Shown piece after piece: positions 1-64,000 of a stretch of 64,000 bases of DNA. Position 1 is the first letter of the stretch. Every line of letters begins with the position of its first letter. Below the pieces are notes generated by a model. It was not told where the DNA came from, did no database searches, and worked only from the letters and a program-made list of their open reading frames with translations. The position numbers and the translations under genes were made by a program. The DNA comes from Pseudomonadota bacterium (lineage in GTDB: Bacteria > Pseudomonadota > Gammaproteobacteria > Xanthomonadales > SZUA-38): positions 1,629 to 65,628 of the forward strand of contig JBCCVP010000009.1 of assembly GCA_039195135.1 (NCBI GenBank). Direction: 5' to 3'.

Positions 1-195
1 TACGGCACCAGCTACGTGACCGGCAAGTACCTGCTGGAACAGACGCTGGCGGACTTTGCCCGGCAGGCCGAGCAGGGACCGGAAGCTTTCAGCATGAAGC
101 GCTTTTTTGACACGCTCAATCGCATCGACAGTATCCCCATTGCGCTCGGGCGCTGGGAGTTAACCGGCGAAGACGACTGGATCGAGCAACCGTAG
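1..195 (+). CDS. 3' end of a gene entering from upstream; possibly a DUF885-like protein
   Basis: Frame 1 is open from base 1 to TAG at 193-195. The tail ...[22 protein letters not shown] resembles DUF885-type C-termini. This is a weak assignment from memory. Confidence 0.3.
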
Positions 196-207
196 CGAGG
201 CGGCGGG

Positions 208-1020
208 TCAGCTCACGCGCGTGCCGCGAATACCCAGCAGTACCGCGTCAACCAGATCGAGCGGAATCACCAGCCGGTTGTGACGGATGAGGCGCCGCCG
301 AATCCTTCGTTTTGAGGCTTTATGGGCCCGCGGCTCCAGCGCTTTGAATGCCTCAGCCAGGGCCGCAGCCCGCGGCAGCAGGTCGTCCACCGACGTCAGC
401 TCGTCAAAGAAACCGGCCTGCCGGGCCGTTTCCGGATCGAACGTCTCGGCGAGGGTGACGGCGCGCTGGTACGCCGCGGGATTAAGCCGGTGCTTGAGCA
501 TCGCTGCGGCTACCCGGGGCATGGTCATCCCCAGCGCCACCTCGTTGGCGGAGATTTTGAAATCTCCCTCCGCGCCGAGCACGTAATCTGCCGCCAGGGC
601 AAGAAACACACCCATGGCCATCAGGTGACCATTGCAGGCGGCAATGACCGGATAGGGGTGGGCGAGTACCCGCGCCGTCAGCGAGTAGCCGCTGGCCAGC
701 ATGCGCAGCGCCGACGTACCGCCGCGCTTCATGACCTTGAGATCAAATCCCGCCGAGAACACCTCCTCGCGGCCCGTGACGACCACAACAGCGCGATCTT
801 TCTCGGCCTGGGCAAAGGCGTTATGAATCGCTTTCAGCACCGCCGGGGACAGGGCGTTGCGCTTGCCGTCGTCGATGACAATGCGGGCGATCTGGCTCTC
901 CAGCTGGTAGGTAACCGGGTTGTTCAACGGCGTGCTCTCAAAGCCTGGACGGGCCGGGATTGTCTGGCCAAAGCCTGCGGTGTTGCAACCGGAGCATGAG
1001 TTCCGACCGTTTTCTGGCAC
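208..1020 (-). CDS. enoyl-CoA hydratase/isomerase (crotonase) family protein
   Basis: 270 aa ORF with crotonase hallmarks (IARIVIDDGKRNALS, VVVVTGREEVFSAGFDL). The true start is probably TTG at 927, preceded by GAGAG, rather than 1020. Confidence 0.85.
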   Translation of the reverse strand: MPENGRNSCSGCNTAGFGQTIPARPGFESTPLNNPVTYQLESQIARIVIDDGKRNALSPAVLKAIHNAFAQAEKDRAVVVVTGREEVFSAGFDLKVMKRGGTSALRMLASGYSLTARVLAHPYPVIAACNGHLMAMGVFLALAADYVLGAEGDFKISANEVALGMTMPRVAAAMLKHRLNPAAYQRAVTLAETFDPETARQAGFFDELTSVDDLLPRAAALAEAFKALEPRAHKASKRRIRRRLIRHNRLVIPLDLVDAVLLGIRGTRVS

Positions 1021-1070
1021 GCCGGAATTTTCGGAAATACGCCGGAATTTACGCCGGCTGCGCCGGAATT
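1019..1070. promoter_or_regulatory. three phased direct repeats (ACGCCGGAATTT twice, GCGCCGGAATTA once); candidate enhancer/UAS
   Basis: GCCGGAATT occurs at 1021-1029, 1041-1049 and 1062-1070, spaced 20-21 bp apart. The repeats lie 110-160 bp upstream of the sigma54 promoter at 1179. Confidence 0.4.
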
Positions 1071-1178
1071 ATCAGCTGTTCCGTTTCTTTGAGGTCCCGA
1101 ATTTCCATCTCGGCATCTGATTTAAATCACTGGTTTTATTGGCTTATCTGGCTCGGTTGCCACGCCCCCGGGCATTCC

Positions 1179-1193
1179 TGGCACAGGCCTTGC
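1179..1193 (+). promoter_or_regulatory. sigma54 (-24/-12) promoter
   Basis: cTGGCACaggccTTGCg matches TGGCAC-N5-TTGC exactly. Confidence 0.55.
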
Positions 1194-1446
1194 GGCGTCC
1201 TGGACGTGCAGGCCGCCCTCGACGCGGACGGCTATGTTGCGGGCGATGCCCTGTCGCCCAGGATGGGCCGGTCGGATGAGGGTGAAGTCATCACCATCCA
1301 GGATACGGCGCTGCTGTGGGGCGACGACGTCTGGGGTAACGGTTATCTCTGGGCCAACAACGTGGTCAACGCCAACGCGCTTTACAAGCACACGCGCAGG
1401 GTCTGGAGCTTCACGACGATTGAGGAGCAACACTCCCCCGGGAGGG

Positions 1447-1482
1447 ACGCCGCGGGCTGGGGCGGCTCGCGGCGTTTTTTTT
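1447..1482 (+). terminator. rho-independent terminator
   Basis: 8 bp GC-rich stem ACGCCGCG/CGCGGCGT with a 13 nt loop, running into a T8 tract (1475-1482). Confidence 0.6.
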
Positions 1483-1596
1483 GGCGGGGCACCAAATTTC
1501 CGGCGCAAAACACGCATTTTTGCACACCCACTCCCTCAAGCTGCCTGCTTAATCCGCCGTTATTACGGCCTGTAATCTTTTTTTGGGACCAGCCCG

Positions 1597-2751
1597 GTGG
1601 CCGAAATACTACTTGTCGGTGCGCGTGACGACGCGCTGACCAATCTGCAGCGCTACGTGGCCGCGCAGGAGCCTGACTGGTCCGTGGTGCACAGCCTCGA
1701 CAATCAGGGGGCGCTGGAGCGGCTGCGCAAGCGCTCCAGCGACATCGTGCTCGCCGGCATGGAAACGGAGCAGTGCGAGCTGCTTTTCTCCGAGGTGGGG
1801 GAGACGGCGCCGGGGGCGATCCGCCTGGCCCTGTCAGCGGCACCGGCTCATCTGATTCGCGGCGCCCATCAGATTCTGGCGCGGCAGAGTGAGCTGGACG
1901 ATCTGCATCAGCGGCTGCGGGCCGCCGTGCGCGTGTCCTCCCGCTCCGCCGGCCGCCGACGCCTGCAGCGGATCATCTCCCGGTTTCAGGAGGTGCCGTC
2001 ACCGCCGCAGCTCTACTTTGATATCCGGGAACAGCTCGACAGCGCCGCCGGCACGTCCACCAGCATGGCGGAGATTGCCAGCAAAGACCCGGCGCTGGTG
2101 GCGCGTACGCTGCAGATCGCCAACTCCGGCTTCTACGCCCGTTCAGGAACGGTGGGGGATCTGGTGGACGCGATCACGCTGCTGGGCACGGAAACCCTGC
2201 TGGGACTGGTGCTGGCGGCGCACCTGTTTTCGGGCATGCCGCCCCCGGGCCTCAAGCTGGACATGCTCTGGCGCCATTCCTTTTCCGTCTCTCAGCTGGC
2301 CCGGGAAATCTGCCGCGGCGAAGGCGGCAAGGCGGGTGAGGCCAGCCACAGTTTTCTGGCCGGCCTGCTGCACGACATCGGCCTGATTGTGCTGTTTCAG
2401 AACGAGCCGGCCGACTACCTGCCCATGTGGCAGGCCGCTCAGGGTGATGAGGATACGCTGGTTGACCTTGAGCGGGAAGCGTTTGAGATTTCTCACGCGG
2501 AGCTCGGTTCCATGGTGCTGACGCTGTGGAATCTGCCGGAGCGGGTGGTGTCTGCGGTTGCCGCAAGCCATGCCGGCGACCTTGCGCCGACCGATTGCCG
2601 CGTGTCTCGCGCGGTGCTGGCTGCGGAGTGGCTGCTGGGGCGCGACTGCCCGGCCACGCTGGATACGCTGCCCGCGCCGCTTGCCGACACCAGCGCCGCC
2701 ACGCTTGCGAGCTGGGTGGACGCCCGTTCCCGTTTGGAAAGCGGCAGCTGA
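1597..2751 (+). CDS. HDOD domain protein with an N-terminal receiver-like (pseudo-receiver) domain
   Basis: GTG start. The HDOD signature is present (PSPPQLYFDIREQL...IASKDPALVARTLQIANSGFYA...LLGTETL). The N-terminus is CheY-like, but the acceptor position reads DIVLAGME. Confidence 0.85.
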   Translation: MAEILLVGARDDALTNLQRYVAAQEPDWSVVHSLDNQGALERLRKRSSDIVLAGMETEQCELLFSEVGETAPGAIRLALSAAPAHLIRGAHQILARQSELDDLHQRLRAAVRVSSRSAGRRRLQRIISRFQEVPSPPQLYFDIREQLDSAAGTSTSMAEIASKDPALVARTLQIANSGFYARSGTVGDLVDAITLLGTETLLGLVLAAHLFSGMPPPGLKLDMLWRHSFSVSQLAREICRGEGGKAGEASHSFLAGLLHDIGLIVLFQNEPADYLPMWQAAQGDEDTLVDLEREAFEISHAELGSMVLTLWNLPERVVSAVAASHAGDLAPTDCRVSRAVLAAEWLLGRDCPATLDTLPAPLADTSAATLASWVDARSRLESGS

Positions 2752-2761
2752 GGTGGACGTT

Positions 2762-5725
2762 ATGAATCAGTCGGAACTGCTACGGGAATGTGTTGAAGAG
2801 TTCAAACGGCTGGCCGGTGCCCGCCATGCCAGTGTCGCGATCCACCTTTCACCCCTGGAGCGGCGATCACTTTTCGTCGCGGAAGCGGGCGCCGGCCCTG
2901 CCGTGGCTGAGCTGCAGGACGAGGCCACGGCCTGGGCGTTTATCAGCGCGCGGGACGTGGACGATGGTGATGCCCCGGTCGTCAGCGTGGTTCCGGGGAA
3001 AGAGGCCGGAACGACGCTGGTGCGCGTTGCGTTCCACGAGCTCCTGCCCCAGCCATCCTCGGAGCGGCGGGATGGACGGGAACGGCGACTTGATCCGGTG
3101 GTGCGAACGGCGCTGCCGCGAGATGGTGCGTTGTGGATCGGGCTGCGGGACGCCAGCGATGTGTCGGCGCTGGTGGGGGATCTCAACCCGGAAACCGCCT
3201 TCACCGATTCCGACCCCGTCCTCCACCGTTTGACCAACCTGTGCTGCCGGCTTGCGTTCAGCGTGTACTACCTGTCGACGCTGACGCTTGATCCGGTAAG
3301 CCAGCTGGCTGGCCGCACCCACCTGCAGGACTTTCTGCGCCGCGCGGTCAGCGCGCTTAAGCAAAGCGAACAACCGATCGCCCTGCTGCTCGTCACGGCG
3401 GACGATTTCGCCATGATCAACTGCCGCCACGGGCGGCAATTCGGTGACCAGGCGATCAGGGAGATCGCCGAGCGTTTGGAGTCCACGCTGCGCAGCACGG
3501 ACGGATTGTTCCGCTACAACGGCGCGGCGTTTGCGGTCGTGCTGCCCGCTACCAACCCCAGCCAGGCCCGGGCCACGGCAGACAAGCTGAGAACGCGGCT
3601 GGTGGGGCAGGGATACCTGGAGGAACAGCTGCCACTGACCTTCAGCATGGGCGTAGCTGTGGCAACGCCGGAAGAACTTCAGCATTGCGAAGACGCTGAG
3701 ACCGCCCTGTTCCGGCATGCCGATACGGCGCTGAACAGCGCCCGGCTTTCCGGCGGTGCTCAGTGCTGCGTGCTGTCGTTGTCGGACGAAGATGCCCCGG
3801 CCCACGGCAATCCGCTGAACGGCGTGTTTACCGCCGACACGGAAAAAGACCACCGCAACATGCTGCTGCTGTGGGATACCGTCACGCTGGTTTCCAGCGT
3901 GCCCGAGCCGGCCCAGATGGCGAGCCGGTTTGTCGAGCGGATCGCCAGCGTATTTCGCCCGGAGCGGGTGGCGCTGCTGCGCCCCGCTGAAGAGGGCCTG
4001 CAGACGGTGGCCAGCAGCCTGCGGGATGACGCCCGTCCCGACGGCCGGATCACGGGGCGCCCGATCAAGCTGAAGTCGAGTCACGCTGACCTGGTTACCC
4101 AGGCGATCGACACGCGGCAGGTGGCCCGGTCACGCACGGAGCAGGGCGCCGCGGCGTCGCGGGTGGCCTACGCCGTGCCGCTGGTTTCCGGCGCCGCCAG
4201 TCAGGGCTGCCTGTTCCTGGAAGTGCGGCGGGACACGATCAAGGTGGACTCAGCGGACGTGGTGTTTCTCAATGCGCTCGCCTCGCAAATGGCGGTCGCC
4301 ATGGAGCGGGCGGAGCTGGCGTCCCGGCAGTTTGAGGAAAAGGACCGGGAAAGCCGGTCCCTGCGAAGAGAGGTGCGGGGTCTTAGGCAGGCGCTGAAGC
4401 ACAGCCGCATGGTGTATCAATCCCAGGCGATGCACGAGGTGATGCAGCTGCTGACCAAGGTAGCGCCCACCGACGCGACAGTGCTCATCATCGGGGAAAG
4501 CGGCACCGGCAAAGAGGTGCTGGCCCGCAGCGTGCACGAGCTTAGTGACCGCCGAGAAGCGCCGTTTGTGGTGTTTGACTGTGGTGCGGTGGCCCCCACG
4601 CTGCTGGAGGCAGAGTTGTTCGGCCACATCAAAGGCGCCTTTACCGGCGCTGACAAAGCGTCCGAAGGGCATATCGCCCGGGCCGCCGGGGGCACCCTTT
4701 TTCTGGATGAAATTGGTGAATTGCCGCTCGGTATTCAGGCCAAGCTGTTGCGCTTTGTGCAGGAAAAAGAATTTGCCCCGGTGGGCAGCGCGAGCACCCG
4801 GCAGGTGGACGTGCGGGTGGTGGCGGCGACCAACCGCCGACTTGAGGACGAAGTGGCCGGCGGCCGCTTTCGCGCGGACCTTTACTACCGCCTGCGGGTG
4901 ATTGCGGTGGACGCGCCACCGTTGCGTCAGCGGCCGGAAGACATTCTGCCGCTGGCCCACTACTTCGTGGAAAAGTACGCGGTGCAGCACGGCCGGCCGG
5001 TCAGCGACCTGACGCCGGCGGCGCAGCAGAAGCTGCAACAGTATGCGTGGCCTGGCAACGTTCGGGAGCTCGAAAACAGCATCCTGCGGGCGGTACTCAC
5101 CCACGGCGACGGTCCGCTGGACGCCGCGGCGATCGAGCTGGAAACGGAAGGCCGCGCGCCGGTCGGCGCACCGGTCGCGGCGGTCTCGCCCCTGGCCCTG
5201 CCGCCCACCGCCATGCACGGCGGTCACGTCGCTGCTGACGCGGCGGTGATGCCGCCGCCGGTGGACCCCTGGGGGTCGCTGCAGGCGGAGCTTGAGCGAC
5301 AGGTGGAGCTTGCGGTGGCGGACGACGGCCGCCGTCCGGTGCCCCTGGGGCGCTGGCTGAATGAAGATCTGATCCTGCAGGCCAGCGAGGCCTGCGACAA
5401 CGTGGCGCGCCGCGCTGCGAGCCTGATCCAGGTGCCGGAGTCGACGTTCCGCCGACACTTGGACAAGGTGCACACCGGCGTCGCCAATGGCGGCCTGTTT
5501 CGCACGGATCACTGGAGCCCGGTCCGGCCGCTGCTGCGGCGGCTGATTGAGCAGGCGGACGCGGAGAGCGACAGCGGGCACAGCCTGCTGGAACGTTCCC
5601 GCTCCACGCTGCTGCGCTGTGTCCGGTCCCGGCTCGACGGACGCGCGTCCACTGCCGCGTCCCTGATGGGGGTAACGCCGCTGACCTACAAACGTTGGCT
5701 CAGCGAGCAGGAGGAAAGATCATGA
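2762..5725 (+). CDS. sigma54-dependent enhancer-binding protein: N-terminal region, degenerate GGDEF, GAF-like, AAA+, Fis-type HTH
   Basis: ATG at 2762 (MNQSELL), 10 nt after the HDOD stop. The AAA+ domain has GESGTGKE, GAFTGA and LFLDEIGE. The C-terminal HTH is ASLMGVTPLTYKRWL. The GGDEF-like block reads RSTDGLFRYNGAAF. Confidence 0.9.
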   Translation: MNQSELLRECVEEFKRLAGARHASVAIHLSPLERRSLFVAEAGAGPAVAELQDEATAWAFISARDVDDGDAPVVSVVPGKEAGTTLVRVAFHELLPQPSSERRDGRERRLDPVVRTALPRDGALWIGLRDASDVSALVGDLNPETAFTDSDPVLHRLTNLCCRLAFSVYYLSTLTLDPVSQLAGRTHLQDFLRRAVSALKQSEQPIALLLVTADDFAMINCRHGRQFGDQAIREIAERLESTLRSTDGLFRYNGAAFAVVLPATNPSQARATADKLRTRLVGQGYLEEQLPLTFSMGVAVATPEELQHCEDAETALFRHADTALNSARLSGGAQCCVLSLSDEDAPAHGNPLNGVFTADTEKDHRNMLLLWDTVTLVSSVPEPAQMASRFVERIASVFRPERVALLRPAEEGLQTVASSLRDDARPDGRITGRPIKLKSSHADLVTQAIDTRQVARSRTEQGAAASRVAYAVPLVSGAASQGCLFLEVRRDTIKVDSADVVFLNALASQMAVAMERAELASRQFEEKDRESRSLRREVRGLRQALKHSRMVYQSQAMHEVMQLLTKVAPTDATVLIIGESGTGKEVLARSVHELSDRREAPFVVFDCGAVAPTLLEAELFGHIKGAFTGADKASEGHIARAAGGTLFLDEIGELPLGIQAKLLRFVQEKEFAPVGSASTRQVDVRVVAATNRRLEDEVAGGRFRADLYYRLRVIAVDAPPLRQRPEDILPLAHYFVEKYAVQHGRPVSDLTPAAQQKLQQYAWPGNVRELENSILRAVLTHGDGPLDAAAIELETEGRAPVGAPVAAVSPLALPPTAMHGGHVAADAAVMPPPVDPWGSLQAELERQVELAVADDGRRPVPLGRWLNEDLILQASEACDNVARRAASLIQVPESTFRRHLDKVHTGVANGGLFRTDHWSPVRPLLRRLIEQADAESDSGHSLLERSRSTLLRCVRSRLDGRASTAASLMGVTPLTYKRWLSEQEERS

Positions 5726-8700
5726 AGGCCTCAGGTCTGCTTCGAAAGCTCTGCGCCGCAGCGGCCGTTCTGGCGCTGCTGTGCGCTACGCCAGCGTTCG
5801 CCGCGCAGCCGGTGGACACGCTGAAGCGGAACCTCAAGTTCGTCAATCTGACGACGGAGGATGGCCTGTCCAGCGAGTTTGTCACCGCCGTCGCGCAGGA
5901 TGGTCAGGGCTACCTGTGGTTTGCTACCCAGTCCGGTCTCAATCGCTACGACGGTCATGAGATCCGCGTGTACGAACATCGACCGGATCAGCCCAACTCC
6001 ATCAGCGACAATTTTCTCCGGGCGCTGGTGGTCGACCACCAGGGGGAGCTCTGGGTGGGCACCGGGCGCGGGCTCAATCGCTACGACGCCAGCCGCGACT
6101 CTTTTGTGCAGCGGCCGTTTGATGGCCAGCTGGCGGATCTGCGAATCCGGGCGGTGACCCAGGATGACAACGGCCGTTTCTGGGTGGGCACGGTGGCGTC
6201 GGGGCTGTTCGCTATCGACCGTGATGGCAGCAATCTGCGGCACTATAGCCACGAGCCGGGCCGGCCCGACTCGCTGCCGTCGGATCAGGTGATCACCATG
6301 CTGGAAAGCCAGACCGGGGAGGTCTGGGTCGGCACCGACGGAGGGGGCCTCGCGCGCCTCGATCGCGAGCAGCAGTCCTTTACCGTGTACCGCCACCAGC
6401 CGGATGATCCAGCCAGCCTCGCCGGCGACGAAATCCGTTCGATGTTTGAAGATCGCGATGGTTTTATCTGGGTCGGCAGCGCGCAGGGCGGCCTAAGCCG
6501 CTACAACCCGGCAACGGATCGGTTTGACCGTTTTGCCCACAACGACGAGGACCCTCTGAGTCTGGGTACCGGCCAGGTTCCAGCCATCTTCGAAGATCGC
6601 GATGGCACCCTGTGGGTGGGTACGGAAGCGGGCCTTTCTGAGTGGCGGCCTGCCCGGTCCGGCTTTGTAACCTACCGGCGCGATCGAGGCGGTCGCTACA
6701 GCCTGGTGAATGATCGCGTCAACGCGATCAGTCAGGATGCTTCCGGCGTCCTTTGGGTAGCCACCCACGGGGGCGTCAGTGCGTGGAACTACGTGAGCGA
6801 CACGTTCTTTCAATACAACGCGGAGGGCGGCTTTGTCGCCTCCGACATCGTGACCTCCGTGGCTCAGTCCCAAGATGGCCACGTGTGGGTGGCCACCTAC
6901 GGCGGTGGACTGTCACGCATCAACATGAGCGACGGCGCGGTGCGCCAGTTCCGCCATCGGCCGGGTGATGCCACCAGCCTGGCCGATGACCGGGTGATGG
7001 CGGTGTACGTCGACCAGGCGGATCAGGTGTGGGCGGGCACGCGGGACGGTGGCTTGTGCCGACTTGTGGGTGAGGACAGCTTTTCCTGCTATCAGTATGA
7101 CCCGGCCGACAGCACGTCGCTGAGCGGCAATGCGGTCACCCGGGTTTACAGCGACAGCAACGGCGACCTCTGGGTGGGCGTGTTTGGCGGGGGCCTAAAT
7201 CAGCTTCGCTGGGAAGGCGACCAGGCCCAGTTTCGCCGGTTCCGCCACGACCCGGAAAACCCGGCAACGCTGAGCTCCGACCGGGTGCTCGCCATGGCCC
7301 ACGGCCCGGATGGCTACCTGTGGGTCGGCACCGAAAGCGGCGGCCTCAACCGGCTGGATCTCGAGACCGGGCGGGTGCTGCGTTTCGATATTGAACCCTA
7401 CGCCACCAACAGCGGCGTAGATCCGGTCAGCGGCAGCCCCTGGGAACTGTATTTTTCCGAGGACGGTGCGCTCTGGATCGGCACCATGAGCCAGGGCCTG
7501 CTGCGCTGGTCCGAGCGCGATCGCGCCGCCAACCGGGCCGAGTTTGAGCGCTTTGGCCTGAACGACGGACTGACGTCCGGCATCTACGGCATCGTACCGG
7601 GCGACGACGGCAAGCTGTGGCTGAGCAGTAGCCAGGGCCTGTTTGGTTTTGACCCAAAGCGCCGGACCGTGAGGAAATTTGATCGGAGCAACGGCCTGCG
7701 CAACAACGAATTCAACGTGGGGGCGCGACTGAAAACCCAGTCCGGTGAGCTGATTTTTGGGGGCACCGCAGGATTGGTGGCGTTTTCGCCCCAGGCCCTG
7801 CCGTTCAACGCGACGCCGCCGCCGATCGCCCTGTCCGCCCGCTCCCGCCGCGCGGTGCTGGCCCGCAATGGCGATGGCGGGACGCCGCAGGTCTCGATCA
7901 CCTATCACGACCCGTTTGTCGCCTTTGATTTTGTGGCGCTGGATTTTGTATCGCCGGACAAGAACGCCTACCGCTACCGGCTGGAGGGCTACGACAGCGA
8001 CTGGAATGATGCAACGCAAATGCGCACGGCGGTTTACTCCAACCTGCCCGCCGGCAGCTACACCTTCCGGGTGAACGCCTCCAACAGCAACGGCGTGTGG
8101 AATCAGGAGGGTGAAGCGATTGTGCTGACGGTCTCACCGGCTCCCTGGGCAACAAGCTGGGCCTTCTTCGGCTACGCGTTCGCCGCCGCAGCGTTGCTGC
8201 TGTGGGCGGTGCGCCGGCAGAAGCAGAAGCGGATGGCGGAGATTGAGCAGCGCGTGAAGCTCGAGCTCCTGGTGGCCGAGCGCACCAGCGAACTTGAAAC
8301 CCGCAATACTGAGCTGGAAGCGCTGAACCGGAAGATCGAGGACGCCAGCCTGACAGACCAGCTGACGGGCCTGCGCAATCGCCGCTTTATTCACCAGTTT
8401 ATTGACTCCGACCTGTCGACGATTGAGCGCAATCACTACCGGAGTCAGCAGGATCCGGAGGCTCGCATACCCGACCAGCTGCTGTTTGTGATCATGATCG
8501 ACCTGGATCGCTTCAAGCCGGTGAACGATCGTCTTGGGCATGACGCCGGGGACCTGGTGCTGCAGATGGTCTCAGACCGCCTCACGACCTGCTGCCGCGC
8601 CTCGGATACGCCGGTGCGCTGGGGCGGCGATGAGTTTCTCCTGGTGGGCTACACGGAGACCTTTGAAGGTATCGAGACGCTGGCGGAAAAGGTCCGCGTC

Positions 8701-9054
8701 GCGTTGGGCAAGACCCTCTACGATCTGCACCCCAATGGCTCCGCCTCGCTGTCGGCCTCCATCGGCGTATCGGCGCTGCCTTTTGTGGATGGGCAGCTTG
8801 AACTCGCCAGCTGGGAGCACGTACTCGGGGCCGCCGACGTGGCCGCGTACCTTGCGAAGAACAACGGCGGCAACAGCTGGGTGAGCATCCGCGGCACCCA
8901 CCTGCTGGAGTCCAGGGACCTGATCGATCTTAAAGATGATCTGTCCAGTCTGGTCGATGCCGGCCGCATCAGCGTGAACAGCTCCCTGGGCGGTAAGCTG
9001 CGCTACAACGCTCGAAGCAAACGGGAAGTGGATATCTCCGTCGTGAGCGGTTAG
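5722..9054 (+). CDS. sensor diguanylate cyclase: signal peptide, beta-propeller/Y_Y_Y periplasmic region, TM, GGDEF
   Basis: GGAGGA RBS. The ATG at 5722 overlaps the upstream stop (ATGA). There are repeated LWVGT..GL.RYD propeller blades. One TM segment is followed by RASDTPVRWGGDEFLLVG, an intact RxxD plus GGDEF. Confidence 0.9.
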   Translation: MKASGLLRKLCAAAAVLALLCATPAFAAQPVDTLKRNLKFVNLTTEDGLSSEFVTAVAQDGQGYLWFATQSGLNRYDGHEIRVYEHRPDQPNSISDNFLRALVVDHQGELWVGTGRGLNRYDASRDSFVQRPFDGQLADLRIRAVTQDDNGRFWVGTVASGLFAIDRDGSNLRHYSHEPGRPDSLPSDQVITMLESQTGEVWVGTDGGGLARLDREQQSFTVYRHQPDDPASLAGDEIRSMFEDRDGFIWVGSAQGGLSRYNPATDRFDRFAHNDEDPLSLGTGQVPAIFEDRDGTLWVGTEAGLSEWRPARSGFVTYRRDRGGRYSLVNDRVNAISQDASGVLWVATHGGVSAWNYVSDTFFQYNAEGGFVASDIVTSVAQSQDGHVWVATYGGGLSRINMSDGAVRQFRHRPGDATSLADDRVMAVYVDQADQVWAGTRDGGLCRLVGEDSFSCYQYDPADSTSLSGNAVTRVYSDSNGDLWVGVFGGGLNQLRWEGDQAQFRRFRHDPENPATLSSDRVLAMAHGPDGYLWVGTESGGLNRLDLETGRVLRFDIEPYATNSGVDPVSGSPWELYFSEDGALWIGTMSQGLLRWSERDRAANRAEFERFGLNDGLTSGIYGIVPGDDGKLWLSSSQGLFGFDPKRRTVRKFDRSNGLRNNEFNVGARLKTQSGELIFGGTAGLVAFSPQALPFNATPPPIALSARSRRAVLARNGDGGTPQVSITYHDPFVAFDFVALDFVSPDKNAYRYRLEGYDSDWNDATQMRTAVYSNLPAGSYTFRVNASNSNGVWNQEGEAIVLTVSPAPWATSWAFFGYAFAAAALLLWAVRRQKQKRMAEIEQRVKLELLVAERTSELETRNTELEALNRKIEDASLTDQLTGLRNRRFIHQFIDSDLSTIERNHYRSQQDPEARIPDQLLFVIMIDLDRFKPVNDRLGHDAGDLVLQMVSDRLTTCCRASDTPVRWGGDEFLLVGYTETFEGIETLAEKVRVALGKTLYDLHPNGSASLSASIGVSALPFVDGQLELASWEHVLGAADVAAYLAKNNGGNSWVSIRGTHLLESRDLIDLKDDLSSLVDAGRISVNSSLGGKLRYNARSKREVDISVVSG

Positions 9055-9161
9055 CGGGCCTGGTCGTTTCGGCCAGCCGCCCGCAGGGATCGAAATGATA
9101 GGCTAGCTGGAATCCCTATCGACCCATTGGCGGCTGACGCCGATTGGAGAGGCCTTGATTG

Positions 9162-9668
9162 ATGTCTGCCTTGCTCCCCCTTGTTTTCACCGGGCTGGTC
9201 GCCGCAGCCGACGCGCCTGCGGCGACCGAACACTACTGGCACGATTGCGCCAAACGCAGCAACGTGGACCCGGAGCCGGCGCCCCGAATTCGCCGCTTTG
9301 GAGATTCGAAGGACCTGACGGACCGGCTTAACGAGCTGATCCTAGCCGGAGAAAAGACGATCACAGCGAGTTCGCCCTGGCTGTACGACCACGATAACGA
9401 GCAGCGTCCGGTCGTTGGCGGCTACTCCGTCTTCGTCGACGCGGACGGCGCTCCCGTGGGTGTCTTGCGAACGACCGAGATCAAAACCATGCCTTTTGCT
9501 GCTGTTACGGCGAACGAGAGTCGTTTCGAAGGCAAAGGGGTACGGCCTATTGAGCTGTGGCGCAACGTTCACCGTGCCTACTTTGAGGCCAGGCTGGCGC
9601 CGCTCGACAAGACCTGGGCGCCTGATATGCCGGTGACGCTCGAGTGGTTTGAGGTGGTTTGTGAGTAG
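9162..9668 (+). CDS. ASCH domain protein
   Basis: GGAGAGG RBS. The ASCH-like pattern is present (FGDS..L.D.L..LILAGEKTITASS...G...V.D..G.PV.V..T.E......A.V......EG.G...ELWR.VH..YF). Confidence 0.65.
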   Translation: MSALLPLVFTGLVAAADAPAATEHYWHDCAKRSNVDPEPAPRIRRFGDSKDLTDRLNELILAGEKTITASSPWLYDHDNEQRPVVGGYSVFVDADGAPVGVLRTTEIKTMPFAAVTANESRFEGKGVRPIELWRNVHRAYFEARLAPLDKTWAPDMPVTLEWFEVVCE

Positions 9669-9692
9669 TCGGCTGAGCGCGTCGCGCAGCGA

Positions 9693-10403
9693 TCACGATT
9701 GCGCTTCTGTCATCGGCACCCGAACGTAGCTGATCTCGATGTCGGATATCCTTGCGACCATGCGCTCGGCAAGGTCCGGGGGTTCATAGCTGGACACGGC
9801 GATGGCGCGATCGGTAACGAGGGTTTCGGCATTGCTGGCGAGATCCTCACCCAGTTTGGATGCGGTGTTGACGGGATCGCCGAAGTAGTCGATATCGTCG
9901 ATCAGCAGCAGCCGACCGTAGTCGATGCCGACGGACAGATAGATCTGCTCATCCACCGGGCGTTCTGAGTTTCCGTCAAACAGCGCGGCGTTGATCTCGA
10001 AGCTGGCCCGGATCGCGTCGTCCACCTGCTCAAAAAACGCGTAGCAGTTGTCCGCTTCCGATTTCAGCAGTCGGCCATTGTTCGCCGCGATCAGCGGCGC
10101 CATGGTTTCGCGGGCCCGGTGGATCAGCTTGAGGAAGTGACAAACGCCCATCTTCCTGGATGTGACCGAGAAGTTGGCCATATCCGAGATGAACACGGCG
10201 CCCTGCGTGCCAAACCGTTCCCAGATTTCGGCCCGGGCAGCGTCCTGTTCCGCCGCATCAGAGAGTCCGGCGAAGCCGGCGATCATCGAATCGAATTTGG
10301 TATTCCCCGTCAGTGGGTTCGGTCTGGCAGCATCATCCATGGTGCAACTCGTGGCAGTGTTTGCGCGGTGTTGTTGCCAGTATATCGCAGACGAATTTGC
10401 CAC
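9693..10403 (-). CDS. stand-alone class III adenylate/guanylate cyclase domain protein
   Basis: Cyclase homology core is present (AVFISDMANFS...YLSVGIDYGRLLL...FGDPVNTASKL). The start is uncertain; internal Met codons lie at 10340 and about 10280. Confidence 0.65.
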   Translation of the reverse strand: MANSSAIYWQQHRANTATSCTMDDAARPNPLTGNTKFDSMIAGFAGLSDAAEQDAARAEIWERFGTQGAVFISDMANFSVTSRKMGVCHFLKLIHRARETMAPLIAANNGRLLKSEADNCYAFFEQVDDAIRASFEINAALFDGNSERPVDEQIYLSVGIDYGRLLLIDDIDYFGDPVNTASKLGEDLASNAETLVTDRAIAVSSYEPPDLAERMVARISDIEISYVRVPMTEAQS

Positions 10404-10684
10404 AACGGCGACGCCGTGAAGCAGAACGGGGCAGGTATTCCATGTGCTGGAGATCAGGAAGTTGCGTCATTGACCCGGGAGCTCAACATAGGAATGCAAG
10501 GCGGCATCCCAGGGCAGGGAAATGGACACAGTCGCCGTGCATGCGACGTGTCACAGACGCGCTTCAACGGGTTGGAGCAGTTCAATAGCTGCAGCCCAGA
10601 CCAGATGGGCCGGCGGGTGGCCCGGGCCAGCTGCCTGGTGGACGACGGGCGGTTCCTCTTCTCCGACGGTTTCGAATCCGACGG

Positions 10685-11194
10685 CTAAAGCCGCAGCTCC
10701 GAAACGAGTTGTTCTGCCCAGGTTGCAATACGTTCGCCGGTCAAATCCGGCTGGTGGAGTTCGTCCAGAGCCAGGCCAACAAACTTTCCGTTGACCACCC
10801 CTTTTGATTCGGTGAAGTTGTAATTCTCCGTGGGCCAGTGGCCGATGTCGGCGCTGGCGCCCCGGGCAAGAAATCGGTCCCGCAGAATTCCCATAGCGTC
10901 CTGAAAGTTATCGGGGTAACCGAATTGATCACCGTCGCCAAAAAACGCCACCTGGGTGCCTGCGAAATTCACGTCATCGAATTGTCCGAGAGCACGCGCC
11001 CAATCTTCCTGAAGTTCACCGATGTCCCAGGTTGGAATGCCGACCAGCAGCACATCGAACCCGGTCAATTCGTCCAAAGCCAGACGCTCGACGCTGAGCA
11101 CATCCTGCACGTGCGTTTCGAGTTCGTCGAAAATGGCCTCGGCGGCCTCTTCGGTATTGCCCGTGGTACTTCCAAAAACAATCCCGATCCTCAA
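10685..11194 (-). CDS. fldA: long-chain flavodoxin
   Basis: MRIGIVFGSTTGNTEEAAE... is the canonical flavodoxin FMN-binding N-terminus. Length is 169 aa. Confidence 0.9.
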   Translation of the reverse strand: MRIGIVFGSTTGNTEEAAEAIFDELETHVQDVLSVERLALDELTGFDVLLVGIPTWDIGELQEDWARALGQFDDVNFAGTQVAFFGDGDQFGYPDNFQDAMGILRDRFLARGASADIGHWPTENYNFTESKGVVNGKFVGLALDELHQPDLTGERIATWAEQLVSELRL

Positions 11195-11228
11195 TTCCTG
11201 TCACTCCGCACGGCTAATAGGTGTAAAC

Positions 11229-11247
11229 GATAATGATTATCATTATA
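11229..11247. promoter_or_regulatory. Fur box
   Basis: GATAATGATTATCATTATA matches GATAATGATAATCATTATC at 17 of 19 positions. It lies 35-53 nt upstream of the flavodoxin start. Confidence 0.8.
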
Positions 11248-11413
11248 CTTAACACCCGGAACTCGCACAACAGGAATCGGGAGCGGGATTAAACCGGGAT
11301 TCTGGTACTAGGTGACCCACAGGCGTAAGTCAGCTACTCAAAAGCGGGAAAGAGATCTGATATCACTCACGTGCTTCCGACCTGGCACTTGGTCCTGGAC
11401 CCTAGGATTGCGG

Positions 11414-12013
11414 ATGAGCGAAAGCGAACGACAATGGCTGGTCGCGGTACTGGTGTCCCTGCTGGTGGCGATTCGCATCGTGTCCCACCTGGTGGCGGGC
11501 GGTATGTTTCGCGACCAATCCGACGGGGTGGCCCGGGAGGGAGGCGTCTGGCTGGCGGCCGGCCTGCGACTGGTTTTTCTTCTCGGCGGTCTCGGGGGAC
11601 TTTTGCTATGGCTGGTGGAGCCCAGCTGGATGCCCTGGCAGCTGGACCTGCCGCCCGTGGCCCATTTGGCTGGTCTGGTGCTGGCAGAACTGGGCCTTGT
11701 ACTGCTTGTCTGGGTGCAGATTTCGCTGGGCGTGCATTTCTCCGGCACGCTGCACCTGCGCGATGATCATCAACTGGTGCGGCACGGACCCTATGCTCGG
11801 GTTCGGCATCCCATGTACAGCGCCTTCCTGCTGATTTTTTTCGGCCTGACGCTGCTGACGGGCAACGCTTTGATCGGCGCAGTCCTCCTCGGTTCTCAAG
11901 TCTGGGTGCTCGGCTGGCGGCTGCCGAAAGAGGAGCAGGCCCTCGCGGAGCGGTTTGGCTCTTCCTGGCAAACGTATCACGCGCAAACCGGGGCCCTAAC
12001 GCCCTGGTTTTAG
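11414..12013 (+). CDS. isoprenylcysteine carboxyl methyltransferase (ICMT)/phospholipid methyltransferase family membrane protein
   Basis: Multi-TM protein with LVRHGPYARVRHPMYSAFLL and a C-terminal EEQALAERFG motif. Start chosen at MSESERQ. Confidence 0.8.
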   Translation: MSESERQWLVAVLVSLLVAIRIVSHLVAGGMFRDQSDGVAREGGVWLAAGLRLVFLLGGLGGLLLWLVEPSWMPWQLDLPPVAHLAGLVLAELGLVLLVWVQISLGVHFSGTLHLRDDHQLVRHGPYARVRHPMYSAFLLIFFGLTLLTGNALIGAVLLGSQVWVLGWRLPKEEQALAERFGSSWQTYHAQTGALTPWF

Positions 12014-12078
12014 CGAGCAACGCTCGCCTTGGCGTCACCGCGAGATGCTAACTCTCCAGCATCAGTTCATTTGAGTTC

Positions 12079-12106
12079 GCGGGGCCATGCCATCGCATGG
12101 CCCCGC
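12079..12106. terminator. bidirectional hairpin between convergent genes
   Basis: Perfect 12 bp arms GCGGGGCCATGC / GCATGGCCCCGC with loop CATC. No strong T tract. Confidence 0.5.
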
Positions 12107-12117
12107 AACCCGGTGCC

Positions 12118-15100
12118 TCACTCGAAGCCATCTTCAAACAGGAGGTCCTCGCCTGCGGCAATCGCCACGCTGGCGGACACCGCTTCACCCTCGTCACCGT
12201 TGAGATTTACCGGCCGGACGACGTAGGTGTACGTCTGCCCGGAAGCTGGCGTTTCGGCGAAGGTGGCTTCCATGGTTGAGGGATAACTATCCCCCAGGTA
12301 GACGGCTGAGGGTTCCCGGTTCGAGTATCGGTACACCGTATATCCCAGGTTGGGCGTTGTGTCGGCGTTCCAGCTCAGCTGCACGTCACCGGCAGAGCCG
12401 AGCATGGCCTGCAGACCGGACAGCTGCGGCGCCTGGCAGCTATCGCCCAGGCCATCGCGATCCCGGTCCGCCTGGTCCGGGTTGGCCACGGTCTGGCAGT
12501 TATCGATGGGGTTGGGAACGCCGTCTCCGTCTACGTCCGCGCAGCCTTCATCAATGTCGCCGTCGTCGTCGTTGTCGACCAGGTCACAGAGTTCCTCCCC
12601 GGGGATCGGATCGGGCAGCTCGCCCTCGATCGCTTCGGTCTGATCAAGGTCCGGATCGATACCTGGATCGCCTTTTCCGCCGTGCGCATGTGGCGCGCCC
12701 CCACCATGGGTATGACCCACGACCTTGTTCTGGTTTTTGGGAAACGGCAGGTCCCGGCTCACCTCGGGACAACGTCCCGTGCCAAACTCGCTGTCAAGCG
12801 GAGTAGGGCACCAGTTACGGTTGGCCAGGAACCACTCCCGACAGTCCAGCGGCTCCACGCCGGTGGCCAAGGTAGGAATGGCGTTTTCGTACGCTTCCGG
12901 CCAGGTGTAGCAGCTCTTCTCCGGTTCCGCACAGTTATTGCGGTAATGCCTCTGGCACTCGACGGCTGTGGGCGTAAACAGGTGATCGTCAAAACTCTCT
13001 AGCACCTTCCGGGACGAATTCTGATTGACGGATTGCGCGACGGTCCCCGAATCAATGACGCCGTTGCAGTTCCAGTCAATGCCCGGCCCGTGCTCGGGTA
13101 CGTCGAAGCTCCAGGTCCAGTTTTCCAGGCGGCGCGCCAGCGTCCGCCGACCGTCGCTGAGGATGTCCACCGGGCCCGTGGAATCGGAACAGCTGTACTT
13201 GAAAACCGGGAACGCATCGGGATGACTGGCGTGAGAACAGCTGAGGGAACGGATTTTTTGGGCGAACGGACTTACGCTGGATTCGTTGAGCCGGTCTTCA
13301 TCCAGACTGCCCAGATCTTCAACGCTGAGGGTGAGTACCGATACCAGCTCCGGCTGATAATCTTCCGGCAGCGGGTCCGGCACCGGTTCCATACAGGTCA
13401 GGCCGGAGTTGTACAGATAGTTCATCACACTGATGTAGTTAGGTTTGTAGTTTTCGCCATTCCAGCGAGCGCCGCCGGGGTTGACGAAGCCGCCCGTCGC
13501 GGTAGGCGGATCTCGAGGCGCTGGGCCGCCGTGCCCCAGTCCCGCTGTGTGACCCACCTCATGAAATAGCACCGAAGAGTGTCTCGCAACCCAGTCCTTG
13601 TCACATGACGGCCCGTCAAAGCCGCCGCCGATCCGGCAAGGGGTGGTGCAACTGGCAAAATCACCGTCGTCGAGAGGGCAGTCCGCGGCGGTGCTGCACG
13701 TCATACCGCGGCGACTTCCACCGTCGCAGCCGGTACGGCACATGGCTCCGGTGCCCGGGCACTCAAAGTCCCCCCGGCAGGATTCAAACTGCCTTGGGCC
13801 GCTGCTGCAAAAACCACCTGTCCCTTCGTAGGCTTCGACGGTGGAGAAGCGGTTTCCGCCGCCACCAGCCCCGGCAGCCGCGCGGTTATAGGCGTAGAGG
13901 AATGCCCACGCGCGTTTCGGATCAAAGTAATACTCACCGTCCTGCATCTGATAGACGGCGGTATTGTCTTTGAGGTGGGACTGGCGGTAGACGGTAGGGC
14001 GTTCGCGGTCGTGCGTTTCAAGATACAGCTTGATGCCGTTGTCTCGCAGCGCGCTTCGCATCATGTCGTAAACCTGCGGACTGGGTGCCGCTAACTCTTC
14101 CGAGTCTACCTGGAGCAGCAGGTCGCGCCGGCAGGGATGCACGCCGTAGTTCACCAGCGGCTCCAGCTCGCCGTTGGCAAAATGAATACCCGTGATCTCC
14201 CAGCCGTCCGACAACCCGTCAAGGTCCGTGTCGGGCGAATTGGGATCGGTACAAAGGCCGGCTTCGATGGCGTCGGCCAGGCCGTCGTTGTCACGGTCCG
14301 GTCCGGAATTGCCGAACAGCACCACATGGTCGTTTGAGGTTGCCGAAGCGTCTTCGTTAACCGTCGCGAAGGCCTTCAAACGAACCAAGGCGACGCGCGG
14401 TTCCGGCTCGATGACCCAGGTGCAGCTGGCTTCAGCGATGAACGTTGAGAAATCGCAGCGCCGGGCCGGGAATATGCCTCCCAGCGCGTCGGAAATGACA
14501 ATGGATTTGACGCCAGAGTCATCGGTGACGTCAGCGGTTACCGTCACCGCCTCGCCCGGAGCCGGGGTCGCGGGGGAATAGCTGAGGTCGATCTCCGGGG
14601 CCTCGCCGTCGACCAGGATTCGAAACTGCCGGCGACGCGAAACGGCCGTTCTGCCCGCCTGATCTTCGACTCTGGCTGACAGCTCATGCAGGCCTGGAGA
14701 AAAGGACCCCGTATACCGGCCCAAATAAGAGACCACGTCGTCTCCGGAAGAAAGGTCCACACTTTCGACCGGCACGCCATCGACGAGTAGCTCGATGAGC
14801 TCGATGTCTACGTCGTCGGAGGCGGAATAGGTGATTTCGACCTCGTTGACGTCGGGCACCGACGCCCGCCAGAGACCTGCGCTGATGGAAGGATTTTCAC
14901 CGTCCATGCGAGGCAGCGCAGCCAGGTCGATCTCAACCTCCTGCCAGCTTGACGGATTGGTGCTGGAGCCGCCCACGGGCCAGTCCAGGCGCCGTTCCTG
15001 ACCGGAGCCATTCAGGTAGCTGTGGAGCACCCGCAGGCGAAATATTCCAGCGGGGTCGGGGAGGATCGATCTTGGAATGCGAAACTCGATGGGAATCTCG

Positions 15101-16206
15101 AACTCAACGCCGCCGAAGTCGGCGAAAAGGCCCGCCGGATCGCCGATGGGCTCCCAGCTTGAGGTGCTGAACGGCCCACCGGTCGGCGGTGAGCCGATAA
15201 AGGACTGCAGCCCGTCGTTTTCTGGCCACAGTCGAAACCGATAGTCATCGTCAGCAAGATTGACCCCGCCATCGTTTTGCGTATCGATCTCCACCGCCCA
15301 GAACTGATCCGTTCGAATCACGCGCCGGGGCAGGCAGACGTAAAGGTAGCTGGCGTCGGCGCCAATCAAGACCGGCTGCGGATTGGGTTGATCGAAGGGT
15401 CTGTCGGCTTCGGGATACCACACGGGCATCGTGACGGCCGACGCGTAGCCCGGATCGTTACAGTCACCGTCAGCCTCGATGCCGGAAACCGGGCGAATTT
15501 TCAGCGGGTTGAACGGCTGTGGCGGCGAATCCAGCCCCGACACGGTTGCATCCGGCGCCAGCGCGCCGGGATGATTACCAAATCGTTCACCGGCGCCGGC
15601 TTCCAGAGACCACACCGCAACCAGCCCCGGCCGAGCGTCAACAATCTGCTCGTACATCGTCCGCTGGATCTGCTCCTCCGTGCGGGCCACGCGCCACAGG
15701 CGGGCTTCCGACAGGTAGCCGGCAAAGGGAAACAGGCCGTCCGGAAAGGTATCGGACGCTCCTTCGCCGCCGATGCCCAGCGGTGCGTCGTTGCGGGGCA
15801 GCTCAACTGAAAAGGTATGTTCAGCATCAGGCTCACCGTTGACATAGAGCCGGCTTTGTTCGCCGTCGTAGGTTGCGGCGATGTGCCACCAGGTTCCGCT
15901 TGTCAGCAGCTGCGACCCGTTGCGGACCGAACCGGACCCGCTCGCATAATGGCGAAGAATGCCACTGCACAGACCCAGCCAATAACCGTCATCAAAGCGC
16001 TTGCCGATAATGGTGCGACAGCCCGATAGGTCTGAGGGCCGCACCCACGCCTCAAGCGTAACGGACGATGTCGGATTCAGTTCCGGCGCGTGGGGAACAA
16101 CGACACGCTGCGTGTCGTCATTGCGCAGCAGCAGCGTTGCTGGAGCCGCGAAGGCTGGCGAACTCAGCAGAGTTGCTATAAAGATGATGAGACTTGGGCC
16201 GCGCAT
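12118..16206 (-). CDS. giant secreted multidomain metalloprotease: signal peptide, LamG/ConA-like domain, HExxHxxGxxH metzincin motif, Cys-rich region, thrombospondin type-3-like Asp repeats, FN3
   Basis: Start MRGPSLIIFIATLLSSPAFA with a GGGAGAA RBS. The motifs are HEVGHTAGLGH, DNDDDGDIDEGCADVDGDGVPNPIDNC...NPDQADRDRDGLGDSC, and an FN3-like C-terminus ending LLFEDGFE. Confidence 0.8.
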   Translation of the reverse strand: MRGPSLIIFIATLLSSPAFAAPATLLLRNDDTQRVVVPHAPELNPTSSVTLEAWVRPSDLSGCRTIIGKRFDDGYWLGLCSGILRHYASGSGSVRNGSQLLTSGTWWHIAATYDGEQSRLYVNGEPDAEHTFSVELPRNDAPLGIGGEGASDTFPDGLFPFAGYLSEARLWRVARTEEQIQRTMYEQIVDARPGLVAVWSLEAGAGERFGNHPGALAPDATVSGLDSPPQPFNPLKIRPVSGIEADGDCNDPGYASAVTMPVWYPEADRPFDQPNPQPVLIGADASYLYVCLPRRVIRTDQFWAVEIDTQNDGGVNLADDDYRFRLWPENDGLQSFIGSPPTGGPFSTSSWEPIGDPAGLFADFGGVEFEIPIEFRIPRSILPDPAGIFRLRVLHSYLNGSGQERRLDWPVGGSSTNPSSWQEVEIDLAALPRMDGENPSISAGLWRASVPDVNEVEITYSASDDVDIELIELLVDGVPVESVDLSSGDDVVSYLGRYTGSFSPGLHELSARVEDQAGRTAVSRRRQFRILVDGEAPEIDLSYSPATPAPGEAVTVTADVTDDSGVKSIVISDALGGIFPARRCDFSTFIAEASCTWVIEPEPRVALVRLKAFATVNEDASATSNDHVVLFGNSGPDRDNDGLADAIEAGLCTDPNSPDTDLDGLSDGWEITGIHFANGELEPLVNYGVHPCRRDLLLQVDSEELAAPSPQVYDMMRSALRDNGIKLYLETHDRERPTVYRQSHLKDNTAVYQMQDGEYYFDPKRAWAFLYAYNRAAAGAGGGGNRFSTVEAYEGTGGFCSSGPRQFESCRGDFECPGTGAMCRTGCDGGSRRGMTCSTAADCPLDDGDFASCTTPCRIGGGFDGPSCDKDWVARHSSVLFHEVGHTAGLGHGGPAPRDPPTATGGFVNPGGARWNGENYKPNYISVMNYLYNSGLTCMEPVPDPLPEDYQPELVSVLTLSVEDLGSLDEDRLNESSVSPFAQKIRSLSCSHASHPDAFPVFKYSCSDSTGPVDILSDGRRTLARRLENWTWSFDVPEHGPGIDWNCNGVIDSGTVAQSVNQNSSRKVLESFDDHLFTPTAVECQRHYRNNCAEPEKSCYTWPEAYENAIPTLATGVEPLDCREWFLANRNWCPTPLDSEFGTGRCPEVSRDLPFPKNQNKVVGHTHGGGAPHAHGGKGDPGIDPDLDQTEAIEGELPDPIPGEELCDLVDNDDDGDIDEGCADVDGDGVPNPIDNCQTVANPDQADRDRDGLGDSCQAPQLSGLQAMLGSAGDVQLSWNADTTPNLGYTVYRYSNREPSAVYLGDSYPSTMEATFAETPASGQTYTYVVRPVNLNGDEGEAVSASVAIAAGEDLLFEDGFE

Positions 16207-16379
16207 AGGATTCTCCCTGATCTGGTGGCGGATCATTGCCGGGAGGCCGCTGGCCGCAGCTTTACGTCAACCGAACCGAAATTCAGCCTCCAATCGTAGT
16301 ACGCAATGCCTGTTCACTTCGGATCATCTGATTTTTGCCCGCGCGACAAAGCCGTCAGCCCTTCCGCGCGCCGATGGCG

Positions 16380-16796
16380 CTAGGGCAGAAAGCCGTCGAC
16401 CACGATGCACAGGATGCCAGCGAAAGCCACCTGCCAGCAGAATGGGCGCAACCATGGAATCGCGCTGACGTAGGCCGGGACATAGAGGATACGCGCGATC
16501 AGAAACGTCCAGGTGCCGATGCCGGTCAACGGCGAAACCGAGTCTGCGGCGTAGACCAGGACAACGCTGGCGACAAACTGCGGCAGAACCTCGAGCAGGT
16601 TGCGATGGGCGCGAACCAGCCGGCCGGCCACGCCGCTTGGTGTAAACGGCTGATCGCGAGCGCTGAGGACCCACTCGGCACCTGCCTGGCGGAGCGTAGC
16701 GATGCTCGCTGCACCAACCTGCACGGCGGCCAGCACGATGACTCCGGCGAAGGCGATGAGGTGGCTGTCTCGAAGCGCCGCTGCGAGCACTGTCAA
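16380..16796 (-). CDS. MAPEG family membrane protein
   Basis: Hydrophobic MAPEG-like pattern of about 138 aa (RAHRNLLEVLPQF...ARILYVPAY). The TTG start at 16796 overlaps the upstream stop (TTGA). The start is uncertain. Confidence 0.6.
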   Translation of the reverse strand: MTVLAAALRDSHLIAFAGVIVLAAVQVGAASIATLRQAGAEWVLSARDQPFTPSGVAGRLVRAHRNLLEVLPQFVASVVLVYAADSVSPLTGIGTWTFLIARILYVPAYVSAIPWLRPFCWQVAFAGILCIVVDGFLP

Positions 16797-17323
16797 TGAT
16801 CTTCCGGCGGCATTTCGGCGGCCTGGGTTTCCGCAAGCCGGGCCGCTAGCGTTGTGTAGTCGACGTAGTCCCACTGTCGCTTGATACGGCCCTGGCGAAG
16901 CTCAAGCCAGGTTACGAAGGGCAGGTCGAATTCAATGCCAGCTACCGAACCTGTGACCTGCCCACGCACCACGGCGGTGCCCTGTATCGGTTGAGCCGGT
17001 GGGTTGTCCTGGGCGTCTACGAGCGATTCGACGGCGACGGCGGCTACTTGAAAGTGGACGTTTTCATATCGCTCAGCAGCGACGCGATAGGTATCCGTGA
17101 TCTCGACCTTGCTGGCGAGCTCGAGCCCCAAAAATACGTCGGTCAGAACGGCGTCATCGGCGTAAAAGGAAAGATGACTGCCGTCAAACTCGCTGTAGCG
17201 CTCAAAAAACGACCGAGTCCAACCCTCAAGTGCACGGTCGGCATTGGCGCTGTGGGCTGTCACCGTCACCCAGGCTATGGCGCCGATCATGGCCTGGAGT
17301 ATGGTTCGGCATGTGTCGGTCAT
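16793..17323 (-). CDS. SnoaL/NTF2-like fold protein with signal peptide
   Basis: 176 aa with an N-terminal signal-like segment. The assignment rests on size and pattern and is weak. Confidence 0.5.
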   Translation of the reverse strand: MTDTCRTILQAMIGAIAWVTVTAHSANADRALEGWTRSFFERYSEFDGSHLSFYADDAVLTDVFLGLELASKVEITDTYRVAAERYENVHFQVAAVAVESLVDAQDNPPAQPIQGTAVVRGQVTGSVAGIEFDLPFVTWLELRQGRIKRQWDYVDYTTLAARLAETQAAEMPPEDH

Positions 17324-17332
17324 ATCGATAAA

Positions 17333-17352
17333 ATGAATGAACGTTCATTCAT
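17333..17352. promoter_or_regulatory. perfect 20 bp palindrome; probable TetR operator
   Basis: ATGAATGAAC|GTTCATTCAT lies in the divergent 102 bp region between 17323 (-) and tetR at 17426 (+). Confidence 0.6.
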
Positions 17353-17425
17353 AATAAGTTCAATGCCTGGATGTAGCAAGTTTTCTCGAGAACGGTAAGC
17401 TTGCCGTTGGTCACCGGTACCTTTT

Positions 17426-18025
17426 ATGCCCCGAGTCAGTGAAGAGAAGGCGGAAGCGCGACGGGAAGCTCTGATCACGGCGGCGCTGCGGTGTTTCGCC
17501 GCCAGAGGTTTTGATGCAACAACCATGCGTGATATCAGCCGGGAGGCGGGCCTGGCGGTAGGTACCTACTATCTGTATTTCGAAGACAAGCGGGCCGTGC
17601 TTGATGCTGTGATCCGGTACCACCAGAAGCGGACTCGAGACTTTCTTGCCTCCCTTGACCAGGCCGACAAGCCGCTGGCAACCATTGAAGGGATATTCGA
17701 CGCCATATTGGGAATAGAAGCGACAGAGCTGCGGGCGCGCGCGGCACTGGATCTGCAGCTGCTCAGCGCCGCGGTGCGGGACGAAGTGCTCGCCAATTGG
17801 CTGGAGAACGTTCAGCTGGAGTGGGTTCAGGCGTTCCGTCATTTGATTGCTGCCGCTCAACGGGCCGGCGAGCTCGCACCAGAACTGTCGGCGCTGGCGG
17901 CCGCGCGAAGTCTCACGGCCTACATGCACGGCGTGGGTTTTTCCCAGGTGTTGAAGGCGGTGCCGGCGCGGTCTCTGCGCCGCGAGGTGCGGCGAGCCTT
18001 AAGGGCGATGCTGGGCGTTACCTAA
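17426..18025 (+). CDS. TetR family transcriptional regulator
   Basis: N-terminal HTH: REALITAALRCFAARGFDATTMRDISREAGLAVGTYYLYF. Confidence 0.9.
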   Translation: MPRVSEEKAEARREALITAALRCFAARGFDATTMRDISREAGLAVGTYYLYFEDKRAVLDAVIRYHQKRTRDFLASLDQADKPLATIEGIFDAILGIEATELRARAALDLQLLSAAVRDEVLANWLENVQLEWVQAFRHLIAAAQRAGELAPELSALAAARSLTAYMHGVGFSQVLKAVPARSLRREVRRALRAMLGVT

Positions 18026-18074
18026 ACCCTGGCGCGCCAGGGCGACAGCTCACGGAACCGGTCGCAGCCAACGC

Positions 18075-18401
18075 TTACACGTCAACGGCGGCTCTCAGGC
18101 GGTCGATTGCCTCGTCCCACTGCCGCGAAGCGCGCGCCAGACAATCCCGGGCGTCTGCAATCGGCTGGGGTTGAAGCGCAAACCGACTCTCTCGCCCGAC
18201 GCGCTCGCAGGACACCAGGCCGGCTTGTTTCAGCACCTTCAGGTGTTTGGTGACACCCTGGCGCGTAAGATCCAGCCCGGCGGCGAGGTCCACAATCGAC
18301 CGCTGCCGACCGTCACTCAGACGAGCGATGAGCTCCAGGCGGGTCCGATCACCCAGCGCGGCAAAAACCGGGATCGAAGTGGCGTCGCTAGCGTGCAACA
18401 T
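18075..18401 (-). CDS. ArsR/SmtB family transcriptional regulator
   Basis: VFAALGDRTRLELIARL...SIVDLAAGLDLTRQGVTKHLKVLKQAGLV. Start chosen at MLHASD (18401). Confidence 0.85.
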   Translation of the reverse strand: MLHASDATSIPVFAALGDRTRLELIARLSDGRQRSIVDLAAGLDLTRQGVTKHLKVLKQAGLVSCERVGRESRFALQPQPIADARDCLARASRQWDEAIDRLRAAVDV

Positions 18402-18849
18402 AGGCCGCGATGTGCTCGGCCTGCACATTCCAACCCTCCTGGTTGGAGCGCAGTACCTCCAGGCGCCGGGACTCCGGGAAAAGCGCAAACCCCGTTTCGG
18501 TGATGGTCAGGCGGGTGCCGTCCGGCGTTGGCTCCAGCCGAAACTCGACGAGCACCTTGGCGTTGTCGTCGTACTCCGTGTCGGGGTCTACGGCACTGGG
18601 CGGCCAGGAAAACACAAACCGTTCCTCGGGAATCAGCACTTCGGTCGTGGAGATCCAGCGCACGTCCTCATGGCCGGGATAGGTAATCTGCCCGGTGGTG
18701 GTTTGTCCCACCTCAAAGGGGCTTGCGAGGCGCACGCGAAACCACGCGCCAAATTCTTCATGGTCGCTAATCGCCCGCCAGACCCGAGACACGGGAGCGG
18801 ACAACTCAACAACCTTTTTTATCTGATTCTGATTCAGGTCCATAAGCAT
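18388..18849 (-). CDS. SRPBCC (AHSA1/START-like) family protein
   Basis: VSRVWRAISDHEEFGAWF... pattern. It overlaps the arsR start by 14 nt, suggesting an operon. Confidence 0.75.
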   Translation of the reverse strand: MLMDLNQNQIKKVVELSAPVSRVWRAISDHEEFGAWFRVRLASPFEVGQTTTGQITYPGHEDVRWISTTEVLIPEERFVFSWPPSAVDPDTEYDDNAKVLVEFRLEPTPDGTRLTITETGFALFPESRRLEVLRSNQEGWNVQAEHIAAYVAR

Positions 18850-18961
18850 AACGCAACCTTTTGGTTGCAATTAATTTGCCACCGCACTGCCCTAAATGCA
18901 ACTTCTGGGTTGCTTTTTGAAAAAAGACCGGTTTATTTAACATTTGCGTTAATTAACAGAT

Positions 18962-19321
18962 ATGTTTAATACTGTGTCCATGACAGAGCTACAGCAGCTG
19001 CACGGCACCTTCTCGGCCCTGGCTCACCCGGTGCGCCTGGCCATGCTGGAGCGCCTGGCGCAAGGGGAGGCAACGGTGAATGAGCTCGCGCAGCCGTTCG
19101 CCATGAGCCTCCCGGCCGTTTCCCGGCATATCAAAGTGTTGGAGAAGGCCGGCCTGATCTCCCGCGGCAATGAGGCCCAGTTTCGGCCCTGTCGACTCAA
19201 CCCCACACCGCTGGAACAGATTGCGTCCTGGGCGGAGCAGTATCGACCCATCTGGGAGGCCCGCTTCGACCAGATGCAGACTTATCTCAACAATATGGCG
19301 AAGGACTCTGATGAACGCTGA
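18962..19321 (+). CDS. ArsR/SmtB family transcriptional regulator
   Basis: FSALAHPVRLAMLERLAQGEATVNELAQPFAMSLPAVSRHIKVLEKAGLI. Confidence 0.85.
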   Translation: MFNTVSMTELQQLHGTFSALAHPVRLAMLERLAQGEATVNELAQPFAMSLPAVSRHIKVLEKAGLISRGNEAQFRPCRLNPTPLEQIASWAEQYRPIWEARFDQMQTYLNNMAKDSDER

Positions 19322-19787
19322 AAACTGGGTAACGCTTGAGCGCACGTTTAACGCGCCGATCGACACGATCTGGAACCTGTGGACCGATCCGGAGCTGTTT
19401 AAGCAGTGGTATGGGCCCAACGGGATGAGCGTGCCGGTGGCGGAGATGGACGTAAAACCTGGCGGCGGGCGAAAAATCTGCATGGAGATGCAACGGCCCG
19501 ACGGCGCGATGCAGATGTGGTTTATTGGCGAGTACAAAGAGGTGAGTCGACCCCGGCGGCTGGTCTACACCGAAAGCATGTGCGATGAAGCGGGCAACCT
19601 AATCTCGCCGGAAAGTATGGGCATGCCGCCGGGGCATCCGGACGTCACTCAGGTGATTGTGGAGCTGTCGGAAACGGCCGGAGCAACCCGCATGGTGATG
19701 ACCCATGTGGGCGTCCCGGCGGGCTCTCCCGGCGCCGGCGGCTGGTCTCAGGCCTTTGACAAGCTGGAGGCTCTGGTTGGCAGCTGA
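19311..19787 (+). CDS. SRPBCC (AHSA1/START-like) family protein
   Basis: MNAENWVTLERTFNAPIDTIWNLWTDPELFKQWYGP. The start overlaps the arsR stop by 11 nt. Confidence 0.8.
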   Translation: MNAENWVTLERTFNAPIDTIWNLWTDPELFKQWYGPNGMSVPVAEMDVKPGGGRKICMEMQRPDGAMQMWFIGEYKEVSRPRRLVYTESMCDEAGNLISPESMGMPPGHPDVTQVIVELSETAGATRMVMTHVGVPAGSPGAGGWSQAFDKLEALVGS

Positions 19788-19790
19788 GCG

Positions 19791-20042
19791 TCAGCTCTCG
19801 CGCCGGTCTGCGGCCTCGGGCTTCAGGTCGAGAAGGGCGCTGAACATCTGATCAGCAAATTTCATGACCTTGACCGACGTTTCCACCTGCTGGCGACCCT
19901 CCATGAGGGCCACCATGGCCTGGGACTGATCCGCCAGGTCTTGATCGCCGCGAGCGATGTCCGTCGCCGCCTGGTCCAGCTGCTGGAGGCCCCGGCGGAT
20001 GCCGAGCTGCGCCGTTTGATACGGAGTGCCGCTGATTTTCAT
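19791..20042 (-). CDS. small hypothetical protein
   Basis: ORF 19791-20129. Start chosen at MKISGT. No family recognised with confidence. Confidence 0.3.
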   Translation of the reverse strand: MKISGTPYQTAQLGIRRGLQQLDQAATDIARGDQDLADQSQAMVALMEGRQQVETSVKVMKFADQMFSALLDLKPEAADRRES

Positions 20043-20273
20043 GGTTGGATTGCTGCGTCGGATTTTCGCCATTACGGGATGAATCGACCGTTCGCGGGAG
20101 TTCTTTAGCCCCGGGTTTCGACGTATCAACAGGCGGCGCCTATCGAAACCATCAAATTAAACGATTTTTATGATCGTCTCTGGCTTGCTACCTTTCCCAA
20201 CTCAGCGTCATCGGTCAAAAGGCCGCGATCATTCCATCGCTCCGACCGCGCACACACGAAAGGAGAAAGCAAG

Positions 20274-22556
20274 ATGAAGGTTTCAAACCGATTTACCGTC
20301 ACGGCCCTTGCCGGAGCGCTCTCGCTGGTACTGGCGGGGCCCACAGCCCTGGCGCAGGAAGCGGAGATCAGCAAGCCGAAAGGCGCTGCGGGTATGGGGA
20401 CCGCAAATGCTGGCCAGGCCAAGAACAACCAGTTCTGGTGGCCGGACCAGCTTGATCTGTCGCCGCTTCGCGATCACGCTCGGAGCTCCAATCCTCACGG
20501 CGATGACTTTGACTACGTCGCTGCGTTTAACACGCTGGATCTGGCTGGCGTCAAACAGGACATCGATGCGGTGCTGACCACGTCCCAGGACTGGTGGCCG
20601 GCGGACTTCGGCAACTATGGTCCTTTCTTCATTCGCATGTCCTGGCACGCCGCCGGAACCTACCGCACGCTGGACGGCCGCGGAGGCGGCGAGGGCGGCC
20701 AGATGCGCTTTGACCCGCTGAACAGTTGGCCCGACAACGGCAACCTCGACAAAGCTCGCCGGTTGCTCTGGCCGATCAAGCAGAAGTACGGCGCCAGCCT
20801 GTCGTGGGGAGATCTGATGATCCTGGCCGGTAACGTCGCGCTTGAGAACATGGGTTTTGAGACCTACGGCTTCGCCGGTGGTCGCGCCGATGACTGGGAG
20901 CCAGACGTGGTCTACTGGGGTCCGGAAGTGGAGATGCTTGCCAGCGATCGAGAAGACGCGAACGGCGAGCTGAAGCGGCCCCTGGGCGCTACCCACATGG
21001 GTCTGATCTACGTCAATCCGGAAGGCCCGAAGGGTAAGCCGGACCCGGTGGGTTCTGCGAAAAACATCCGCGTCGCGTTTGGCCGCATGGCCATGAACGA
21101 TGAAGAAACGCTGGCCCTGATCGCCGGCGGTCACACCTTCGGCAAAATGCACGGTGCCCACAAGCCGGGCGATTGCGTCGGCGCTGAGCCGGCCGCTACC
21201 GCGACCGAAAATCAGGGCCTTGGCTGGCAGAACACCTGCGGCAAAGGTCACTCGGAAGACACGGTCACCAGCGGCCTTGAGGGCGCCTGGACGCAGGCTC
21301 CGACCCGCTGGACCTCCCTGTACCTGCAAAATCTGCTGACCTTCGACTGGAAGGAGACCCGCAGCCCCGCCGGTGCCATCCAGTGGATCCCCACGGATGA
21401 GTCGCTGCACGCCGTTGTGCCGGACGCTCATGTCGAAGGCAAGTTCAATCCGCCGGTGATGACCACCGCCGACCTGGCGCTGAAAGAAGACCCGGCCTAT
21501 CGCAAGATCGCCGAGCGCTTTCTTGCCGACCCGGAGGAATACCGGCTGGCGTTTGCCAAAGCCTGGTACAAGCTCACCCACCGCGACATGGGTCCGGCGG
21601 TGCGCTACCTGGGTGATGAGGTCCCCACCGACACGCTGATCTGGCAGGATCCGGTCCCCGCCGTGGAACACTCGCTGGTGTCTGCGCGGCAGGTCCGGCA
21701 GCTGAAAGAGCAGGTATTGGAGTCGGGTCTGAGCACCTCGGAGCTGGTCCGCACCGCCTGGTCTGCCGCCGCCAGCTATCGCAACAGCGATATGCGTGGT
21801 GGTGCCAATGGCGGCCGCATTGCCCTGGCTCCACAGAAAGACTGGGCCGCTAACAACCCACAGGAACTGGCCAAGGTCTTGGGCGTACTCAAAGGCATTC
21901 AGGAAGACTTCAACGGCTCATCCCGCCGCAGCAAGGTGTCCCTCGCAGATCTGGTGGTCCTCGGCGGCGCAGCAGCCATTGAGAAGGCCGCCAGCGATGC
22001 CGGTGTTGAGGTCGAGGTGCCGTTTGTGCCCGGCCGCACGGATGCCACCCAGGAAATGACCGACGTCAACTCGTTCTCGTTCCTGGAGCCAGCGGCGGAC
22101 GCTTTCCGTAACTACTACAGCGACGCGGCCTACCGCTCGCCCGCCGAAATGCTGGTCGACAAGGCCGACCAGCTGAACCTGACGCTGCCGGAAATGACGG
22201 TGCTGCTCGGCGGATTGCGGGCGCTGAACGCCAATACCGGCGGCGCGAGCCACGGTGTGTTTACCGACCAGCCCGGCACTCTCAACAACCACTTTTTCGT
22301 CAATCTGCTGGACATGTCCACCCGCTGGCAGCCCAGCGGTACTGAAGGCGTGTACGAGGGCGTTGATCGGGAAAGCGGTAAGGTGAAGTTCACGGCAACG
22401 CCGGTGGATCTGGTCTTCGGCGCTAACGCCGAGCTGCGCACCATCGCCGAGGTGTACGCCTACGACGGCGCGGAGGCGCAGTTTGCCCGGGACTTTGTGA
22501 AGGCCTGGACCAAAGTGATGCAGCTGGATCGCTTCGATCTGCGCTACGACAGCTGA
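20274..22556 (+). CDS. katG: catalase-peroxidase with an N-terminal Sec-type signal peptide
   Basis: The full-length KatG pattern is present ([36 protein letters not shown]). The N-terminus is [27 protein letters not shown]|QE. AAGGAGA RBS. Confidence 0.97.
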
Positions 22557-22571
22557 TCAGCTTGCACTGAA

Positions 22572-22618
22572 GGGGGCGTCTTACGTGTTATCACAGCGGA
22601 AGACGTCCCCTTTTTTTT
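22572..22618 (+). terminator. rho-independent terminator of katG
   Basis: 11 bp stem GGGGGCGTCTT/AAGACGTCCCC (one G-U pair) followed by T8. Confidence 0.8.
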
Positions 22619-22744
22619 CGCGCCACCAATCCCCTCGGACACCACGCGCTGACCTAATCCGTGGCAAATCTGACGTAGCTTTGTCGAGAAAGCAGATTTT
22701 ACAAACGCTTCCGTTCGTGGTTTCCTGAGGGAAAATAAGATCGC

Positions 22745-23599
22745 GTGGACCTAATGTCCGACTCCCGCCCCCCGCTTTCGGGAAACCCTCAGCTCGACCA
22801 TCTGGCGGTAGCGCGCGCTCGTGAGCTGCAGCAATCTCTGCTGAATTCATTTTCCAGCGACGAACTTGAAGATCTGACCCGCGCCATCATCACCGGGATT
22901 ACCCGGCGTGTCGCCCACCGTACAGCGCGGCCCGAGACCCCGGATGACAGTGCGCTTGAAACGCTGGTGGATGCGCTGATCGGGCCTTCCGAAGCTGAGG
23001 CAACGCAGATGGTGCTGGAAGCCCTGGACGGCGGCATTCCCATCGATTCGATCTACCTGGATTATCTCGGCCGGGCCGCCGTCCTCCTGGGCGATCGCTG
23101 GAACGACGACCGAGCCACGCTGTTTGATGTCACCCTGGGTACGGGGCGCATCTACACCATTCTTCGAGGATTGCAGCCCCTGAGCCTGGCTCCCTGGGAG
23201 GTCGGCGCAAAGCATGCGCTGTTTGTTGCGTTAGAAAAAGATGATCACACGATCGGCGTCAACGTGGCCGCGAGCTATTTCCGCCAGCACGGCTGGCACA
23301 TCGATGTGGTCGACCACCAGAGCGACACGAATCTGGTGCACGCCATGGAGAACCTGCAGCACCAGATCGTCGGCATTTCGCTCAGCCAGCCCGAGCACCT
23401 GCGGGCGGTCATTAAGCTGGTGGTCGCTTTGCGGCTGGCGCAACCGAACGTATTTGTGGTGCTGAGCGGTCCCGCCGTCACCGGTTTCCCGGATCTGAAG
23501 CTTAAGACGGACGTGGATGCGATCGCCGAAGATGCGCCGAAAGCCCTGGATAAGTTGGAACAACTGATTACGCCGATGGAGACCCCGGGTAACGCCTAG
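22745..23599 (+). CDS. stand-alone cobalamin (B12)-binding domain protein, AerR/PpaA- or CarH-C-terminal-like, with no DNA-binding domain
   Basis: A helical cap region is followed by a Rossmann-type B12 domain with the DxHxxG motif (EKDDHTIG) and a GISLS block. Confidence 0.65.
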   Translation: MDLMSDSRPPLSGNPQLDHLAVARARELQQSLLNSFSSDELEDLTRAIITGITRRVAHRTARPETPDDSALETLVDALIGPSEAEATQMVLEALDGGIPIDSIYLDYLGRAAVLLGDRWNDDRATLFDVTLGTGRIYTILRGLQPLSLAPWEVGAKHALFVALEKDDHTIGVNVAASYFRQHGWHIDVVDHQSDTNLVHAMENLQHQIVGISLSQPEHLRAVIKLVVALRLAQPNVFVVLSGPAVTGFPDLKLKTDVDAIAEDAPKALDKLEQLITPMETPGNA

Positions 23600-25278
23600 C
23601 TCATGGCCCGGGCCGCCGTGTCCTCGGCAATCCTTGAGGAGAAACAGGCTTCCGCAGCCAGCGCCGGCACCTTCGCTGGCGCAATCGGCGCACTGAAAAA
23701 GAACCCCTGCACCAGGTCGCACCCGAGCCCCTGCAGCACGTGGATCTGCTCCAGCTCCTCCACACCTTCCGCCACCACGCGAAACCTCATGGCCTGACCC
23801 AGCGCCATGATCGTGCCCAGCAGCACTGCGTCCTGGGGGTTATCGAGAAGGTTGGTGATGAAGCTGCGATCGATCTTCAGGCAGTCGATGGGCAGATCTT
23901 TCAGAGACCCGAGGGAGGAGTAGCCGGTGCCAAAGTCATCAATGGCAACCCGCACTCCGGTTTTCCTCAAGCCCTCCAGCAGCGCAGCGCTGTCCGCCCC
24001 GGATTGAATGCCGGACTCGGTGACTTCAATTTCCAGCTGTTCCGGCGCCAGGCCAGCTTCTGACAGCTCCCGCCGCACCGTAGCCAGCAGGCTCGCGTCC
24101 GCCAGGTGCCGCGGGGCAATGTTGACGCTCACGCGAGTATCCGGAAGGCCCTGTTCCCGCCAGCTGGCTACCTGTTGGCACGCCGCGCGAAGCACCCAGT
24201 TTCCCAGGTCCTTGATCAGGCCGAGGCGTTCGATTTCCGGCACAAATTCACCCGGTGGCACCAGCCCTCGCTTCGGGTGCTGCCAGCGAACCAGCGCCTC
24301 CCAGCTCCATATGCGACCGGTTGGTAGATCCACCTGGGGCTGGTAATGGAGCACAAACTGATTTTCTCGGATGGCCGCGCGCAGCTCCTGGGCCAGCGTC
24401 AGCCGGTCGGCGGCCTGTTTGGACATCTCCGCATCAAAAAACTCAAAGCGGTGGTGGCCCGCGACCTTGGCGGCATACATGGCGTTGTCGCCGGCCTGCA
24501 TGATGGATCGGGCATCATTGCCATCCATCGGATAGCGGGCGACACCGATACTCGCCCTCGGCTTAAAACGCTTTCCTACCAGGGTGATCGGTTGTCCGAT
24601 ATTGTTGATGCAGCGTTCGGCAAGCCGGGCGATATCTGCTTCGTCCGTCAGATCCTCCAGCAGGATGCAGAACTCATCACCCCCCAGGCGAGCCACCAGG
24701 TCGTTTTCCCGGGCCGATGCCAGCAGCCGCCGGGCGATTTCTTTCAACAGTTCGTCACCGGCTTCGTGGCCGAGGCTGTCGTTTACGTCTTTGAACGCAT
24801 CCAGATCGAGATAGAACAGCGTGAAGCCGACCTTTCGCCGTTTTGCTGAGCTGATCATCTCCTGCAGCCGGCGATTGAGATTTCCACGGCTCGCAAGGCC
24901 CGTCAGGATGTCAAAAAAGGCCATCTTGTGAATGGACGCAACGTGCTCATGCATCCGTTCCCGAAGGATGGCGAAATCCCTGGCGATCTGGCCAACCTCG
25001 TCGTCCTGCACCTCTCTCTGCCGGGGTTCGAATTCGGCGCTGAAGTCGCTCTTTACGAATGCCTGAATGTCCTCCGAGAGGCCGCGCAGGGGCCGGGTGA
25101 GCGACTTGGCCAGATAGCTGCTGAGGGCAATGCACGCCAGCACACCCAGGCTGATGGCCAGGTATAGTCCGGCCCCCAGATGCTCCTGCTGATACTGGTA
25201 AAACGCCAGGCACAGGCCCGCCGAGATGCCCATCATAATCAGGAAGCACAGCAGTAGTTTGGTTCGAAAGGTCAGCAC
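23596..25278 (-). CDS. membrane HAMP-GGDEF-EAL c-di-GMP turnover protein
   Basis: Two TM segments, HAMP, RLGGDEFCILL, and an EAL domain (WEALVRWQHP...DDFGTGYSSL). Confidence 0.9.
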   Translation of the reverse strand: MLTFRTKLLLCFLIMMGISAGLCLAFYQYQQEHLGAGLYLAISLGVLACIALSSYLAKSLTRPLRGLSEDIQAFVKSDFSAEFEPRQREVQDDEVGQIARDFAILRERMHEHVASIHKMAFFDILTGLASRGNLNRRLQEMISSAKRRKVGFTLFYLDLDAFKDVNDSLGHEAGDELLKEIARRLLASARENDLVARLGGDEFCILLEDLTDEADIARLAERCINNIGQPITLVGKRFKPRASIGVARYPMDGNDARSIMQAGDNAMYAAKVAGHHRFEFFDAEMSKQAADRLTLAQELRAAIRENQFVLHYQPQVDLPTGRIWSWEALVRWQHPKRGLVPPGEFVPEIERLGLIKDLGNWVLRAACQQVASWREQGLPDTRVSVNIAPRHLADASLLATVRRELSEAGLAPEQLEIEVTESGIQSGADSAALLEGLRKTGVRVAIDDFGTGYSSLGSLKDLPIDCLKIDRSFITNLLDNPQDAVLLGTIMALGQAMRFRVVAEGVEELEQIHVLQGLGCDLVQGFFFSAPIAPAKVPALAAEACFSSRIAEDTAARAMS

Positions 25279-25380
25279 TCTTTTTTTCCAGTCCGCAGGG
25301 CGGAACAGGGTCCGGGGGCGTACCTCAGGAATATCGGCCGCGGTGTCCGATTCTGTAGATGCTGGCCCTTTTTTTAAGGT

Positions 25381-25809
25381 TCAGCGTCGCCAGGACAGAA
25401 CGTGACGACGCGCAGCACCATCTTTGGCGGGTTCTTCGGCGGAAAGCTCAAGTTGCTGCGGGCCTGAAAAAACGGCGACTCGGCGCTGCCTGGTGCCCAC
25501 AAGCTCAGGGTTCAAAGCCAGCGTTACTTCGTGCACCACGCAGTCGCCGTCCAGGTGCCACGAGCCGGCGTAGTAAAACGCCGAATCGAACAGGTGCGCT
25601 CGATCCGCCGCGCTGGCGCGCCGCGGATTGGCAAACGGAAGGGGTGCGCGGTCGGCGCTGAACACGCTTGCCGTCATCATCTCCGGCGCGTAGAACAGCA
25701 GCCCCGCAGCGTCGTCTCCAAACGGATAGGTGCGGCGGCCCGTGTCGTACTCGATCCGCCACTGTTCAAGGCGCCAGGCGCCGAGGAAATCAGCTCGCTG
25801 ATGAGGCAT
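25381..25809 (-). CDS. lipocalin-like domain protein
   Basis: FLGAWRLEQWRIEYD...GLLFYAPEMM...YYAGSWHLDG pattern. Start chosen at MPHQRAD. Confidence 0.55.
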   Translation of the reverse strand: MPHQRADFLGAWRLEQWRIEYDTGRRTYPFGDDAAGLLFYAPEMMTASVFSADRAPLPFANPRRASAADRAHLFDSAFYYAGSWHLDGDCVVHEVTLALNPELVGTRQRRVAVFSGPQQLELSAEEPAKDGAARRHVLSWRR

Positions 25810-27493
25810 GGGTTTGCGCCGGTTCGCGAAACTGGACGATGCGAAACCGGTTGGCCACAAAGGCAAGATCCGTCAGGCAGGCATTGCCCGCGGGATTGAG
25901 GCCCGTAACGTGGTAGTCGCTGTAGGCGGCGGCGAAGTTGATCGGCATGGGCACGGTCATGTTGCACCATAGCGAGGCGCCGGCATCGGCAAAGGCGTTT
26001 TGCGCCACCTCGGAAAACCCGGCATCCGCGCTGTACAGGTAGGAGGCGATAGCGCCAAAGCGCCGGGCGTTGCCGCTGGCATTGGCGAGAGCTGCGTCGG
26101 CGCTTTCCTCCTGGATCAGAAAGGAAACGGGGGCAAAATGCTCCTGCGTATACAGGTCGCCCCGCTCGGCAGAAACCTTCAGCACCAGCGGCGTGGCCGC
26201 GCGGGCCTGCGGAAAGTCCGGCGGATTGAACGGACGGGTGTCCAGCAGCACCTGGTCGGCGTCCACCCGCGACTTGAGGTCCGCGAGAATTTCCAGCGAC
26301 GTCTCCGACTGAATCGCGCCGCACAGCGCAAGGGCCCGGGCCGGGTCGGCGGTGCGGGCCTCAATGGCCTGGACAAGCCGCGCCCCGAACTCACTGAAGC
26401 TGACGTGTCCCTGATCGCTTTCGATACCCGACGCCGGCACGTGCAGGTTTTGCGGCGTGGTACACATCTGGGCGGAAAAGCCGCAGAGGCAGTTGGCTAG
26501 CCCTTGGAGCAGGCCGTCGAGATTGTCGGTGGAGTGGATAACCACGCCGTTGCAGCCCGCGGTTTCCGTATACACCAGCTTGTCCGCGCAGTGGGTCTCG
26601 ATCCAATGGCCAAACTGCTGGCTGCCGGTGTAGTCGATGATCGCCGTTGCCTCGTGGTTCAGCAGGTCCTTGGTGATGGGCTCATCGGCGGTGTCCGCTA
26701 CCATGATCAGCAGATTTGGGTCGTGCCCCGCCGTTTCCAGCACCCGGCGTCCGGTGCGCACGGCCAGGGCCACCGGAAGGATTCCGTTGGGGTGGGGCTT
26801 GATGATGACCGGATTGCCCGTCACGAGGTTGGCGAACAGCGCCGGGTAGGCGTTCCACAGCGGGAAAGTGGCGCAGCACACGACCACCGCCACGCCCCGG
26901 GGCACCACGCGGTAGGTTTTGGTCAGCGCAACTTCCCCGGCCCTTCCAAACCCCTTCGACCAGTTTGCCGTTTCCGGCACATCGCCCAGGGCTTTGCAGG
27001 CGTAGGCGATCGCCTCGACGCCGCGGTCCAGCGCGTTGGCGCCGCTGCCGGAGAAGGCCATCAGGTAGCTCTGTCCCGCCGTGTGCATGGTGGCGTGGGC
27101 GTTTTCGAAAGCCTGGTCCTGAAACGCAAAGGCCATTTCCAGGCAGAGGCCCGCCCGCTCGCGCCAGGGCACCTCGCGCCAGCTCAAAAGCGCCGCGCGG
27201 CTGGCGGCAAAGGCGCTTTCCACCGCAACCTTTGGGTAGTCGATGCCAAGGGGCTTGCAGGTATAGGGCGACACTTCCCGCCCGGTGCGGCCGATCTCGC
27301 CAGGCTGCGCTAGTTCGAAGGGCTGGCCCAGCAGGGCCTCAAAATTCTGCCGGCCCGTTTCCGCCGCTCCGGCCGGGTGGAGCTTGCGGCTCGGCGATTC
27401 GACAAACGGGCTCCAGTAGTCCCGCGTTTCGCAGGCCGTCATCGCGGCTTCCAGGGTGGCCTGGTGCTTCCGGTAGTAGCTCATGGCGTTCAA
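25790..27493 (-). CDS. aldehyde dehydrogenase family protein, PaaN-like
   Basis: 567 aa. The N-terminus MSYYRKHQATLEAAM..RDYWSPF and the overall length resemble PaaN-type ring-opening ALDHs. No other paa genes are present in the window. Confidence 0.65.
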   Translation of the reverse strand: MNAMSYYRKHQATLEAAMTACETRDYWSPFVESPSRKLHPAGAAETGRQNFEALLGQPFELAQPGEIGRTGREVSPYTCKPLGIDYPKVAVESAFAASRAALLSWREVPWRERAGLCLEMAFAFQDQAFENAHATMHTAGQSYLMAFSGSGANALDRGVEAIAYACKALGDVPETANWSKGFGRAGEVALTKTYRVVPRGVAVVVCCATFPLWNAYPALFANLVTGNPVIIKPHPNGILPVALAVRTGRRVLETAGHDPNLLIMVADTADEPITKDLLNHEATAIIDYTGSQQFGHWIETHCADKLVYTETAGCNGVVIHSTDNLDGLLQGLANCLCGFSAQMCTTPQNLHVPASGIESDQGHVSFSEFGARLVQAIEARTADPARALALCGAIQSETSLEILADLKSRVDADQVLLDTRPFNPPDFPQARAATPLVLKVSAERGDLYTQEHFAPVSFLIQEESADAALANASGNARRFGAIASYLYSADAGFSEVAQNAFADAGASLWCNMTVPMPINFAAAYSDYHVTGLNPAGNACLTDLAFVANRFRIVQFREPAQTHASSAS

Positions 27494-27534
27494 AGATAAA
27501 CGACCCGCCGTCCCGGGTCTTCCCCGACGCTTTT

Positions 27535-28338
27535 CTAAAGGAGCTCGAGCGGGTCGAGAGCCACCCGGTCTGGATCATCCGCCAGCAGACCGCGAAGGAT
27601 GGCGGTGTGCCCCTGACCTCCGATGACAACCACGCGGGACCCGGGGGTAGCATGGTGCTGAATCCGGGCGTACATGCGGAAGTTCCGGTGCCACCAGCTC
27701 GCGGCTGCGTCGGCGCCGACAAAGTCCTCCCCGGCGCCCAGATGATTGGTGAGCAGATAGAAAGAGCGGTTCAGGCGATCCTCAGCGACCGTGTTGTAGG
27801 TGCGCAGCAGCGGCCCCAGGGCCAGTGTGGCCTGTTTCTGGTTGGTGTCCTCAGTGACGCGGGCGATGAGCTCGTCCATGCGCGCTTTCGTTTCGGGTTC
27901 TTTTTCGATGCGCTCAAACAACGCCTGCGCTTCCCAGCCAATCTCCCGTTCATCGCAAGAAAAGACGCTTGCGAGGCCGGCCTTGGCGGCAATCCGGAAA
28001 CCAAGCTGGTAAATCTCGTTGTGCGTCAGCTCAAACTTGCCGGCCCGGTAGCTGTCGTACTCGGTCTGCACTTCTGCCTGCTCGGCGGGGTCGTATTCCA
28101 GCAGCACAGCGGTCGGCTTCAGATCGGCAATACGCTGGCTTAAACTCTCCAGGTAGCGCTGGCTTTCGTCCGACATCACGTCAATAACGTCGGTTTTTAC
28201 GACATCAGCCTGCGGATTGGCGAAGTGGAAGGTGCCGATCAGCAGCACTTCGGCCGGCTCGGTTTCTTCGGCGTTGCCGGGGCTTGGGCCTGTGAGGAGT
28301 AATCCCAACGCGGCGATGAGAAGGCAGTAAATTGGCAT
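27535..28338 (-). CDS. secreted hypothetical protein, DUF5694 / TraB-GumN-like
   Basis: Signal peptide MPIYCLLIAALGLLL, followed by LLIGTFHFANP...VVVIGGQGHTAIL. Confidence 0.45.
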   Translation of the reverse strand: MPIYCLLIAALGLLLTGPSPGNAEETEPAEVLLIGTFHFANPQADVVKTDVIDVMSDESQRYLESLSQRIADLKPTAVLLEYDPAEQAEVQTEYDSYRAGKFELTHNEIYQLGFRIAAKAGLASVFSCDEREIGWEAQALFERIEKEPETKARMDELIARVTEDTNQKQATLALGPLLRTYNTVAEDRLNRSFYLLTNHLGAGEDFVGADAAASWWHRNFRMYARIQHHATPGSRVVVIGGQGHTAILRGLLADDPDRVALDPLELL

Positions 28339-28384
28339 GGGCGTGATCAGCTGATTCCTGGGACAGGAAGGCACGATAGCGAAT

Positions 28385-29836
28385 ATGATCACGTCCCGCC
28401 GCTGTCAAAAGTTGAGTTCCGTGAATCTAACGCCCGAAATCAGCGCCCGCATCAATCGGGTCTTTGAATCCCAGAAAGCCACGGCGCTGACCCTGCGCCG
28501 GTCATCCGTAGCCTCGCGCATCGCCAAGCTGAAGCGGCTGCGGGAGGAGATACTCAACCGCCGCGAAGCGATCGTCGAAGCGGCCGCGTTGGATTTCAAC
28601 CGACCCGTAATGGAGGTGGACTTCACGGAAATGATGCCGGTACTGGTGGAGATCAGCGACTGCTGCCGGCACCTGAAAAAGTGGATGAAACCCCGCAAGG
28701 TGCGTGCGACGCTCGCCATGCTGGGAACGCGCAGCTGGGTTCGCTACGAGCCCCGGGGCCGGTGCCTGATCATCGCGCCCTGGAACTACCCCGTGACGCT
28801 GACCCTGGGGCCTCTGGTACCGGCCGTGGCCAGCGGCAATACGGCCATGATCAAAACCTCCGAGGTCGCGCCGCACTTTTCCAAGGTGCTGGTGGAGATT
28901 GTGGAGGCGGTTTTTGACGAAAACGAAGTGGCTATCTTCGAGGGGGATGCGGAGGTAGCCACAGCGCTGCTGGAGCTGCCGTTCGACCATTGTTTTTTCA
29001 CCGGCTCGCCGCAGATCGGCAAGATCGTCATGGAAAAGGCGGCGGCGAACCTGACCAGCGTGACGCTGGAGCTTGGCGGCAAGTCTCCGGTGGTGGTAGA
29101 CGAAACGGCGGATCTGGATCTGGCCGCCAAGACGATTGTCTGGGGCAAGTACATCAATACCGGCCAGACGTGCATCGCCCCGGACCATCTGTTTGTCCAG
29201 CGGTCGGTCTACGAACCGTTTATGGAGCGGGTTAAGCAGCACCTGCGGGAGTGGTACGGCGACGGCGACGCTGGCCTTCAGGCGCAGCTGTCCCGATCGA
29301 TCAATGAGCGCCACGCGGCTCGCGTAGCGCATCTTCTGGACGATGCGGTTAAGCGCGGTGGCAAAGTGGTGTTTGGCGGTCATGTGGATGTGGAGCAGAA
29401 GTTCATCGCGCCAACGGTGCTCGCCGACGTGCCGCCAGACGCGGAGGTCATGCAGGAAGAAATTTTCGGTTCGCTCCTCCCGGTGATGCCGTTTGATTCG
29501 CTGACGGCGGTGATCGACCAGATCAATGAAGGTCCCAAGCCGCTGGCCATGTACATCTGGTCTAAATCTCGGGAAAACTGCGACCTGCTGGTCGAGTCCA
29601 CCAGTTCCGGCGCCGTATGCATAAACCACGTGGCGGTGCATTTTCTCCACAGCAACCTGCCTTTTGGGGGCGTCAATAACTCCGGTATCGGCAGCTACCA
29701 CGGCGAGTGGGGCATCAAGGCGTTTTCCCACGAGCGCGCGGTGCTAAAAACCCAGGTCAACACGACGAAGTGGTTTTTTCCGCCGTATTCCGAGCGAATC
29801 AGCCGGATTCTGACGAAGGCGCTTCGGTACCTCTAG
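28385..29836 (+). CDS. NAD(P)-dependent aldehyde dehydrogenase (class 3 / coniferyl-aldehyde DH-like)
   Basis: IIAPWNYP, ELGGKSP, GQTCIAPD, and PFGGVNNSGIGSYHG near the C-terminus. Confidence 0.9.
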   Translation: MITSRRCQKLSSVNLTPEISARINRVFESQKATALTLRRSSVASRIAKLKRLREEILNRREAIVEAAALDFNRPVMEVDFTEMMPVLVEISDCCRHLKKWMKPRKVRATLAMLGTRSWVRYEPRGRCLIIAPWNYPVTLTLGPLVPAVASGNTAMIKTSEVAPHFSKVLVEIVEAVFDENEVAIFEGDAEVATALLELPFDHCFFTGSPQIGKIVMEKAAANLTSVTLELGGKSPVVVDETADLDLAAKTIVWGKYINTGQTCIAPDHLFVQRSVYEPFMERVKQHLREWYGDGDAGLQAQLSRSINERHAARVAHLLDDAVKRGGKVVFGGHVDVEQKFIAPTVLADVPPDAEVMQEEIFGSLLPVMPFDSLTAVIDQINEGPKPLAMYIWSKSRENCDLLVESTSSGAVCINHVAVHFLHSNLPFGGVNNSGIGSYHGEWGIKAFSHERAVLKTQVNTTKWFFPPYSERISRILTKALRYL

Positions 29837-29948
29837 CCGGGCGTATTGTCTGACAAGCGGGTGATTCAGCTAAAAATACGCCAAAAAATCCGTTCAGAAT
29901 TCAGGTTTTCAATATAATCAGGCGCACCGTCACCGCCGGTACGCCGCC

Positions 29949-30893
29949 GTGGATACCGAACACTTAAGACTTTTTGTGATGGCAGCGGAGCTGCTCAACA
30001 TCAGCGCCGCCGGCCGGAAGCTAGGGCTTGCGCCGGCGGTGGCAAGCGCTCGCCTGGCGCGGCTTGAAAAATCGGTTGGCGCCGATCTGCTGCACCGTTC
30101 CACCCGCAAAGTGTCCCTGTCCCGGGAAGGCGCTGAGTTTCTGCCCTTTGCCCGGGAGATCCTGGCGCAGGAGGATGCGGCCCGGGCGGCGCTCGGCTAC
30201 GGCAGCGCTGAGCTTACCGGCGTGTTGCGCTTTGCCTGTTCAAGCACTTTTGCTCAGCTCTATGTAGCCCCTCTGCTGCCCGAGTTTCTTCGCCGCCATC
30301 CGGAGCTGCGGCTGGAGCTGCGCCTGTCGGACACGCAGATGGACCTGATTGAGGGCGCCTACGATCTGGCGCTGCGCAATCTGGCCATCGAAGACAGCAG
30401 CCTGCGGGCTCGCAAGCTGGCGGACGATCGCCGGATTCTGTGTGCCTCCCCCGGCTATCTGGCGCGGGCGGGGACGCCGGCAACGCCGGAGCAGCTGCAC
30501 GGTCATCAGCTGCTGGCCTTTCAGGAAGGCGCCAGCCGCAAGCTGTCGGCCGGCGATGATCGGCCCCACCACCTTTTCCCGCCACCGGGTAGTAACGCCC
30601 GCATGGCCTGTGATGACGGCGCCAGCCTGCGGATTGCAACGCGCGCTGGCGCCGGCATCTCGATCAATTCGCTGTGGAGCGTCCGAGCTGATCTCGACGC
30701 GGGAGATCTGGTTCGGGTGCTGCCGGACTACGAGGTGGACGATGGATCCGCCATCTGGCTGGTGTATCCCAAATCCAACGTACTGACGGCCAAGGTACGG
30801 GTGCTGATCGACTTCCTGCTGGAGCAGCTGGGCGACCCGCCCGTATGGGAGCGTCCCACAGCCGGCTGTTTGTCTTCGGATTCGGAAAACTGA
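29949..30893 (+). CDS. LysR family transcriptional regulator
   Basis: GTG start. The HTH is LRLFVMAAELLNISAAGRKLGLAPAVASARLARLE, followed by a LysR substrate domain. Confidence 0.9.
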   Translation: MDTEHLRLFVMAAELLNISAAGRKLGLAPAVASARLARLEKSVGADLLHRSTRKVSLSREGAEFLPFAREILAQEDAARAALGYGSAELTGVLRFACSSTFAQLYVAPLLPEFLRRHPELRLELRLSDTQMDLIEGAYDLALRNLAIEDSSLRARKLADDRRILCASPGYLARAGTPATPEQLHGHQLLAFQEGASRKLSAGDDRPHHLFPPPGSNARMACDDGASLRIATRAGAGISINSLWSVRADLDAGDLVRVLPDYEVDDGSAIWLVYPKSNVLTAKVRVLIDFLLEQLGDPPVWERPTAGCLSSDSEN

Positions 30894-30971
30894 ATCCTGG
30901 CTCCGGTGCTTGTTGCGGCTATCCCCGCCGCTAAGCTCGTGGCGTTCCCTGATATGACCCCGGAGACTGAA

Positions 30972-31958
30972 ATGAAGGCCATGATTCTCAACGCCTACGG
31001 CGCGGAAGCATCATTCGAGGCGGCAGACCTGCCGGAACCGGTACTCAAGCCCGGGCATGTGCAGCTCAACATTGCCGCTACCAGCGTGAATACGGTAGAC
31101 ACCATGATCCGCGCCGCTGGCAAAGATCTGCCCCTGTCGCCAGATCTGCCGGCGCTGCTGGGGATGGACTTTGCCGGCACCGTGCAGGCGGTGGCCAGCG
31201 ACGTGAGTCACTTTGAGCCTGGGGATGAGGTGTACGGCTGCGCCGGCGGCCTGGCAGATCTGCCCGGCGCGCTGGCGGAATCCATGGTGGTGGATGCCCG
31301 GTTGATCGCGCGCAAACCCGGGTCCCTCACCCTGCGCCAGGCGGCAGCCCTGCCGCTGGTTGGCATCACCGCTCAGGAGGGGCTTCAGCGAGCCGGGGTC
31401 AGCGCCGGGCAGAAGGTGCTGGTGCATGGCGGTACCGGTGGTGTGGGTCATGTAGCGGTGCAGCTGGCGGTAGCGGCCGGCGCGGAGGTATTTGCCACCG
31501 TGAGCAACGATGCGGCGGCGGACATCGTCGCTGGCTACGGCGCCACCCCGATCAACTACCAGACCCAGTCGGTGGATGAGTATGTGGCGGAACACACCGG
31601 CGGTGCGGGCTTCGATGTGGTTTACGATTCGGTCGGCGGCGCCAACATGGTCAACTCGTTTGCCGCGGCAACCCTCAACGGCCACGTCGTCTCCACCGTC
31701 TCGCTGCTGGAAATGGACCTGTCTCTGGTTCACTTCAAAGGCCTCTCGCTGCACGTGGTGTTTATGCTGATTCCCATGCTGCACAACGTGGGCCGCGAGG
31801 ACCACGGGGTCATCCTCAAGCAGCTGGCCCAGGCGGCGGACGCCGGGGCCTTAACGCCGCTGCTTGATGAGCGTTCGTTTGAGCTTGGCGACGCTGGTGC
31901 GGCCTACGATCATCTGGTCAGCGGTCAGGCAGTCGGGAAAATCGTCATCAACATCTAG
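30972..31958 (+). CDS. zinc-type/quinone oxidoreductase (MDR superfamily)
   Basis: MKAMILNAYG..., GHVQLNIAATSVN, VLVHGGTGGVGHVAVQLA. Confidence 0.85.
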   Translation: MKAMILNAYGAEASFEAADLPEPVLKPGHVQLNIAATSVNTVDTMIRAAGKDLPLSPDLPALLGMDFAGTVQAVASDVSHFEPGDEVYGCAGGLADLPGALAESMVVDARLIARKPGSLTLRQAAALPLVGITAQEGLQRAGVSAGQKVLVHGGTGGVGHVAVQLAVAAGAEVFATVSNDAAADIVAGYGATPINYQTQSVDEYVAEHTGGAGFDVVYDSVGGANMVNSFAAATLNGHVVSTVSLLEMDLSLVHFKGLSLHVVFMLIPMLHNVGREDHGVILKQLAQAADAGALTPLLDERSFELGDAGAAYDHLVSGQAVGKIVINI

Positions 31959-32033
31959 CGGTACGCCCCTGGGATGTGGGCGTGGCATTGTGTAGCCTGA
32001 CACCAGCGAGGGGCTGGACAGCGGAGGCTATGA

Positions 32034-32705
32034 ATGTTGCGCCCGATAACTGCTTGGGTGTTTTTGTGCTGGCTTGCCGCGGCGCCGCTGGCGTCGGCGG
32101 AAAACGAGGGTAGCCAGCTTTATCGCGCCATCACCGTGCGCGCCGCCCCCGGCGCTTTTGCCGAGCTGCTGGACTGGGTGGCGCCGCGCAACGGCCGGCA
32201 GTTTTACGTCATGCGTCACTCCCAGGGCGACCAGTGGGATCTCATGATCCTCCTGCCGCTGGAGACCATGTCGCTAAAGTCGCCGCTGGCGGAAATTGAT
32301 CGTCTGATCGCGTTCCAGGAAGACAACTTTGCCTACGGGCCGCCGGCAGACACCGTGGCGTCCCAATATCGCCGCAGCGGTCTGTTCCACGTTGAGGTGT
32401 TTTCTGCCCTGGCGGGCAAAAAGGAAGCGCTGCTGGACCAGCGCCGGCGTGAGAACGCTTATCTTGAGGCAACCGGCCAGCAGACCAACCTGATTTTCCG
32501 CAGTGCCGCCGGCAGCGATATCGATGTGTTCACGATCGGCTTTCATCGCTCCCTCAAGACGTTTGCGGCGGCGTCCCCGCCAAGCGAGGAGGCGGCGGAA
32601 GAAGCCGCCCGGGCGGCTGGGTTCAAAAACCGTGCGGACCTTTCCTTTTCGCTGCGGGCCCTGATTTCGAGCCACCGCGACACGCTGGCTACCCGAATCC
32701 AGTAA
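32034..32705 (+). CDS. hypothetical secreted protein
   Basis: Signal peptide MLRPITAWVFLCWLAAAPLASA. No family recognised. Confidence 0.5.
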   Translation: MLRPITAWVFLCWLAAAPLASAENEGSQLYRAITVRAAPGAFAELLDWVAPRNGRQFYVMRHSQGDQWDLMILLPLETMSLKSPLAEIDRLIAFQEDNFAYGPPADTVASQYRRSGLFHVEVFSALAGKKEALLDQRRRENAYLEATGQQTNLIFRSAAGSDIDVFTIGFHRSLKTFAAASPPSEEAAEEAARAAGFKNRADLSFSLRALISSHRDTLATRIQ

Positions 32706-32715
32706 CTCTCCGCCG

Positions 32716-33423
32716 GTGATCTACCTTTTCATCGTCGCCACGCTGATCACTCTGGTGATCAACCTGCGGCCCGCGTTTGAGCTACCGTCGGAGGCCGACG
32801 TGTCCCGCATGCTCAGCGGCGATCTGCGCTATCGCAAGAGCCTGTTTCGCCTGTTTGGTTCTATGGGGCTTGGCCTGCTTTTCATGGGCGTTGCCGCCTT
32901 CTTTGCCATTTCGGACGTGACGCCGTCGGACCCGACGCTGGTGTTCGGCCTGCTGTTCTACTACCCGGCTTACTACTGGGTCTCGGCGCTGGGGTATTCG
33001 GAGGTGGCAGCCTGGGTGCTCAAGGAACGCTTTGCCTTTGATGACCCGAAGCTACGGCCGAGACTGTTTGCCATCACCCGGGATCGGGCGCAGCGGGTCC
33101 ACGCCATCATGGCGGTGCTGTTTTCGCTTGTCCTGATCGGCAAAACTGAAATCAGCGACGTTTGGGCCGCGGTGATCGTTGGCATCACGGTGCTGGGCTG
33201 GATGGCCTGGATCCCGGTAAATTTCTACTACTTCAAATCTACGGCCAAAGCCATTGAGCTCGCTTATCCGGACCAGTTTCGACCGGGCATTACCGCGGTG
33301 CTGGTCGGCATCGGATTTGCGTTCCACATGATGCTTGGCCTGTTCGTACCGTTTTTGATTATCGCCGCCCCGTTTGTGCTGCCAAAAATTCTGCGCCGAG
33401 ACCGGGAGCTGGCGCCCACCTGA
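32716..33423 (+). CDS. hypothetical integral membrane protein
   Basis: GTG start with about 6 hydrophobic segments. No family recognised. Confidence 0.5.
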   Translation: MIYLFIVATLITLVINLRPAFELPSEADVSRMLSGDLRYRKSLFRLFGSMGLGLLFMGVAAFFAISDVTPSDPTLVFGLLFYYPAYYWVSALGYSEVAAWVLKERFAFDDPKLRPRLFAITRDRAQRVHAIMAVLFSLVLIGKTEISDVWAAVIVGITVLGWMAWIPVNFYYFKSTAKAIELAYPDQFRPGITAVLVGIGFAFHMMLGLFVPFLIIAAPFVLPKILRRDRELAPT

Positions 33424-33540
33424 CCGGGCCTACGGATCCGCAGATCCAGACGAAAACGAAGATTTTGAATCCAAATCGCAAACGGCTGCGAAAGCCTTCC
33501 TGTGCGCACCCCTATTTCTCACTATTTTGGAGCACAGAAA

Positions 33541-34323
33541 ATGAAAAACGCGATTTGCGCTGTTGCCGTGGCCCTCGTGGTGGTCGGCAGCCCGGTTCAG
33601 GCTGGTGGTCACGCCAGCAGCAGTAACACGATTGTCGACGTCGCCGCCTCCGCGGGCCAGTTTGGCACCCTGCTGGCCGCTGCCAAGGCGGCGGGCCTGG
33701 CGGACGCCCTGGCCGGTGAAGGTCCTCTGACGGTCTTTGCCCCCACCGATGACGCGTTTGCCGCACTGCCCGAAGGCACCGTGGAAACCCTGCTCAAGCC
33801 GGAAAACAAAGATCAGCTGGTCAGCATTCTCACCTATCATGTGGCGCCGGCGCGGCTGAAAGCGGCTGACGTGGTGGGCCTTAATGAGGTGGACACGCTG
33901 AACGGCCAATCGCCCGCCGTGACGGTGAACGGCAGCCGGGTGAAGATCAACGATGCGAACGTGGTGAAGGTAGATATCATGGCCAGCAATGGCATCATTC
34001 ACGTCATTGACAAGGTGCTGCTGCCGCCGGAGCAGCAGGCCGCCGTGGCCCCGGCCATGCAGGTGATTGAGCAGGCCATTGCCCGGGGCGCGCCGCTTTA
34101 CAACGCCGGCCACGCCCGGGCCTGCTCCGAGATCTACCAGATGGCTGCGGTGAGCCTGCTGGCTTACGAGGACACGCTGGACCGGCGCGATCGTCGCCGC
34201 CTGACCATGGCCCTGGACCGGGTGGAGAAAACCCACAGTCAGGATCGGCGTGCCTGGATCATGCGGGACGCGCTGGATGCGGTTTACCATGGCAGCAGCA
34301 TGCCGCTGCTGTCCGCTCGCTGA
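33541..34323 (+). CDS. secreted fasciclin (FAS1) domain protein with an extra helical C-terminal domain of about 100 aa
   Basis: MKNAICAVAVALVVVGSPVQA, then TVFAPTDDAFAALP...LTYHV...NGIIHVIDKVLLP. Confidence 0.85.
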   Translation: MKNAICAVAVALVVVGSPVQAGGHASSSNTIVDVAASAGQFGTLLAAAKAAGLADALAGEGPLTVFAPTDDAFAALPEGTVETLLKPENKDQLVSILTYHVAPARLKAADVVGLNEVDTLNGQSPAVTVNGSRVKINDANVVKVDIMASNGIIHVIDKVLLPPEQQAAVAPAMQVIEQAIARGAPLYNAGHARACSEIYQMAAVSLLAYEDTLDRRDRRRLTMALDRVEKTHSQDRRAWIMRDALDAVYHGSSMPLLSAR

Positions 34324-34341
34324 GCGCGCGGAATCACCACA

Positions 34342-34363
34342 GGCGGGCTCAGCTGAGCCCGCC
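34342..34363. terminator. perfect 22 nt palindrome hairpin after the fasciclin gene
   Basis: GGCGGGCTCAG|CTGAGCCCGCC. There is no T tract. It lies 12 nt before the sigma gene. Confidence 0.4.
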
Positions 34364-34374
34364 GCCATGATTGA

Positions 34375-34899
34375 ATGAGCCAGTCATTACTTAAACAAAT
34401 TGCGGCCGGTCACCCAGGTGCCGTGCAGCGCTGCGTAGACGCGTATGGCGCGCGCATCTGGTCGCTGGCCCGGCGGCATCTGCCGACGGCGGCGGACGCA
34501 GAGGATGCGGTGCAGGAGGCATTTATGGACCTATGGAAGTCCGCCCATCGTTTTGACCCGGAGCGGGCGGAAGAGTCAACGTTTGTGTTGATGATCGCCC
34601 GCCGCCGGATTATCGACCGAAGCCGGCGTATACCTCCGCCGGAGCACCCGGCGGCGGAGGAGATGCCCTGGCGCAGTTCCCACGAGGCGGTGGAGGCCTC
34701 GGCGGAGCTGCAGACCGTTTCCCGCGTGCTCGAGGGCCTGGACAGTCCGCAGCGGGAGGTGATCGCCATGGCGGTTTGCGGCGGCTACAGCCATGCTGCC
34801 ATTGCGCAGCACCTGAGTATTCCCCTGGGCACCGCAAAAACGCTGCTACGTCGTGGCCTCAAGGCCGTGCGAAGCGCGCTGGCAGGGGTGACCCCGTGA
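34375..34899 (+). CDS. ECF (sigma-70 family group 4) sigma factor
   Basis: Region 2 is DAEDAVQEAFMDLWKSAHRFDP. Region 4 is YSHAAIAQHLSIPLGTAKTLLRRGL. Confidence 0.9.
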   Translation: MSQSLLKQIAAGHPGAVQRCVDAYGARIWSLARRHLPTAADAEDAVQEAFMDLWKSAHRFDPERAEESTFVLMIARRRIIDRSRRIPPPEHPAAEEMPWRSSHEAVEASAELQTVSRVLEGLDSPQREVIAMAVCGGYSHAAIAQHLSIPLGTAKTLLRRGLKAVRSALAGVTP

Positions 34900-35576
34900 G
34901 CAATTCCATGAATGAAAAGATCACATCGTCCACCGAATATGCCGAGGCCGCCCTGGAACGGGCGATTGCCGGCGATCACGCCGACCAGGAACTCCCGGCG
35001 GCGCTTCGGGCAAAGCTGATTGACGACGGCCAGGCGTTTTTTACCCGGCAGCGCCAGCCGCAGGCTTCCGTGCGTCGACCGCGCGTCAGCTGGTGGGCCC
35101 GGCCCGCGTTGGGCTGGGGTGTGGCCTGTGCGTGCCTGCTGGTGTTGGTGGTGCTCGCTCCCTGGCGGCCCCAGCCAGGCCTAGCTCCCGAGGCATCGCT
35201 GGCGGCGCTGGACCGGGCACTGGAGTCCCGCCCTGGCGTGGTGGAGCTCAACTGGCGGGGCATGGGTGATCCCGCCTTTGAAAACGTCAGCGGCTACGTG
35301 CGCTGGGATGCGGCGGCCCAGCAGGGCGTGATGCGGCTGGCGGGCCTGCCGGCCAATGACCCGGGTCAGACTCAGTATCAGCTGTGGATCGTTGATCCCG
35401 ACCGGGACGCCAACCCGGTAGACGGCGGCGTGTTTGATCTCAGCGCCGGGGACAACCTGGTGGCGATTGACGCCAAGCTTCAGATTCTTGAGGCCAAGGC
35501 TTTTGCCATCACGCTGGAGCAGCCAGGTGGCGTGGTGGTATCCGAAGGTCCGCTGCTGGTGATTGCCAGCGGCTGA
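34896..35576 (+). CDS. anti-sigma factor, RskA-like (single TM, C-terminal anti-sigma-K domain)
   Basis: GTGA overlap with the sigma stop (or ATG at 34908). There is one TM segment. The C-terminus reads YQLWIVD...PVDGGVF...FAITLEQPGG. Confidence 0.7.
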   Translation: MSNSMNEKITSSTEYAEAALERAIAGDHADQELPAALRAKLIDDGQAFFTRQRQPQASVRRPRVSWWARPALGWGVACACLLVLVVLAPWRPQPGLAPEASLAALDRALESRPGVVELNWRGMGDPAFENVSGYVRWDAAAQQGVMRLAGLPANDPGQTQYQLWIVDPDRDANPVDGGVFDLSAGDNLVAIDAKLQILEAKAFAITLEQPGGVVVSEGPLLVIASG

Positions 35577-35579
35577 GGA

Positions 35580-36278
35580 TCAGGCGCCGCGCAGCAGCTG
35601 CTCCAGGTAGCGATAGCCGGCCGCCATGGGTTCAATCAGCGGGATGCCGCGATCTTCGAGCATCGCGGCGGTCGGCGCCATGCAGGTGCAGCCGAGGATA
35701 ATCACCTCCGCCCCTTCGCGAGTCAGCGCGGCGCGGCAGGCGTTTTCGATCTGGCTGATCGACGTCAGCGCGCAGCCCCGCATCTGCTGAACAAAGTTGT
35801 CCGGTTCCGCTAACGTTGCCAGCGCCTCGTCGTCGGACAGATGGTGTATCCCCACACACTGATTGTCTGCATCGCAGAACCCGAGCACCGCGTCATAGAT
35901 AAATCGCATCTGCGGCGGCCAGATTGTGACGATGGCAAATCGCTGGTGGGTGCTTAGCGCCGTTCGGATGCTGCCTTCACCGGCGCCGGTCACGGTGATC
36001 GGTCCGCTCTGGCGGAGCGCCGCCAGACCATAGTCACCGACCGTATTGATGTAGGCGCCGGCGTAGCCCTGAGTTGCGGCGCTGCCGGCGGCGGTGACGT
36101 AGGCCCCTTCGCAGATTTTGCGAGAGGATGTGTCCAGAGGAAACACCGCCCCCGGCACTTCCATGATCTCAGGCTGAGAGTGCTGGGCTGCCTGAACAAT
36201 GGGGTCTGGCACCGCGGGCAAACCATCCGGTGCGTCACCCGTGCCGAGGACAGCAATCTGGCGCCGTTCAGACGTCAT
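35580..36278 (-). CDS. Asp/Glu/hydantoin racemase family protein
   Basis: GGAG RBS, start MTSERRQIAVLG. The C-terminal block is EVIILGCTCMAP...GIPLIEP. Confidence 0.6.
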   Translation of the reverse strand: MTSERRQIAVLGTGDAPDGLPAVPDPIVQAAQHSQPEIMEVPGAVFPLDTSSRKICEGAYVTAAGSAATQGYAGAYINTVGDYGLAALRQSGPITVTGAGEGSIRTALSTHQRFAIVTIWPPQMRFIYDAVLGFCDADNQCVGIHHLSDDEALATLAEPDNFVQQMRGCALTSISQIENACRAALTREGAEVIILGCTCMAPTAAMLEDRGIPLIEPMAAGYRYLEQLLRGA

Positions 36279-36385
36279 GAAATCTCCAGGGCTGCGGCCA
36301 GCCGGCGGCGCTGGTCCGCTGATATTGCTCAATCTACCCTGTCCCGTGCCCGACGATCAAAGCACTTGCTAGGTCCGCCAGTTCA

Positions 36386-38296
36386 CTACCGCGGCAGCGC
36401 CAATGCGATCAAAAAGTCACCCGGCATCTCCGTGCCTTCGCGGGAGCCTCCCGCGGCCACCACAACATATTGGCGGCCCTGGTGCCGGTAGCTCATCGGA
36501 GAGGCATGGATGCCGGCGGGCATTGGGATTTTGGCGACGGACGTACCGGTGGAAACATCCATAGCGACCAGTGAGCGGTCCCAGGATGACGCTGCGAATA
36601 CGAGATCGCCGGCGGTGATCAGCGGGCCGCCGGACAAAGTAGAGCCCCACTTCGATGCTTCCGCATGGTCCGCCAGCCAGGGGAAAGGCGGGGCGGCGCT
36701 TTCCCAGAGGCGCTTGCCGCCCTGAAGATCAATGGCGACCCAGGTGCCCCAGGGGCCCCGCAGGCAGGGCAACAAAAGATCGGGGTTAAAAAGGTTGAAC
36801 CGGTTCATGCCGTAGGGTGTGCCTGCCTGCGCGGTAAATTCCACGTCCTGGCTGCCACCCTCTTCATTCGCCTCGCGGCGGGCAAACTCATTCCTCGGCA
36901 CCAGCTGTACCACCGTCGGCAGGCGGTTGAGTGCCAGCACCGCAATCTGACGCTCCCGGTGGATGGCGACGCTGCCCCAGTTGGTACCTCCGGCATTTCC
37001 GGGATAAAGCACCGTACCTTCCAGGCTGGGGGGTGTGAACGGACCTTCATAGCGTCGGCCCTTGAGCAGCTTTTCGCAGTGCCGGCGGTGTTCGGGACTA
37101 TGATCCCAGAGCTTCATCGACTCGGGATGGAGCTTGAGGTCCGCAGACGGCATGGGTTGGCTGGGAGAGGAAACTTCGCCCGGCACCTGAGTCTTCGGCA
37201 CCGGGTGTTCCCGGACGGGGTAAACCGGCTCGCCGGTCGCGCGGTCGAAGCCGAAAAAGTAGCCCATTTTAGTCGCCTGGAGCACGACGGCGCGCTGTTG
37301 GCCGCTGCGTTGTACGTGCGCCAGCGCAGGCTGGGAGGCCAGATCATAGTCCCAGAGATCATGGTGCACGGTCTGAAAGTGCCAGGCCACCTGGCCCGTT
37401 TGCAGGTCCACCGCCACAAGCGAGTTGGCAAAGCGATTGTCACCCAGGCGCTCGCCGCCAAAAAAATCGGGTGCGGGACTGGTCGTGGGCAGGTAAGCAA
37501 GCTGTCGGGTTTCATCGACGGCGGCCATCGACCACACGTTGGCGGCGCCGGTGCGTCGGGCCTGCGTGAGGGTCCAGCGAGATGCCATGGGGTGATCGTC
37601 GGATTTGGGAATCGGGTCGAAGGCCCAGCGGAGCTCGCCGCTGCGGCCATCAAAAGCGCGAATTGTTCCTGGCTCCATTTCGACGCCGCCGTTGTCGCCG
37701 ATCGACGAGCCCACAATGACCAGCCCACCGGCAACCGTTGGCGGCGAGGTCAGTGCGTACTCTCCCCGGCGGAAATGGCGAATACCCGCCGACAGGTCAA
37801 CTTCTCCGTTTTTTCCAAACGCGCGGCAGCGCCGGCCGGTGGTCCCGTCGAGCGCGATGAGTCGCGCATCCAGCGTACCGAGATAGATGGTCACCGCGCA
37901 GGGTTTTCCGGCCGTCCCCCGGCCCGCCGCCACGCCCCGGGCGGTGAACAGCTCCGAGTAGCTGCGCCCGAAATCGACCTCGGGGTCGAAGCGCCAGATC
38001 AGGCGGCCCGTGTCGGGTTCCAGCGCGTACACCCGGTTGAAGCCGGAAACGACGTATAGGCGACCGTCGACATAGATCGGGGTCGCTTTAAACGAGCTTT
38101 TGCGGGAGTGGCTGCTGCCGTCTGCCGCATCGCCGGTACGAAATTGCCAGGCCTGCTGCAGCGAACCGGCGTTGGCTGTGGTGATCTGGGTATGGGGGGA
38201 ATAGCGATCGCCCGCCAGCGTGGCGCCGACGTGCTCCCAGCTGCGGTCCGGCGCCGCAGCTGCCGCCAGCGTCGCGATCATTAGAAGCGCTTTCAT
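36386..38296 (-). CDS. periplasmic PQQ-dependent dehydrogenase (quinoprotein beta-propeller)
   Basis: Signal peptide MKALLMIATLAAAAAP. Repeated W-motif propeller blades. Length of about 636 aa is typical of glucose/alcohol quinoprotein dehydrogenases. Confidence 0.8.
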   Translation of the reverse strand: MKALLMIATLAAAAAPDRSWEHVGATLAGDRYSPHTQITTANAGSLQQAWQFRTGDAADGSSHSRKSSFKATPIYVDGRLYVVSGFNRVYALEPDTGRLIWRFDPEVDFGRSYSELFTARGVAAGRGTAGKPCAVTIYLGTLDARLIALDGTTGRRCRAFGKNGEVDLSAGIRHFRRGEYALTSPPTVAGGLVIVGSSIGDNGGVEMEPGTIRAFDGRSGELRWAFDPIPKSDDHPMASRWTLTQARRTGAANVWSMAAVDETRQLAYLPTTSPAPDFFGGERLGDNRFANSLVAVDLQTGQVAWHFQTVHHDLWDYDLASQPALAHVQRSGQQRAVVLQATKMGYFFGFDRATGEPVYPVREHPVPKTQVPGEVSSPSQPMPSADLKLHPESMKLWDHSPEHRRHCEKLLKGRRYEGPFTPPSLEGTVLYPGNAGGTNWGSVAIHRERQIAVLALNRLPTVVQLVPRNEFARREANEEGGSQDVEFTAQAGTPYGMNRFNLFNPDLLLPCLRGPWGTWVAIDLQGGKRLWESAAPPFPWLADHAEASKWGSTLSGGPLITAGDLVFAASSWDRSLVAMDVSTGTSVAKIPMPAGIHASPMSYRHQGRQYVVVAAGGSREGTEMPGDFLIALALPR

Positions 38297-38448
38297 GGTC
38301 AATCCCCGTGTCGGTCGCCACCACCGTGCGGCCCCATCGCGCGGGAAACAAGCGTTTTGGGTTGAACGGCAGATTTTTGCCACAAGCGGCGGCCGTCGCG
38401 TTCGGGTGTCCGTTTCGGTGGTCGGGTTCAGGTTGATAGGCGCCGAGA

Positions 38449-39015
38449 TCAGTTGATCCGAAATCGACTCTCCTGACTTACCTGCGCCTTAAGGAATGCC
38501 ATCTGGTCGGCCAGAATGCGTCGATTCGACAGAATCAGTCCTTCCGCCACGTTCGGGACATACGGGATCGCGAGCAGCTTCATGCGCAGTTCGCTGAGCA
38601 GTCTGCTGCCTTTACGCTGATTGCAGGCGCGGCACGCTGTCACCACGTTTTCCCAACGATCTCGGCCGCCTCGAGCTACGGGAATCACGTGGTCCCGGGT
38701 GAGCCAGGCCGGCGGCAGCACCTCCCCGCAGTACAGACACATGTGCCGATCCCGCTGAAACAGGCGCGCGTTGGTCAATGCGGGTACATCCCGTTGTTTC
38801 CGCCCGTTCCGGTTCCGGAAACGGGTCGCGACAATCGTATTCAGGTCCAGCCGAGACCGCTTCCCGGTCGCCCGCGAAACGCCGCCGCGCAGGCACAAGG
38901 TCGCTGCGCCGGCCTCCCAGGCGACCCGGTCCAGGCAGTACAGCGTGGCGCACTGCTCCCGGGTCAGCCAGCCCAGCGGCAGGCCGGCAATATCCAGTTT
39001 TAAAATCCACACCAT
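38449..39015 (-). CDS. HNH endonuclease family protein (188 aa)
   Basis: CLYCG...LTRDHVIPVARGG...WENVVTACRACNQRKG. AAGGAG RBS at 39028-39023, 7 nt before the ATG. Confidence 0.85.
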   Translation of the reverse strand: MVWILKLDIAGLPLGWLTREQCATLYCLDRVAWEAGAATLCLRGGVSRATGKRSRLDLNTIVATRFRNRNGRKQRDVPALTNARLFQRDRHMCLYCGEVLPPAWLTRDHVIPVARGGRDRWENVVTACRACNQRKGSRLLSELRMKLLAIPYVPNVAEGLILSNRRILADQMAFLKAQVSQESRFRIN

Positions 39016-39020
39016 CGTTT

Positions 39021-39052
39021 TGCTCCTTGAGAATGTGGATGTGTGAAGGGCC
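39021..39052 (-). repeat. 3' arm of the long-range stem (inverted copy of the boxA/GU-rich leader segment); contains the HNH Shine-Dalgarno
   Basis: The plus strand TGCTCCTTGAGAATGTGGATGTGTGAAGGGCC compares with the reverse complement of 40805-40836. The core 16/16 match is at 39032-39047. About 27 of 32 positions can pair, counting one G-U. Confidence 0.7.
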
Positions 39053-39057
39053 TTGAT

Positions 39058-39135
39058 TGGTAGCCGCCCTCGGACTCGAACCGAGAATCGCCTGTTTCTG
39101 AAACAGGCAGGTATGCCAATTCCCGTCAGACGGCT
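39058..39135 (-). tRNA. tRNA-like gene, anticodon CAG (Leu) on a class I scaffold with a weak D-stem; CCA encoded
   Basis: T-arm CTCGG-TTCGAGT-CCGAG. Acceptor AGCCGTC/GGCGGCT with A73. Anticodon arm CCTGT-TTCAGAA-ACAGG. The variable loop is only 5 nt. The D-loop GAATTGG is Leu-like, but only 2 of 4 D-stem pairs form. Confidence 0.55.
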
Positions 39136-39142
39136 TTGTTTG

Positions 39143-39213
39143 AGACGCTGCCCGGATTCGAACCGGGATTTGAGGATTTGCAGTCCTCCGCCTTACCCTT
39201 CGGCCACAGCGTC
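39143..39213 (-). tRNA. tRNA-Cys (GCA)
   Basis: Clean cloverleaf. Anticodon loop CTGCAAA, U73 discriminator, G13-A22 mismatch as in other tRNA-Cys. CCA is not encoded. Confidence 0.85.
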
Positions 39214-39223
39214 GTTCCAAAAG

Positions 39224-39299
39224 TGGACCGCCTGGAGGGACTCGAACCCCCGGCCTGCCGGTTCGTAACCGGCTGCTCTTCCAGCTGAGCTACAGACGG
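39224..39299 (-). tRNA. tRNA-Arg (ACG)
   Basis: 76 nt canonical cloverleaf. Anticodon loop TTACGAA, A20 present, CCA encoded, unusual C1-G72. Confidence 0.85.
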
Positions 39300-39303
39300 T
39301 AGT

Positions 39304-39378
39304 TGGTTTGAACCATCGGACTCGAACCGATATCTCCAGGGTCACGACCTGACGCTTTACCCTTAAGCTAGGCTCAAC
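39304..39378 (-). tRNA. tRNA-His (GUG)-like with encoded G-1, A73 and C33
   Basis: All four stems form well. The anticodon loop TCGTGAC has C at position 33. G precedes U1. CCA is encoded. Confidence 0.65.
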
Positions 39379-39424
39379 ACCGTGGGAGCCCGAAGAGTTG
39401 TCAAATCCCTGGCTCCGAAAAAAT

Positions 39425-39502
39425 TGGTCTGAAGGGCTGGATTTGAACCAGCGACCCCTCGGTTCCAAACCGAGAACTCTGACCAGACTGAGCTACCTTC
39501 AG
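39425..39502 (-). tRNA. tRNA-Pro (UGG)
   Basis: Canonical cloverleaf with C1-G72 and A73. Anticodon loop TTTGGAA. CCA encoded. Confidence 0.88.
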
Positions 39503-39545
39503 CTTTCGCAGCGTCGGGGCTGTTTGCTCCCGCCGCTGCCCATGT

Positions 39546-39621
39546 TGGTAATCCGGACAGGATTCGAACCTGCAATCTCGAGGTTGAAGGCCTCGCGGCT
39601 TAACCATTCGCCTACCGGATC
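39546..39621 (-). tRNA. tRNA with anticodon UUC (Glu) on a non-Glu-like scaffold, C33
   Basis: Exactly 76 nt in canonical numbering. The anticodon loop CCTTCAA has C33. There is a G1-U72 wobble and A73. The body does not resemble gammaproteobacterial tRNA-Glu. Confidence 0.6.
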
Positions 39622-39628
39622 AAAAAAC

Positions 39629-39703
39629 TGGCGCTGCGGATCGGGCTTGAACCGACACCTGCTGGATCGACAATCCAGTGCTCTAACCTTGAGCTACCGC
39701 AGC
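39629..39703 (-). tRNA. tRNA-Asp (GUC)
   Basis: Canonical cloverleaf. Anticodon loop TTGTCGA, G73, CCA encoded. Confidence 0.88.
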
Positions 39704-40048
39704 GGATAGAACGGCTGAGACTAGGCCGTTGCCAATCACCCTTTGACGGGATTACCCAGCACCTGCCGGCGCCGGTTGCCCGCGTGTCCACGCTCAACCG
39801 GCGGGCGCCGGCTTGAACGTAGGCGATCATGACTGCCTTTTTTGGAGTGTGGCGACTCACTCATCGCGCGTGTCTAGTCAGCAGTTTGCGTACCGTGAGC
39901 CTCGCGGGCTCCAAATAGGGGCTACCCAACCGTGCGGCGCACCGCCAAAGCCTTCTCTGCTTGCGGCATCGAAGGCCACCGGATTGTCTTGCGACTCCGG
40001 CCTTAAGCCACTTTCGACACGAACTGAGGCGCGTCTTTGCGTTTGCTA
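39704..40048 (-). ncRNA. ORF-free, tRNA-punctuated spacer of about 345 nt; candidate structured RNA of unknown class
   Basis: No credible ORF on either strand. Many local GC-rich hairpins, for example AAGGCCGGA...TCCGGTGGCCTT and CGCCGGTTG...CAACCGGCG. It is bounded by a tRNA-like element and tRNA-Asp. Confidence 0.3.
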
Positions 40049-40118
40049 AAGCATGTGCCGGACTCGAACCGGCTATCTCGATCTTGAGTCGAACGCTCTC
40101 CCGTTGAGCTACATTGCA
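40049..40118 (-). pseudogene. degenerate tRNA-like element, anticodon CAA
   Basis: Good D-arm (TAGCTCAACGGGAGAGC), anticodon arm (TTCGA-CTCAAGA-TCGAG) and T-arm (GCCGG-TTCGAGT-CCGGC). The variable loop is only 3 nt, the acceptor stem has 5 bp plus a bulge, and there is no CCA. Confidence 0.45.
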
Positions 40119-40596
40119 TCCCACTGCGACGTGCACGCCTCAGTCGCTTCATAGCCTTTTGGGCCACAAAATACGACACGCCGAATGCCTTTCGCCTGCC
40201 GGCTACTGAGCCGAATGTTCGGGACGCCGGCTCCACACCAGAACCCCGGACCTCTGGGCTGACGCGCTCGCTCGCAAAGCTCGCACTTTTCGCCCTATCC
40301 GTTACCCCTCACGGTTGACGATGTTGGTTTCGCGGGGTGCACCACCACGTGGTCTTTCACTGACCTGCATTCCCGCCCCGCCGTGGCGGTTAGGTGCATC
40401 AATCAGCTACTTCCGCGCATCGCTTGGCCGCTATCTCTGCCGAAGCAAAGACGAGGAGGCCAGACTTGCCTGGACTGACCGAGCTGCTGCTCGGCGAAGC
40501 GCCATGGGGACACTCCTTTCCCGCCGTTACCGACGGTTATCGACGCCAGGCCGCCAAGGCCGATCCCGGCCAGGCCGGTAATCGGACATTCCTAAC
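40119..40596 (-). ncRNA. ORF-free, tRNA-punctuated spacer of about 480 nt; candidate structured RNA of unknown class
   Basis: It lies between tRNA-Asn and the tRNA-like element. Only Arg/Pro-rich shadow ORFs are present. It is GC-rich with many hairpins, for example GAGCCG-N14-CGGCTC. Confidence 0.3.
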
Positions 40597-40672
40597 TGGC
40601 TGGCACGGCAGGACTCGAACCTGCACCACCCCGCTTAACAGGCGGGTGCTCTACCGTTTGAGCTTCGTGCCA
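40597..40672 (-). tRNA. tRNA-Asn (GUU)
   Basis: 76 nt. Anticodon loop CTGTTAA, U1-A72, G73, CCA encoded, unusual A8. Confidence 0.8.
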
Positions 40673-40673
40673 G

Positions 40674-40749
40674 TGGTGGATCGGGTTGGCGTCGAACCAG
40701 CAACGCGCCGGACTTCACCCGGCCGCTCTACCACTTGAGCTACCGATCC
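40674..40749 (-). tRNA. tRNA-Phe (GAA)
   Basis: 76 nt. Anticodon loop GTGAAGT, A73, CCA encoded, one C-A mismatch in the T-stem. Confidence 0.75.
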
Positions 40750-40804
40750 AGAAAACTCGCCGGGACCTCCCGCGTCGGGCACAAAACCACGTCGACCGGG
40801 CACC

Positions 40805-40836
40805 GGCATTTCACACATCCACATTGTTAAAGAGCA
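40805..40836 (-). promoter_or_regulatory. boxA (TGCTCTTTAACAA, 40836-40824) plus a GU-rich boxC-like tract; 5' arm of the long-range stem
   Basis: The minus strand reads TGCTCTTTAACAATGTGGATGTGTGAAATGCC. The first 13 nt are identical to the E. coli rrn boxA consensus. Confidence 0.7.
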
Positions 40837-40839
40837 CAG

Positions 40840-40882
40840 CCAGGGCACAAAAAAGCCCTGGTCAGTTGGTACCTGCCAGGGC
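40840..40882 (-). promoter_or_regulatory. boxB-position hairpin overlapping an alternative terminator-like hairpin
   Basis: The minus strand reads GCCCTGG-N14-CCAGGGC-TTTTTTGT-GCCCTGG. The middle heptamer can pair with either flank. Confidence 0.55.
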
Positions 40883-41112
40883 TTCACTTGCGTTTTGTCC
40901 TGAAAGGTCCGGTTTCTCGAGCCTTCCAGAACAAATGTCTGGAGGCTTTACCGCATCGGCTCACCATGGCGAAGGCAAAATGCATTCGCGCGCCGGCCGC
41001 GGTCATTCACGGGGCGCAGGTCAAGCATCTGCGTCGCACACAAACGGGCAGCAGCGTCTTTGACGCGCGCCGGCGTTTGAGCAGCGGTACTGATTGAGTT
41101 AGAAAATTGCAT
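40883..41112 (-). other. transcribed leader (about 230 nt) between the predicted TSS and the boxB/boxA elements
   Basis: Position is inferred from the promoter at 41147-41120. There is no convincing ORF. Confidence 0.4.
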
Positions 41113-41119
41113 GCCGGGG

Positions 41120-41147
41120 AGTATACGCCGGAAGAACGCCGTGTCAA
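41120..41147 (-). promoter_or_regulatory. near-consensus sigma70 stable-RNA-type promoter
   Basis: TTGACA (41147-41142), a 16 bp spacer, TATACT (41125-41120), then the GC-rich discriminator CCCCGGC. Confidence 0.7.
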
Positions 41148-41150
41148 CAC

Positions 41151-41190
41151 GTGAAATGAATTAGTATTCATTCGAAATGAATTTATTTGA
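41151..41190 (-). promoter_or_regulatory. AT-rich UP-element-like tract containing AATGAAT / ATTCATT / AATGAAT heptamers
   Basis: About 75 percent AT in a GC-rich genome, immediately upstream of the -35. GAAATGAAT occurs at 41153-41161 and 41174-41182, with the inverted ATTCATT at 41166-41172. Confidence 0.5.
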
Positions 41191-41230
41191 GGCAAATGCG
41201 ACCGCAGCGCCCGGACTCCGGTTTGCTACC

Positions 41231-41776
41231 TCAGCTGTCCGCCGCAGGCAAAAGCGCGGCGGTAGGTTTTGTTGGCGTGAGGGTGACAGCGACGCGTTGC
41301 TGGCTCGGGCTGCGGCGGGCAGAAAACTCCAGCGCCTGTTCATCCGGCGCTGCGCCAAAGAGGTTAAACGAGAGCGTCATCTCGCCCTCGGGGTTGTTGA
41401 GGGCATACCGGCCCATCGCCACAAGCTGAGAGCTGGGTGCGCTGGACGTGTCATGGGCATGGGCCGGTGAAAGCAGCAGGCCTTCAAGTGCGCAGGCACC
41501 TCCCGCATCGGACAGCACCACTCGCTCGATGACGGCCGCGGCGATAGCGTGCTGATGGCGATGGAATTCTTCGGTGGAGAGGCGACCGTCCTGATCATCG
41601 TCCACGCCGGCAAACGCGCTAACGGGGATGGAGACGACCAGATAGGCCCCGTCGTCGACCACGTTCAGCGTGCCCCGCTGGGCGGCCATGGGATGAGCCG
41701 CTGCCCCGGTGCACACCAGCGACAGAAGTAGACCCGCAACCGGCGAGGCCAGGGTTGAAGTTCTGAACGACCGCAT
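41231..41776 (-). CDS. secreted His-rich protein with a single EF-hand-like Ca-binding loop
   Basis: The signal peptide ends AAA|HPM, which predicts an N-terminal His. The loop DDDQDGRLSTEEF fits the EF-hand consensus. HRHQH and HAHD clusters are present. The start overlaps the upstream stop (TGATG). Confidence 0.6.
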   Translation of the reverse strand: MRSFRTSTLASPVAGLLLSLVCTGAAAHPMAAQRGTLNVVDDGAYLVVSIPVSAFAGVDDDQDGRLSTEEFHRHQHAIAAAVIERVVLSDAGGACALEGLLLSPAHAHDTSSAPSSQLVAMGRYALNNPEGEMTLSFNLFGAAPDEQALEFSARRSPSQQRVAVTLTPTKPTAALLPAADS

Positions 41777-43368
41777 CACAGCTCACCTTTGACGCAGCGC
41801 TGAAAGTAGGGGTAGGTGTCGGTCGCATAGTAGTGGTAGATGCCGCCCGGGAACTCTGGGGTCACACCCTCCCGGCCGTTGCACTCGTCCAGGTCGCCTG
41901 AGCCTTCGACGTATTCGAAGTCCTGGACAAACGTGCCAAGCGGGTAGAGATCGGTCGAAGGCCTGGCGCTGCTCACATTGGCTACGTGCTGATAGCTGCC
42001 CGTCATCGCCTTCAGCCCGGAGGAAGCGTCGTCCGCCACCACGTAGCCGTAGCGGGCGTAGATGGGAAAGCCATCCGCGGCCCAGCCGATCAGCGTCATG
42101 GCGGACTCGCTGCCGCCGCGCTTGGCGACAAATCCCTCCGGCATGCCGTGGTAGTGGTACTGGCCGTCGGGCTGCACGTGGGCGTTGTTCTGATCGGTGC
42201 CGAAGTCAAACGAATCCTGACCCAGGGCTTCGATCTGCCAGCTGCCGACCATGCCGTTCAGGGTGCAGTTGTCGCCAGAGTCGTTGCAGGTGCCGCCGGT
42301 GCCCGCGTCGATTTTGACTCCGTTGAGCACGAAGCCGATGGTGCCGCGGGGGCCGCCAAGTTCGGTAACGGCATCTGTCTTGACCGGTTCAAGGGTCATG
42401 TTTGCTGTCACGTTCTGCTCGGAAATTGTGCTGGGGTTACCGGCGTTGGGGAAGGTGCCCACTTCGTGGTCCGGAATGCCGTTCGCCGTGAGAGCGCGTG
42501 TGCCGCTGCTGCAGTCCCACTCCGACGTGCTGGTGATCGTGAGGGACGGCTGGTTGTTTGCGGTGGTGTCTGCGTAGCTGCAGAAAATACCCAGCGTGCT
42601 GTTGCTGACACTGGTGACCGCGGCAAGTCCAAAAGGCATGTCGTCGAGCCGCAGGGCGACAACCTGCAGGGCGTCGGCGCTGCTGTAACCAGCGTAGAAA
42701 CGCTGTGACTCCGGGAGAATAAGAGGGAGCAGGTCTTCGCTGGCGTTGTTGAGCGTCAGCATCACGTCGCCTTCGAGCAGCTCAATGGCGCCCACCGCAG
42801 CGCCGCTGACGAGGTTGGTGACCGCCGCCGTGCCGTTGCCTGCCGACTCGTGGATGCGCACAAGCTCGCTGGTCTGGGCATCACCGTCGACGTAGGTGAG
42901 CAGCCACTGGCCCGCCAGCTGGTCCACGACGTCGAGCCAGCCAAACTCAATCCGCTGGATGGGTATCGTTTCGCCCTCCCAGCTGAGGTTAGCGCTGCGG
43001 TGGTCAGTAAAGACGATGCTCAGCGGGCCCTGGGAAGACTCGGCGGTAAAGGGCTCGCTGTAGTCGCAGCCCAGGCACTGGCCGCTGCTGCTTTCGAACA
43101 CCGAACCGTCGAACTGGCCGATTTCCGTACCCGATGTGGCCGGCGAATACTGACCACTGGCGGACAGCCAGGCCGTGGAGCCGTCGGCGGCGTAGTGCAT
43201 GGACACCACGTACATCGTTTCGCCCTGGCGCTCAATCAGGTAACCACGGCCGGAGGCGGATGGGTCCCACCACCAGCCGTCTTCCGGATACGTGGACTGA
43301 GCAAAAGCGTTGATCGAACCTAGCAGGCCGAAGGTCAGGCCAATAGCGAACGTTCGGGCGGTCTTCAT
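41776..43368 (-). CDS. secreted YHYH domain protein
   Basis: Signal peptide MKTARTFAIGLTFGLLGSINAFA. The C-terminal half contains the GQYHYHGMPEGF motif typical of the YHYH family. Confidence 0.75.
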   Translation of the reverse strand: MKTARTFAIGLTFGLLGSINAFAQSTYPEDGWWWDPSASGRGYLIERQGETMYVVSMHYAADGSTAWLSASGQYSPATSGTEIGQFDGSVFESSSGQCLGCDYSEPFTAESSQGPLSIVFTDHRSANLSWEGETIPIQRIEFGWLDVVDQLAGQWLLTYVDGDAQTSELVRIHESAGNGTAAVTNLVSGAAVGAIELLEGDVMLTLNNASEDLLPLILPESQRFYAGYSSADALQVVALRLDDMPFGLAAVTSVSNSTLGIFCSYADTTANNQPSLTITSTSEWDCSSGTRALTANGIPDHEVGTFPNAGNPSTISEQNVTANMTLEPVKTDAVTELGGPRGTIGFVLNGVKIDAGTGGTCNDSGDNCTLNGMVGSWQIEALGQDSFDFGTDQNNAHVQPDGQYHYHGMPEGFVAKRGGSESAMTLIGWAADGFPIYARYGYVVADDASSGLKAMTGSYQHVANVSSARPSTDLYPLGTFVQDFEYVEGSGDLDECNGREGVTPEFPGGIYHYYATDTYPYFQRCVKGEL

Positions 43369-43522
43369 GGTGAACTCCTGTGCGCGTTACTGCGGGAACC
43401 GTGCTCAGGCTAAGAACCAAGTTGGGAGCGAATATGGAGCAACTGTGGAGATGGGCGAGGGCGACGCCACCCAACGAGGTCGCCGGTTGCCTCTCTGGCC
43501 GTCGCGTGCGAACCTGCCTCGC

Positions 43523-44488
43523 ATGACCGCTATCCGATTCGACCGCTGTGCCTTCGATCCGCACACGCTGCGCCTGACACGAGCCGGGCAGACCGTCCCG
43601 CTACGGCCAAAAGCCGCACTGCTGCTGCGGGAACTCATCGACCGCGCCGGCGAGGTGGTCAGCAAAGCTGAGTTGCTGGAAAAGGTCTGGGGGTGCCACC
43701 TGGTGGCTGATCAAAACCTGTTTCAGGCCATCAGCGAGCTGCGGCTGGCCCTGCCGCTGAAGAACGCCATCGTGACCTACCCCAACCGGGGGTATGCTTT
43801 TGTGGTTCCGCTGAGCGAGGCGCCGCCGAGTGCCCGTTGGCAGCGCTGGGTCGCTGCGGCCAGCCTGGCGGTCTCGGTCGTGCTGGGCGGCTCCCACCCC
43901 CACGTCGCGGGTGATCGCGCCAGCGCGCTGTCGTTGCCCCCTTCGATCCACGCCTTCAATCTGGGGCTTGCGCAGCTGGAGACGGACCCGGGGCAGGCGG
44001 TGCATTTCTTTCAGCGCACGCTCTCGGAAAACCCGCAGTTCCTTGAAGCCCGCATGATGCTGGCGGAGGCGCTGCTGCGCGACGGAGCGAGCGATGCTGC
44101 GCGCGTCGAAGCTGAGCTGACCTACGTCCAGGCGGTGGAAAGCGGCCAGGCCTATGTGCAGGTTGGGGTCATGCAGCTGCTGAGCCGGCTGGATGCGGTG
44201 GCCGGGCGTCCGCAGTCGGCCATCGACTGGGCCCGGTCGGCAGCGGAAAAGGCGCTTGAGGGAGGGTTTGCCTGCGCCGCGGAGGAAGCTCGGCGCCAGC
44301 TGAGCCAGCTCCTAGCGCGGGAACCGGACCTGCCTCGTTCCGCCAGCCCCGCAGCACTTCCCGCACGGCGGGACGGCCGGCTGGCACAGCTGGCGCCGCC
44401 GCCGCAGTGCGAACCGCTGCTGGGGGACGCGCTGGGCCGCGATGGCCCGACGCCGACGCTCAAAAGCGGCCTGCGGGGTGCTGTTTGA
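43523..44488 (+). CDS. CadC/ToxR-like membrane-anchored winged-helix regulator with a TPR-like periplasmic part
   Basis: OmpR/PhoB-type DNA-binding domain (LRPKAALLLRELIDRAGEVVSKAELLEKVWG...YPNRGYAF), then one TM segment, then helical repeats. Confidence 0.75.
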   Translation: MTAIRFDRCAFDPHTLRLTRAGQTVPLRPKAALLLRELIDRAGEVVSKAELLEKVWGCHLVADQNLFQAISELRLALPLKNAIVTYPNRGYAFVVPLSEAPPSARWQRWVAAASLAVSVVLGGSHPHVAGDRASALSLPPSIHAFNLGLAQLETDPGQAVHFFQRTLSENPQFLEARMMLAEALLRDGASDAARVEAELTYVQAVESGQAYVQVGVMQLLSRLDAVAGRPQSAIDWARSAAEKALEGGFACAAEEARRQLSQLLAREPDLPRSASPAALPARRDGRLAQLAPPPQCEPLLGDALGRDGPTPTLKSGLRGAV

Positions 44489-44557
44489 GATCTTTTGAGG
44501 TGCTTTAGGCCCCGGTCGATGTCACGCTCGAGGCTGCTGAACATGGAGTAGCCTCAG

Positions 44558-45256
44558 GTGCATGAACTGGTTTTGGCGCTGCTGCTGACGACAGCGGCTG
44601 CGGACGAGCTTGAGCAGGTGCGCGCCGTTGCCGCGGGTTTGTTCCCCGATGCCAATCCCGCCGACGTGGCCGTCAGGCCCTCGGCGCTGCCGGATTTCTA
44701 CGAGGTCTCCCTCGGCACCCGGGTGGTTTATCTCAGCGCGGACGGCGAGTTTCTGGTCGACGGACCGCTGTATTCCCTGACCAGTCAGCAAAACCTGACG
44801 GCTCTGCGGCAGACCGAGGTCCGGCGGGAACTGGTCAGGGACGCGCCGAAGGTTTCTTCCATTGTGTATCCGGCCAAAACCGCCTCCGCCGCGGAGGTAA
44901 CGGTGGTGACGAATATCAACTGCACCTTCTGCCGCCAGCTGCACGCGCAGCTGGATGATTACGCGGCGGCGGGCATCGCGCTCCGCTATGTGATGTTGCC
45001 AAGCGCCGGACCGCAGCACTATCAGACGACGGCCGCCCTGCTGTGCGCCGCCGATCCGGCGGAGGCGGTAACGAACGTCATGCTGAACCGCACGCCGCCG
45101 GCCCCCGCACCTGCGTGTGAACACAACCTGGACGACCACGTTGCGTTGGCGGGACAGCTCGGTGCCGTGAGCACGCCAAATCTCATTCTGCCCAACGGAG
45201 AGCTGATCCAGGGGTACCAGACGCCGGCACAGCTGCGCGAACGACTGGGCCACTAA
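44558..45256 (+). CDS. DsbC/DsbG-like periplasmic thiol:disulfide isomerase
   Basis: N-terminal dimerisation-like segment (PDFYEVSLGTRVVYLSADGEFLVDG) and a thioredoxin fold with CTFC. Confidence 0.75.
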   Translation: MHELVLALLLTTAAADELEQVRAVAAGLFPDANPADVAVRPSALPDFYEVSLGTRVVYLSADGEFLVDGPLYSLTSQQNLTALRQTEVRRELVRDAPKVSSIVYPAKTASAAEVTVVTNINCTFCRQLHAQLDDYAAAGIALRYVMLPSAGPQHYQTTAALLCAADPAEAVTNVMLNRTPPAPAPACEHNLDDHVALAGQLGAVSTPNLILPNGELIQGYQTPAQLRERLGH

Positions 45257-45349
45257 GCACCCCGGGCCGAGAAAAGCCAAGGCTGGATGAGAGGATTGCT
45301 GCGGTAACTCGCCCGGAGCGCCCCCCTGCGCCCCGGGCACAGAAGCCGG

Positions 45350-46039
45350 CTAGGGAACGTCAAACACCGCAACGCCGGCCGGATACCCAAACGGACGACC
45401 TTCGATCCCCAGATGAGGAATACCCGACAGCGGGTCCTCCGGCGTGAGCAGCTGCCGCGCCAGCTGACGCTTGTCTTCCAGGTCTGCCGGACCGTGGCCA
45501 AACACAAACAGCCAGACCTGCGAGCCGGAAGCCGGCACAAAGTCTTTGAAATCCCCGCTCAGCCAGTGCCTATTGCGCTGCTTCGCCACCGCCCCGTCCA
45601 TACGGCCAAACACCACCAGGGGATTGAGAAACTCGCCGGACTCGTCTGGCGTAAAGAAGTCCGCCAGGCCGCAGGGGGTTGCGTAGCCCAGCGGCTCGTC
45701 CACCGGAACCTCAGAGTTTTCTGTCGTTAAGGGAAAATTGACGCAGGCGCCCGGGTTGTCAACGTAGACCCACCAGACGGTGTAGGCGTTCCCTTCCTTC
45801 ATGCCGGTGACCTGCATATTGGCCTGGAGTCCGCGCCGGGTTGCACAGAGCCCAGCGCCGCCTCCCAGCGGGCCGCCGGTGAAGGCGCCTTCCCAGAAGT
45901 CGGTGATTGGCTGAACGACGCAGTTGGAGAAGATTCGCTTCGTTTCACTCGCCGCGGCTGGGCCGCTGAGCAGTGCCGCCAGACACAAACCCAGGCCGCC
46001 GGCCCAGGAAACGGATCGCCATCGGTTGCTTCGTAACAT
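45350..46039 (-). CDS. hypothetical secreted protein
   Basis: Signal peptide ...GLCLAALLSGPAAA. Several conserved-looking Cys residues. No family recognised. Confidence 0.5.
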   Translation of the reverse strand: MLRSNRWRSVSWAGGLGLCLAALLSGPAAASETKRIFSNCVVQPITDFWEGAFTGGPLGGGAGLCATRRGLQANMQVTGMKEGNAYTVWWVYVDNPGACVNFPLTTENSEVPVDEPLGYATPCGLADFFTPDESGEFLNPLVVFGRMDGAVAKQRNRHWLSGDFKDFVPASGSQVWLFVFGHGPADLEDKRQLARQLLTPEDPLSGIPHLGIEGRPFGYPAGVAVFDVP

Positions 46040-46128
46040 CGTTCTTACCTCCAGTGAGCCGACGAGCGTCGGCGGAACCCGAAGGGTGCGACAGCGGCGT
46101 TTTGCGAGTCACGAAATCGCCGCGATCA

Positions 46129-46150
46129 AACTGCGAAAGAACTGCGAAAG
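46129..46150. repeat. tandem 11 bp direct repeat (AACTGCGAAAG twice)
   Basis: Perfect duplication, 90-110 bp upstream of the start of the 45350-46039 gene. Confidence 0.6.
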
Positions 46151-46200
46151 TGTTAACTGATTGAAAGTATTGTTTTTATTTCGACGAAAGTTGGCTGTTC

Positions 46201-47736
46201 CTAAGGCCCGTCCGGCTCGTCATTCGCCGGGATCTGCGCCTCATCCTCCGGGTTCAGCACACGATCGGTGTTCTCCTGTAGCGGTGCACCTGATCCGGAA
46301 AGGGGCCTGGAGATATCCTTCGCCGGTGGCTGCGGGGCCGGTGGCTCGTCGGCGGGCGGCGTCGCGGTGGGGACGGCGGGCGCAGATTCCTGAACGGTTG
46401 GCGTCTGCTCGGAAACGGGGCTGGGCACCATCGACGCTTCATCCCTGGTCTCGCCAGCCTGAGGATTGTCCACCGGCTCCTGGACTGTTTCAGTTGCGGC
46501 CGCGTCGTTTGCGGGTTCCTGCGGCGGCGCCATGGGATCCCCGAGCACTTCCACTTCCTCCAGCGGCGGGCTGTCCACGTCGGCCGGCAGCCCGTCCTCC
46601 GGCGCCGGCGGGCCCACATACTCCACCGCGTCCGCGATGGCCCCCGCGACGCTGGCCTGCCGTCCAACGTGATAGGCGGCAAAACCAGGCATCACAACCT
46701 GGTTAACCGCCATGCCCAGGATGCGGCCGTTAAACGGGGCGACCAGATTGGTCATGTCATTGCGGATCGGATCCGTGACGGTACCCAGCACCTGTCCCTT
46801 CTTCACCGTCTCGCCGAGCGTCACTTCGGTAAACAGAATGCCTCCGCTGTTGGCGCGGACCCAGGTGGACTCGTAGAACGCCGGCTGCGGTTCTCCAAAA
46901 AACCGAAACCGGGACACCATGTTGAGGTTGCTAAGCAGCGACTGCAGCGCTTCGACGCTTTTGTCGACGCTGTCCTTATCAAAGCGGCTTGCTTCACCCG
47001 CTTCGAGCGTCACCGCGGCGATGCCAACGTCGGTGGCGGCCCGGCGCAGTGACCCGCGGGGACCCGCGCTGTGCAGCACCGCAATGTTGCCAAACTGCCG
47101 GCTGAACTTCTCAACCTCCGGGTTGGTCAGGTCCGCCCGCAGCTGCGGCAGGTTCTTCCGCTGAAAGCTGCCGGTATGGAGATCCACCACGGCGGTGCAG
47201 CGACTGATGATCGTGTCGAACAGGGCCCGGGCGAAGCGGGAGGCAAGGCTGCCCGTAGTGCTGCCGGGGAAAAAGCGGTTCAGGTCCCGTCGGTCCGGCA
47301 GGTAGCGGGAGCTGCGCAGGTAGCCGGAGGCATTGACAATCGGAATGCCGATCACCGTGCCGGTGAGGTCCTCCGGCTTGAGGTCGAACAGAATTCGCCG
47401 CACCACCTCAACACCGGTCAGCTCATCACCATGGATAGCGGCGGTCAGGCAAAGCACCGGTCCGTGGGTGGTGCCGTGGGCCACCAGCACCGGCGTCGGT
47501 AGGGCCACCGCCCCCATGGCAGCCTCGATCTCCCAGTTCAGCTGCTGCCGCTGACCGGGCTGAATCTCGGTGCCGAGCAGCTGGAACGGCTCTTCGTCCG
47601 GTACCGCAGCGGCGCCTTCAAAACCGTCCGCCGTCAGCGTCGGCGGCTGAGGCATGTCCAGTGGAGGTTCTTCGGTGGCCAGCGCAGGCGTCATCGCGAG
47701 CGTGAGCGCCAGACCTCTGATTAACTGTGGAGCCAT
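46201..47736 (-). CDS. succinylglutamate desuccinylase/aspartoacylase (AstE/AspA, M14-like) family protein with a long Pro/Glu/Ala-rich C-terminal tail
   Basis: Signal-like N-terminus, LTAAIHGDELTGVEVV zinc-site motif, a barrel-like middle region, and a low-complexity tail of about 130 aa. Confidence 0.7.
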   Translation of the reverse strand: MAPQLIRGLALTLAMTPALATEEPPLDMPQPPTLTADGFEGAAAVPDEEPFQLLGTEIQPGQRQQLNWEIEAAMGAVALPTPVLVAHGTTHGPVLCLTAAIHGDELTGVEVVRRILFDLKPEDLTGTVIGIPIVNASGYLRSSRYLPDRRDLNRFFPGSTTGSLASRFARALFDTIISRCTAVVDLHTGSFQRKNLPQLRADLTNPEVEKFSRQFGNIAVLHSAGPRGSLRRAATDVGIAAVTLEAGEASRFDKDSVDKSVEALQSLLSNLNMVSRFRFFGEPQPAFYESTWVRANSGGILFTEVTLGETVKKGQVLGTVTDPIRNDMTNLVAPFNGRILGMAVNQVVMPGFAAYHVGRQASVAGAIADAVEYVGPPAPEDGLPADVDSPPLEEVEVLGDPMAPPQEPANDAAATETVQEPVDNPQAGETRDEASMVPSPVSEQTPTVQESAPAVPTATPPADEPPAPQPPAKDISRPLSGSGAPLQENTDRVLNPEDEAQIPANDEPDGP

Positions 47737-47849
47737 TCCTTAGCACTTCCGGGTGCGCCAGCGGCGACACCCTGTCCAATTCCAGCCCCGATGCTCGCTC
47801 GATCGGAAAAAAAACGCAACGTCGCCGGGTCCGGATCACGGCGTCCGGT

Positions 47850-48758
47850 CTAGGGAGCAGGTTCGTCCTCCCGCTCGTAGCGACCGTCCCAGATTGGTGT
47901 CCAGGTCGCCTTGTCATCGTTTGAGGTTTCCCAGTACTGGCGTACGCTGCCGTCATCATTTTGCGTGAACTGGAAGCGGTGGTGCGTCACGCTGGCGTCC
48001 GCCGGATTTACCGTTTCGGCAGTGTAGAAGATGCCGCCATCGCGGGCCTCGCCAACAAACTCAATGATGGTGCCGGAGTCGGAAATCCAAATCTGACGCC
48101 AGCGATCGTAGCCGGGATCGTAGTAGTTGAAGCTCTTGCCTTCGCCGCCGGTGATGGACGTCCACTGCTCATAGATCACACAGTGGCCGAGCATCGCCGA
48201 AATATCATTATGGCCGGCGAGCTGCCCGCCCTGGGTGACCCGCCAGCGCCCGATCCAGAAATCAAAATCGTGATGTTTCGGATTCTGCTCGCAGGGAAAG
48301 CGCGCGGAGCGAATCGTATTAAGCGCGGTCTTGAACCGTTCTTTGTCCCGGAGGCTGGCGTAGTCTTCCTCCCCCTCAATCAGGCCAGGCTGTCCGAAGC
48401 CGCCTTCCGCGAGGGCCTCGATTTGCTCAAGAGCCGCGTCCGTCTCGCCCCGGCGGGCATAGATTCTCGCCAGCCGGTAGGCCACACCGAGGGGCTGGAA
48501 GCCCAGCTCACCCGCTTTTTCAAATCGCGCTTCGGCCGCCTCCGGCTGCCCCCCGTCCATCAGCAGTACCCCCAGCCGATAATGTGCCGCGCCATCCTCC
48601 GGCGCCTTTTCCGTAAGCTCCGCAAAGAGCGCAATGGCTGCTTCGGTGTTGCCTGCGGCGGCGGCCTCCCCGGCTTTGGCCCGCAGGGCTTCAAGGTCCT
48701 GCGCGAGGGCCGGGGTGGTCAACAGCAGGCAGCTCAGCAAGAAAATTCGCACAATCAT
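47850..48758 (-). CDS. secreted TPR-repeat protein with an unknown C-terminal domain
   Basis: Start MIVRIFLLSCLLLTTPALA. TPR-like helices are followed by FDFWIGRWRV...NYYDPGYDRWRQIW. Confidence 0.55.
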   Translation of the reverse strand: MIVRIFLLSCLLLTTPALAQDLEALRAKAGEAAAAGNTEAAIALFAELTEKAPEDGAAHYRLGVLLMDGGQPEAAEARFEKAGELGFQPLGVAYRLARIYARRGETDAALEQIEALAEGGFGQPGLIEGEEDYASLRDKERFKTALNTIRSARFPCEQNPKHHDFDFWIGRWRVTQGGQLAGHNDISAMLGHCVIYEQWTSITGGEGKSFNYYDPGYDRWRQIWISDSGTIIEFVGEARDGGIFYTAETVNPADASVTHHRFQFTQNDDGSVRQYWETSNDDKATWTPIWDGRYEREDEPAP

Positions 48759-48936
48759 TCTCCCAGGTGATGGCTTTGGCCTGATGCTAGCGCTTTTTTC
48801 TCCCGGGGCCGTTGCTTCGCCGCTTTTTCTGTCACAACCGCGGTATTCCCGCTCGCCGGCCAGGTGTCGGCTAAAGCCCCCATGCGCCTTTGCCGATACC
48901 TGAGTGATGCCCGAGAGGCCGTCTTGACCACGGAAC

Positions 48937-50571
48937 ATGCTGCACCTGCGCCACCCGGTACATAACCCAGTTTTCATCTGGACGACGGCCATCAGCCTGC
49001 TGCTGGTGGTAGCCGGCGGGCGCCAGTGGCTCAGCTATGAGGAGGGTCGTGCCGAGCAGGAGCTGAAGCGGGTCAACTGGCTGCACGATCAGGTCGACCT
49101 GGCGCGCCGGGTGCTCGCCAGTCCCGAGCCGGTGCTGACGACCCGGCTGGCCGCCGGGCTGAGCACTGAAAACACCCATCTGCAGCTGTCCGCTGGTCTT
49201 GCGCCGGCGTTTGGCGACGTGCGGACGAGGCTGCAGGAGTCCCTGGCCCTGGCGCAGTCCGGGCAGCCGCCTCCGGTGGACCTGCCCGACCGGCTGGCCC
49301 GCACGCTGGAGGTGTTTCAGACGCAGCGTGCCCGGGTGCTTTTGCGGCACGAACAGACTCACGGTCGGCTGCAGCTGGTCGTGCTGACGGCGGAAATCCT
49401 GCTGGTGGGATTGGCGCTGCTGGTACTTGCCAGTCGCCGGGCGGAGCAGGAGGGCGCTGACAGCCGCTTTGCCCACTCGCCCAACCCCCGCCTGATTCTC
49501 GATGAGGCCGGCACCATATTGGCGGCCAATCAGGCGGCGGCCGATCGACTTGGCGCGAGCTGTGAGGGGCTTCGGGGGCGGCCCTTGCAATCGATCATCA
49601 GCAGTCCCGAAGACCAGAAGCGCCTAAGCCTCTCGCGCATTCGGCAGGGGAGCCAGAGCGAGTTTATCCTGCCGCTCAAAACCGCCGCCGGCGCAACCTG
49701 GGAGAGCCGGGTGCGCTCCCACATCAGCCCGGCTCTTCCGGGCCAGAGTCGGCGCATTGATCTGTTTCTGCAGGCGCCGGTGGACGGGCTGGTGCGCTCT
49801 CATCTGGACGAGTTGCCGATCCCCGTCTTCAGCCTGGATCTGAACGGACGCTATGTGGAAGCTGCCGACGCGATGCTGCGCATGATCGACTGCAGCGGGC
49901 TGGAGGAGCTGAACGAGCTGGGCCACGACGCGACGTTTATTACCGAGGTATTTCGCGAGCGGCATCGGCCGGGGGTGATCACCCATGTACCCCACGTGCT
50001 GCTGGACGGCGCGGGTGAGGCGCTGCCCGTCAGGGTTACGCTGCGCGCGGCGGATACGCGGGACGGTCCGGTGGTGCGGGGTTTTATGAGCGACGCTTCG
50101 GAGCTTGCCGCCGCGCAGCGCGACCTGGTGCTCCGGGAAAAGGAGTTTCAGGCGCTCTACGACCGCACGCCGGTGATGATGTACGCCGTGGACGCAAAGG
50201 GTTCGATGACCAGCGTCAACCAGTTCTGGCTGGACGCGATGGGCTACGAGCGGCACGAGGTGATCGGGCAGCCCAGCCTTCGCCATTACGTTTACGAAGG
50301 CGAGAAGCTCGAATTTCTTGAAAACGTCATCAACGCCAAGCCCGGCACGCGGACCGTGAACGTGCAGATGCGCACAAAGACCGGTCGCCTGATTGATGGG
50401 GCGCTGGATTACTCGCAGCAGCTGGACGAGCAAGGCCGCTTTGCCGGCGCCACCGCCTGCATTTTGGACCTCACCATCGAACGGCAGATAGCCCGGGAGC
50501 GGGACCGACTGGCGGAACAGCTTTCGCTGGTGGCGGCCAACGATCAGCCGCCGGAGGCGGCGGCCAGCTAG
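48937..50571 (+). CDS. membrane protein with multiple PAS domains and no recognisable output domain
   Basis: Two TM segments flank a periplasmic segment. At least two or three PAS-like blocks follow (PNPRLILDEAGTILAANQAAADRLG; TPVMMYAVDAKGSMTSVNQFWLDAMGY). Confidence 0.65.
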   Translation: MLHLRHPVHNPVFIWTTAISLLLVVAGGRQWLSYEEGRAEQELKRVNWLHDQVDLARRVLASPEPVLTTRLAAGLSTENTHLQLSAGLAPAFGDVRTRLQESLALAQSGQPPPVDLPDRLARTLEVFQTQRARVLLRHEQTHGRLQLVVLTAEILLVGLALLVLASRRAEQEGADSRFAHSPNPRLILDEAGTILAANQAAADRLGASCEGLRGRPLQSIISSPEDQKRLSLSRIRQGSQSEFILPLKTAAGATWESRVRSHISPALPGQSRRIDLFLQAPVDGLVRSHLDELPIPVFSLDLNGRYVEAADAMLRMIDCSGLEELNELGHDATFITEVFRERHRPGVITHVPHVLLDGAGEALPVRVTLRAADTRDGPVVRGFMSDASELAAAQRDLVLREKEFQALYDRTPVMMYAVDAKGSMTSVNQFWLDAMGYERHEVIGQPSLRHYVYEGEKLEFLENVINAKPGTRTVNVQMRTKTGRLIDGALDYSQQLDEQGRFAGATACILDLTIERQIARERDRLAEQLSLVAANDQPPEAAAS

Positions 50572-50650
50572 TCAGCCAGCTAGTGAGCAATTGTTGTCTT
50601 GGCTAGCAGTTCCAGGGCCTTTTGGGTTTTCGGGCGGTCTTCGCCCAGGT

Positions 50651-52633
50651 CTACAGGGATCGTGCCACCCGGTCGCCTTCGCTGGTAGCGGCCAGCACGC
50701 CCCGGGGAGCAGCGCAGTCCCCAACCCGGATGACTGCCCAGGGCTTTTCCTTCAGTGCCGGGTATAGGTCGAGGTTGGGCAACCGGGGGCTGGCATAGGT
50801 AAGGCCGACAATATCGTCCACCTTCTCGAGGTTGCCGGTATAGACGTTGCGCAGATTCACCTCGGCCTCGTCGAGGTTGTCCAGGTCGGCCACCTCGAGG
50901 CTGGTTTTGAGCACTACGCCAAGCTCGGCCAGCCGCTGGTAGATGCCCTGGCGATTGATCAGAGACACGTCGGAGGCGATGCGTTCGCGGGGCGTAACGA
51001 TCACGATGCGTTCAAACTGGCTAGCGAAAAACTGGGCGGCTGCGTAAGTCATTTCGGTGTGATCACGGTCCTCGATCAGCAGCGTTCCGTCGGTAGGCCG
51101 GGGCTGGGCAAGCAGGTCCGCGGCGAGCTCACGCAGATCCGGTACCGCGCCCATTTCGCGCCATTCCTCGCTGATCCAGTCCGGCACGCTGAGCGACGAG
51201 CCGGTGGCCAGCAGCACCACGTCCGCCTCGATATCCGCGACGCGAGCGGGAGTTACGGCGCCGTCCAGTTCAAACCGCGCGCCGGCCGCCTTGGCCGTGA
51301 GGTATTGATAGTCGTAGATGCTGCTCAGGTTTTCGCCGCCGGGCAGCATGGCGTGCACCCGGGTCTTGCCGCCCGGTTCCCCGGACGCCCCGTAGACCGT
51401 AACCTCATGCCCGGCCCGGGCCGCCACCTGCGCCGCTTCCAGGCCGGCGATGCCGGATCCGATCACCGCAATGCGGCGGGGGGAACTGGTGATGGCGGGC
51501 TTGAGCGAGAGTTCATCCGCTTCGCCCACTCGCGGGTTGTTGTCACAGCGCAGCTGGTGAAATTCGATGATGGAGCGCCAGCAGGTGTTGCAGGAGACGC
51601 AGTAGCGGATGGTGGCCTCAGCACCGGATTCCGCCTTGCGCCCGAAATAGGCGTCGGTAATCAGGGGGCGGCCCAAAAACACCAGTTCGGCGGTGCCGTC
51701 CGTGAGCGCCGTTTCGCATTCGTTGGGATCGGTAATGTAGCCCAGGGCGCCCGTGGGAATCTCCGGCCCGGCCCCGCGCAGCTCGCGGATGTTGTCCAGA
51801 AACGGGTGTCGCTCGCCAAAGGCATCCGGCAGATGCTGATACAGGGAGCGGGCGTGGGCGCCCCAGCAGAAGGTCCAGTAGTCCGCGATGCCGGTGGCCG
51901 CCACCTGCCGGGCAATGTCGCCGGCCAGCGGCAGGTCGATGCTGCCGGCAACGCCGTCGTCACCGGGGAGTTTGACGCCGATAATAAAATCGCTGCCGCA
52001 GGCCTCCCGCACCGCTGCCAGCAGCTCGCAGACCAGCCGGCAGCGCCCCTCAAGATCACCGCCAAATTCGTCTTCCCGGCGATTGCTCCACGGCGAAAAG
52101 AACTGGTGGAACAGGTGTCCGTGGCCAGCAGAGATCTCAACGCCAGAGAAACCCGCCCGTTTAAGCCGCAGGCTTGATTCAGCCCATTGCACGATCAGAC
52201 CACGAATCTCCGCCGCGCTCAGCTCCCGGGGCACGGTCCAGCTCAGATCGTCCGGCAGCGCCGACGCGCCGATAGCGCCGTCGTTGCGTCCCACCTCGTG
52301 GCGGCCCCGCCCCGGATCCTGGATCTGGCCCAGTAGATGGCAGCCCTCCGAACGCACGGCTTCGGCGACCCGCGTGAGCCCGTCCATGGCCTGATCGTCG
52401 TAGACCCGCAGTCGGCCGGGATTGGGATTGTTGCTGATCATGGCCAGCGGTTCGGTCACGATCATGGCGCAGCCGCCGCGGGCCCGGGCCGCAAAGTAGT
52501 TGATCATGGCCTGCGTGGGCTGCCCGCCCTGGGCCATCTGAGTCAGGATAGAGGCGTGGCAGAGCCGGTTCCGCAGCGTTTGGCCGGCCAGTTCAAAAGG
52601 ACTGAACAGCGTCGTATAGATCGTTTCACCCAT
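50651..52633 (-). CDS. NADH:flavin oxidoreductase (OYE-like TIM barrel fused to an FAD/NAD(P)-binding domain; 2,4-dienoyl-CoA reductase-like)
   Basis: 660 aa with the OYE N-terminal pattern, a Cys cluster CVSCNTCW, and VIGSGIAGLEAA dinucleotide motifs. Confidence 0.8.
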   Translation of the reverse strand: MGETIYTTLFSPFELAGQTLRNRLCHASILTQMAQGGQPTQAMINYFAARARGGCAMIVTEPLAMISNNPNPGRLRVYDDQAMDGLTRVAEAVRSEGCHLLGQIQDPGRGRHEVGRNDGAIGASALPDDLSWTVPRELSAAEIRGLIVQWAESSLRLKRAGFSGVEISAGHGHLFHQFFSPWSNRREDEFGGDLEGRCRLVCELLAAVREACGSDFIIGVKLPGDDGVAGSIDLPLAGDIARQVAATGIADYWTFCWGAHARSLYQHLPDAFGERHPFLDNIRELRGAGPEIPTGALGYITDPNECETALTDGTAELVFLGRPLITDAYFGRKAESGAEATIRYCVSCNTCWRSIIEFHQLRCDNNPRVGEADELSLKPAITSSPRRIAVIGSGIAGLEAAQVAARAGHEVTVYGASGEPGGKTRVHAMLPGGENLSSIYDYQYLTAKAAGARFELDGAVTPARVADIEADVVLLATGSSLSVPDWISEEWREMGAVPDLRELAADLLAQPRPTDGTLLIEDRDHTEMTYAAAQFFASQFERIVIVTPRERIASDVSLINRQGIYQRLAELGVVLKTSLEVADLDNLDEAEVNLRNVYTGNLEKVDDIVGLTYASPRLPNLDLYPALKEKPWAVIRVGDCAAPRGVLAATSEGDRVARSL

Positions 52634-52725
52634 AGCGCGCTATTTTGCCATTGCTGGGCTCCCGATGGGCCATCGTCGATGGCCGGTCGTGCTACATTTC
52701 TTCTAAACAAAAAGGAGATTCCTCT

Positions 52726-53040
52726 GTGACGACCCTGGTGGTGCTGTTTAACCTGAAATCGGATGCGGACCGGGCTACCTACGAAGCCTGGGCCCAGTCC
52801 ACCGATCTGCCCATCGTTCGCGACCTGACCAGCGTGGATGCCTTTGACGTTTACCGCACCAGCGGCCGCCTCGGCACGGACGACCCCGCGCCGTATGAGT
52901 ACGTGGAGATCATTCAGGTGAACGACATGGAGACCTTCGGCGGAGAGGTGAAAAGTGAAACCATGCAGAAAGTGGCGGCGGAGTTTCGCGAATTTGCTGA
53001 TGCGCCCTGCTTTATGCTCAGCGAGGCCCTCGGGTCATGA
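52726..53040 (+). CDS. small alpha+beta barrel protein of about 104 aa (REDY/HapK- or EthD-like)
   Basis: AAGGAG RBS, GTG start. The family call is weak. Confidence 0.45.
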   Translation: MTTLVVLFNLKSDADRATYEAWAQSTDLPIVRDLTSVDAFDVYRTSGRLGTDDPAPYEYVEIIQVNDMETFGGEVKSETMQKVAAEFREFADAPCFMLSEALGS

Positions 53041-53867
53041 GCGCTCTCGACGGAAAGGTCGCTATCTGCACCGGCTCCGGCCGCCAGGGCGGGCTGGGGC
53101 TGGGCATTCTCAAACGCCTGGCGGAGGACGGCGCCAAGGTGGTGGTCACCGATCTGGGCACGGCGGAAGGGGCCTTGTCGAACGATCACATCGGCGCCAC
53201 CGACGAGATGATGGAAGTGGCGGAGGGGCTGCGCAGCGCCGGCGCCGAGGTGCTGGTGGAGCCCTGCGACGTGCGCAGCGAAGAACAGGTTCATCGCCTG
53301 GTGGCGCGCACGGTGGAGACCTTTGGCCGCCTCGACATCATGGTGAACAACGCCGGCGTCGGCTACCTCATGAAGCCGCTGGAAGAGGTGGCGCTGAAAG
53401 ACTGGCAGCTGGTGATTGACGTCAACCTGACCGGCGCGTTTCTCTGCACCCAGGCTGCCGCCCGGCAGATGAAAGCCCAGGGCGAGGGCGGCCGGATCGT
53501 GAATATCGCAAGCCAGGCGGCCAAATCCGGCTTTCCCCACCTGCCGGCGTACGTGGCTTCCAAGCACGGCATGGTGGGTTTAACCCGCGCCGCCGCCATC
53601 GAGCTGGGCGCGGACGGTATCACGGTCAATGCGGTATGCCCCAATCACGTCACCACGGGCCTCGGCGCCAAGCAGAACGAGTACTTTGCCCGCTACCGCG
53701 GCCAGACGGTGGAGGAATACCGGGCTGGTATCCGCTCGCGGATTCCCGTTGGCCGGGTTGGCCTGGTGGAGGACACGGCGAACGCAACGGCGTTTCTATG
53801 TTCGCCGCAAGCTGACTTCATCACCGGCGAAGCGCTGAACGTCAGCGGCGGAGAGGAGATGCACTAG
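53037..53867 (+). CDS. SDR family oxidoreductase
   Basis: ATGA overlap with the upstream gene. Motifs TGSGRQGGLG, NNAG, YVASKHG. Confidence 0.88.
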   Translation: MSALDGKVAICTGSGRQGGLGLGILKRLAEDGAKVVVTDLGTAEGALSNDHIGATDEMMEVAEGLRSAGAEVLVEPCDVRSEEQVHRLVARTVETFGRLDIMVNNAGVGYLMKPLEEVALKDWQLVIDVNLTGAFLCTQAAARQMKAQGEGGRIVNIASQAAKSGFPHLPAYVASKHGMVGLTRAAAIELGADGITVNAVCPNHVTTGLGAKQNEYFARYRGQTVEEYRAGIRSRIPVGRVGLVEDTANATAFLCSPQADFITGEALNVSGGEEMH

Positions 53868-53933
53868 GAAGATTCTCCCGAACCCTTGGTGGAACTGGCG
53901 AATAGACCCGCCAAAACTATGGGTTACGCATCG

Positions 53934-55841
53934 TTAGGGGTCAGTGGTTCGTTCAAATCCGTCACTGAGCAGTGGCCGTCGGTCCAGCGCCGTCATAGCG
54001 TGGAAACGCGGGCCGGCCGAGAAGGGATTGTCAAAGTCGCTCACCACGGTGGCCAGTACCGGTTGCACTGCAGGTCCCTCCGGATCCATGGCCACGGAAA
54101 TCACGACCTCCGCGATCGACCTTCCCTGTTCAAAAGTAACAGTTGTGAAGGTTGGTGCGGGTCCGGCGACGGCACCATCTGCTCGCACCGTCACGATCAG
54201 GGCCTCCGCTGTGTCTCCGGATCTGGTGAGCTGAAACGGCGCAACCGAGACGCTGTCCGGTAGGAAGTGCCGCAAAGTATTGATGTTGACCTCCTTGAGC
54301 TCTGAGGTGGCAAATGACAGCGCGGCGACGCCGCCACCCAGCACGGCAAACCGGTCCGGGCCGTCCAGGGGACCGTCGGCAAGCTGCACGTTGTCAAAGA
54401 CCCAGTTTTCGATGGCTGCGCTGTCATAGGTTTCCAGCCGGGGCAGGTTGCCGTCACGGTTTTGATCAAAAGTTGCGTGCTGTACCACTACGTTGGCGAA
54501 GCTGGCTTGCCGGCGGGCGGTCGACCGGAACACGGCAGAACCCCGAGATTCTCCAAAATGGGTATTGCGGAAGAGCACTCGTTCAATTCGGGGGTCATCG
54601 CCCGGCAGAGAGGTGGTCTCCCGCATGCTGATGTCAAAACCGAAGCGGGCGGCCACCACGTCGTTATTTTCAAACAGGATCCGGCCGAAGCGCGTGGCTT
54701 CGAGCTGGCTGCCGATGCCGATTCCTGCGCCGAGGGCCGAGTTGAAAATAACGTTGTTCACAAAAGCAATGTTGTCGATGAGCGGGAAAGTGGGCGAGAT
54801 GCCCTTGATAGCCACCGCGTCGTCGCCGGCGTAAATCAGCGAGTGTTCAACGGTCACGTTGCGGGACGCATCGGGATCTATGCCGTCTTCACCGGCATTG
54901 CTGCCGAGATCCCGATTAGCGAAATCGATAAGCCGGGTGTTGTAGATCAAAATCCCATCGCTGTCTCTGATCCAGGTGGAGAAGGCGCTGGGATTGAGCA
55001 CCAGCACGTCTCGGACGCTGCTGTTGGTGGCCCGGTCGGCGCGAATCGCCGAGGAGCTTTTACCAAACTGATCCTTCAGAAACAGTCCGTTGGCGTCGAT
55101 CGAACCAGGCCCGGCCAGATGGGCGTTATCGACGTCCAGAAACTTCACCAGGGCATCCTCTGTTGAAGGGGTATCCGCGCCGAGCAGCCGCGCACCATCA
55201 CCGAGCCGCAGCGTGACGTCATCGGCGAGTAGCAAGGATCGAATTTGGTACAGGCCCGCTTCCATCGCCAGCACCCCACCACCGGAGGAAGAAAGATCAT
55301 CGATCGCCTGCTGGAGTGGGATGGTGACATCTTCCAGGCCTGTGCTATCCAATCCCAGGTCAACACTTGTCAGGTTTGCGGCCACCTCTTGTGACGCACC
55401 CGGGAGGGCGTCGGCGAAGATCAGCAGCCTGCGCCCCAGAATAAAGTCCTCTTCCGATAGGCCCTTGCGATGCACAATCAGGTTGACGGGTCGATCCAGC
55501 TCGAACTGGAGCGTTGTTCCCGCTCGGGTGGCCGCCAGCTGGTAACGTTCAGGACTCAGCGTGAAGGAATCGGCCGGACCCGGTAATTCAACCGTTACCT
55601 GCACCCGGCCGGCAAAGAAAAATCGTCCAAAACTGATTCGGCGACGACCCTCAACGAAGACTTGTTCGCCGTTGACGGTCAGGGTGAAGTCGTCGCTGAC
55701 CAGGGCGCCGGGGGGAGGTTGCAGGCTCTGGGCGATCGATCGATCGGCAAACGCCTCGGGGGATGTGCCGGTGGCCGGCGGCGGCAGGCTCACGAGGCTG
55801 AGGGCGGCGATCAGGCCGAGACCAGCAGCTCGATACCTCAA
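53934..55841 (-). CDS. secreted right-handed beta-helix (pectate-lyase fold / GH28-like) protein
   Basis: Signal peptide. Repeated beta-helix coil patterns (N.V..N.......GI). The C-terminus contains LLSDGFERTTDP. Confidence 0.65.
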   Translation of the reverse strand: MRYRAAGLGLIAALSLVSLPPPATGTSPEAFADRSIAQSLQPPPGALVSDDFTLTVNGEQVFVEGRRRISFGRFFFAGRVQVTVELPGPADSFTLSPERYQLAATRAGTTLQFELDRPVNLIVHRKGLSEEDFILGRRLLIFADALPGASQEVAANLTSVDLGLDSTGLEDVTIPLQQAIDDLSSSGGGVLAMEAGLYQIRSLLLADDVTLRLGDGARLLGADTPSTEDALVKFLDVDNAHLAGPGSIDANGLFLKDQFGKSSSAIRADRATNSSVRDVLVLNPSAFSTWIRDSDGILIYNTRLIDFANRDLGSNAGEDGIDPDASRNVTVEHSLIYAGDDAVAIKGISPTFPLIDNIAFVNNVIFNSALGAGIGIGSQLEATRFGRILFENNDVVAARFGFDISMRETTSLPGDDPRIERVLFRNTHFGESRGSAVFRSTARRQASFANVVVQHATFDQNRDGNLPRLETYDSAAIENWVFDNVQLADGPLDGPDRFAVLGGGVAALSFATSELKEVNINTLRHFLPDSVSVAPFQLTRSGDTAEALIVTVRADGAVAGPAPTFTTVTFEQGRSIAEVVISVAMDPEGPAVQPVLATVVSDFDNPFSAGPRFHAMTALDRRPLLSDGFERTTDP

Positions 55842-55853
55842 GAAGACGCCTGG

Positions 55854-58415
55854 CTACTCGAAGCTGTTGGCAAACAGCGCGTCCGGCCCGGACACATTCA
55901 CGGTGACAACCACCTCGGCCGGACTAAAATTGCCCTGGCCGTCCGTGGCCCAGTAGCGGAACCGGTCGGTGCCGACAAAATCGTAGTCCGGCCGGTAGAG
56001 CACCGATCCATCGCCATTGTCGAAAACCAGGCCGTGCACCGGCGGCGTCAGGCCGTCGATGGTCAGCGGGTCTGATTCCGGATCAGAATCGTTGCCGGTG
56101 AGGAGGATGTTTACGGCTGAATCCCGCGTGGTTTCGGCCTGGTCATCTACCGCCACCGGTGGTTGGCTGGCCAAATCGATGGGGCCGCGCTCGAAGGCGT
56201 CCCGCCAGGCGTGAAACCGGCTTCCCAGCAGATTGACCACGTCCGGTCCCAGTCGGGTCTTCAGCCCCCGTTTGTGGATTTCGCCGGTAGCGCGGTCGGT
56301 GAAGTACTCCTCCACCACGGCGTAAACTTCGCCGCCGGCGGTGCGGTAGTAACCGTCTTCCGCGGTGATGGCGATCATGTCATAGGACGGCGTGCCCAGC
56401 CCGTCGGTGCCGGCGGGAATGGGAATCGGACCGATGCTGTCACTTTTCAGGCCGGTGTAGGTGACGCCGGATCCCGCGCTCGTCGCCGGAGACAGGTATT
56501 CCTGGGGCTCGTTGTCCAGGGTGATGTCCATGCGGTTGGGCGAGAGATCCGCCGCGGTGAGGAGCTGGTCGATGGCCGGGTCGTAGAGCGCGTAGGGCTC
56601 CGCCACGTCCGTCATTGTCGCATCGACGATGACGTACTGGTTAGCTTCCGGCGGTACCCCTTCATCGGTGAAGTCCTTCCCAAGGCTGATGCCGGTGGGG
56701 AAGCCATCGATTCGTGCGTTGACCACGACCATGTCGCTGGTGTTGGTGCCAAAGTCGATGCCGAACTGGGCGTTGTTAAACGGCTCCGGTGATTTGCCGA
56801 CCAGATCAAAGCCTTCCAGCGCGTAATGCGAGGTGTATTCCAGCGCGGCGCCGGCTTCCACTTCCCAGGCGAGAAAGTCCGTCAGGTGGCTCTGAACGTC
56901 GTGGCCCTGGTTGGGGTTGGCCTTAACCACGTAAAGACCGACGGTGCTGGCAAAGCTCTCGTTCTGGTGGAAGCCGAGGATGGGCGCGTCGTCGGGCGCC
57001 GTCTGCCGGCCCCGGGGGAGCGCTTCGGGCAGGCTGAAGATGTCGCCCTCGAAGGTGAGCATACCCGTGCCGCGGTGCAGATAAACGAACCCGTGGTTCA
57101 CGCTGGCCGCGATGTTGCCCACGCTTTTGACCATTCGCCCCTGAAACCAGAAGCCATCACCGGTGCGGCCCATGTCGAAGGTGTCGACGTCGTTGCCGTT
57201 TTTGGGGTTAAACGCGGAGTTGCCTTCAGCCCGGATCGCGATGTTGTGGGTCCAGGTACCGATTTCATTGCCGGTCTCGGCGACAAAGCCCGCGCCAAAC
57301 GTGTCGTAGGACGCGTTGTTGTGAAAGATGGCGTTGCTGTCGTGGTGGACGTAGCCCCAGCCCGGCGAGGCATATACCGCGTTGCCGATCACCACCGCCG
57401 GCTGCCGCGGCGTGGTCACGCCGGCCCGGTGGATATGGAAGGGGTAGCGGCCCCGCACGTTGCTGTCGGCGGCAATGGTTCCAAAATCGGCGGCCTCCAG
57501 CGAGTCCAGTGATTTTGACGTGCGGCCCAGGTGCCAGAAGCTGGCATAGCGCACGTCGATGTTGTCGTTGTGCATGAACATCACGTGTGCCCGCTGGTGC
57601 CGCGGCACCGATGGGTTGGCGGTGGCAAACGTCACGTTGCGGGTGAAATTGGCCACGGAGGTCTTGAGATCCGATCGGGGCGTCACGTGGTCGTAGGCCA
57701 GCGCAGGGGAAAACGACACGTCGCGTCCATTGATGGCCGTGATGGTCAGCACCTCGTCCTCGGTGCCGAAATAGCGCACCGCCCGAATATCGTTGTCCCA
57801 GCGCCAGCCGGAGTAGCGCGTGCCCGCCAGCACCAGCGTGTCGCCGATGGACCAGTTCTCCGGCGTTTCAGCGAGCGAAAGAACCGTATCTCCGGCCCGG
57901 GGATCGACGGCGACTTTGCTGTGGACGCTTTTACGTGCGCCATGAATGCGCACTGCGCCGCTGGCTACCAGTCCGCGGCCCAGCAGGCTGGGATCCGTGG
58001 TCGGGTCCAGATCGCCGACGTCGGCAAACCGAATTTCGACCTGTGTACCCGCTTCAACCGGTTGCCCCAGACGCCCGATTTCCAGCTGCCCGCCCGCTTC
58101 AACCCAAAGCAGGTCGACCACCAGGCGGGAGGATCGACTGGTGGAAAAACGCAGCACGCCGTCGACATCAATGCGGTTGAGAGCCGCGTCGGCGACGCCG
58201 TCATAGGTGACCGTCACGCCGGCCGGAATGCGGACCGAATCACCTTCTGCAGGAAGGCCGCCGCCCCAGGTGACGGGGTCAAACCAGGAGCCGGATGCAG
58301 CGGCGGTAACGCTCGGGTTTCCCTTGGGCTGCGGCGGCAGCATGTCGTGATGCAGCGTGCCGGCCGCGGCACCCGTTGTCAGCAAGGCCAGTCCGATGGC
58401 CAGATGTCTTTTCAT
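55854..58415 (-). CDS. secreted G8 domain / beta-helix protein with a C-terminal cadherin/Ig-like domain
   Basis: Start MKRHLAIGLALLTTGAAAG. The G8-like block is SGSWFDPVTWGGGLPAEGDSVRIPAGVTV. The C-terminal block is PPVAVDDQAET...NDSDPESDPLTI, ending ALFANSFE. Confidence 0.7.
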   Translation of the reverse strand: MKRHLAIGLALLTTGAAAGTLHHDMLPPQPKGNPSVTAAASGSWFDPVTWGGGLPAEGDSVRIPAGVTVTYDGVADAALNRIDVDGVLRFSTSRSSRLVVDLLWVEAGGQLEIGRLGQPVEAGTQVEIRFADVGDLDPTTDPSLLGRGLVASGAVRIHGARKSVHSKVAVDPRAGDTVLSLAETPENWSIGDTLVLAGTRYSGWRWDNDIRAVRYFGTEDEVLTITAINGRDVSFSPALAYDHVTPRSDLKTSVANFTRNVTFATANPSVPRHQRAHVMFMHNDNIDVRYASFWHLGRTSKSLDSLEAADFGTIAADSNVRGRYPFHIHRAGVTTPRQPAVVIGNAVYASPGWGYVHHDSNAIFHNNASYDTFGAGFVAETGNEIGTWTHNIAIRAEGNSAFNPKNGNDVDTFDMGRTGDGFWFQGRMVKSVGNIAASVNHGFVYLHRGTGMLTFEGDIFSLPEALPRGRQTAPDDAPILGFHQNESFASTVGLYVVKANPNQGHDVQSHLTDFLAWEVEAGAALEYTSHYALEGFDLVGKSPEPFNNAQFGIDFGTNTSDMVVVNARIDGFPTGISLGKDFTDEGVPPEANQYVIVDATMTDVAEPYALYDPAIDQLLTAADLSPNRMDITLDNEPQEYLSPATSAGSGVTYTGLKSDSIGPIPIPAGTDGLGTPSYDMIAITAEDGYYRTAGGEVYAVVEEYFTDRATGEIHKRGLKTRLGPDVVNLLGSRFHAWRDAFERGPIDLASQPPVAVDDQAETTRDSAVNILLTGNDSDPESDPLTIDGLTPPVHGLVFDNGDGSVLYRPDYDFVGTDRFRYWATDGQGNFSPAEVVVTVNVSGPDALFANSFE

Positions 58416-58535
58416 ATCCTGATGGCTACAAACCTGGTTCCAGCCGGCAACCATAAGCCGAATCGAAAACCAAAGCTGTGACCTGCGTTCGGCAGACCGA
58501 CCAGCGGTCTGGACAGTTACCGGGCGGACTACCCG

Positions 58536-59894
58536 CTAATTAGCTCTCTGAATGGATGAAGGGTGCGGGTCGGGACTGGGGGGATCCGGGTCAAACCCGT
58601 ACCAGTCGACGTTTCGGGTGGTATACATCACGATGCCAAGCAGCAGGAGGATCGTTGATGACCCGATCAACAGGGAGTAGCTCTCGTCAATGATCAGCCA
58701 GAAAAGCACTGCGTAGACGGCGGAATGCAAAATGCCCGCCAGCAAACCCCGGCGACGGCTGGCCAGCACGGCTTGGCAGTACGTGCTCACCATCATAACC
58801 AGCGCGCTCGCCGCGGTCAGGTAGGCCCACCCAAATCGGATGTGCTCCGACAGCGCCAGCAGCAGCAGATAGAAGGTTGTCAGGGCCAAGCCAACAAACA
58901 GGTACTGCACCGGGTGCAGACGCACCTTCATCAGGGTCTCGAACACAAAGAAGCCGAGGAAGGTCAGGCCGATAAACAAGACGCCATACTTGATGGCCCG
59001 CTCGCTGCGCTGATAGCTGTTGCCGGGAAGCACAAAGCGGACTCCAAAACGAGACGCCATGAGCTCGAACGGTGGCTCGCCGCGCCAGCTTTGACCGTAG
59101 CTGCGATTCAGCTCCGCAATCTGCCAGCGCGCACTGAATCCGGCCTGCGAGATGTCGCGCTCAAGCGGCACGTATAGCCCTTCAAAGCCGGGGCTGGGCC
59201 ACTTGCTCTGCATCGTTACCGAGGTGGCTTCGCCGAGGGGTAAAAAGTACAGCGCCTCGCTCCCGGCGACCGTCACCTCCAGGCGAAAGGTCTTGCTGAT
59301 CCCGAGGTTTTCGAGCGGCAAAGGTGCCGCAACTCCCTGGATTGCGCCGTAAACTGACCCACCGGATCTGAGTTTGTAGCGGTCTGTTCCCACGGTCAAA
59401 GCGCTGACGGACCGAATCGCCCGGGTGTCGGAAATCGGCACCAGAAGGTGCGCGGCCGTGAGTTCACCTCGCGTCGGTAGTTCTTCGCCACCAATCGAAC
59501 CCGTCATGGTTATCGTCGCTGTATAAACCGGCATTTCGTAGATTCCCAGGTAACGCACCTCGGAACGTGTTTTGACCTCGATCTTCAACTCTGCCGGCAA
59601 CTCAATAATTTGCTCGTAGACGATTTGCGTTTCGCCTGTGGCGGTACGTCGGGACTGCCGTTCGGTGACAACGATCATCGGGCCAGACAGTGTTTGCTCT
59701 CCGCCCCAGCGTCGCGCGATCTCCGCGAGGGCCTCAGCCCGCCGGCCCTGACGCTCATCGATCAGCCCGCGAACCATCGCCAGCGGAATCAGCATAACCA
59801 GCGTGAGAATCGCGACGGCAAGGAGTTTTAGCGTGGTCGCCGTCTGTTTTCGCATGTTCGCCAGCGCATTCATGATTAAGCTGATTAGAGCCAA
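58536..59894 (-). CDS. creD: inner-membrane protein CreD
   Basis: N-terminal TM segment, LIDERQGRRAEA motif, a large periplasmic domain, and a C-terminal multi-TM block, as in CreD. Confidence 0.8.
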   Translation of the reverse strand: MALISLIMNALANMRKQTATTLKLLAVAILTLVMLIPLAMVRGLIDERQGRRAEALAEIARRWGGEQTLSGPMIVVTERQSRRTATGETQIVYEQIIELPAELKIEVKTRSEVRYLGIYEMPVYTATITMTGSIGGEELPTRGELTAAHLLVPISDTRAIRSVSALTVGTDRYKLRSGGSVYGAIQGVAAPLPLENLGISKTFRLEVTVAGSEALYFLPLGEATSVTMQSKWPSPGFEGLYVPLERDISQAGFSARWQIAELNRSYGQSWRGEPPFELMASRFGVRFVLPGNSYQRSERAIKYGVLFIGLTFLGFFVFETLMKVRLHPVQYLFVGLALTTFYLLLLALSEHIRFGWAYLTAASALVMMVSTYCQAVLASRRRGLLAGILHSAVYAVLFWLIIDESYSLLIGSSTILLLLGIVMYTTRNVDWYGFDPDPPSPDPHPSSIQRAN

Positions 59895-60052
59895 TTATGC
59901 GGGCAATTAGCCGTCACTCCGATGACCAAATCATGGCTGTTGAAACACTGGCCAAACCCATCCAAAAGTGGCGGCGCTTGAGCCCTTTGAAGTTCAGCAG
60001 CTGCTGGATCAGCTCGCCACAATCCAGCAATAGCGCATCGCACGGCAGCCCG

Positions 60053-60715
60053 TCAGTCCTCGCCACCCATGGCAAGCAGTTCTACCCGGCGCCTTATGGT
60101 GATGCTGCCGTAGCCCAGGCTGATCAGACCACGCTGACGGAGCCGATCGAGCGCCTTTCCGACACTGACCCGAGACTTGCCCAGCGAGAAGGCGATGTCG
60201 GACTGCCGCAGCGGGATCTCATCATCGTCAAATCCGCCGGTTCTTGCCACGCGCAGCAGCATCATGGCGATCTGCTGCTCAATGCTTCGGTGCCGCAGGT
60301 CGTCCGCCGTGTCCAGCGCTTCATAGAGCCGTTGGGTCACGGTGACCGTCACCGCTCGGGCAAAACGCGGGTGCGCATCGTAGAGCGCGTTGAAGGCCTG
60401 CCTGCCGATCGACAACACCTCGGTCTCGCCGAAGGCTTCAGCGTGATAGGCACGGGGTCGATTGGCAAACAGGGTGACCTCGCCGAAACAGTGTCCGCGG
60501 CCGAGAATGCCGCTCAGATTGAACGAGCCGTCGGTGGTATAAAGCCCAAAGCGTACGCGACCGCTCAGCACAATCGACAGGCCCACCGAATCGGCGCGCT
60601 GCGTATGGAGCACCTGCCCGTCGTGGTAGAAGCGGGTTGTGCCGGCGGCCTCCAGCAACCGAAGAAGCTTTGGCGGGAGCAGATCCACAAGGCTTTGATG
60701 GGTCGGTATCGGCAT
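60053..60715 (-). CDS. Crp/Fnr family transcriptional regulator
   Basis: cNMP-binding-like beta-roll followed by the C-terminal HTH LRQSDIAFSLGKSRVSVGKALDRLRQRGLI. Confidence 0.85.
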   Translation of the reverse strand: MPIPTHQSLVDLLPPKLLRLLEAAGTTRFYHDGQVLHTQRADSVGLSIVLSGRVRFGLYTTDGSFNLSGILGRGHCFGEVTLFANRPRAYHAEAFGETEVLSIGRQAFNALYDAHPRFARAVTVTVTQRLYEALDTADDLRHRSIEQQIAMMLLRVARTGGFDDDEIPLRQSDIAFSLGKSRVSVGKALDRLRQRGLISLGYGSITIRRRVELLAMGGED

Positions 60716-60718
60716 CGG

Positions 60719-60739
60719 CTAAAAATGCTAAATTTTTAG
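60719..60739. promoter_or_regulatory. AT-rich inverted repeat CTAAAAAT-N5-ATTTTTAG
   Basis: 8 bp perfect arms in the 80 bp divergent region between the crp-like gene and the hydroxylase gene. Confidence 0.4.
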
Positions 60740-60795
60740 TATTTTACCCACTCCCGGGATCGTAATCTCTAGCTCACGCTAAACGGTATTACGCC

Positions 60796-61620
60796 ATGGA
60801 AAAGCTCGCGATCCTGCTGATTTTTGTCTTTTTTGCCGGTCTGGAGATCGTAAAAACCCGCTTTTTCTCAAAACGCGGTCAGTCCCGGGACGACGCCATC
60901 GTCGAGATCGCCAGCGTCGTTGCGCTGCTGCTGATCACCCAGCCCCTGGCCCTGGCGGGCGGCGGTCTGCTTGCCAGTTTCATCTGGCCTGATGCGCAGG
61001 GTGCGCTGGTCTCCATACCCCTCGTCGCCGCCATCGGTCTGTTTCTGCTGTTTGATGACATGACCCAGTACTGGTGGCACCGGCTCTCCCATACCGTTCC
61101 CTGGCTGTATAAGCTGCACCGCCCGCACCACAATGCGAACTATCTGTCGATCCGCGTCGTCTACCGCAACAACATCTTCTACTACGCGATGATGCCGGGG
61201 ATCTGGCTGTCCGGCGCGCTGATCTATTTCGGCCTGGGCTGGGTGTATGCGGGCTACATCGTCGTCAAAATGACCGTCATCTTCGGCGCCCACTGTGACG
61301 TGCGCTGGGATGAGCCGCTGTACAGGATCCGCTGGCTGTCGCCCGTGATGTGGGTGGTGGAACGGCTGATCTCCACGCCGGCCACGCACAGCGCCCATCA
61401 CGGCAAATACGCGGCCGACTCAGCGACCAACTACAAGGGTAACTACGGCAATCTACTGTTCTTCTGGGATGTGCTGTTCGGGACCGCAAAGATCACGCGC
61501 CGCTATCCCAAAGCCATGGGCGTTGAGAACCTGCCGGACACCACGGTGGGGGAACAGCTGCTGTGGCCGCTGATCAGGTCCAGCGAACCCACGCCCGCGG
61601 CAGCGCGCGAGGCTACCTAG
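60796..61620 (+). CDS. fatty acid hydroxylase / sterol desaturase family membrane protein
   Basis: His boxes WWHRLSH, HRPHH and HSAHHG. Confidence 0.85.
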   Translation: MEKLAILLIFVFFAGLEIVKTRFFSKRGQSRDDAIVEIASVVALLLITQPLALAGGGLLASFIWPDAQGALVSIPLVAAIGLFLLFDDMTQYWWHRLSHTVPWLYKLHRPHHNANYLSIRVVYRNNIFYYAMMPGIWLSGALIYFGLGWVYAGYIVVKMTVIFGAHCDVRWDEPLYRIRWLSPVMWVVERLISTPATHSAHHGKYAADSATNYKGNYGNLLFFWDVLFGTAKITRRYPKAMGVENLPDTTVGEQLLWPLIRSSEPTPAAAREAT

Positions 61621-61684
61621 TGATTGCTGCTCACGGCTAAGCACAACTGAAGCGCGCTCGGGGTTACGAAAACCTGCCGGAAAT

Positions 61685-62161
61685 TCAGAACAGATCGGCT
61701 GGCTGAATGACGTCGATGCGCGCAATCTTGCCGTTCTCAAACGTAAACACCTCAACAATATCCGCTGGGTCCTTTTGTTCTGCTGTGAGCCAGACCTGGT
61801 CGTGCATGATGACGCGGTTGTCGATCGCCACCAGATGGATCAGCACGTTTCTGGCCTCCGGATAGTTGCGGAAGTGGTTGGCTCGATTGTCCTGCACCGC
61901 GTTTTTTCCACGCAGGCGAACGGCGCCCTGGTACATGCTCACCACCACCTCATCAGCGAGGTCGCGAACGTATTGCTTGCTGTTCTTCGCGTTGACCGCC
62001 GCGACGATGTTTCGCGCCGCGTCGAGGCGATCAGTTTGTTGCGACGATGGTTGATCGGAGCCCGGTTGCAGGGCGTTCTGATGTCCGCCCGCGGTGGCGA
62101 CGAATACCGCCAGGGCGGTAAGCGCCGCTCCAGCAATCCAAATCGTTGGTTGTTGTTTCAT
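61685..62161 (-). CDS. NTF2/SnoaL-like protein with signal peptide
   Basis: MKQQPTIWIAGAALTALAVFVA, followed by a body of about 130 aa of NTF2-like size. Weak assignment. Confidence 0.45.
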   Translation of the reverse strand: MKQQPTIWIAGAALTALAVFVATAGGHQNALQPGSDQPSSQQTDRLDAARNIVAAVNAKNSKQYVRDLADEVVVSMYQGAVRLRGKNAVQDNRANHFRNYPEARNVLIHLVAIDNRVIMHDQVWLTAEQKDPADIVEVFTFENGKIARIDVIQPADLF

Positions 62162-62371
62162 CGTTGCGCCGGTTTTCTGTAAAGCCGGGTATTACTGCAC
62201 GCAAGGCGGTGCGTCTCAATACGCCGGGCGGCGTCTGCGGCAAGTAGACACCTGGCTGCGCTACGATGAGCCTCCGCCTGCGAGGGTCCCCGCGGCTGCG
62301 TTGGATGTTATCGGCGGTATAGGTGCGCGACATGCCCAGCTGATCGTAAACGCCCAGCAGTTGAGCAACCT

Positions 62372-63142
62372 CTAGGTAAGCGGTGGCAGCCCGGCCCGCT
62401 GCCTGCCTTCGGGTGTTTTCAGCGAAAAGTCAGTTCCGGCAAATTCCGCCGCATCGTCGCTGCACAGGTACTCCAGCGCCTGCGCCACCCACTCAGCGGG
62501 GATATGCGCATCCGGGGATAGCTGGCTGACCGGGTTGATACCCGACTCCCGGATCAGTACCTGCATCTGCGTAGCAACGGTTCCGGGGCTGATGCCTACG
62601 GTACGGATACCCTGCTCCGCGTATTCCTTGTGCGCGCAGGCGGTCAGCATCAGCACCGCAGCCTTGCTGGAACAGTAGTGGCTCCAACCTTCCAGAGCGC
62701 TGACCGCGGCGCCGGAGCTGACGTTGATCACCACGCCGCCGCCGGACTTAACCAGGGCCGGGATCGCGTATCTGAGGCCGTAGTACACGCCTTTGTAGTT
62801 GATATCCGCGACCCGGGCCCACTCCAGCGGATCACTGTCAGCGAGCCGGGCAACGGGTTCGATCAGGCCCGCGTTGTTGACCAGGATATCCAGCCGGCCA
62901 AATTCCTCGACGGTGCGATCAACCAGCTTCGACACCTGGTGATGATCACTGACATCGCAGGCGACGGCGATGGCCGTGCCGCCCTCGTCGCAGATCTCCT
63001 GCGCCAGCGCCTGGATCTGAGTTTCGCTTCGAGCTGCCAGCGCCACGCGGGCGCCGCGGCGGGCAAAATGCCTCGCCGCGGCCGCGCCGATGCCGCGGCT
63101 GGCGCCGGTGATGATGGTGCTTTTGCTGTGTAAAACGCTCAC
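62372..63142 (-). CDS. SDR family oxidoreductase
   Basis: GTG start at 63142 after AGGATAGGA. Motifs TGASRGIGAA, NNAG, YCSSKAA. Confidence 0.85.
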   Translation of the reverse strand: MSVLHSKSTIITGASRGIGAAAARHFARRGARVALAARSETQIQALAQEICDEGGTAIAVACDVSDHHQVSKLVDRTVEEFGRLDILVNNAGLIEPVARLADSDPLEWARVADINYKGVYYGLRYAIPALVKSGGGVVINVSSGAAVSALEGWSHYCSSKAAVLMLTACAHKEYAEQGIRTVGISPGTVATQMQVLIRESGINPVSQLSPDAHIPAEWVAQALEYLCSDDAAEFAGTDFSLKTPEGRQRAGLPPLT

Positions 63143-63170
63143 GTTTGAATTCCTATCCTTGATCTGCCTG

Positions 63171-64000
63171 CTACGGGTCTGGGTTTGCCGCCAGCCAGCT
63201 CTCGGCCTCCCGCGTGTACCAGTGGGGTGAAAAGTTCTCGGCGTCAACGATGGCGCGAAACTGGACCGCTGCGCTCGCCGGGTCTCCGCGGCCGGCATAG
63301 AGCTCCGCCAGGTAGTATCTCGCGTAGGGATTGTCCGGCTGATCCGCCAGCAGCCGTTTACCCAGCGCCTCAAGCTCGGCGTCAAATCTATCCAGCGGCG
63401 GCCGCTCCTGATGGAAGGCCACGGTTTTAAGAAACATCACGGCGTGCAGCACATTCAGGTCGCCCTGTTCCTCCCAGCGCGCCGCAGTGGGCAACAGTTT
63501 CGCCAAGGCACCTAGCGCCCGGTCAAACTCGTCGCGGTCAAAGCGGGCGAGAAAAGCACTGGTCATCAGGTCAGACCTGGCCCGCTGCGTCGCGCTGGGG
63601 TCGCTTTCGCCCGCCCGGCTCAGAAAGTTCTCCAAAAACGCCAGCGTCAGTGGTGAGGTGGTCACATCGCCGTTGATGAGTCGCGCCGCGTCACTCAGCA
63701 GGTTGTTGTTCGCCAGGGCCACCATTTGCAGCTCCCGGGCGGGAATCATGATCCAGAGACCGGCAAAGCCATCGTACTGGCCATAAGCCCACAGAACCTC
63801 ATGACCACCCACCTCCTGCACAAACATACCCATGCCGTAGGGCAAACCCGGCGCGAAGGGGCGGGTCAGCTGGCGGTAGGACTGCTCGCTGAGCAACGCA
63901 CCACGCATCAGCGCCTGGCCCATACGGATCACTGCCCGGGGCGTTGCAACGAGCCCGGCGGACGCCGATACCCCATATTCCTGATCCATGGGCGCCGCGC
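63171..64000 (-). CDS. serine hydrolase / beta-lactamase-family protein with a TPR-like C-terminal region; 5' end lies outside the window
   Basis: The ORF is open to the window edge. The C-terminal part of a class C beta-lactamase-like fold is followed by helical repeats. Confidence 0.55.
   Translation of the reverse strand, partial: AAPMDQEYGVSASAGLVATPRAVIRMGQALMRGALLSEQSYRQLTRPFAPGLPYGMGMFVQEVGGHEVLWAYGQYDGFAGLWIMIPARELQMVALANNNLLSDAARLINGDVTTSPLTLAFLENFLSRAGESDPSATQRARSDLMTSAFLARFDRDEFDRALGALAKLLPTAARWEEQGDLNVLHAVMFLKTVAFHQERPPLDRFDAELEALGKRLLADQPDNPYARYYLAELYAGRGDPASAAVQFRAIVDAENFSPHWYTREAESWLAANPDP

Follow-up and report, generated by a model that had tools for sequence, protein, structure and literature searches.

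The leader analyzed here lies on the minus strand of a 64-kb stretch of DNA (the window). It is likely the 5' control region of an operon carrying a tRNA array and GOLLD RNA, in which a translation-sensing attenuator, Nus/boxA antitermination and an end-to-end pairing for transcript processing are combined. The elements of this region are conserved and covary among related loci, and an open reading frame lies between promoter and boxA. The initial annotation, made from the letters of the window, had read the region as an rRNA-operon-type promoter and boxB/boxA antitermination leader with no rRNA behind it. The core of that interpretation holds, on stronger grounds than its author could have known, and taken as a whole it is supported in part.

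The leader heads a 2.1-kb untranslated operon with two tRNAs, a GOLLD RNA containing a tRNA-like element, seven more tRNAs and an HNH endonuclease gene (Table 1). Rfam at gathering thresholds found only tRNAs in the 64 kb, in agreement with the reported lack of rRNA behind the leader. The transcript was also said to run into tRNAs and unknown RNA; it does enter tRNAs and further RNA, but the latter appears to be GOLLD. Its match to RF02032 scores 133.7 bits, below the curated cut-off of 150, while homologues at the equivalent array position score 153.5 (L015), 144 (L008) and 126 bits (L003). We treat the window's GOLLD as a divergent true member of the family. The approximately 410 nt preceding the match are presumably the variable 5' domain of GOLLD, given their position and the published description of this region as poorly conserved (PMC12286853). 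The tRNA-like element lies inside the GOLLD match with tRNAs on both sides, and a tRNA in the GOLLD linker is a described trait (PMC12286853).

Table 1. Coordinates of the features of the leader and its operon in the window, in the order of transcription.
Feature	Position	Strand	Details
AT-rich tract with three operator-like half-sites	41148-41190	-	sequence and family consensus; half-sites ATTCATTT 41182-41175, inverted AAATGAAT 41172-41166, ATTCATTT 41161-41154
Sigma-70 promoter, stable-RNA type	41113-41147	-	11/12 consensus positions matched; TTGACA 41147-41142, 16-bp spacer, TATACT 41125-41120
GC-rich discriminator CCCCGGC	41113-41119	-	
Leader-peptide reading frame, leaderless or near-leaderless	40948-41112	-	54 codons + TAA; MQFSNS...RHGEPMR, then stop
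Bistable switch	40899-40947	-	segment 1, 40947-40937; 2, 40931-40920; 3, 40908-40899; 1:2 = P1, or 2:3 = P2
Intrinsic terminator (predicted)	40849-40885	-	RNAalifold; conserved 11-12 bp + T6-9 run; 5' arm GAAGCCCTGGCAGGT 40885-40871, 3' arm ACTGACCAGGGC 40866-40855, T6 run 40854-40849
"boxB" hairpin	40840-40861	-	CCAGGGC-N8-GCCCTGG; loop = T run; 3' arm 40846-40840
boxA TGCTCTTTAACAA	40824-40836	-	unique in window; = E. coli rrnB boxA
boxC-like GU-rich tract TGTGGATGTGTG	40812-40823	-	
Leader-trailer helix, 5' strand	40807-40836	-	spans boxA and boxC-like TGTGGATGTGTG; perfect 16-bp core 40825-40810
Hairpin between boxC-like tract and first tRNA	40759-40807	-	window fold
tRNA-Phe (GAA)	40674-40749	-	ARAGORN + Rfam
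tRNA-Asn (GTT)	40597-40672	-	ARAGORN + Rfam
Presumed variable 5' domain of GOLLD	40187-40596	-	~410 nt; position only; no Rfam match
GOLLD conserved 3' domain	39712-40186	-	RF02032, 133.7 bits, E 1.5e-36, full model length
tRNA-like element inside GOLLD match	40050-40117	-	37.3 bits
Seven tRNAs: Asp, Glu, Pro, His, Arg, Cys, Leu	39058-39703	-	ARAGORN + Rfam
Leader-trailer helix, 3' strand	39021-39050	-	core TTCACACATCCACATT 39047-39032, just past last tRNA
Leader-trailer helix, extension		-	boxA 5' part pairs with AAGGAGCA, including the HNH Shine-Dalgarno 39028-39023
HNH endonuclease gene, last of unit	38449-39015	-	188 aa; Pfam HNH_5, HNH, HNH_4

In its dense tRNA genes and linked HNH gene, the locus is like the long tRNA arrays, or L-arrays (PMC8421152). 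Linkage of HNH genes to such arrays is published (PMC8421152, PMC9569102), and GOLLD, HNH and an array are known together in mycobacteria (PMC9569102). Unlike the known long arrays, this one is in a gammaproteobacterial chromosome and is short. It has 10 tRNA or tRNA-like genes in 1.7 kb, compared to 20-25 in the relatives L003, L013, L015 and L016, and so falls short of the 20 genes in the definition of a tRNA array unit (at least 20 tRNA genes at no fewer than 2 per kb; PMC4758250). Relatives of the HNH protein flank tRNA arrays, with the best match in the genome collection at 66%. A phage database searched by megablast gave a single match, 79 nt of tRNA-Asn in Pseudomonas phage LUZ100. Directly upstream in some relatives is an RtcB-like coding sequence, identified by eye, and an HTH gene adjoins the leader in some loci, those of the L252 type among them.

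The boxA has no other match in the window even when two mismatches are permitted; by our own arithmetic, about 0.002 exact copies of the 13-mer are expected by chance in 128 kb (two strands). Both it, 3 bases past the hairpin, and the GU-rich tract behind it were located as the initial annotation had them. The claimed identity with E. coli is confirmed by direct comparison with the rrnB leader, and the sequence also fits the gammaproteobacterial consensus GYTCTTTAANA (PMC5725501). We dismiss a chance origin because the elements are conserved in relatives, which is our main proof. Seven related tRNA-array loci were gathered through their HNH protein, without reference to boxA. All seven retain the boxA with 0-1 mismatch, about 100 nt 5' of the first tRNA. 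In eight HNH-anchored loci, two of them near-identical (L013 and L016), TCTTTAACAA is invariant while the adjoining boxC-like tract varies freely along with its partner, suggesting a sequence-specific constraint beyond base pairing. The entire ~440-nt leader is also found on about 55 metagenome contigs; as the pattern used to find these required boxA, the unbiased evidence for boxA conservation is that of the eight loci. In equilibrium folds boxA has a mean unpaired probability of 0.48, compared to 0.33 for the whole leader, an excess so modest that we leave accessibility out of the support.

The boxC-like tract was found to act like the boxC of rrn, as had been proposed: it forms the 5' strand of a leader-trailer helix that covaries and encloses the array from end to end. 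Inverted matches, exact over 9-23 nt, are found 0.9-4.75 kb from boxA and in each case fall after the last tRNA and ahead of the HNH start; the trailer is also past the last tRNA in five further metagenome loci. Duplex energies run from -36 to -45 kcal/mol, where shuffles give -14 +/- 3, and 84.6% of the helix is paired against 35-42% in slid controls; none of 500 shuffles reaches the observed values, and the pairing figures are somewhat inflated by a complementarity search having located the trailers, though their position is the same in every locus. Compensatory changes are seen in 14 of the 30 helix pairs. The helix is 16-30 bp long; in every locus it takes in the 3' half of boxA, and in some the entire boxA. 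Similarly, boxC of rrn is inside the leader-trailer helix, and the antitermination complex is proposed to present boxC to the trailer (PMC10250234). The hairpin that follows the boxC-like tract in the window is a reduced form of a four-way junction of about 95 nt in most relatives, and this junction is supported by covariation.

This overlap with the helix raises the question of whether the boxA-like sequence is merely a helix strand, its likeness to rrn being incidental or ancestral and the Nus factors unrecruited. For the E. coli helix, structure counts more than the sequence of boxC (PMC10250234), in keeping with such a role. However, TCTTTAACAA does not change where neighboring helix positions covary (14 double-change pairs), and the trailer is only partly complementary to the 5' part of boxA, with columns 1-8 paired in 4-8 of eight sequences. 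The sequence is also the functional consensus (PMC5725501), and paralogous attenuators before a protein gene lack boxA. We therefore find a helix strand alone improbable. It would be more surprising still if boxA acted negatively, as in suhB, or as a Rho entry site, as in the tna leader. In suhB, boxA repression reportedly works on translation of the adjoining reading frame, whereas here a structured RNA domain and tRNAs come next, and the boxC-like tract and leader-trailer helix are an antitermination layout. These differences make a negative boxA very improbable here, even with BoxA-dependent repression found for suhB and probable for rpsJ and ribH-nusB (PMC5725501). By analogy to rrn, we infer that the leader depends on NusB/NusE.

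The promoter, its GC-rich discriminator and the AT-rich tract upstream of the -35 are all where they had been placed, the tract having about 74% A+T where the surrounding 2-kb windows have a G+C of 59-67%. A scan of positions 37000-43000 found one promoter-like site, with an 11/12 consensus match, and the shuffle mean was 1.0, so that the scan alone proves little. Conservation across relatives does bear out the promoter and its discriminator: TTGACA-15/19-TA[TGC]A[ACG]T with a GC-rich discriminator is present in 48 distinct leaders (up to two mismatches permitted in the -35). The first purine is 8-11 nt past the -10 in the leader family, and the start site is predicted there from sequence alone. 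Near-consensus hexamers, the 16-bp spacer and the GC-rich discriminator are traits of rrn P1 promoters, as is a start unusually distant from the -10, and they equally fit tRNA promoters. The tract upstream had been called UP-like. It is AT-rich, but it carries three conserved inverted and direct half-sites resembling an operator; the family consensus GTTCAC-N6-GGAAC-N4-GTTCAC occupies the equivalent position 5' of TTGACA. The tract is a candidate transcription-factor site or UP element.

The interval of 250 nt between promoter and boxA is not a passive leader; it holds a bistable switch behind a reading frame that is leaderless and conserved. In the window the ATG starts 7 nt past the -10. In each of the 48 distinct leaders whose promoter is visible, an ATG 7-10 nt past the -10 begins an open frame of 39-59 codons, and despite this variation in length the stop codon is 100-125 nt 5' of boxA in all 48. 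The other two frames contain a mean of 2.6 stops and are open in none and three of the 48 leaders. Pfam and NCBIfam searches with seven of the leader peptides found nothing credible, and the peptides have no run of one regulatory codon. By a hand count, about 50% of the leader residues are served by tRNAs of the window's array, compared to about 43% expected, with no obvious enrichment.

Segment 1 of the switch directly follows the stop codon in the window and is 0-3 nt after it in every subfamily. The two hairpins of the switch are mutually exclusive and equal in energy, with means over 51 leaders of -14.4 kcal/mol for P1 and -15.5 for P2 (shuffles, about -5.5). Of P2, 90.5% is paired, and compensatory changes are present. 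The terminator is 94.8% paired, one of its pairs being UA in 24 and CG in 23 sequences, and has a mean energy of -21.3 kcal/mol. Together P2, the terminator and the junction after boxA are 87.4% paired with 28 compensatory pairs, and none of 500 shuffles reaches this. In the equilibrium fold the terminator forms together with P2. In all subfamilies segment 3 is also complementary to the 5' arm of the terminator (-12.6 kcal/mol, shuffles -6.9), a candidate antiterminator. This pairing is 85.6% compared to 8-52% in slid controls, with 28-313 of 500 shuffles reaching the observed measures, and its covariation is not significant. As the candidate antiterminator is without significant covariation and, at -12.6 kcal/mol, much weaker than the terminator (-21.3), the direction in which the attenuator works is a model only.

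The hairpin that the initial annotation called boxB is present as described, with -15.2 kcal/mol when folded alone, and it ends 3 nt before boxA. Its 5' arm, however, is the 3' arm of the conserved terminator, and the boxB-like pairing is the weaker alternative (mean -12.9 against -21.3 kcal/mol). A third segment complementary to the shared arm was seen across the family by eye, with alignment columns out of register. In rrn no role is assigned to boxB (PMC10250234). The ~440-nt leader matched no Rfam family; at permissive thresholds the hits were noise (His_leader at 40847-40975 with 23.5 bits and E 0.55; narK with E 2.8). No second copy of the leader is in the window. Three divergent paralogous attenuators lie ahead of a protein-coding gene (tested in one locus, L252, where it is PcfJ-like); they have the promoter, frame, hairpin and terminator and lack boxA.

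From these sequence features, the small frame and the terminator probably sense how well the cell translates. Alternatively, the rrn-like part could be right with no translation sensing. The frame would then be an ordinary small-protein gene, or would just stay open, and the terminator would end its transcript and act as a fixed throttle. Steady, low read-through would supply the array, or its only regulation would be at the promoter, through the repeats. Consistent with this, the terminator is very stable and forms with P2 in the equilibrium fold, the candidate antiterminator lacks significant covariation, and the operator-like repeats and the adjacent HTH gene of some loci suggest promoter-level control, as in the Anabaena array (PMC8421152). 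A fixed throttle, however, does not account for two exclusive hairpins of equal energy being conserved with segment 1 at the stop codon everywhere, nor for a stop-boxA distance that stays fixed as the frame varies. The complementarity of segment 3 to the terminator arm in all subfamilies and the reuse of the attenuator module before a protein-coding gene also argue for translation sensing. We consider the throttle rather unlikely.

With translation sensing, the region would most likely work as follows. The tRNA-array/GOLLD operon would be a horizontally acquired, mobile unit organized like one rRNA-operon unit. Its strong sigma-70 promoter with the GC-rich discriminator would start transcripts at the AUG or within about 3 nt of it, and the upstream repeats may bind a regulator. 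The 54-codon leader peptide would be translated up to a stop codon directly next to segment 1, the first in a chain of five segments with alternative pairings (1:2, 2:3, 3:4 and 4:5, with 4:5 the predicted intrinsic terminator). A ribosome at the stop codon would mask segment 1, allowing 2:3 and the terminator to form, and most transcripts would stop at about 260 nt. With stalled or non-initiating ribosomes, 1:2 would form, segment 3 would bind the 5' arm of the terminator and polymerase would read through. Because boxA lies 3' of the terminator, it cannot help polymerase pass it. A polymerase that has read through would transcribe boxA, on which NusB/NusE with NusA, NusG and SuhB would load, making it processive and Rho-resistant over approximately 1.8 kb of tRNA and GOLLD sequence that is not translated. 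Transcripts of tRNAs, being highly structured, may anyhow be poor Rho substrates, a point against a Rho-protection role. Kept at the polymerase, boxA and the boxC-like tract would pair with the trailer as it emerges past the last tRNA. The resulting helix of 16-30 bp would probably be cut by RNase III, splitting the array from the leader and the HNH mRNA. The Nus factors might also be set free as the helix forms or is cut.

BoxA/Nus antitermination and leader-trailer helices belong to the textbook picture of rRNA operons. Like the rrn leaders of E. coli and the Gammaproteobacteria, this leader has the identical boxA 13-mer with a hairpin ending 2-3 nt before it, a GU-rich boxC-like tract that supplies the 5' strand of a long helix, covarying with a trailer past the structured-RNA cargo, and a strong promoter with a GC-rich discriminator for a transcript that is untranslated over kilobases. 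It differs in its cargo, tRNA array and GOLLD here and rRNA there, and in having one boxA with no second set inside the unit. The boxC-like tract abuts boxA, while in E. coli they are 14 nt apart. The helix reaches into boxA, the "boxB" arm doubles as a terminator arm, a frame predicted to be translated and a terminator lie 5' of boxA, and the HNH mRNA follows the trailer. The rrn antitermination complex (rrnTAC) contains NusA/B/E/G, SuhB and S4.

The leader is also like a lambda nut site in having a boxA, a hairpin and, as we infer, a use for host Nus factors. In lambda nut, boxA comes before boxB; here the order is reversed as in rrn, and the boxA is of the rrn type. The layout thus resembles both rrn and nut leaders, and phages often carry GOLLD and tRNA arrays (PMC12286853). 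The chance that the locus is left over from a true rrn operon, lost its rRNA genes through faulty assembly or is a phage nut site with an N-like protein is nonetheless close to nil, and these readings were rejected as already contradicted by the data. The leader-array-trailer-HNH order recurs in seven independent genome assemblies and dozens of metagenome contigs, and the 3' part of the array with the HNH gene is also present in an independent Logan assembly. No rRNA is in the window. On the flanks are chromosomal genes, for a PQQ dehydrogenase and a YHYH-domain protein. The ORFs annotated beside the leader are chromosomal genes and HNH, and none of them was noted as N-like. No member of the leader family was found in two IMG/VR scans. 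The scan for boxA + GGAT gave chance matches only, none fitting the leader HMM, and that for the P2 motif, independent of boxA, gave 13 matches, none with a leader or downstream tRNAs. A further 66 metagenome matches outside the family were rejected as AT-rich chance matches. As none of them is 5' of a 16S gene, the rrn leader of a close relative was not found for comparison.

An rrn-type boxA upstream of CRISPR arrays, which also give long, repetitive, untranslated and processed transcripts, is proposed to block Rho on them (Stringer et al. 2020, cited in PMC7862264), an anti-Rho job like that proposed here. Unlike here, CRISPR and other non-rRNA boxA targets are not known to have a leader-trailer helix, a leader peptide or a terminator. 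The survey of non-rRNA boxA targets explicitly left out non-coding RNAs (PMC5725501). As in the trp, his, leu, thr and pheA attenuators, alternative hairpins that overlap come after a short frame and lead up to an intrinsic terminator, and ribosome position is expected to select the fold. Unlike those, the frame is leaderless, long (39-59 codons) and without a regulatory codon run, and the controlled genes are tRNAs, not biosynthetic enzymes. With five segments in the chain instead of four, absent translation should give read-through and not termination. In Anabaena, translational stress induces the long tRNA arrays, which have HNH and rtcB genes linked to them (PMC8421152). Control of the Anabaena array differs, being through repeats over the -10 and start site that are putative repressor sites (PMC8421152). 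In the searchable literature, we found no report of a leader peptide, terminator, boxA or leader-trailer helix for any tRNA array.

A bolder reading is that the locus is a self-contained "pseudo-rRNA operon", which we regard as possible but doubtful. The leaderless leader peptide would read translation capacity, and ribosome stalling or tRNA damage would fire a Nus-modified polymerase that transcribes, chaperones and bookends backup tRNAs and the GOLLD nanocage RNA. The trailer, by pairing with boxA, would both make the RNase III site and strip the antitermination complex at the end of the unit.

With a boxA, a boxC-like tract and an end-to-end helix around a tRNA array with GOLLD, the locus suggests a third class of boxA cargo beyond rRNA and CRISPR. 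That the paralogous module before a protein gene is without boxA supports boxA being needed only for untranslated transcripts. If true, the leader-peptide attenuator would sense translation more directly than the repressor route of Anabaena (PMC8421152). GOLLD forms 14-mer nanocages (PMC12286853). Through the leader, this RNA gains a defined promoter along with predictions of what induces it and how it is processed. To our knowledge, GOLLD has been without a known function since 2009. If the pseudo-rRNA operon reading is true, GOLLD would join a translation-stress or anti-toxin response, with its biogenesis via the rRNA machinery.

All the elements listed in the initial annotation, namely an AT-rich tract, a promoter, a discriminator, a hairpin, a boxA 13-mer, and a GU-rich tract, are present on the minus strand by sequence reading. 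The 13-mer, said to equal the E. coli rrn boxA, is identical to that of the rrnB leader read directly, where boxB GCCGCTGAGAAAAAGCGAAGCGGC is followed by AC, boxA, 14 nt, and boxC TGTGTGGG. Tolerating two mismatches brings up no other match in the window. Conservation in relatives had been proposed as a check, and we sought relatives through the HNH protein, using one genome per species, in a search independent of boxA. Seven loci (L003, L006, L008, L009, L013, L015, and L016), all from gammaproteobacterial or unclassified Pseudomonadota MAGs and with the array's 5' end visible, have 7 to 25 tRNAs ending at the HNH gene. In all seven, a boxA (0-1 mismatch) lies about 100 nt ahead of the first tRNA, and ~20 kb of sequence hold no second one. 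A metagenome scan for T6-N8-22-TCTTTAACAAYNNGGAT returned 120 loci, of which about 55 are hit by an HMM built on the ~440-nt leader in full (E 1e-25 to 1e-97); selected through boxA, these leaders were used for everything but boxA conservation. On the 264-kb contig Ga0233426_10000004 (L245, ~5757-5790), a hairpin, T6, GCCCACC, and then GTTCTTTAACAATTTGGAT resemble the terminator-boxA junction. The site does not match the leader HMM and may be a distant relative of the leader.

Coordinates of the features in the window and of the paralogous modules in three related loci
Feature	Position	Strand	Basis or remark
AT-rich tract	41190-41148	minus	sequence read
Three operator-like half-sites	41182-41154	minus	ATTCATTT, inverted AAATGAAT, ATTCATTT
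-35 TTGACA	41147-41142	minus	16-bp spacer to TATACT
-10 TATACT	41125-41120	minus	sequence read
GC-rich discriminator CCCCGGC	41119-41113	minus	sequence read
"boxB" hairpin CCAGGGC-N8-GCCCTGG	40861-40840	minus	sequence read
boxA TGCTCTTTAACAA	40836-40824	minus	
Helix 5' strand AATGTGGATGTGTGAA	40825-40810	minus	
boxC-like tract TGTGGATGTGTG	40823-40812	minus	
tRNA-Phe and tRNA-Asn	40749-40597	minus	ARAGORN, Rfam
Unassigned stretch, ~410 nt	40596-40187	minus	no Rfam match
GOLLD RNA	40186-39712	minus	RF02032 full-length, 133.7 bits, E 1.5e-36; curated cut-off 150
tRNA-like element within GOLLD	40117-40050	minus	ARAGORN/Rfam
Seven tRNAs	39703-39058	minus	ARAGORN, Rfam
Helix 3' strand TTCACACATCCACATT	39047-39032	minus	
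HNH endonuclease gene	39015-38449	minus	domain search
Paralogous module, L252	11275-11030	minus	
Paralogous module, L225	2760-2990	plus	
Paralogous module, L265	830-590	minus	

The main new result is a helix between leader and trailer. Its 5' strand comprises the last two bases of boxA, the whole boxC-like tract, and two bases beyond it. The exact reverse complement of this strand stands 1789 nt downstream, 11 nt past the last tRNA and 17 nt ahead of the HNH start codon. Exact inverted matches of 9-23 nt are found in all eight loci compared (the window and seven others), always past the last tRNA and ahead of the HNH start, with the trailer 0.9-4.75 kb from boxA. The duplexes reach -36 to -45 kcal/mol, shuffled trailers -14 +/- 3. 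When the eight loci are aligned gaplessly as leader, linker, and trailer, 84.6% of cells pair compared with 35-42% when the partner is slid, and 14 of the 30 pairs show compensatory double changes; 0 of 500 shuffles equal the observed values. Where the boxC-like tract differs, the trailer follows suit, with 23 perfect pairs in L015 (GGATGATTGAAG) and a likewise matched trailer in L217 (GGATTTGTTGATAC). Five more long metagenome contigs have the trailer directly past the last tRNA; in seven others, with 2-4 kb downstream, none was found within the available sequence.

Like rrn operons, which place boxC in the 5' strand of a 25-40-bp, RNase III-cut leader-trailer helix around 16S (PMC10250234), the unit has its boxC-like tract in the 5' strand of a covarying helix bracketing an RNA cargo, which agrees with the boxC-like role first given to the GU-rich tract. 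It has been proposed that boxA and boxC stay at the RNA exit, held by the antitermination complex, pending emergence of the trailer (PMC10250234). In the window, boxA TGCTCTTT (40836-40829) also pairs with the HNH Shine-Dalgarno region AAGGAGCA (39028-39021). As the helix extends over this region, HNH translation may depend on helix formation or cleavage.

Ahead of boxA lies a reading frame. A promoter is visible in 48 of the distinct leaders, and in every one of these an ATG 7-10 nt past the -10 opens a frame of 39-59 codons with its stop 100-125 nt ahead of boxA. Across this stretch the other two frames average 2.6 stops; one is open in none of the 48 and the other in 3. The window peptide translates as MQFSNSISTAAQTPARVKDAAARLCATQMLDLRPVNDRGRRANAFCLRHGEPMR; tails such as ...GEPM[TR], ...AAM[RH], or similar are common in the family, and the seven leader peptides searched match no Pfam or NCBIfam family. 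Segment 1 (CCUUCC-type) abuts the stop codon and pairs with segment 2 (GGAAGG-type), which alternatively pairs with segment 3 (CCUUCC-type). The two hairpins are mutually exclusive and equal in energy (-14.4 and -15.5 kcal/mol versus ~-5.5 for shuffles). A GC-rich intrinsic terminator of 11-12 bp with T6-9 follows (mean -21.3 kcal/mol). The hairpin first called boxB takes this terminator's 3' arm as its 5' arm.

A four-way junction of ~95 nt separates the boxC-like tract from the first tRNA in most relatives (for example L206 and L003; columns 214-307 in an alignment of 51 distinct leaders), with a closing stem CGGGGCAG/CTGCCCCG, three arms, a conserved CAGACCC in one loop, and covariation support. 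The window has one long hairpin in its place (40807-40759). Together the 2:3 hairpin, terminator, and junction are 87.4% paired in this alignment versus 37-52% when slid, and 28 pairs have compensatory changes, with 0 of 500 shuffles as high. Segment 3 is also complementary to the terminator 5' arm (segment 4) in every subfamily (-12.6 kcal/mol versus -6.9 for shuffles; 85.6% paired versus 8-52% slid), and this candidate antiterminator shows no significant covariation. The window leader folds with z = -2.8, forming the 2:3 hairpin, the terminator, and the final hairpin. boxA is unpaired in this minimum-energy structure, and by folding is only moderately accessible across the family. No Rfam family covers the leader.

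TTGACA-16-TATACT, an 11/12 consensus match, is the sole promoter-like site in 37000-43000, a count in the promoter scan alone no higher than shuffle expectation. A GC-rich discriminator and distant first purine fit stable-RNA promoters such as rrn P1; by analogy the site would be of the stable-RNA type, with tRNA promoters matched equally well. The tract called UP-like is AT-rich but holds three operator-like half-sites directly upstream of the -35. Most relatives have the family consensus GTTCAC-N6-GGAAC-N4-GTTCAC at the equivalent place, ending ~10 nt before TTGACA. The tract is thus, at least in part, probably a transcription-factor site. In L252, a locus of the leader family, a Cro/C1-type HTH gene (11349-11747, plus strand) lies directly upstream of the array leader in the same orientation, and its 3' end carries a near-palindrome, GTTCGCGAAAC, with the GTTC half-site in common. 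The window encodes no counterpart; its upstream ORF (41779-41231) has no Pfam match.

Downstream, the transcript was said to enter tRNAs and unknown RNA rather than 16S. The tRNAs are there, and at Rfam gathering thresholds the 64 kb give tRNA hits only, with no rRNA. The unknown RNA is GOLLD, given the full-length RF02032 match, and the ~410 nt before it presumably are its variable 5' domain. GOLLD with an embedded tRNA occupies the equivalent array position in L015 (153.5 bits, above the cut-off), L008 (144), and L003 (126). The Foliamicus loci L013 and L016 have no gathering-threshold GOLLD match and no room between adjacent tRNAs, and retain the leader. Published GOLLD RNAs have tRNA genes for neighbors, in some cases contain a tRNA in the linker, and assemble into 14-mer nanocages (PMC12286853). 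A tRNA array combined with GOLLD and HNH has been described in mycobacteria (PMC9569102), and HNH-linked long arrays are found in many phyla (PMC8421152). The neighbors are ordinary chromosomal genes (PQQ dehydrogenase, racemase, YHYH-domain protein), base composition is uniform (~0.62 G+C), and the 3' part of the array and the HNH gene reappear in an independent Logan assembly. The tRNA-Asn region (40597-40675) is 88.8% identical over 79 nt to that of Pseudomonas phage LUZ100 (OP329100.1 20828-20906), the only match of 38500-42500 in a phage-database search. In L002 (1-1405) and L004 (1-940), what directly precedes the array, in place of the leader, is the 3' end of an ORF judged RtcB-like by eye; in Anabaena, rtcB and the array are regulated together (PMC8421152). 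The HNH relatives L010-L081 (50-58% identity; Lysobacter, Pseudoxanthomonas, Thermomonas, Burkholderiales, and others) are mostly solitary, most with neither a tRNA array nor boxA nearby. The HNH family is far wider than its array association.

Three loci of the leader family, L252, L225, and L265, carry a paralogous module ~500 nt upstream of the array leader in opposite orientation. Its parts are TTGACA-17-TAGATT, a GC-rich discriminator, a leaderless ~40-codon frame, a GGAAGG/CCUUCC hairpin, and a terminator, followed by a Shine-Dalgarno and a protein gene, in L252 a 501-aa PcfJ-like protein (Pfam, L252 only). None of the three modules has a boxA within two mismatches. They serve as a natural control: among these members, boxA is found only ahead of untranslated RNA.

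Sequence comparison shows a conserved promoter, open leader frame, bistable hairpins, terminator, invariant boxA, and covarying helix. Whether a ribosome occupies the stop codon would decide between 2:3 with the terminator and 1:2 with 3:4, and impaired translation would give read-through, in keeping with the finding that translational stress induces long tRNA arrays (PMC8421152). In this mechanism the weakest link is which way the attenuator works. boxA would recruit NusB/NusE, SuhB, and partners, shielding the untranslated 1.8 kb from Rho, as for rRNA (PMC4807359, PMC10250234) and CRISPR arrays (Stringer 2020, as cited in PMC7862264). The helix would form while the trailer emerges and be cut by RNase III, and boxA pairing with the trailer might also free the antitermination complex. 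In a full-text literature search boxA, leader peptides, or attenuation were not linked to tRNA arrays or GOLLD, and a boxA survey expressly left out non-coding RNAs (PMC5725501). The components are each known; their combination and the cargo are new.
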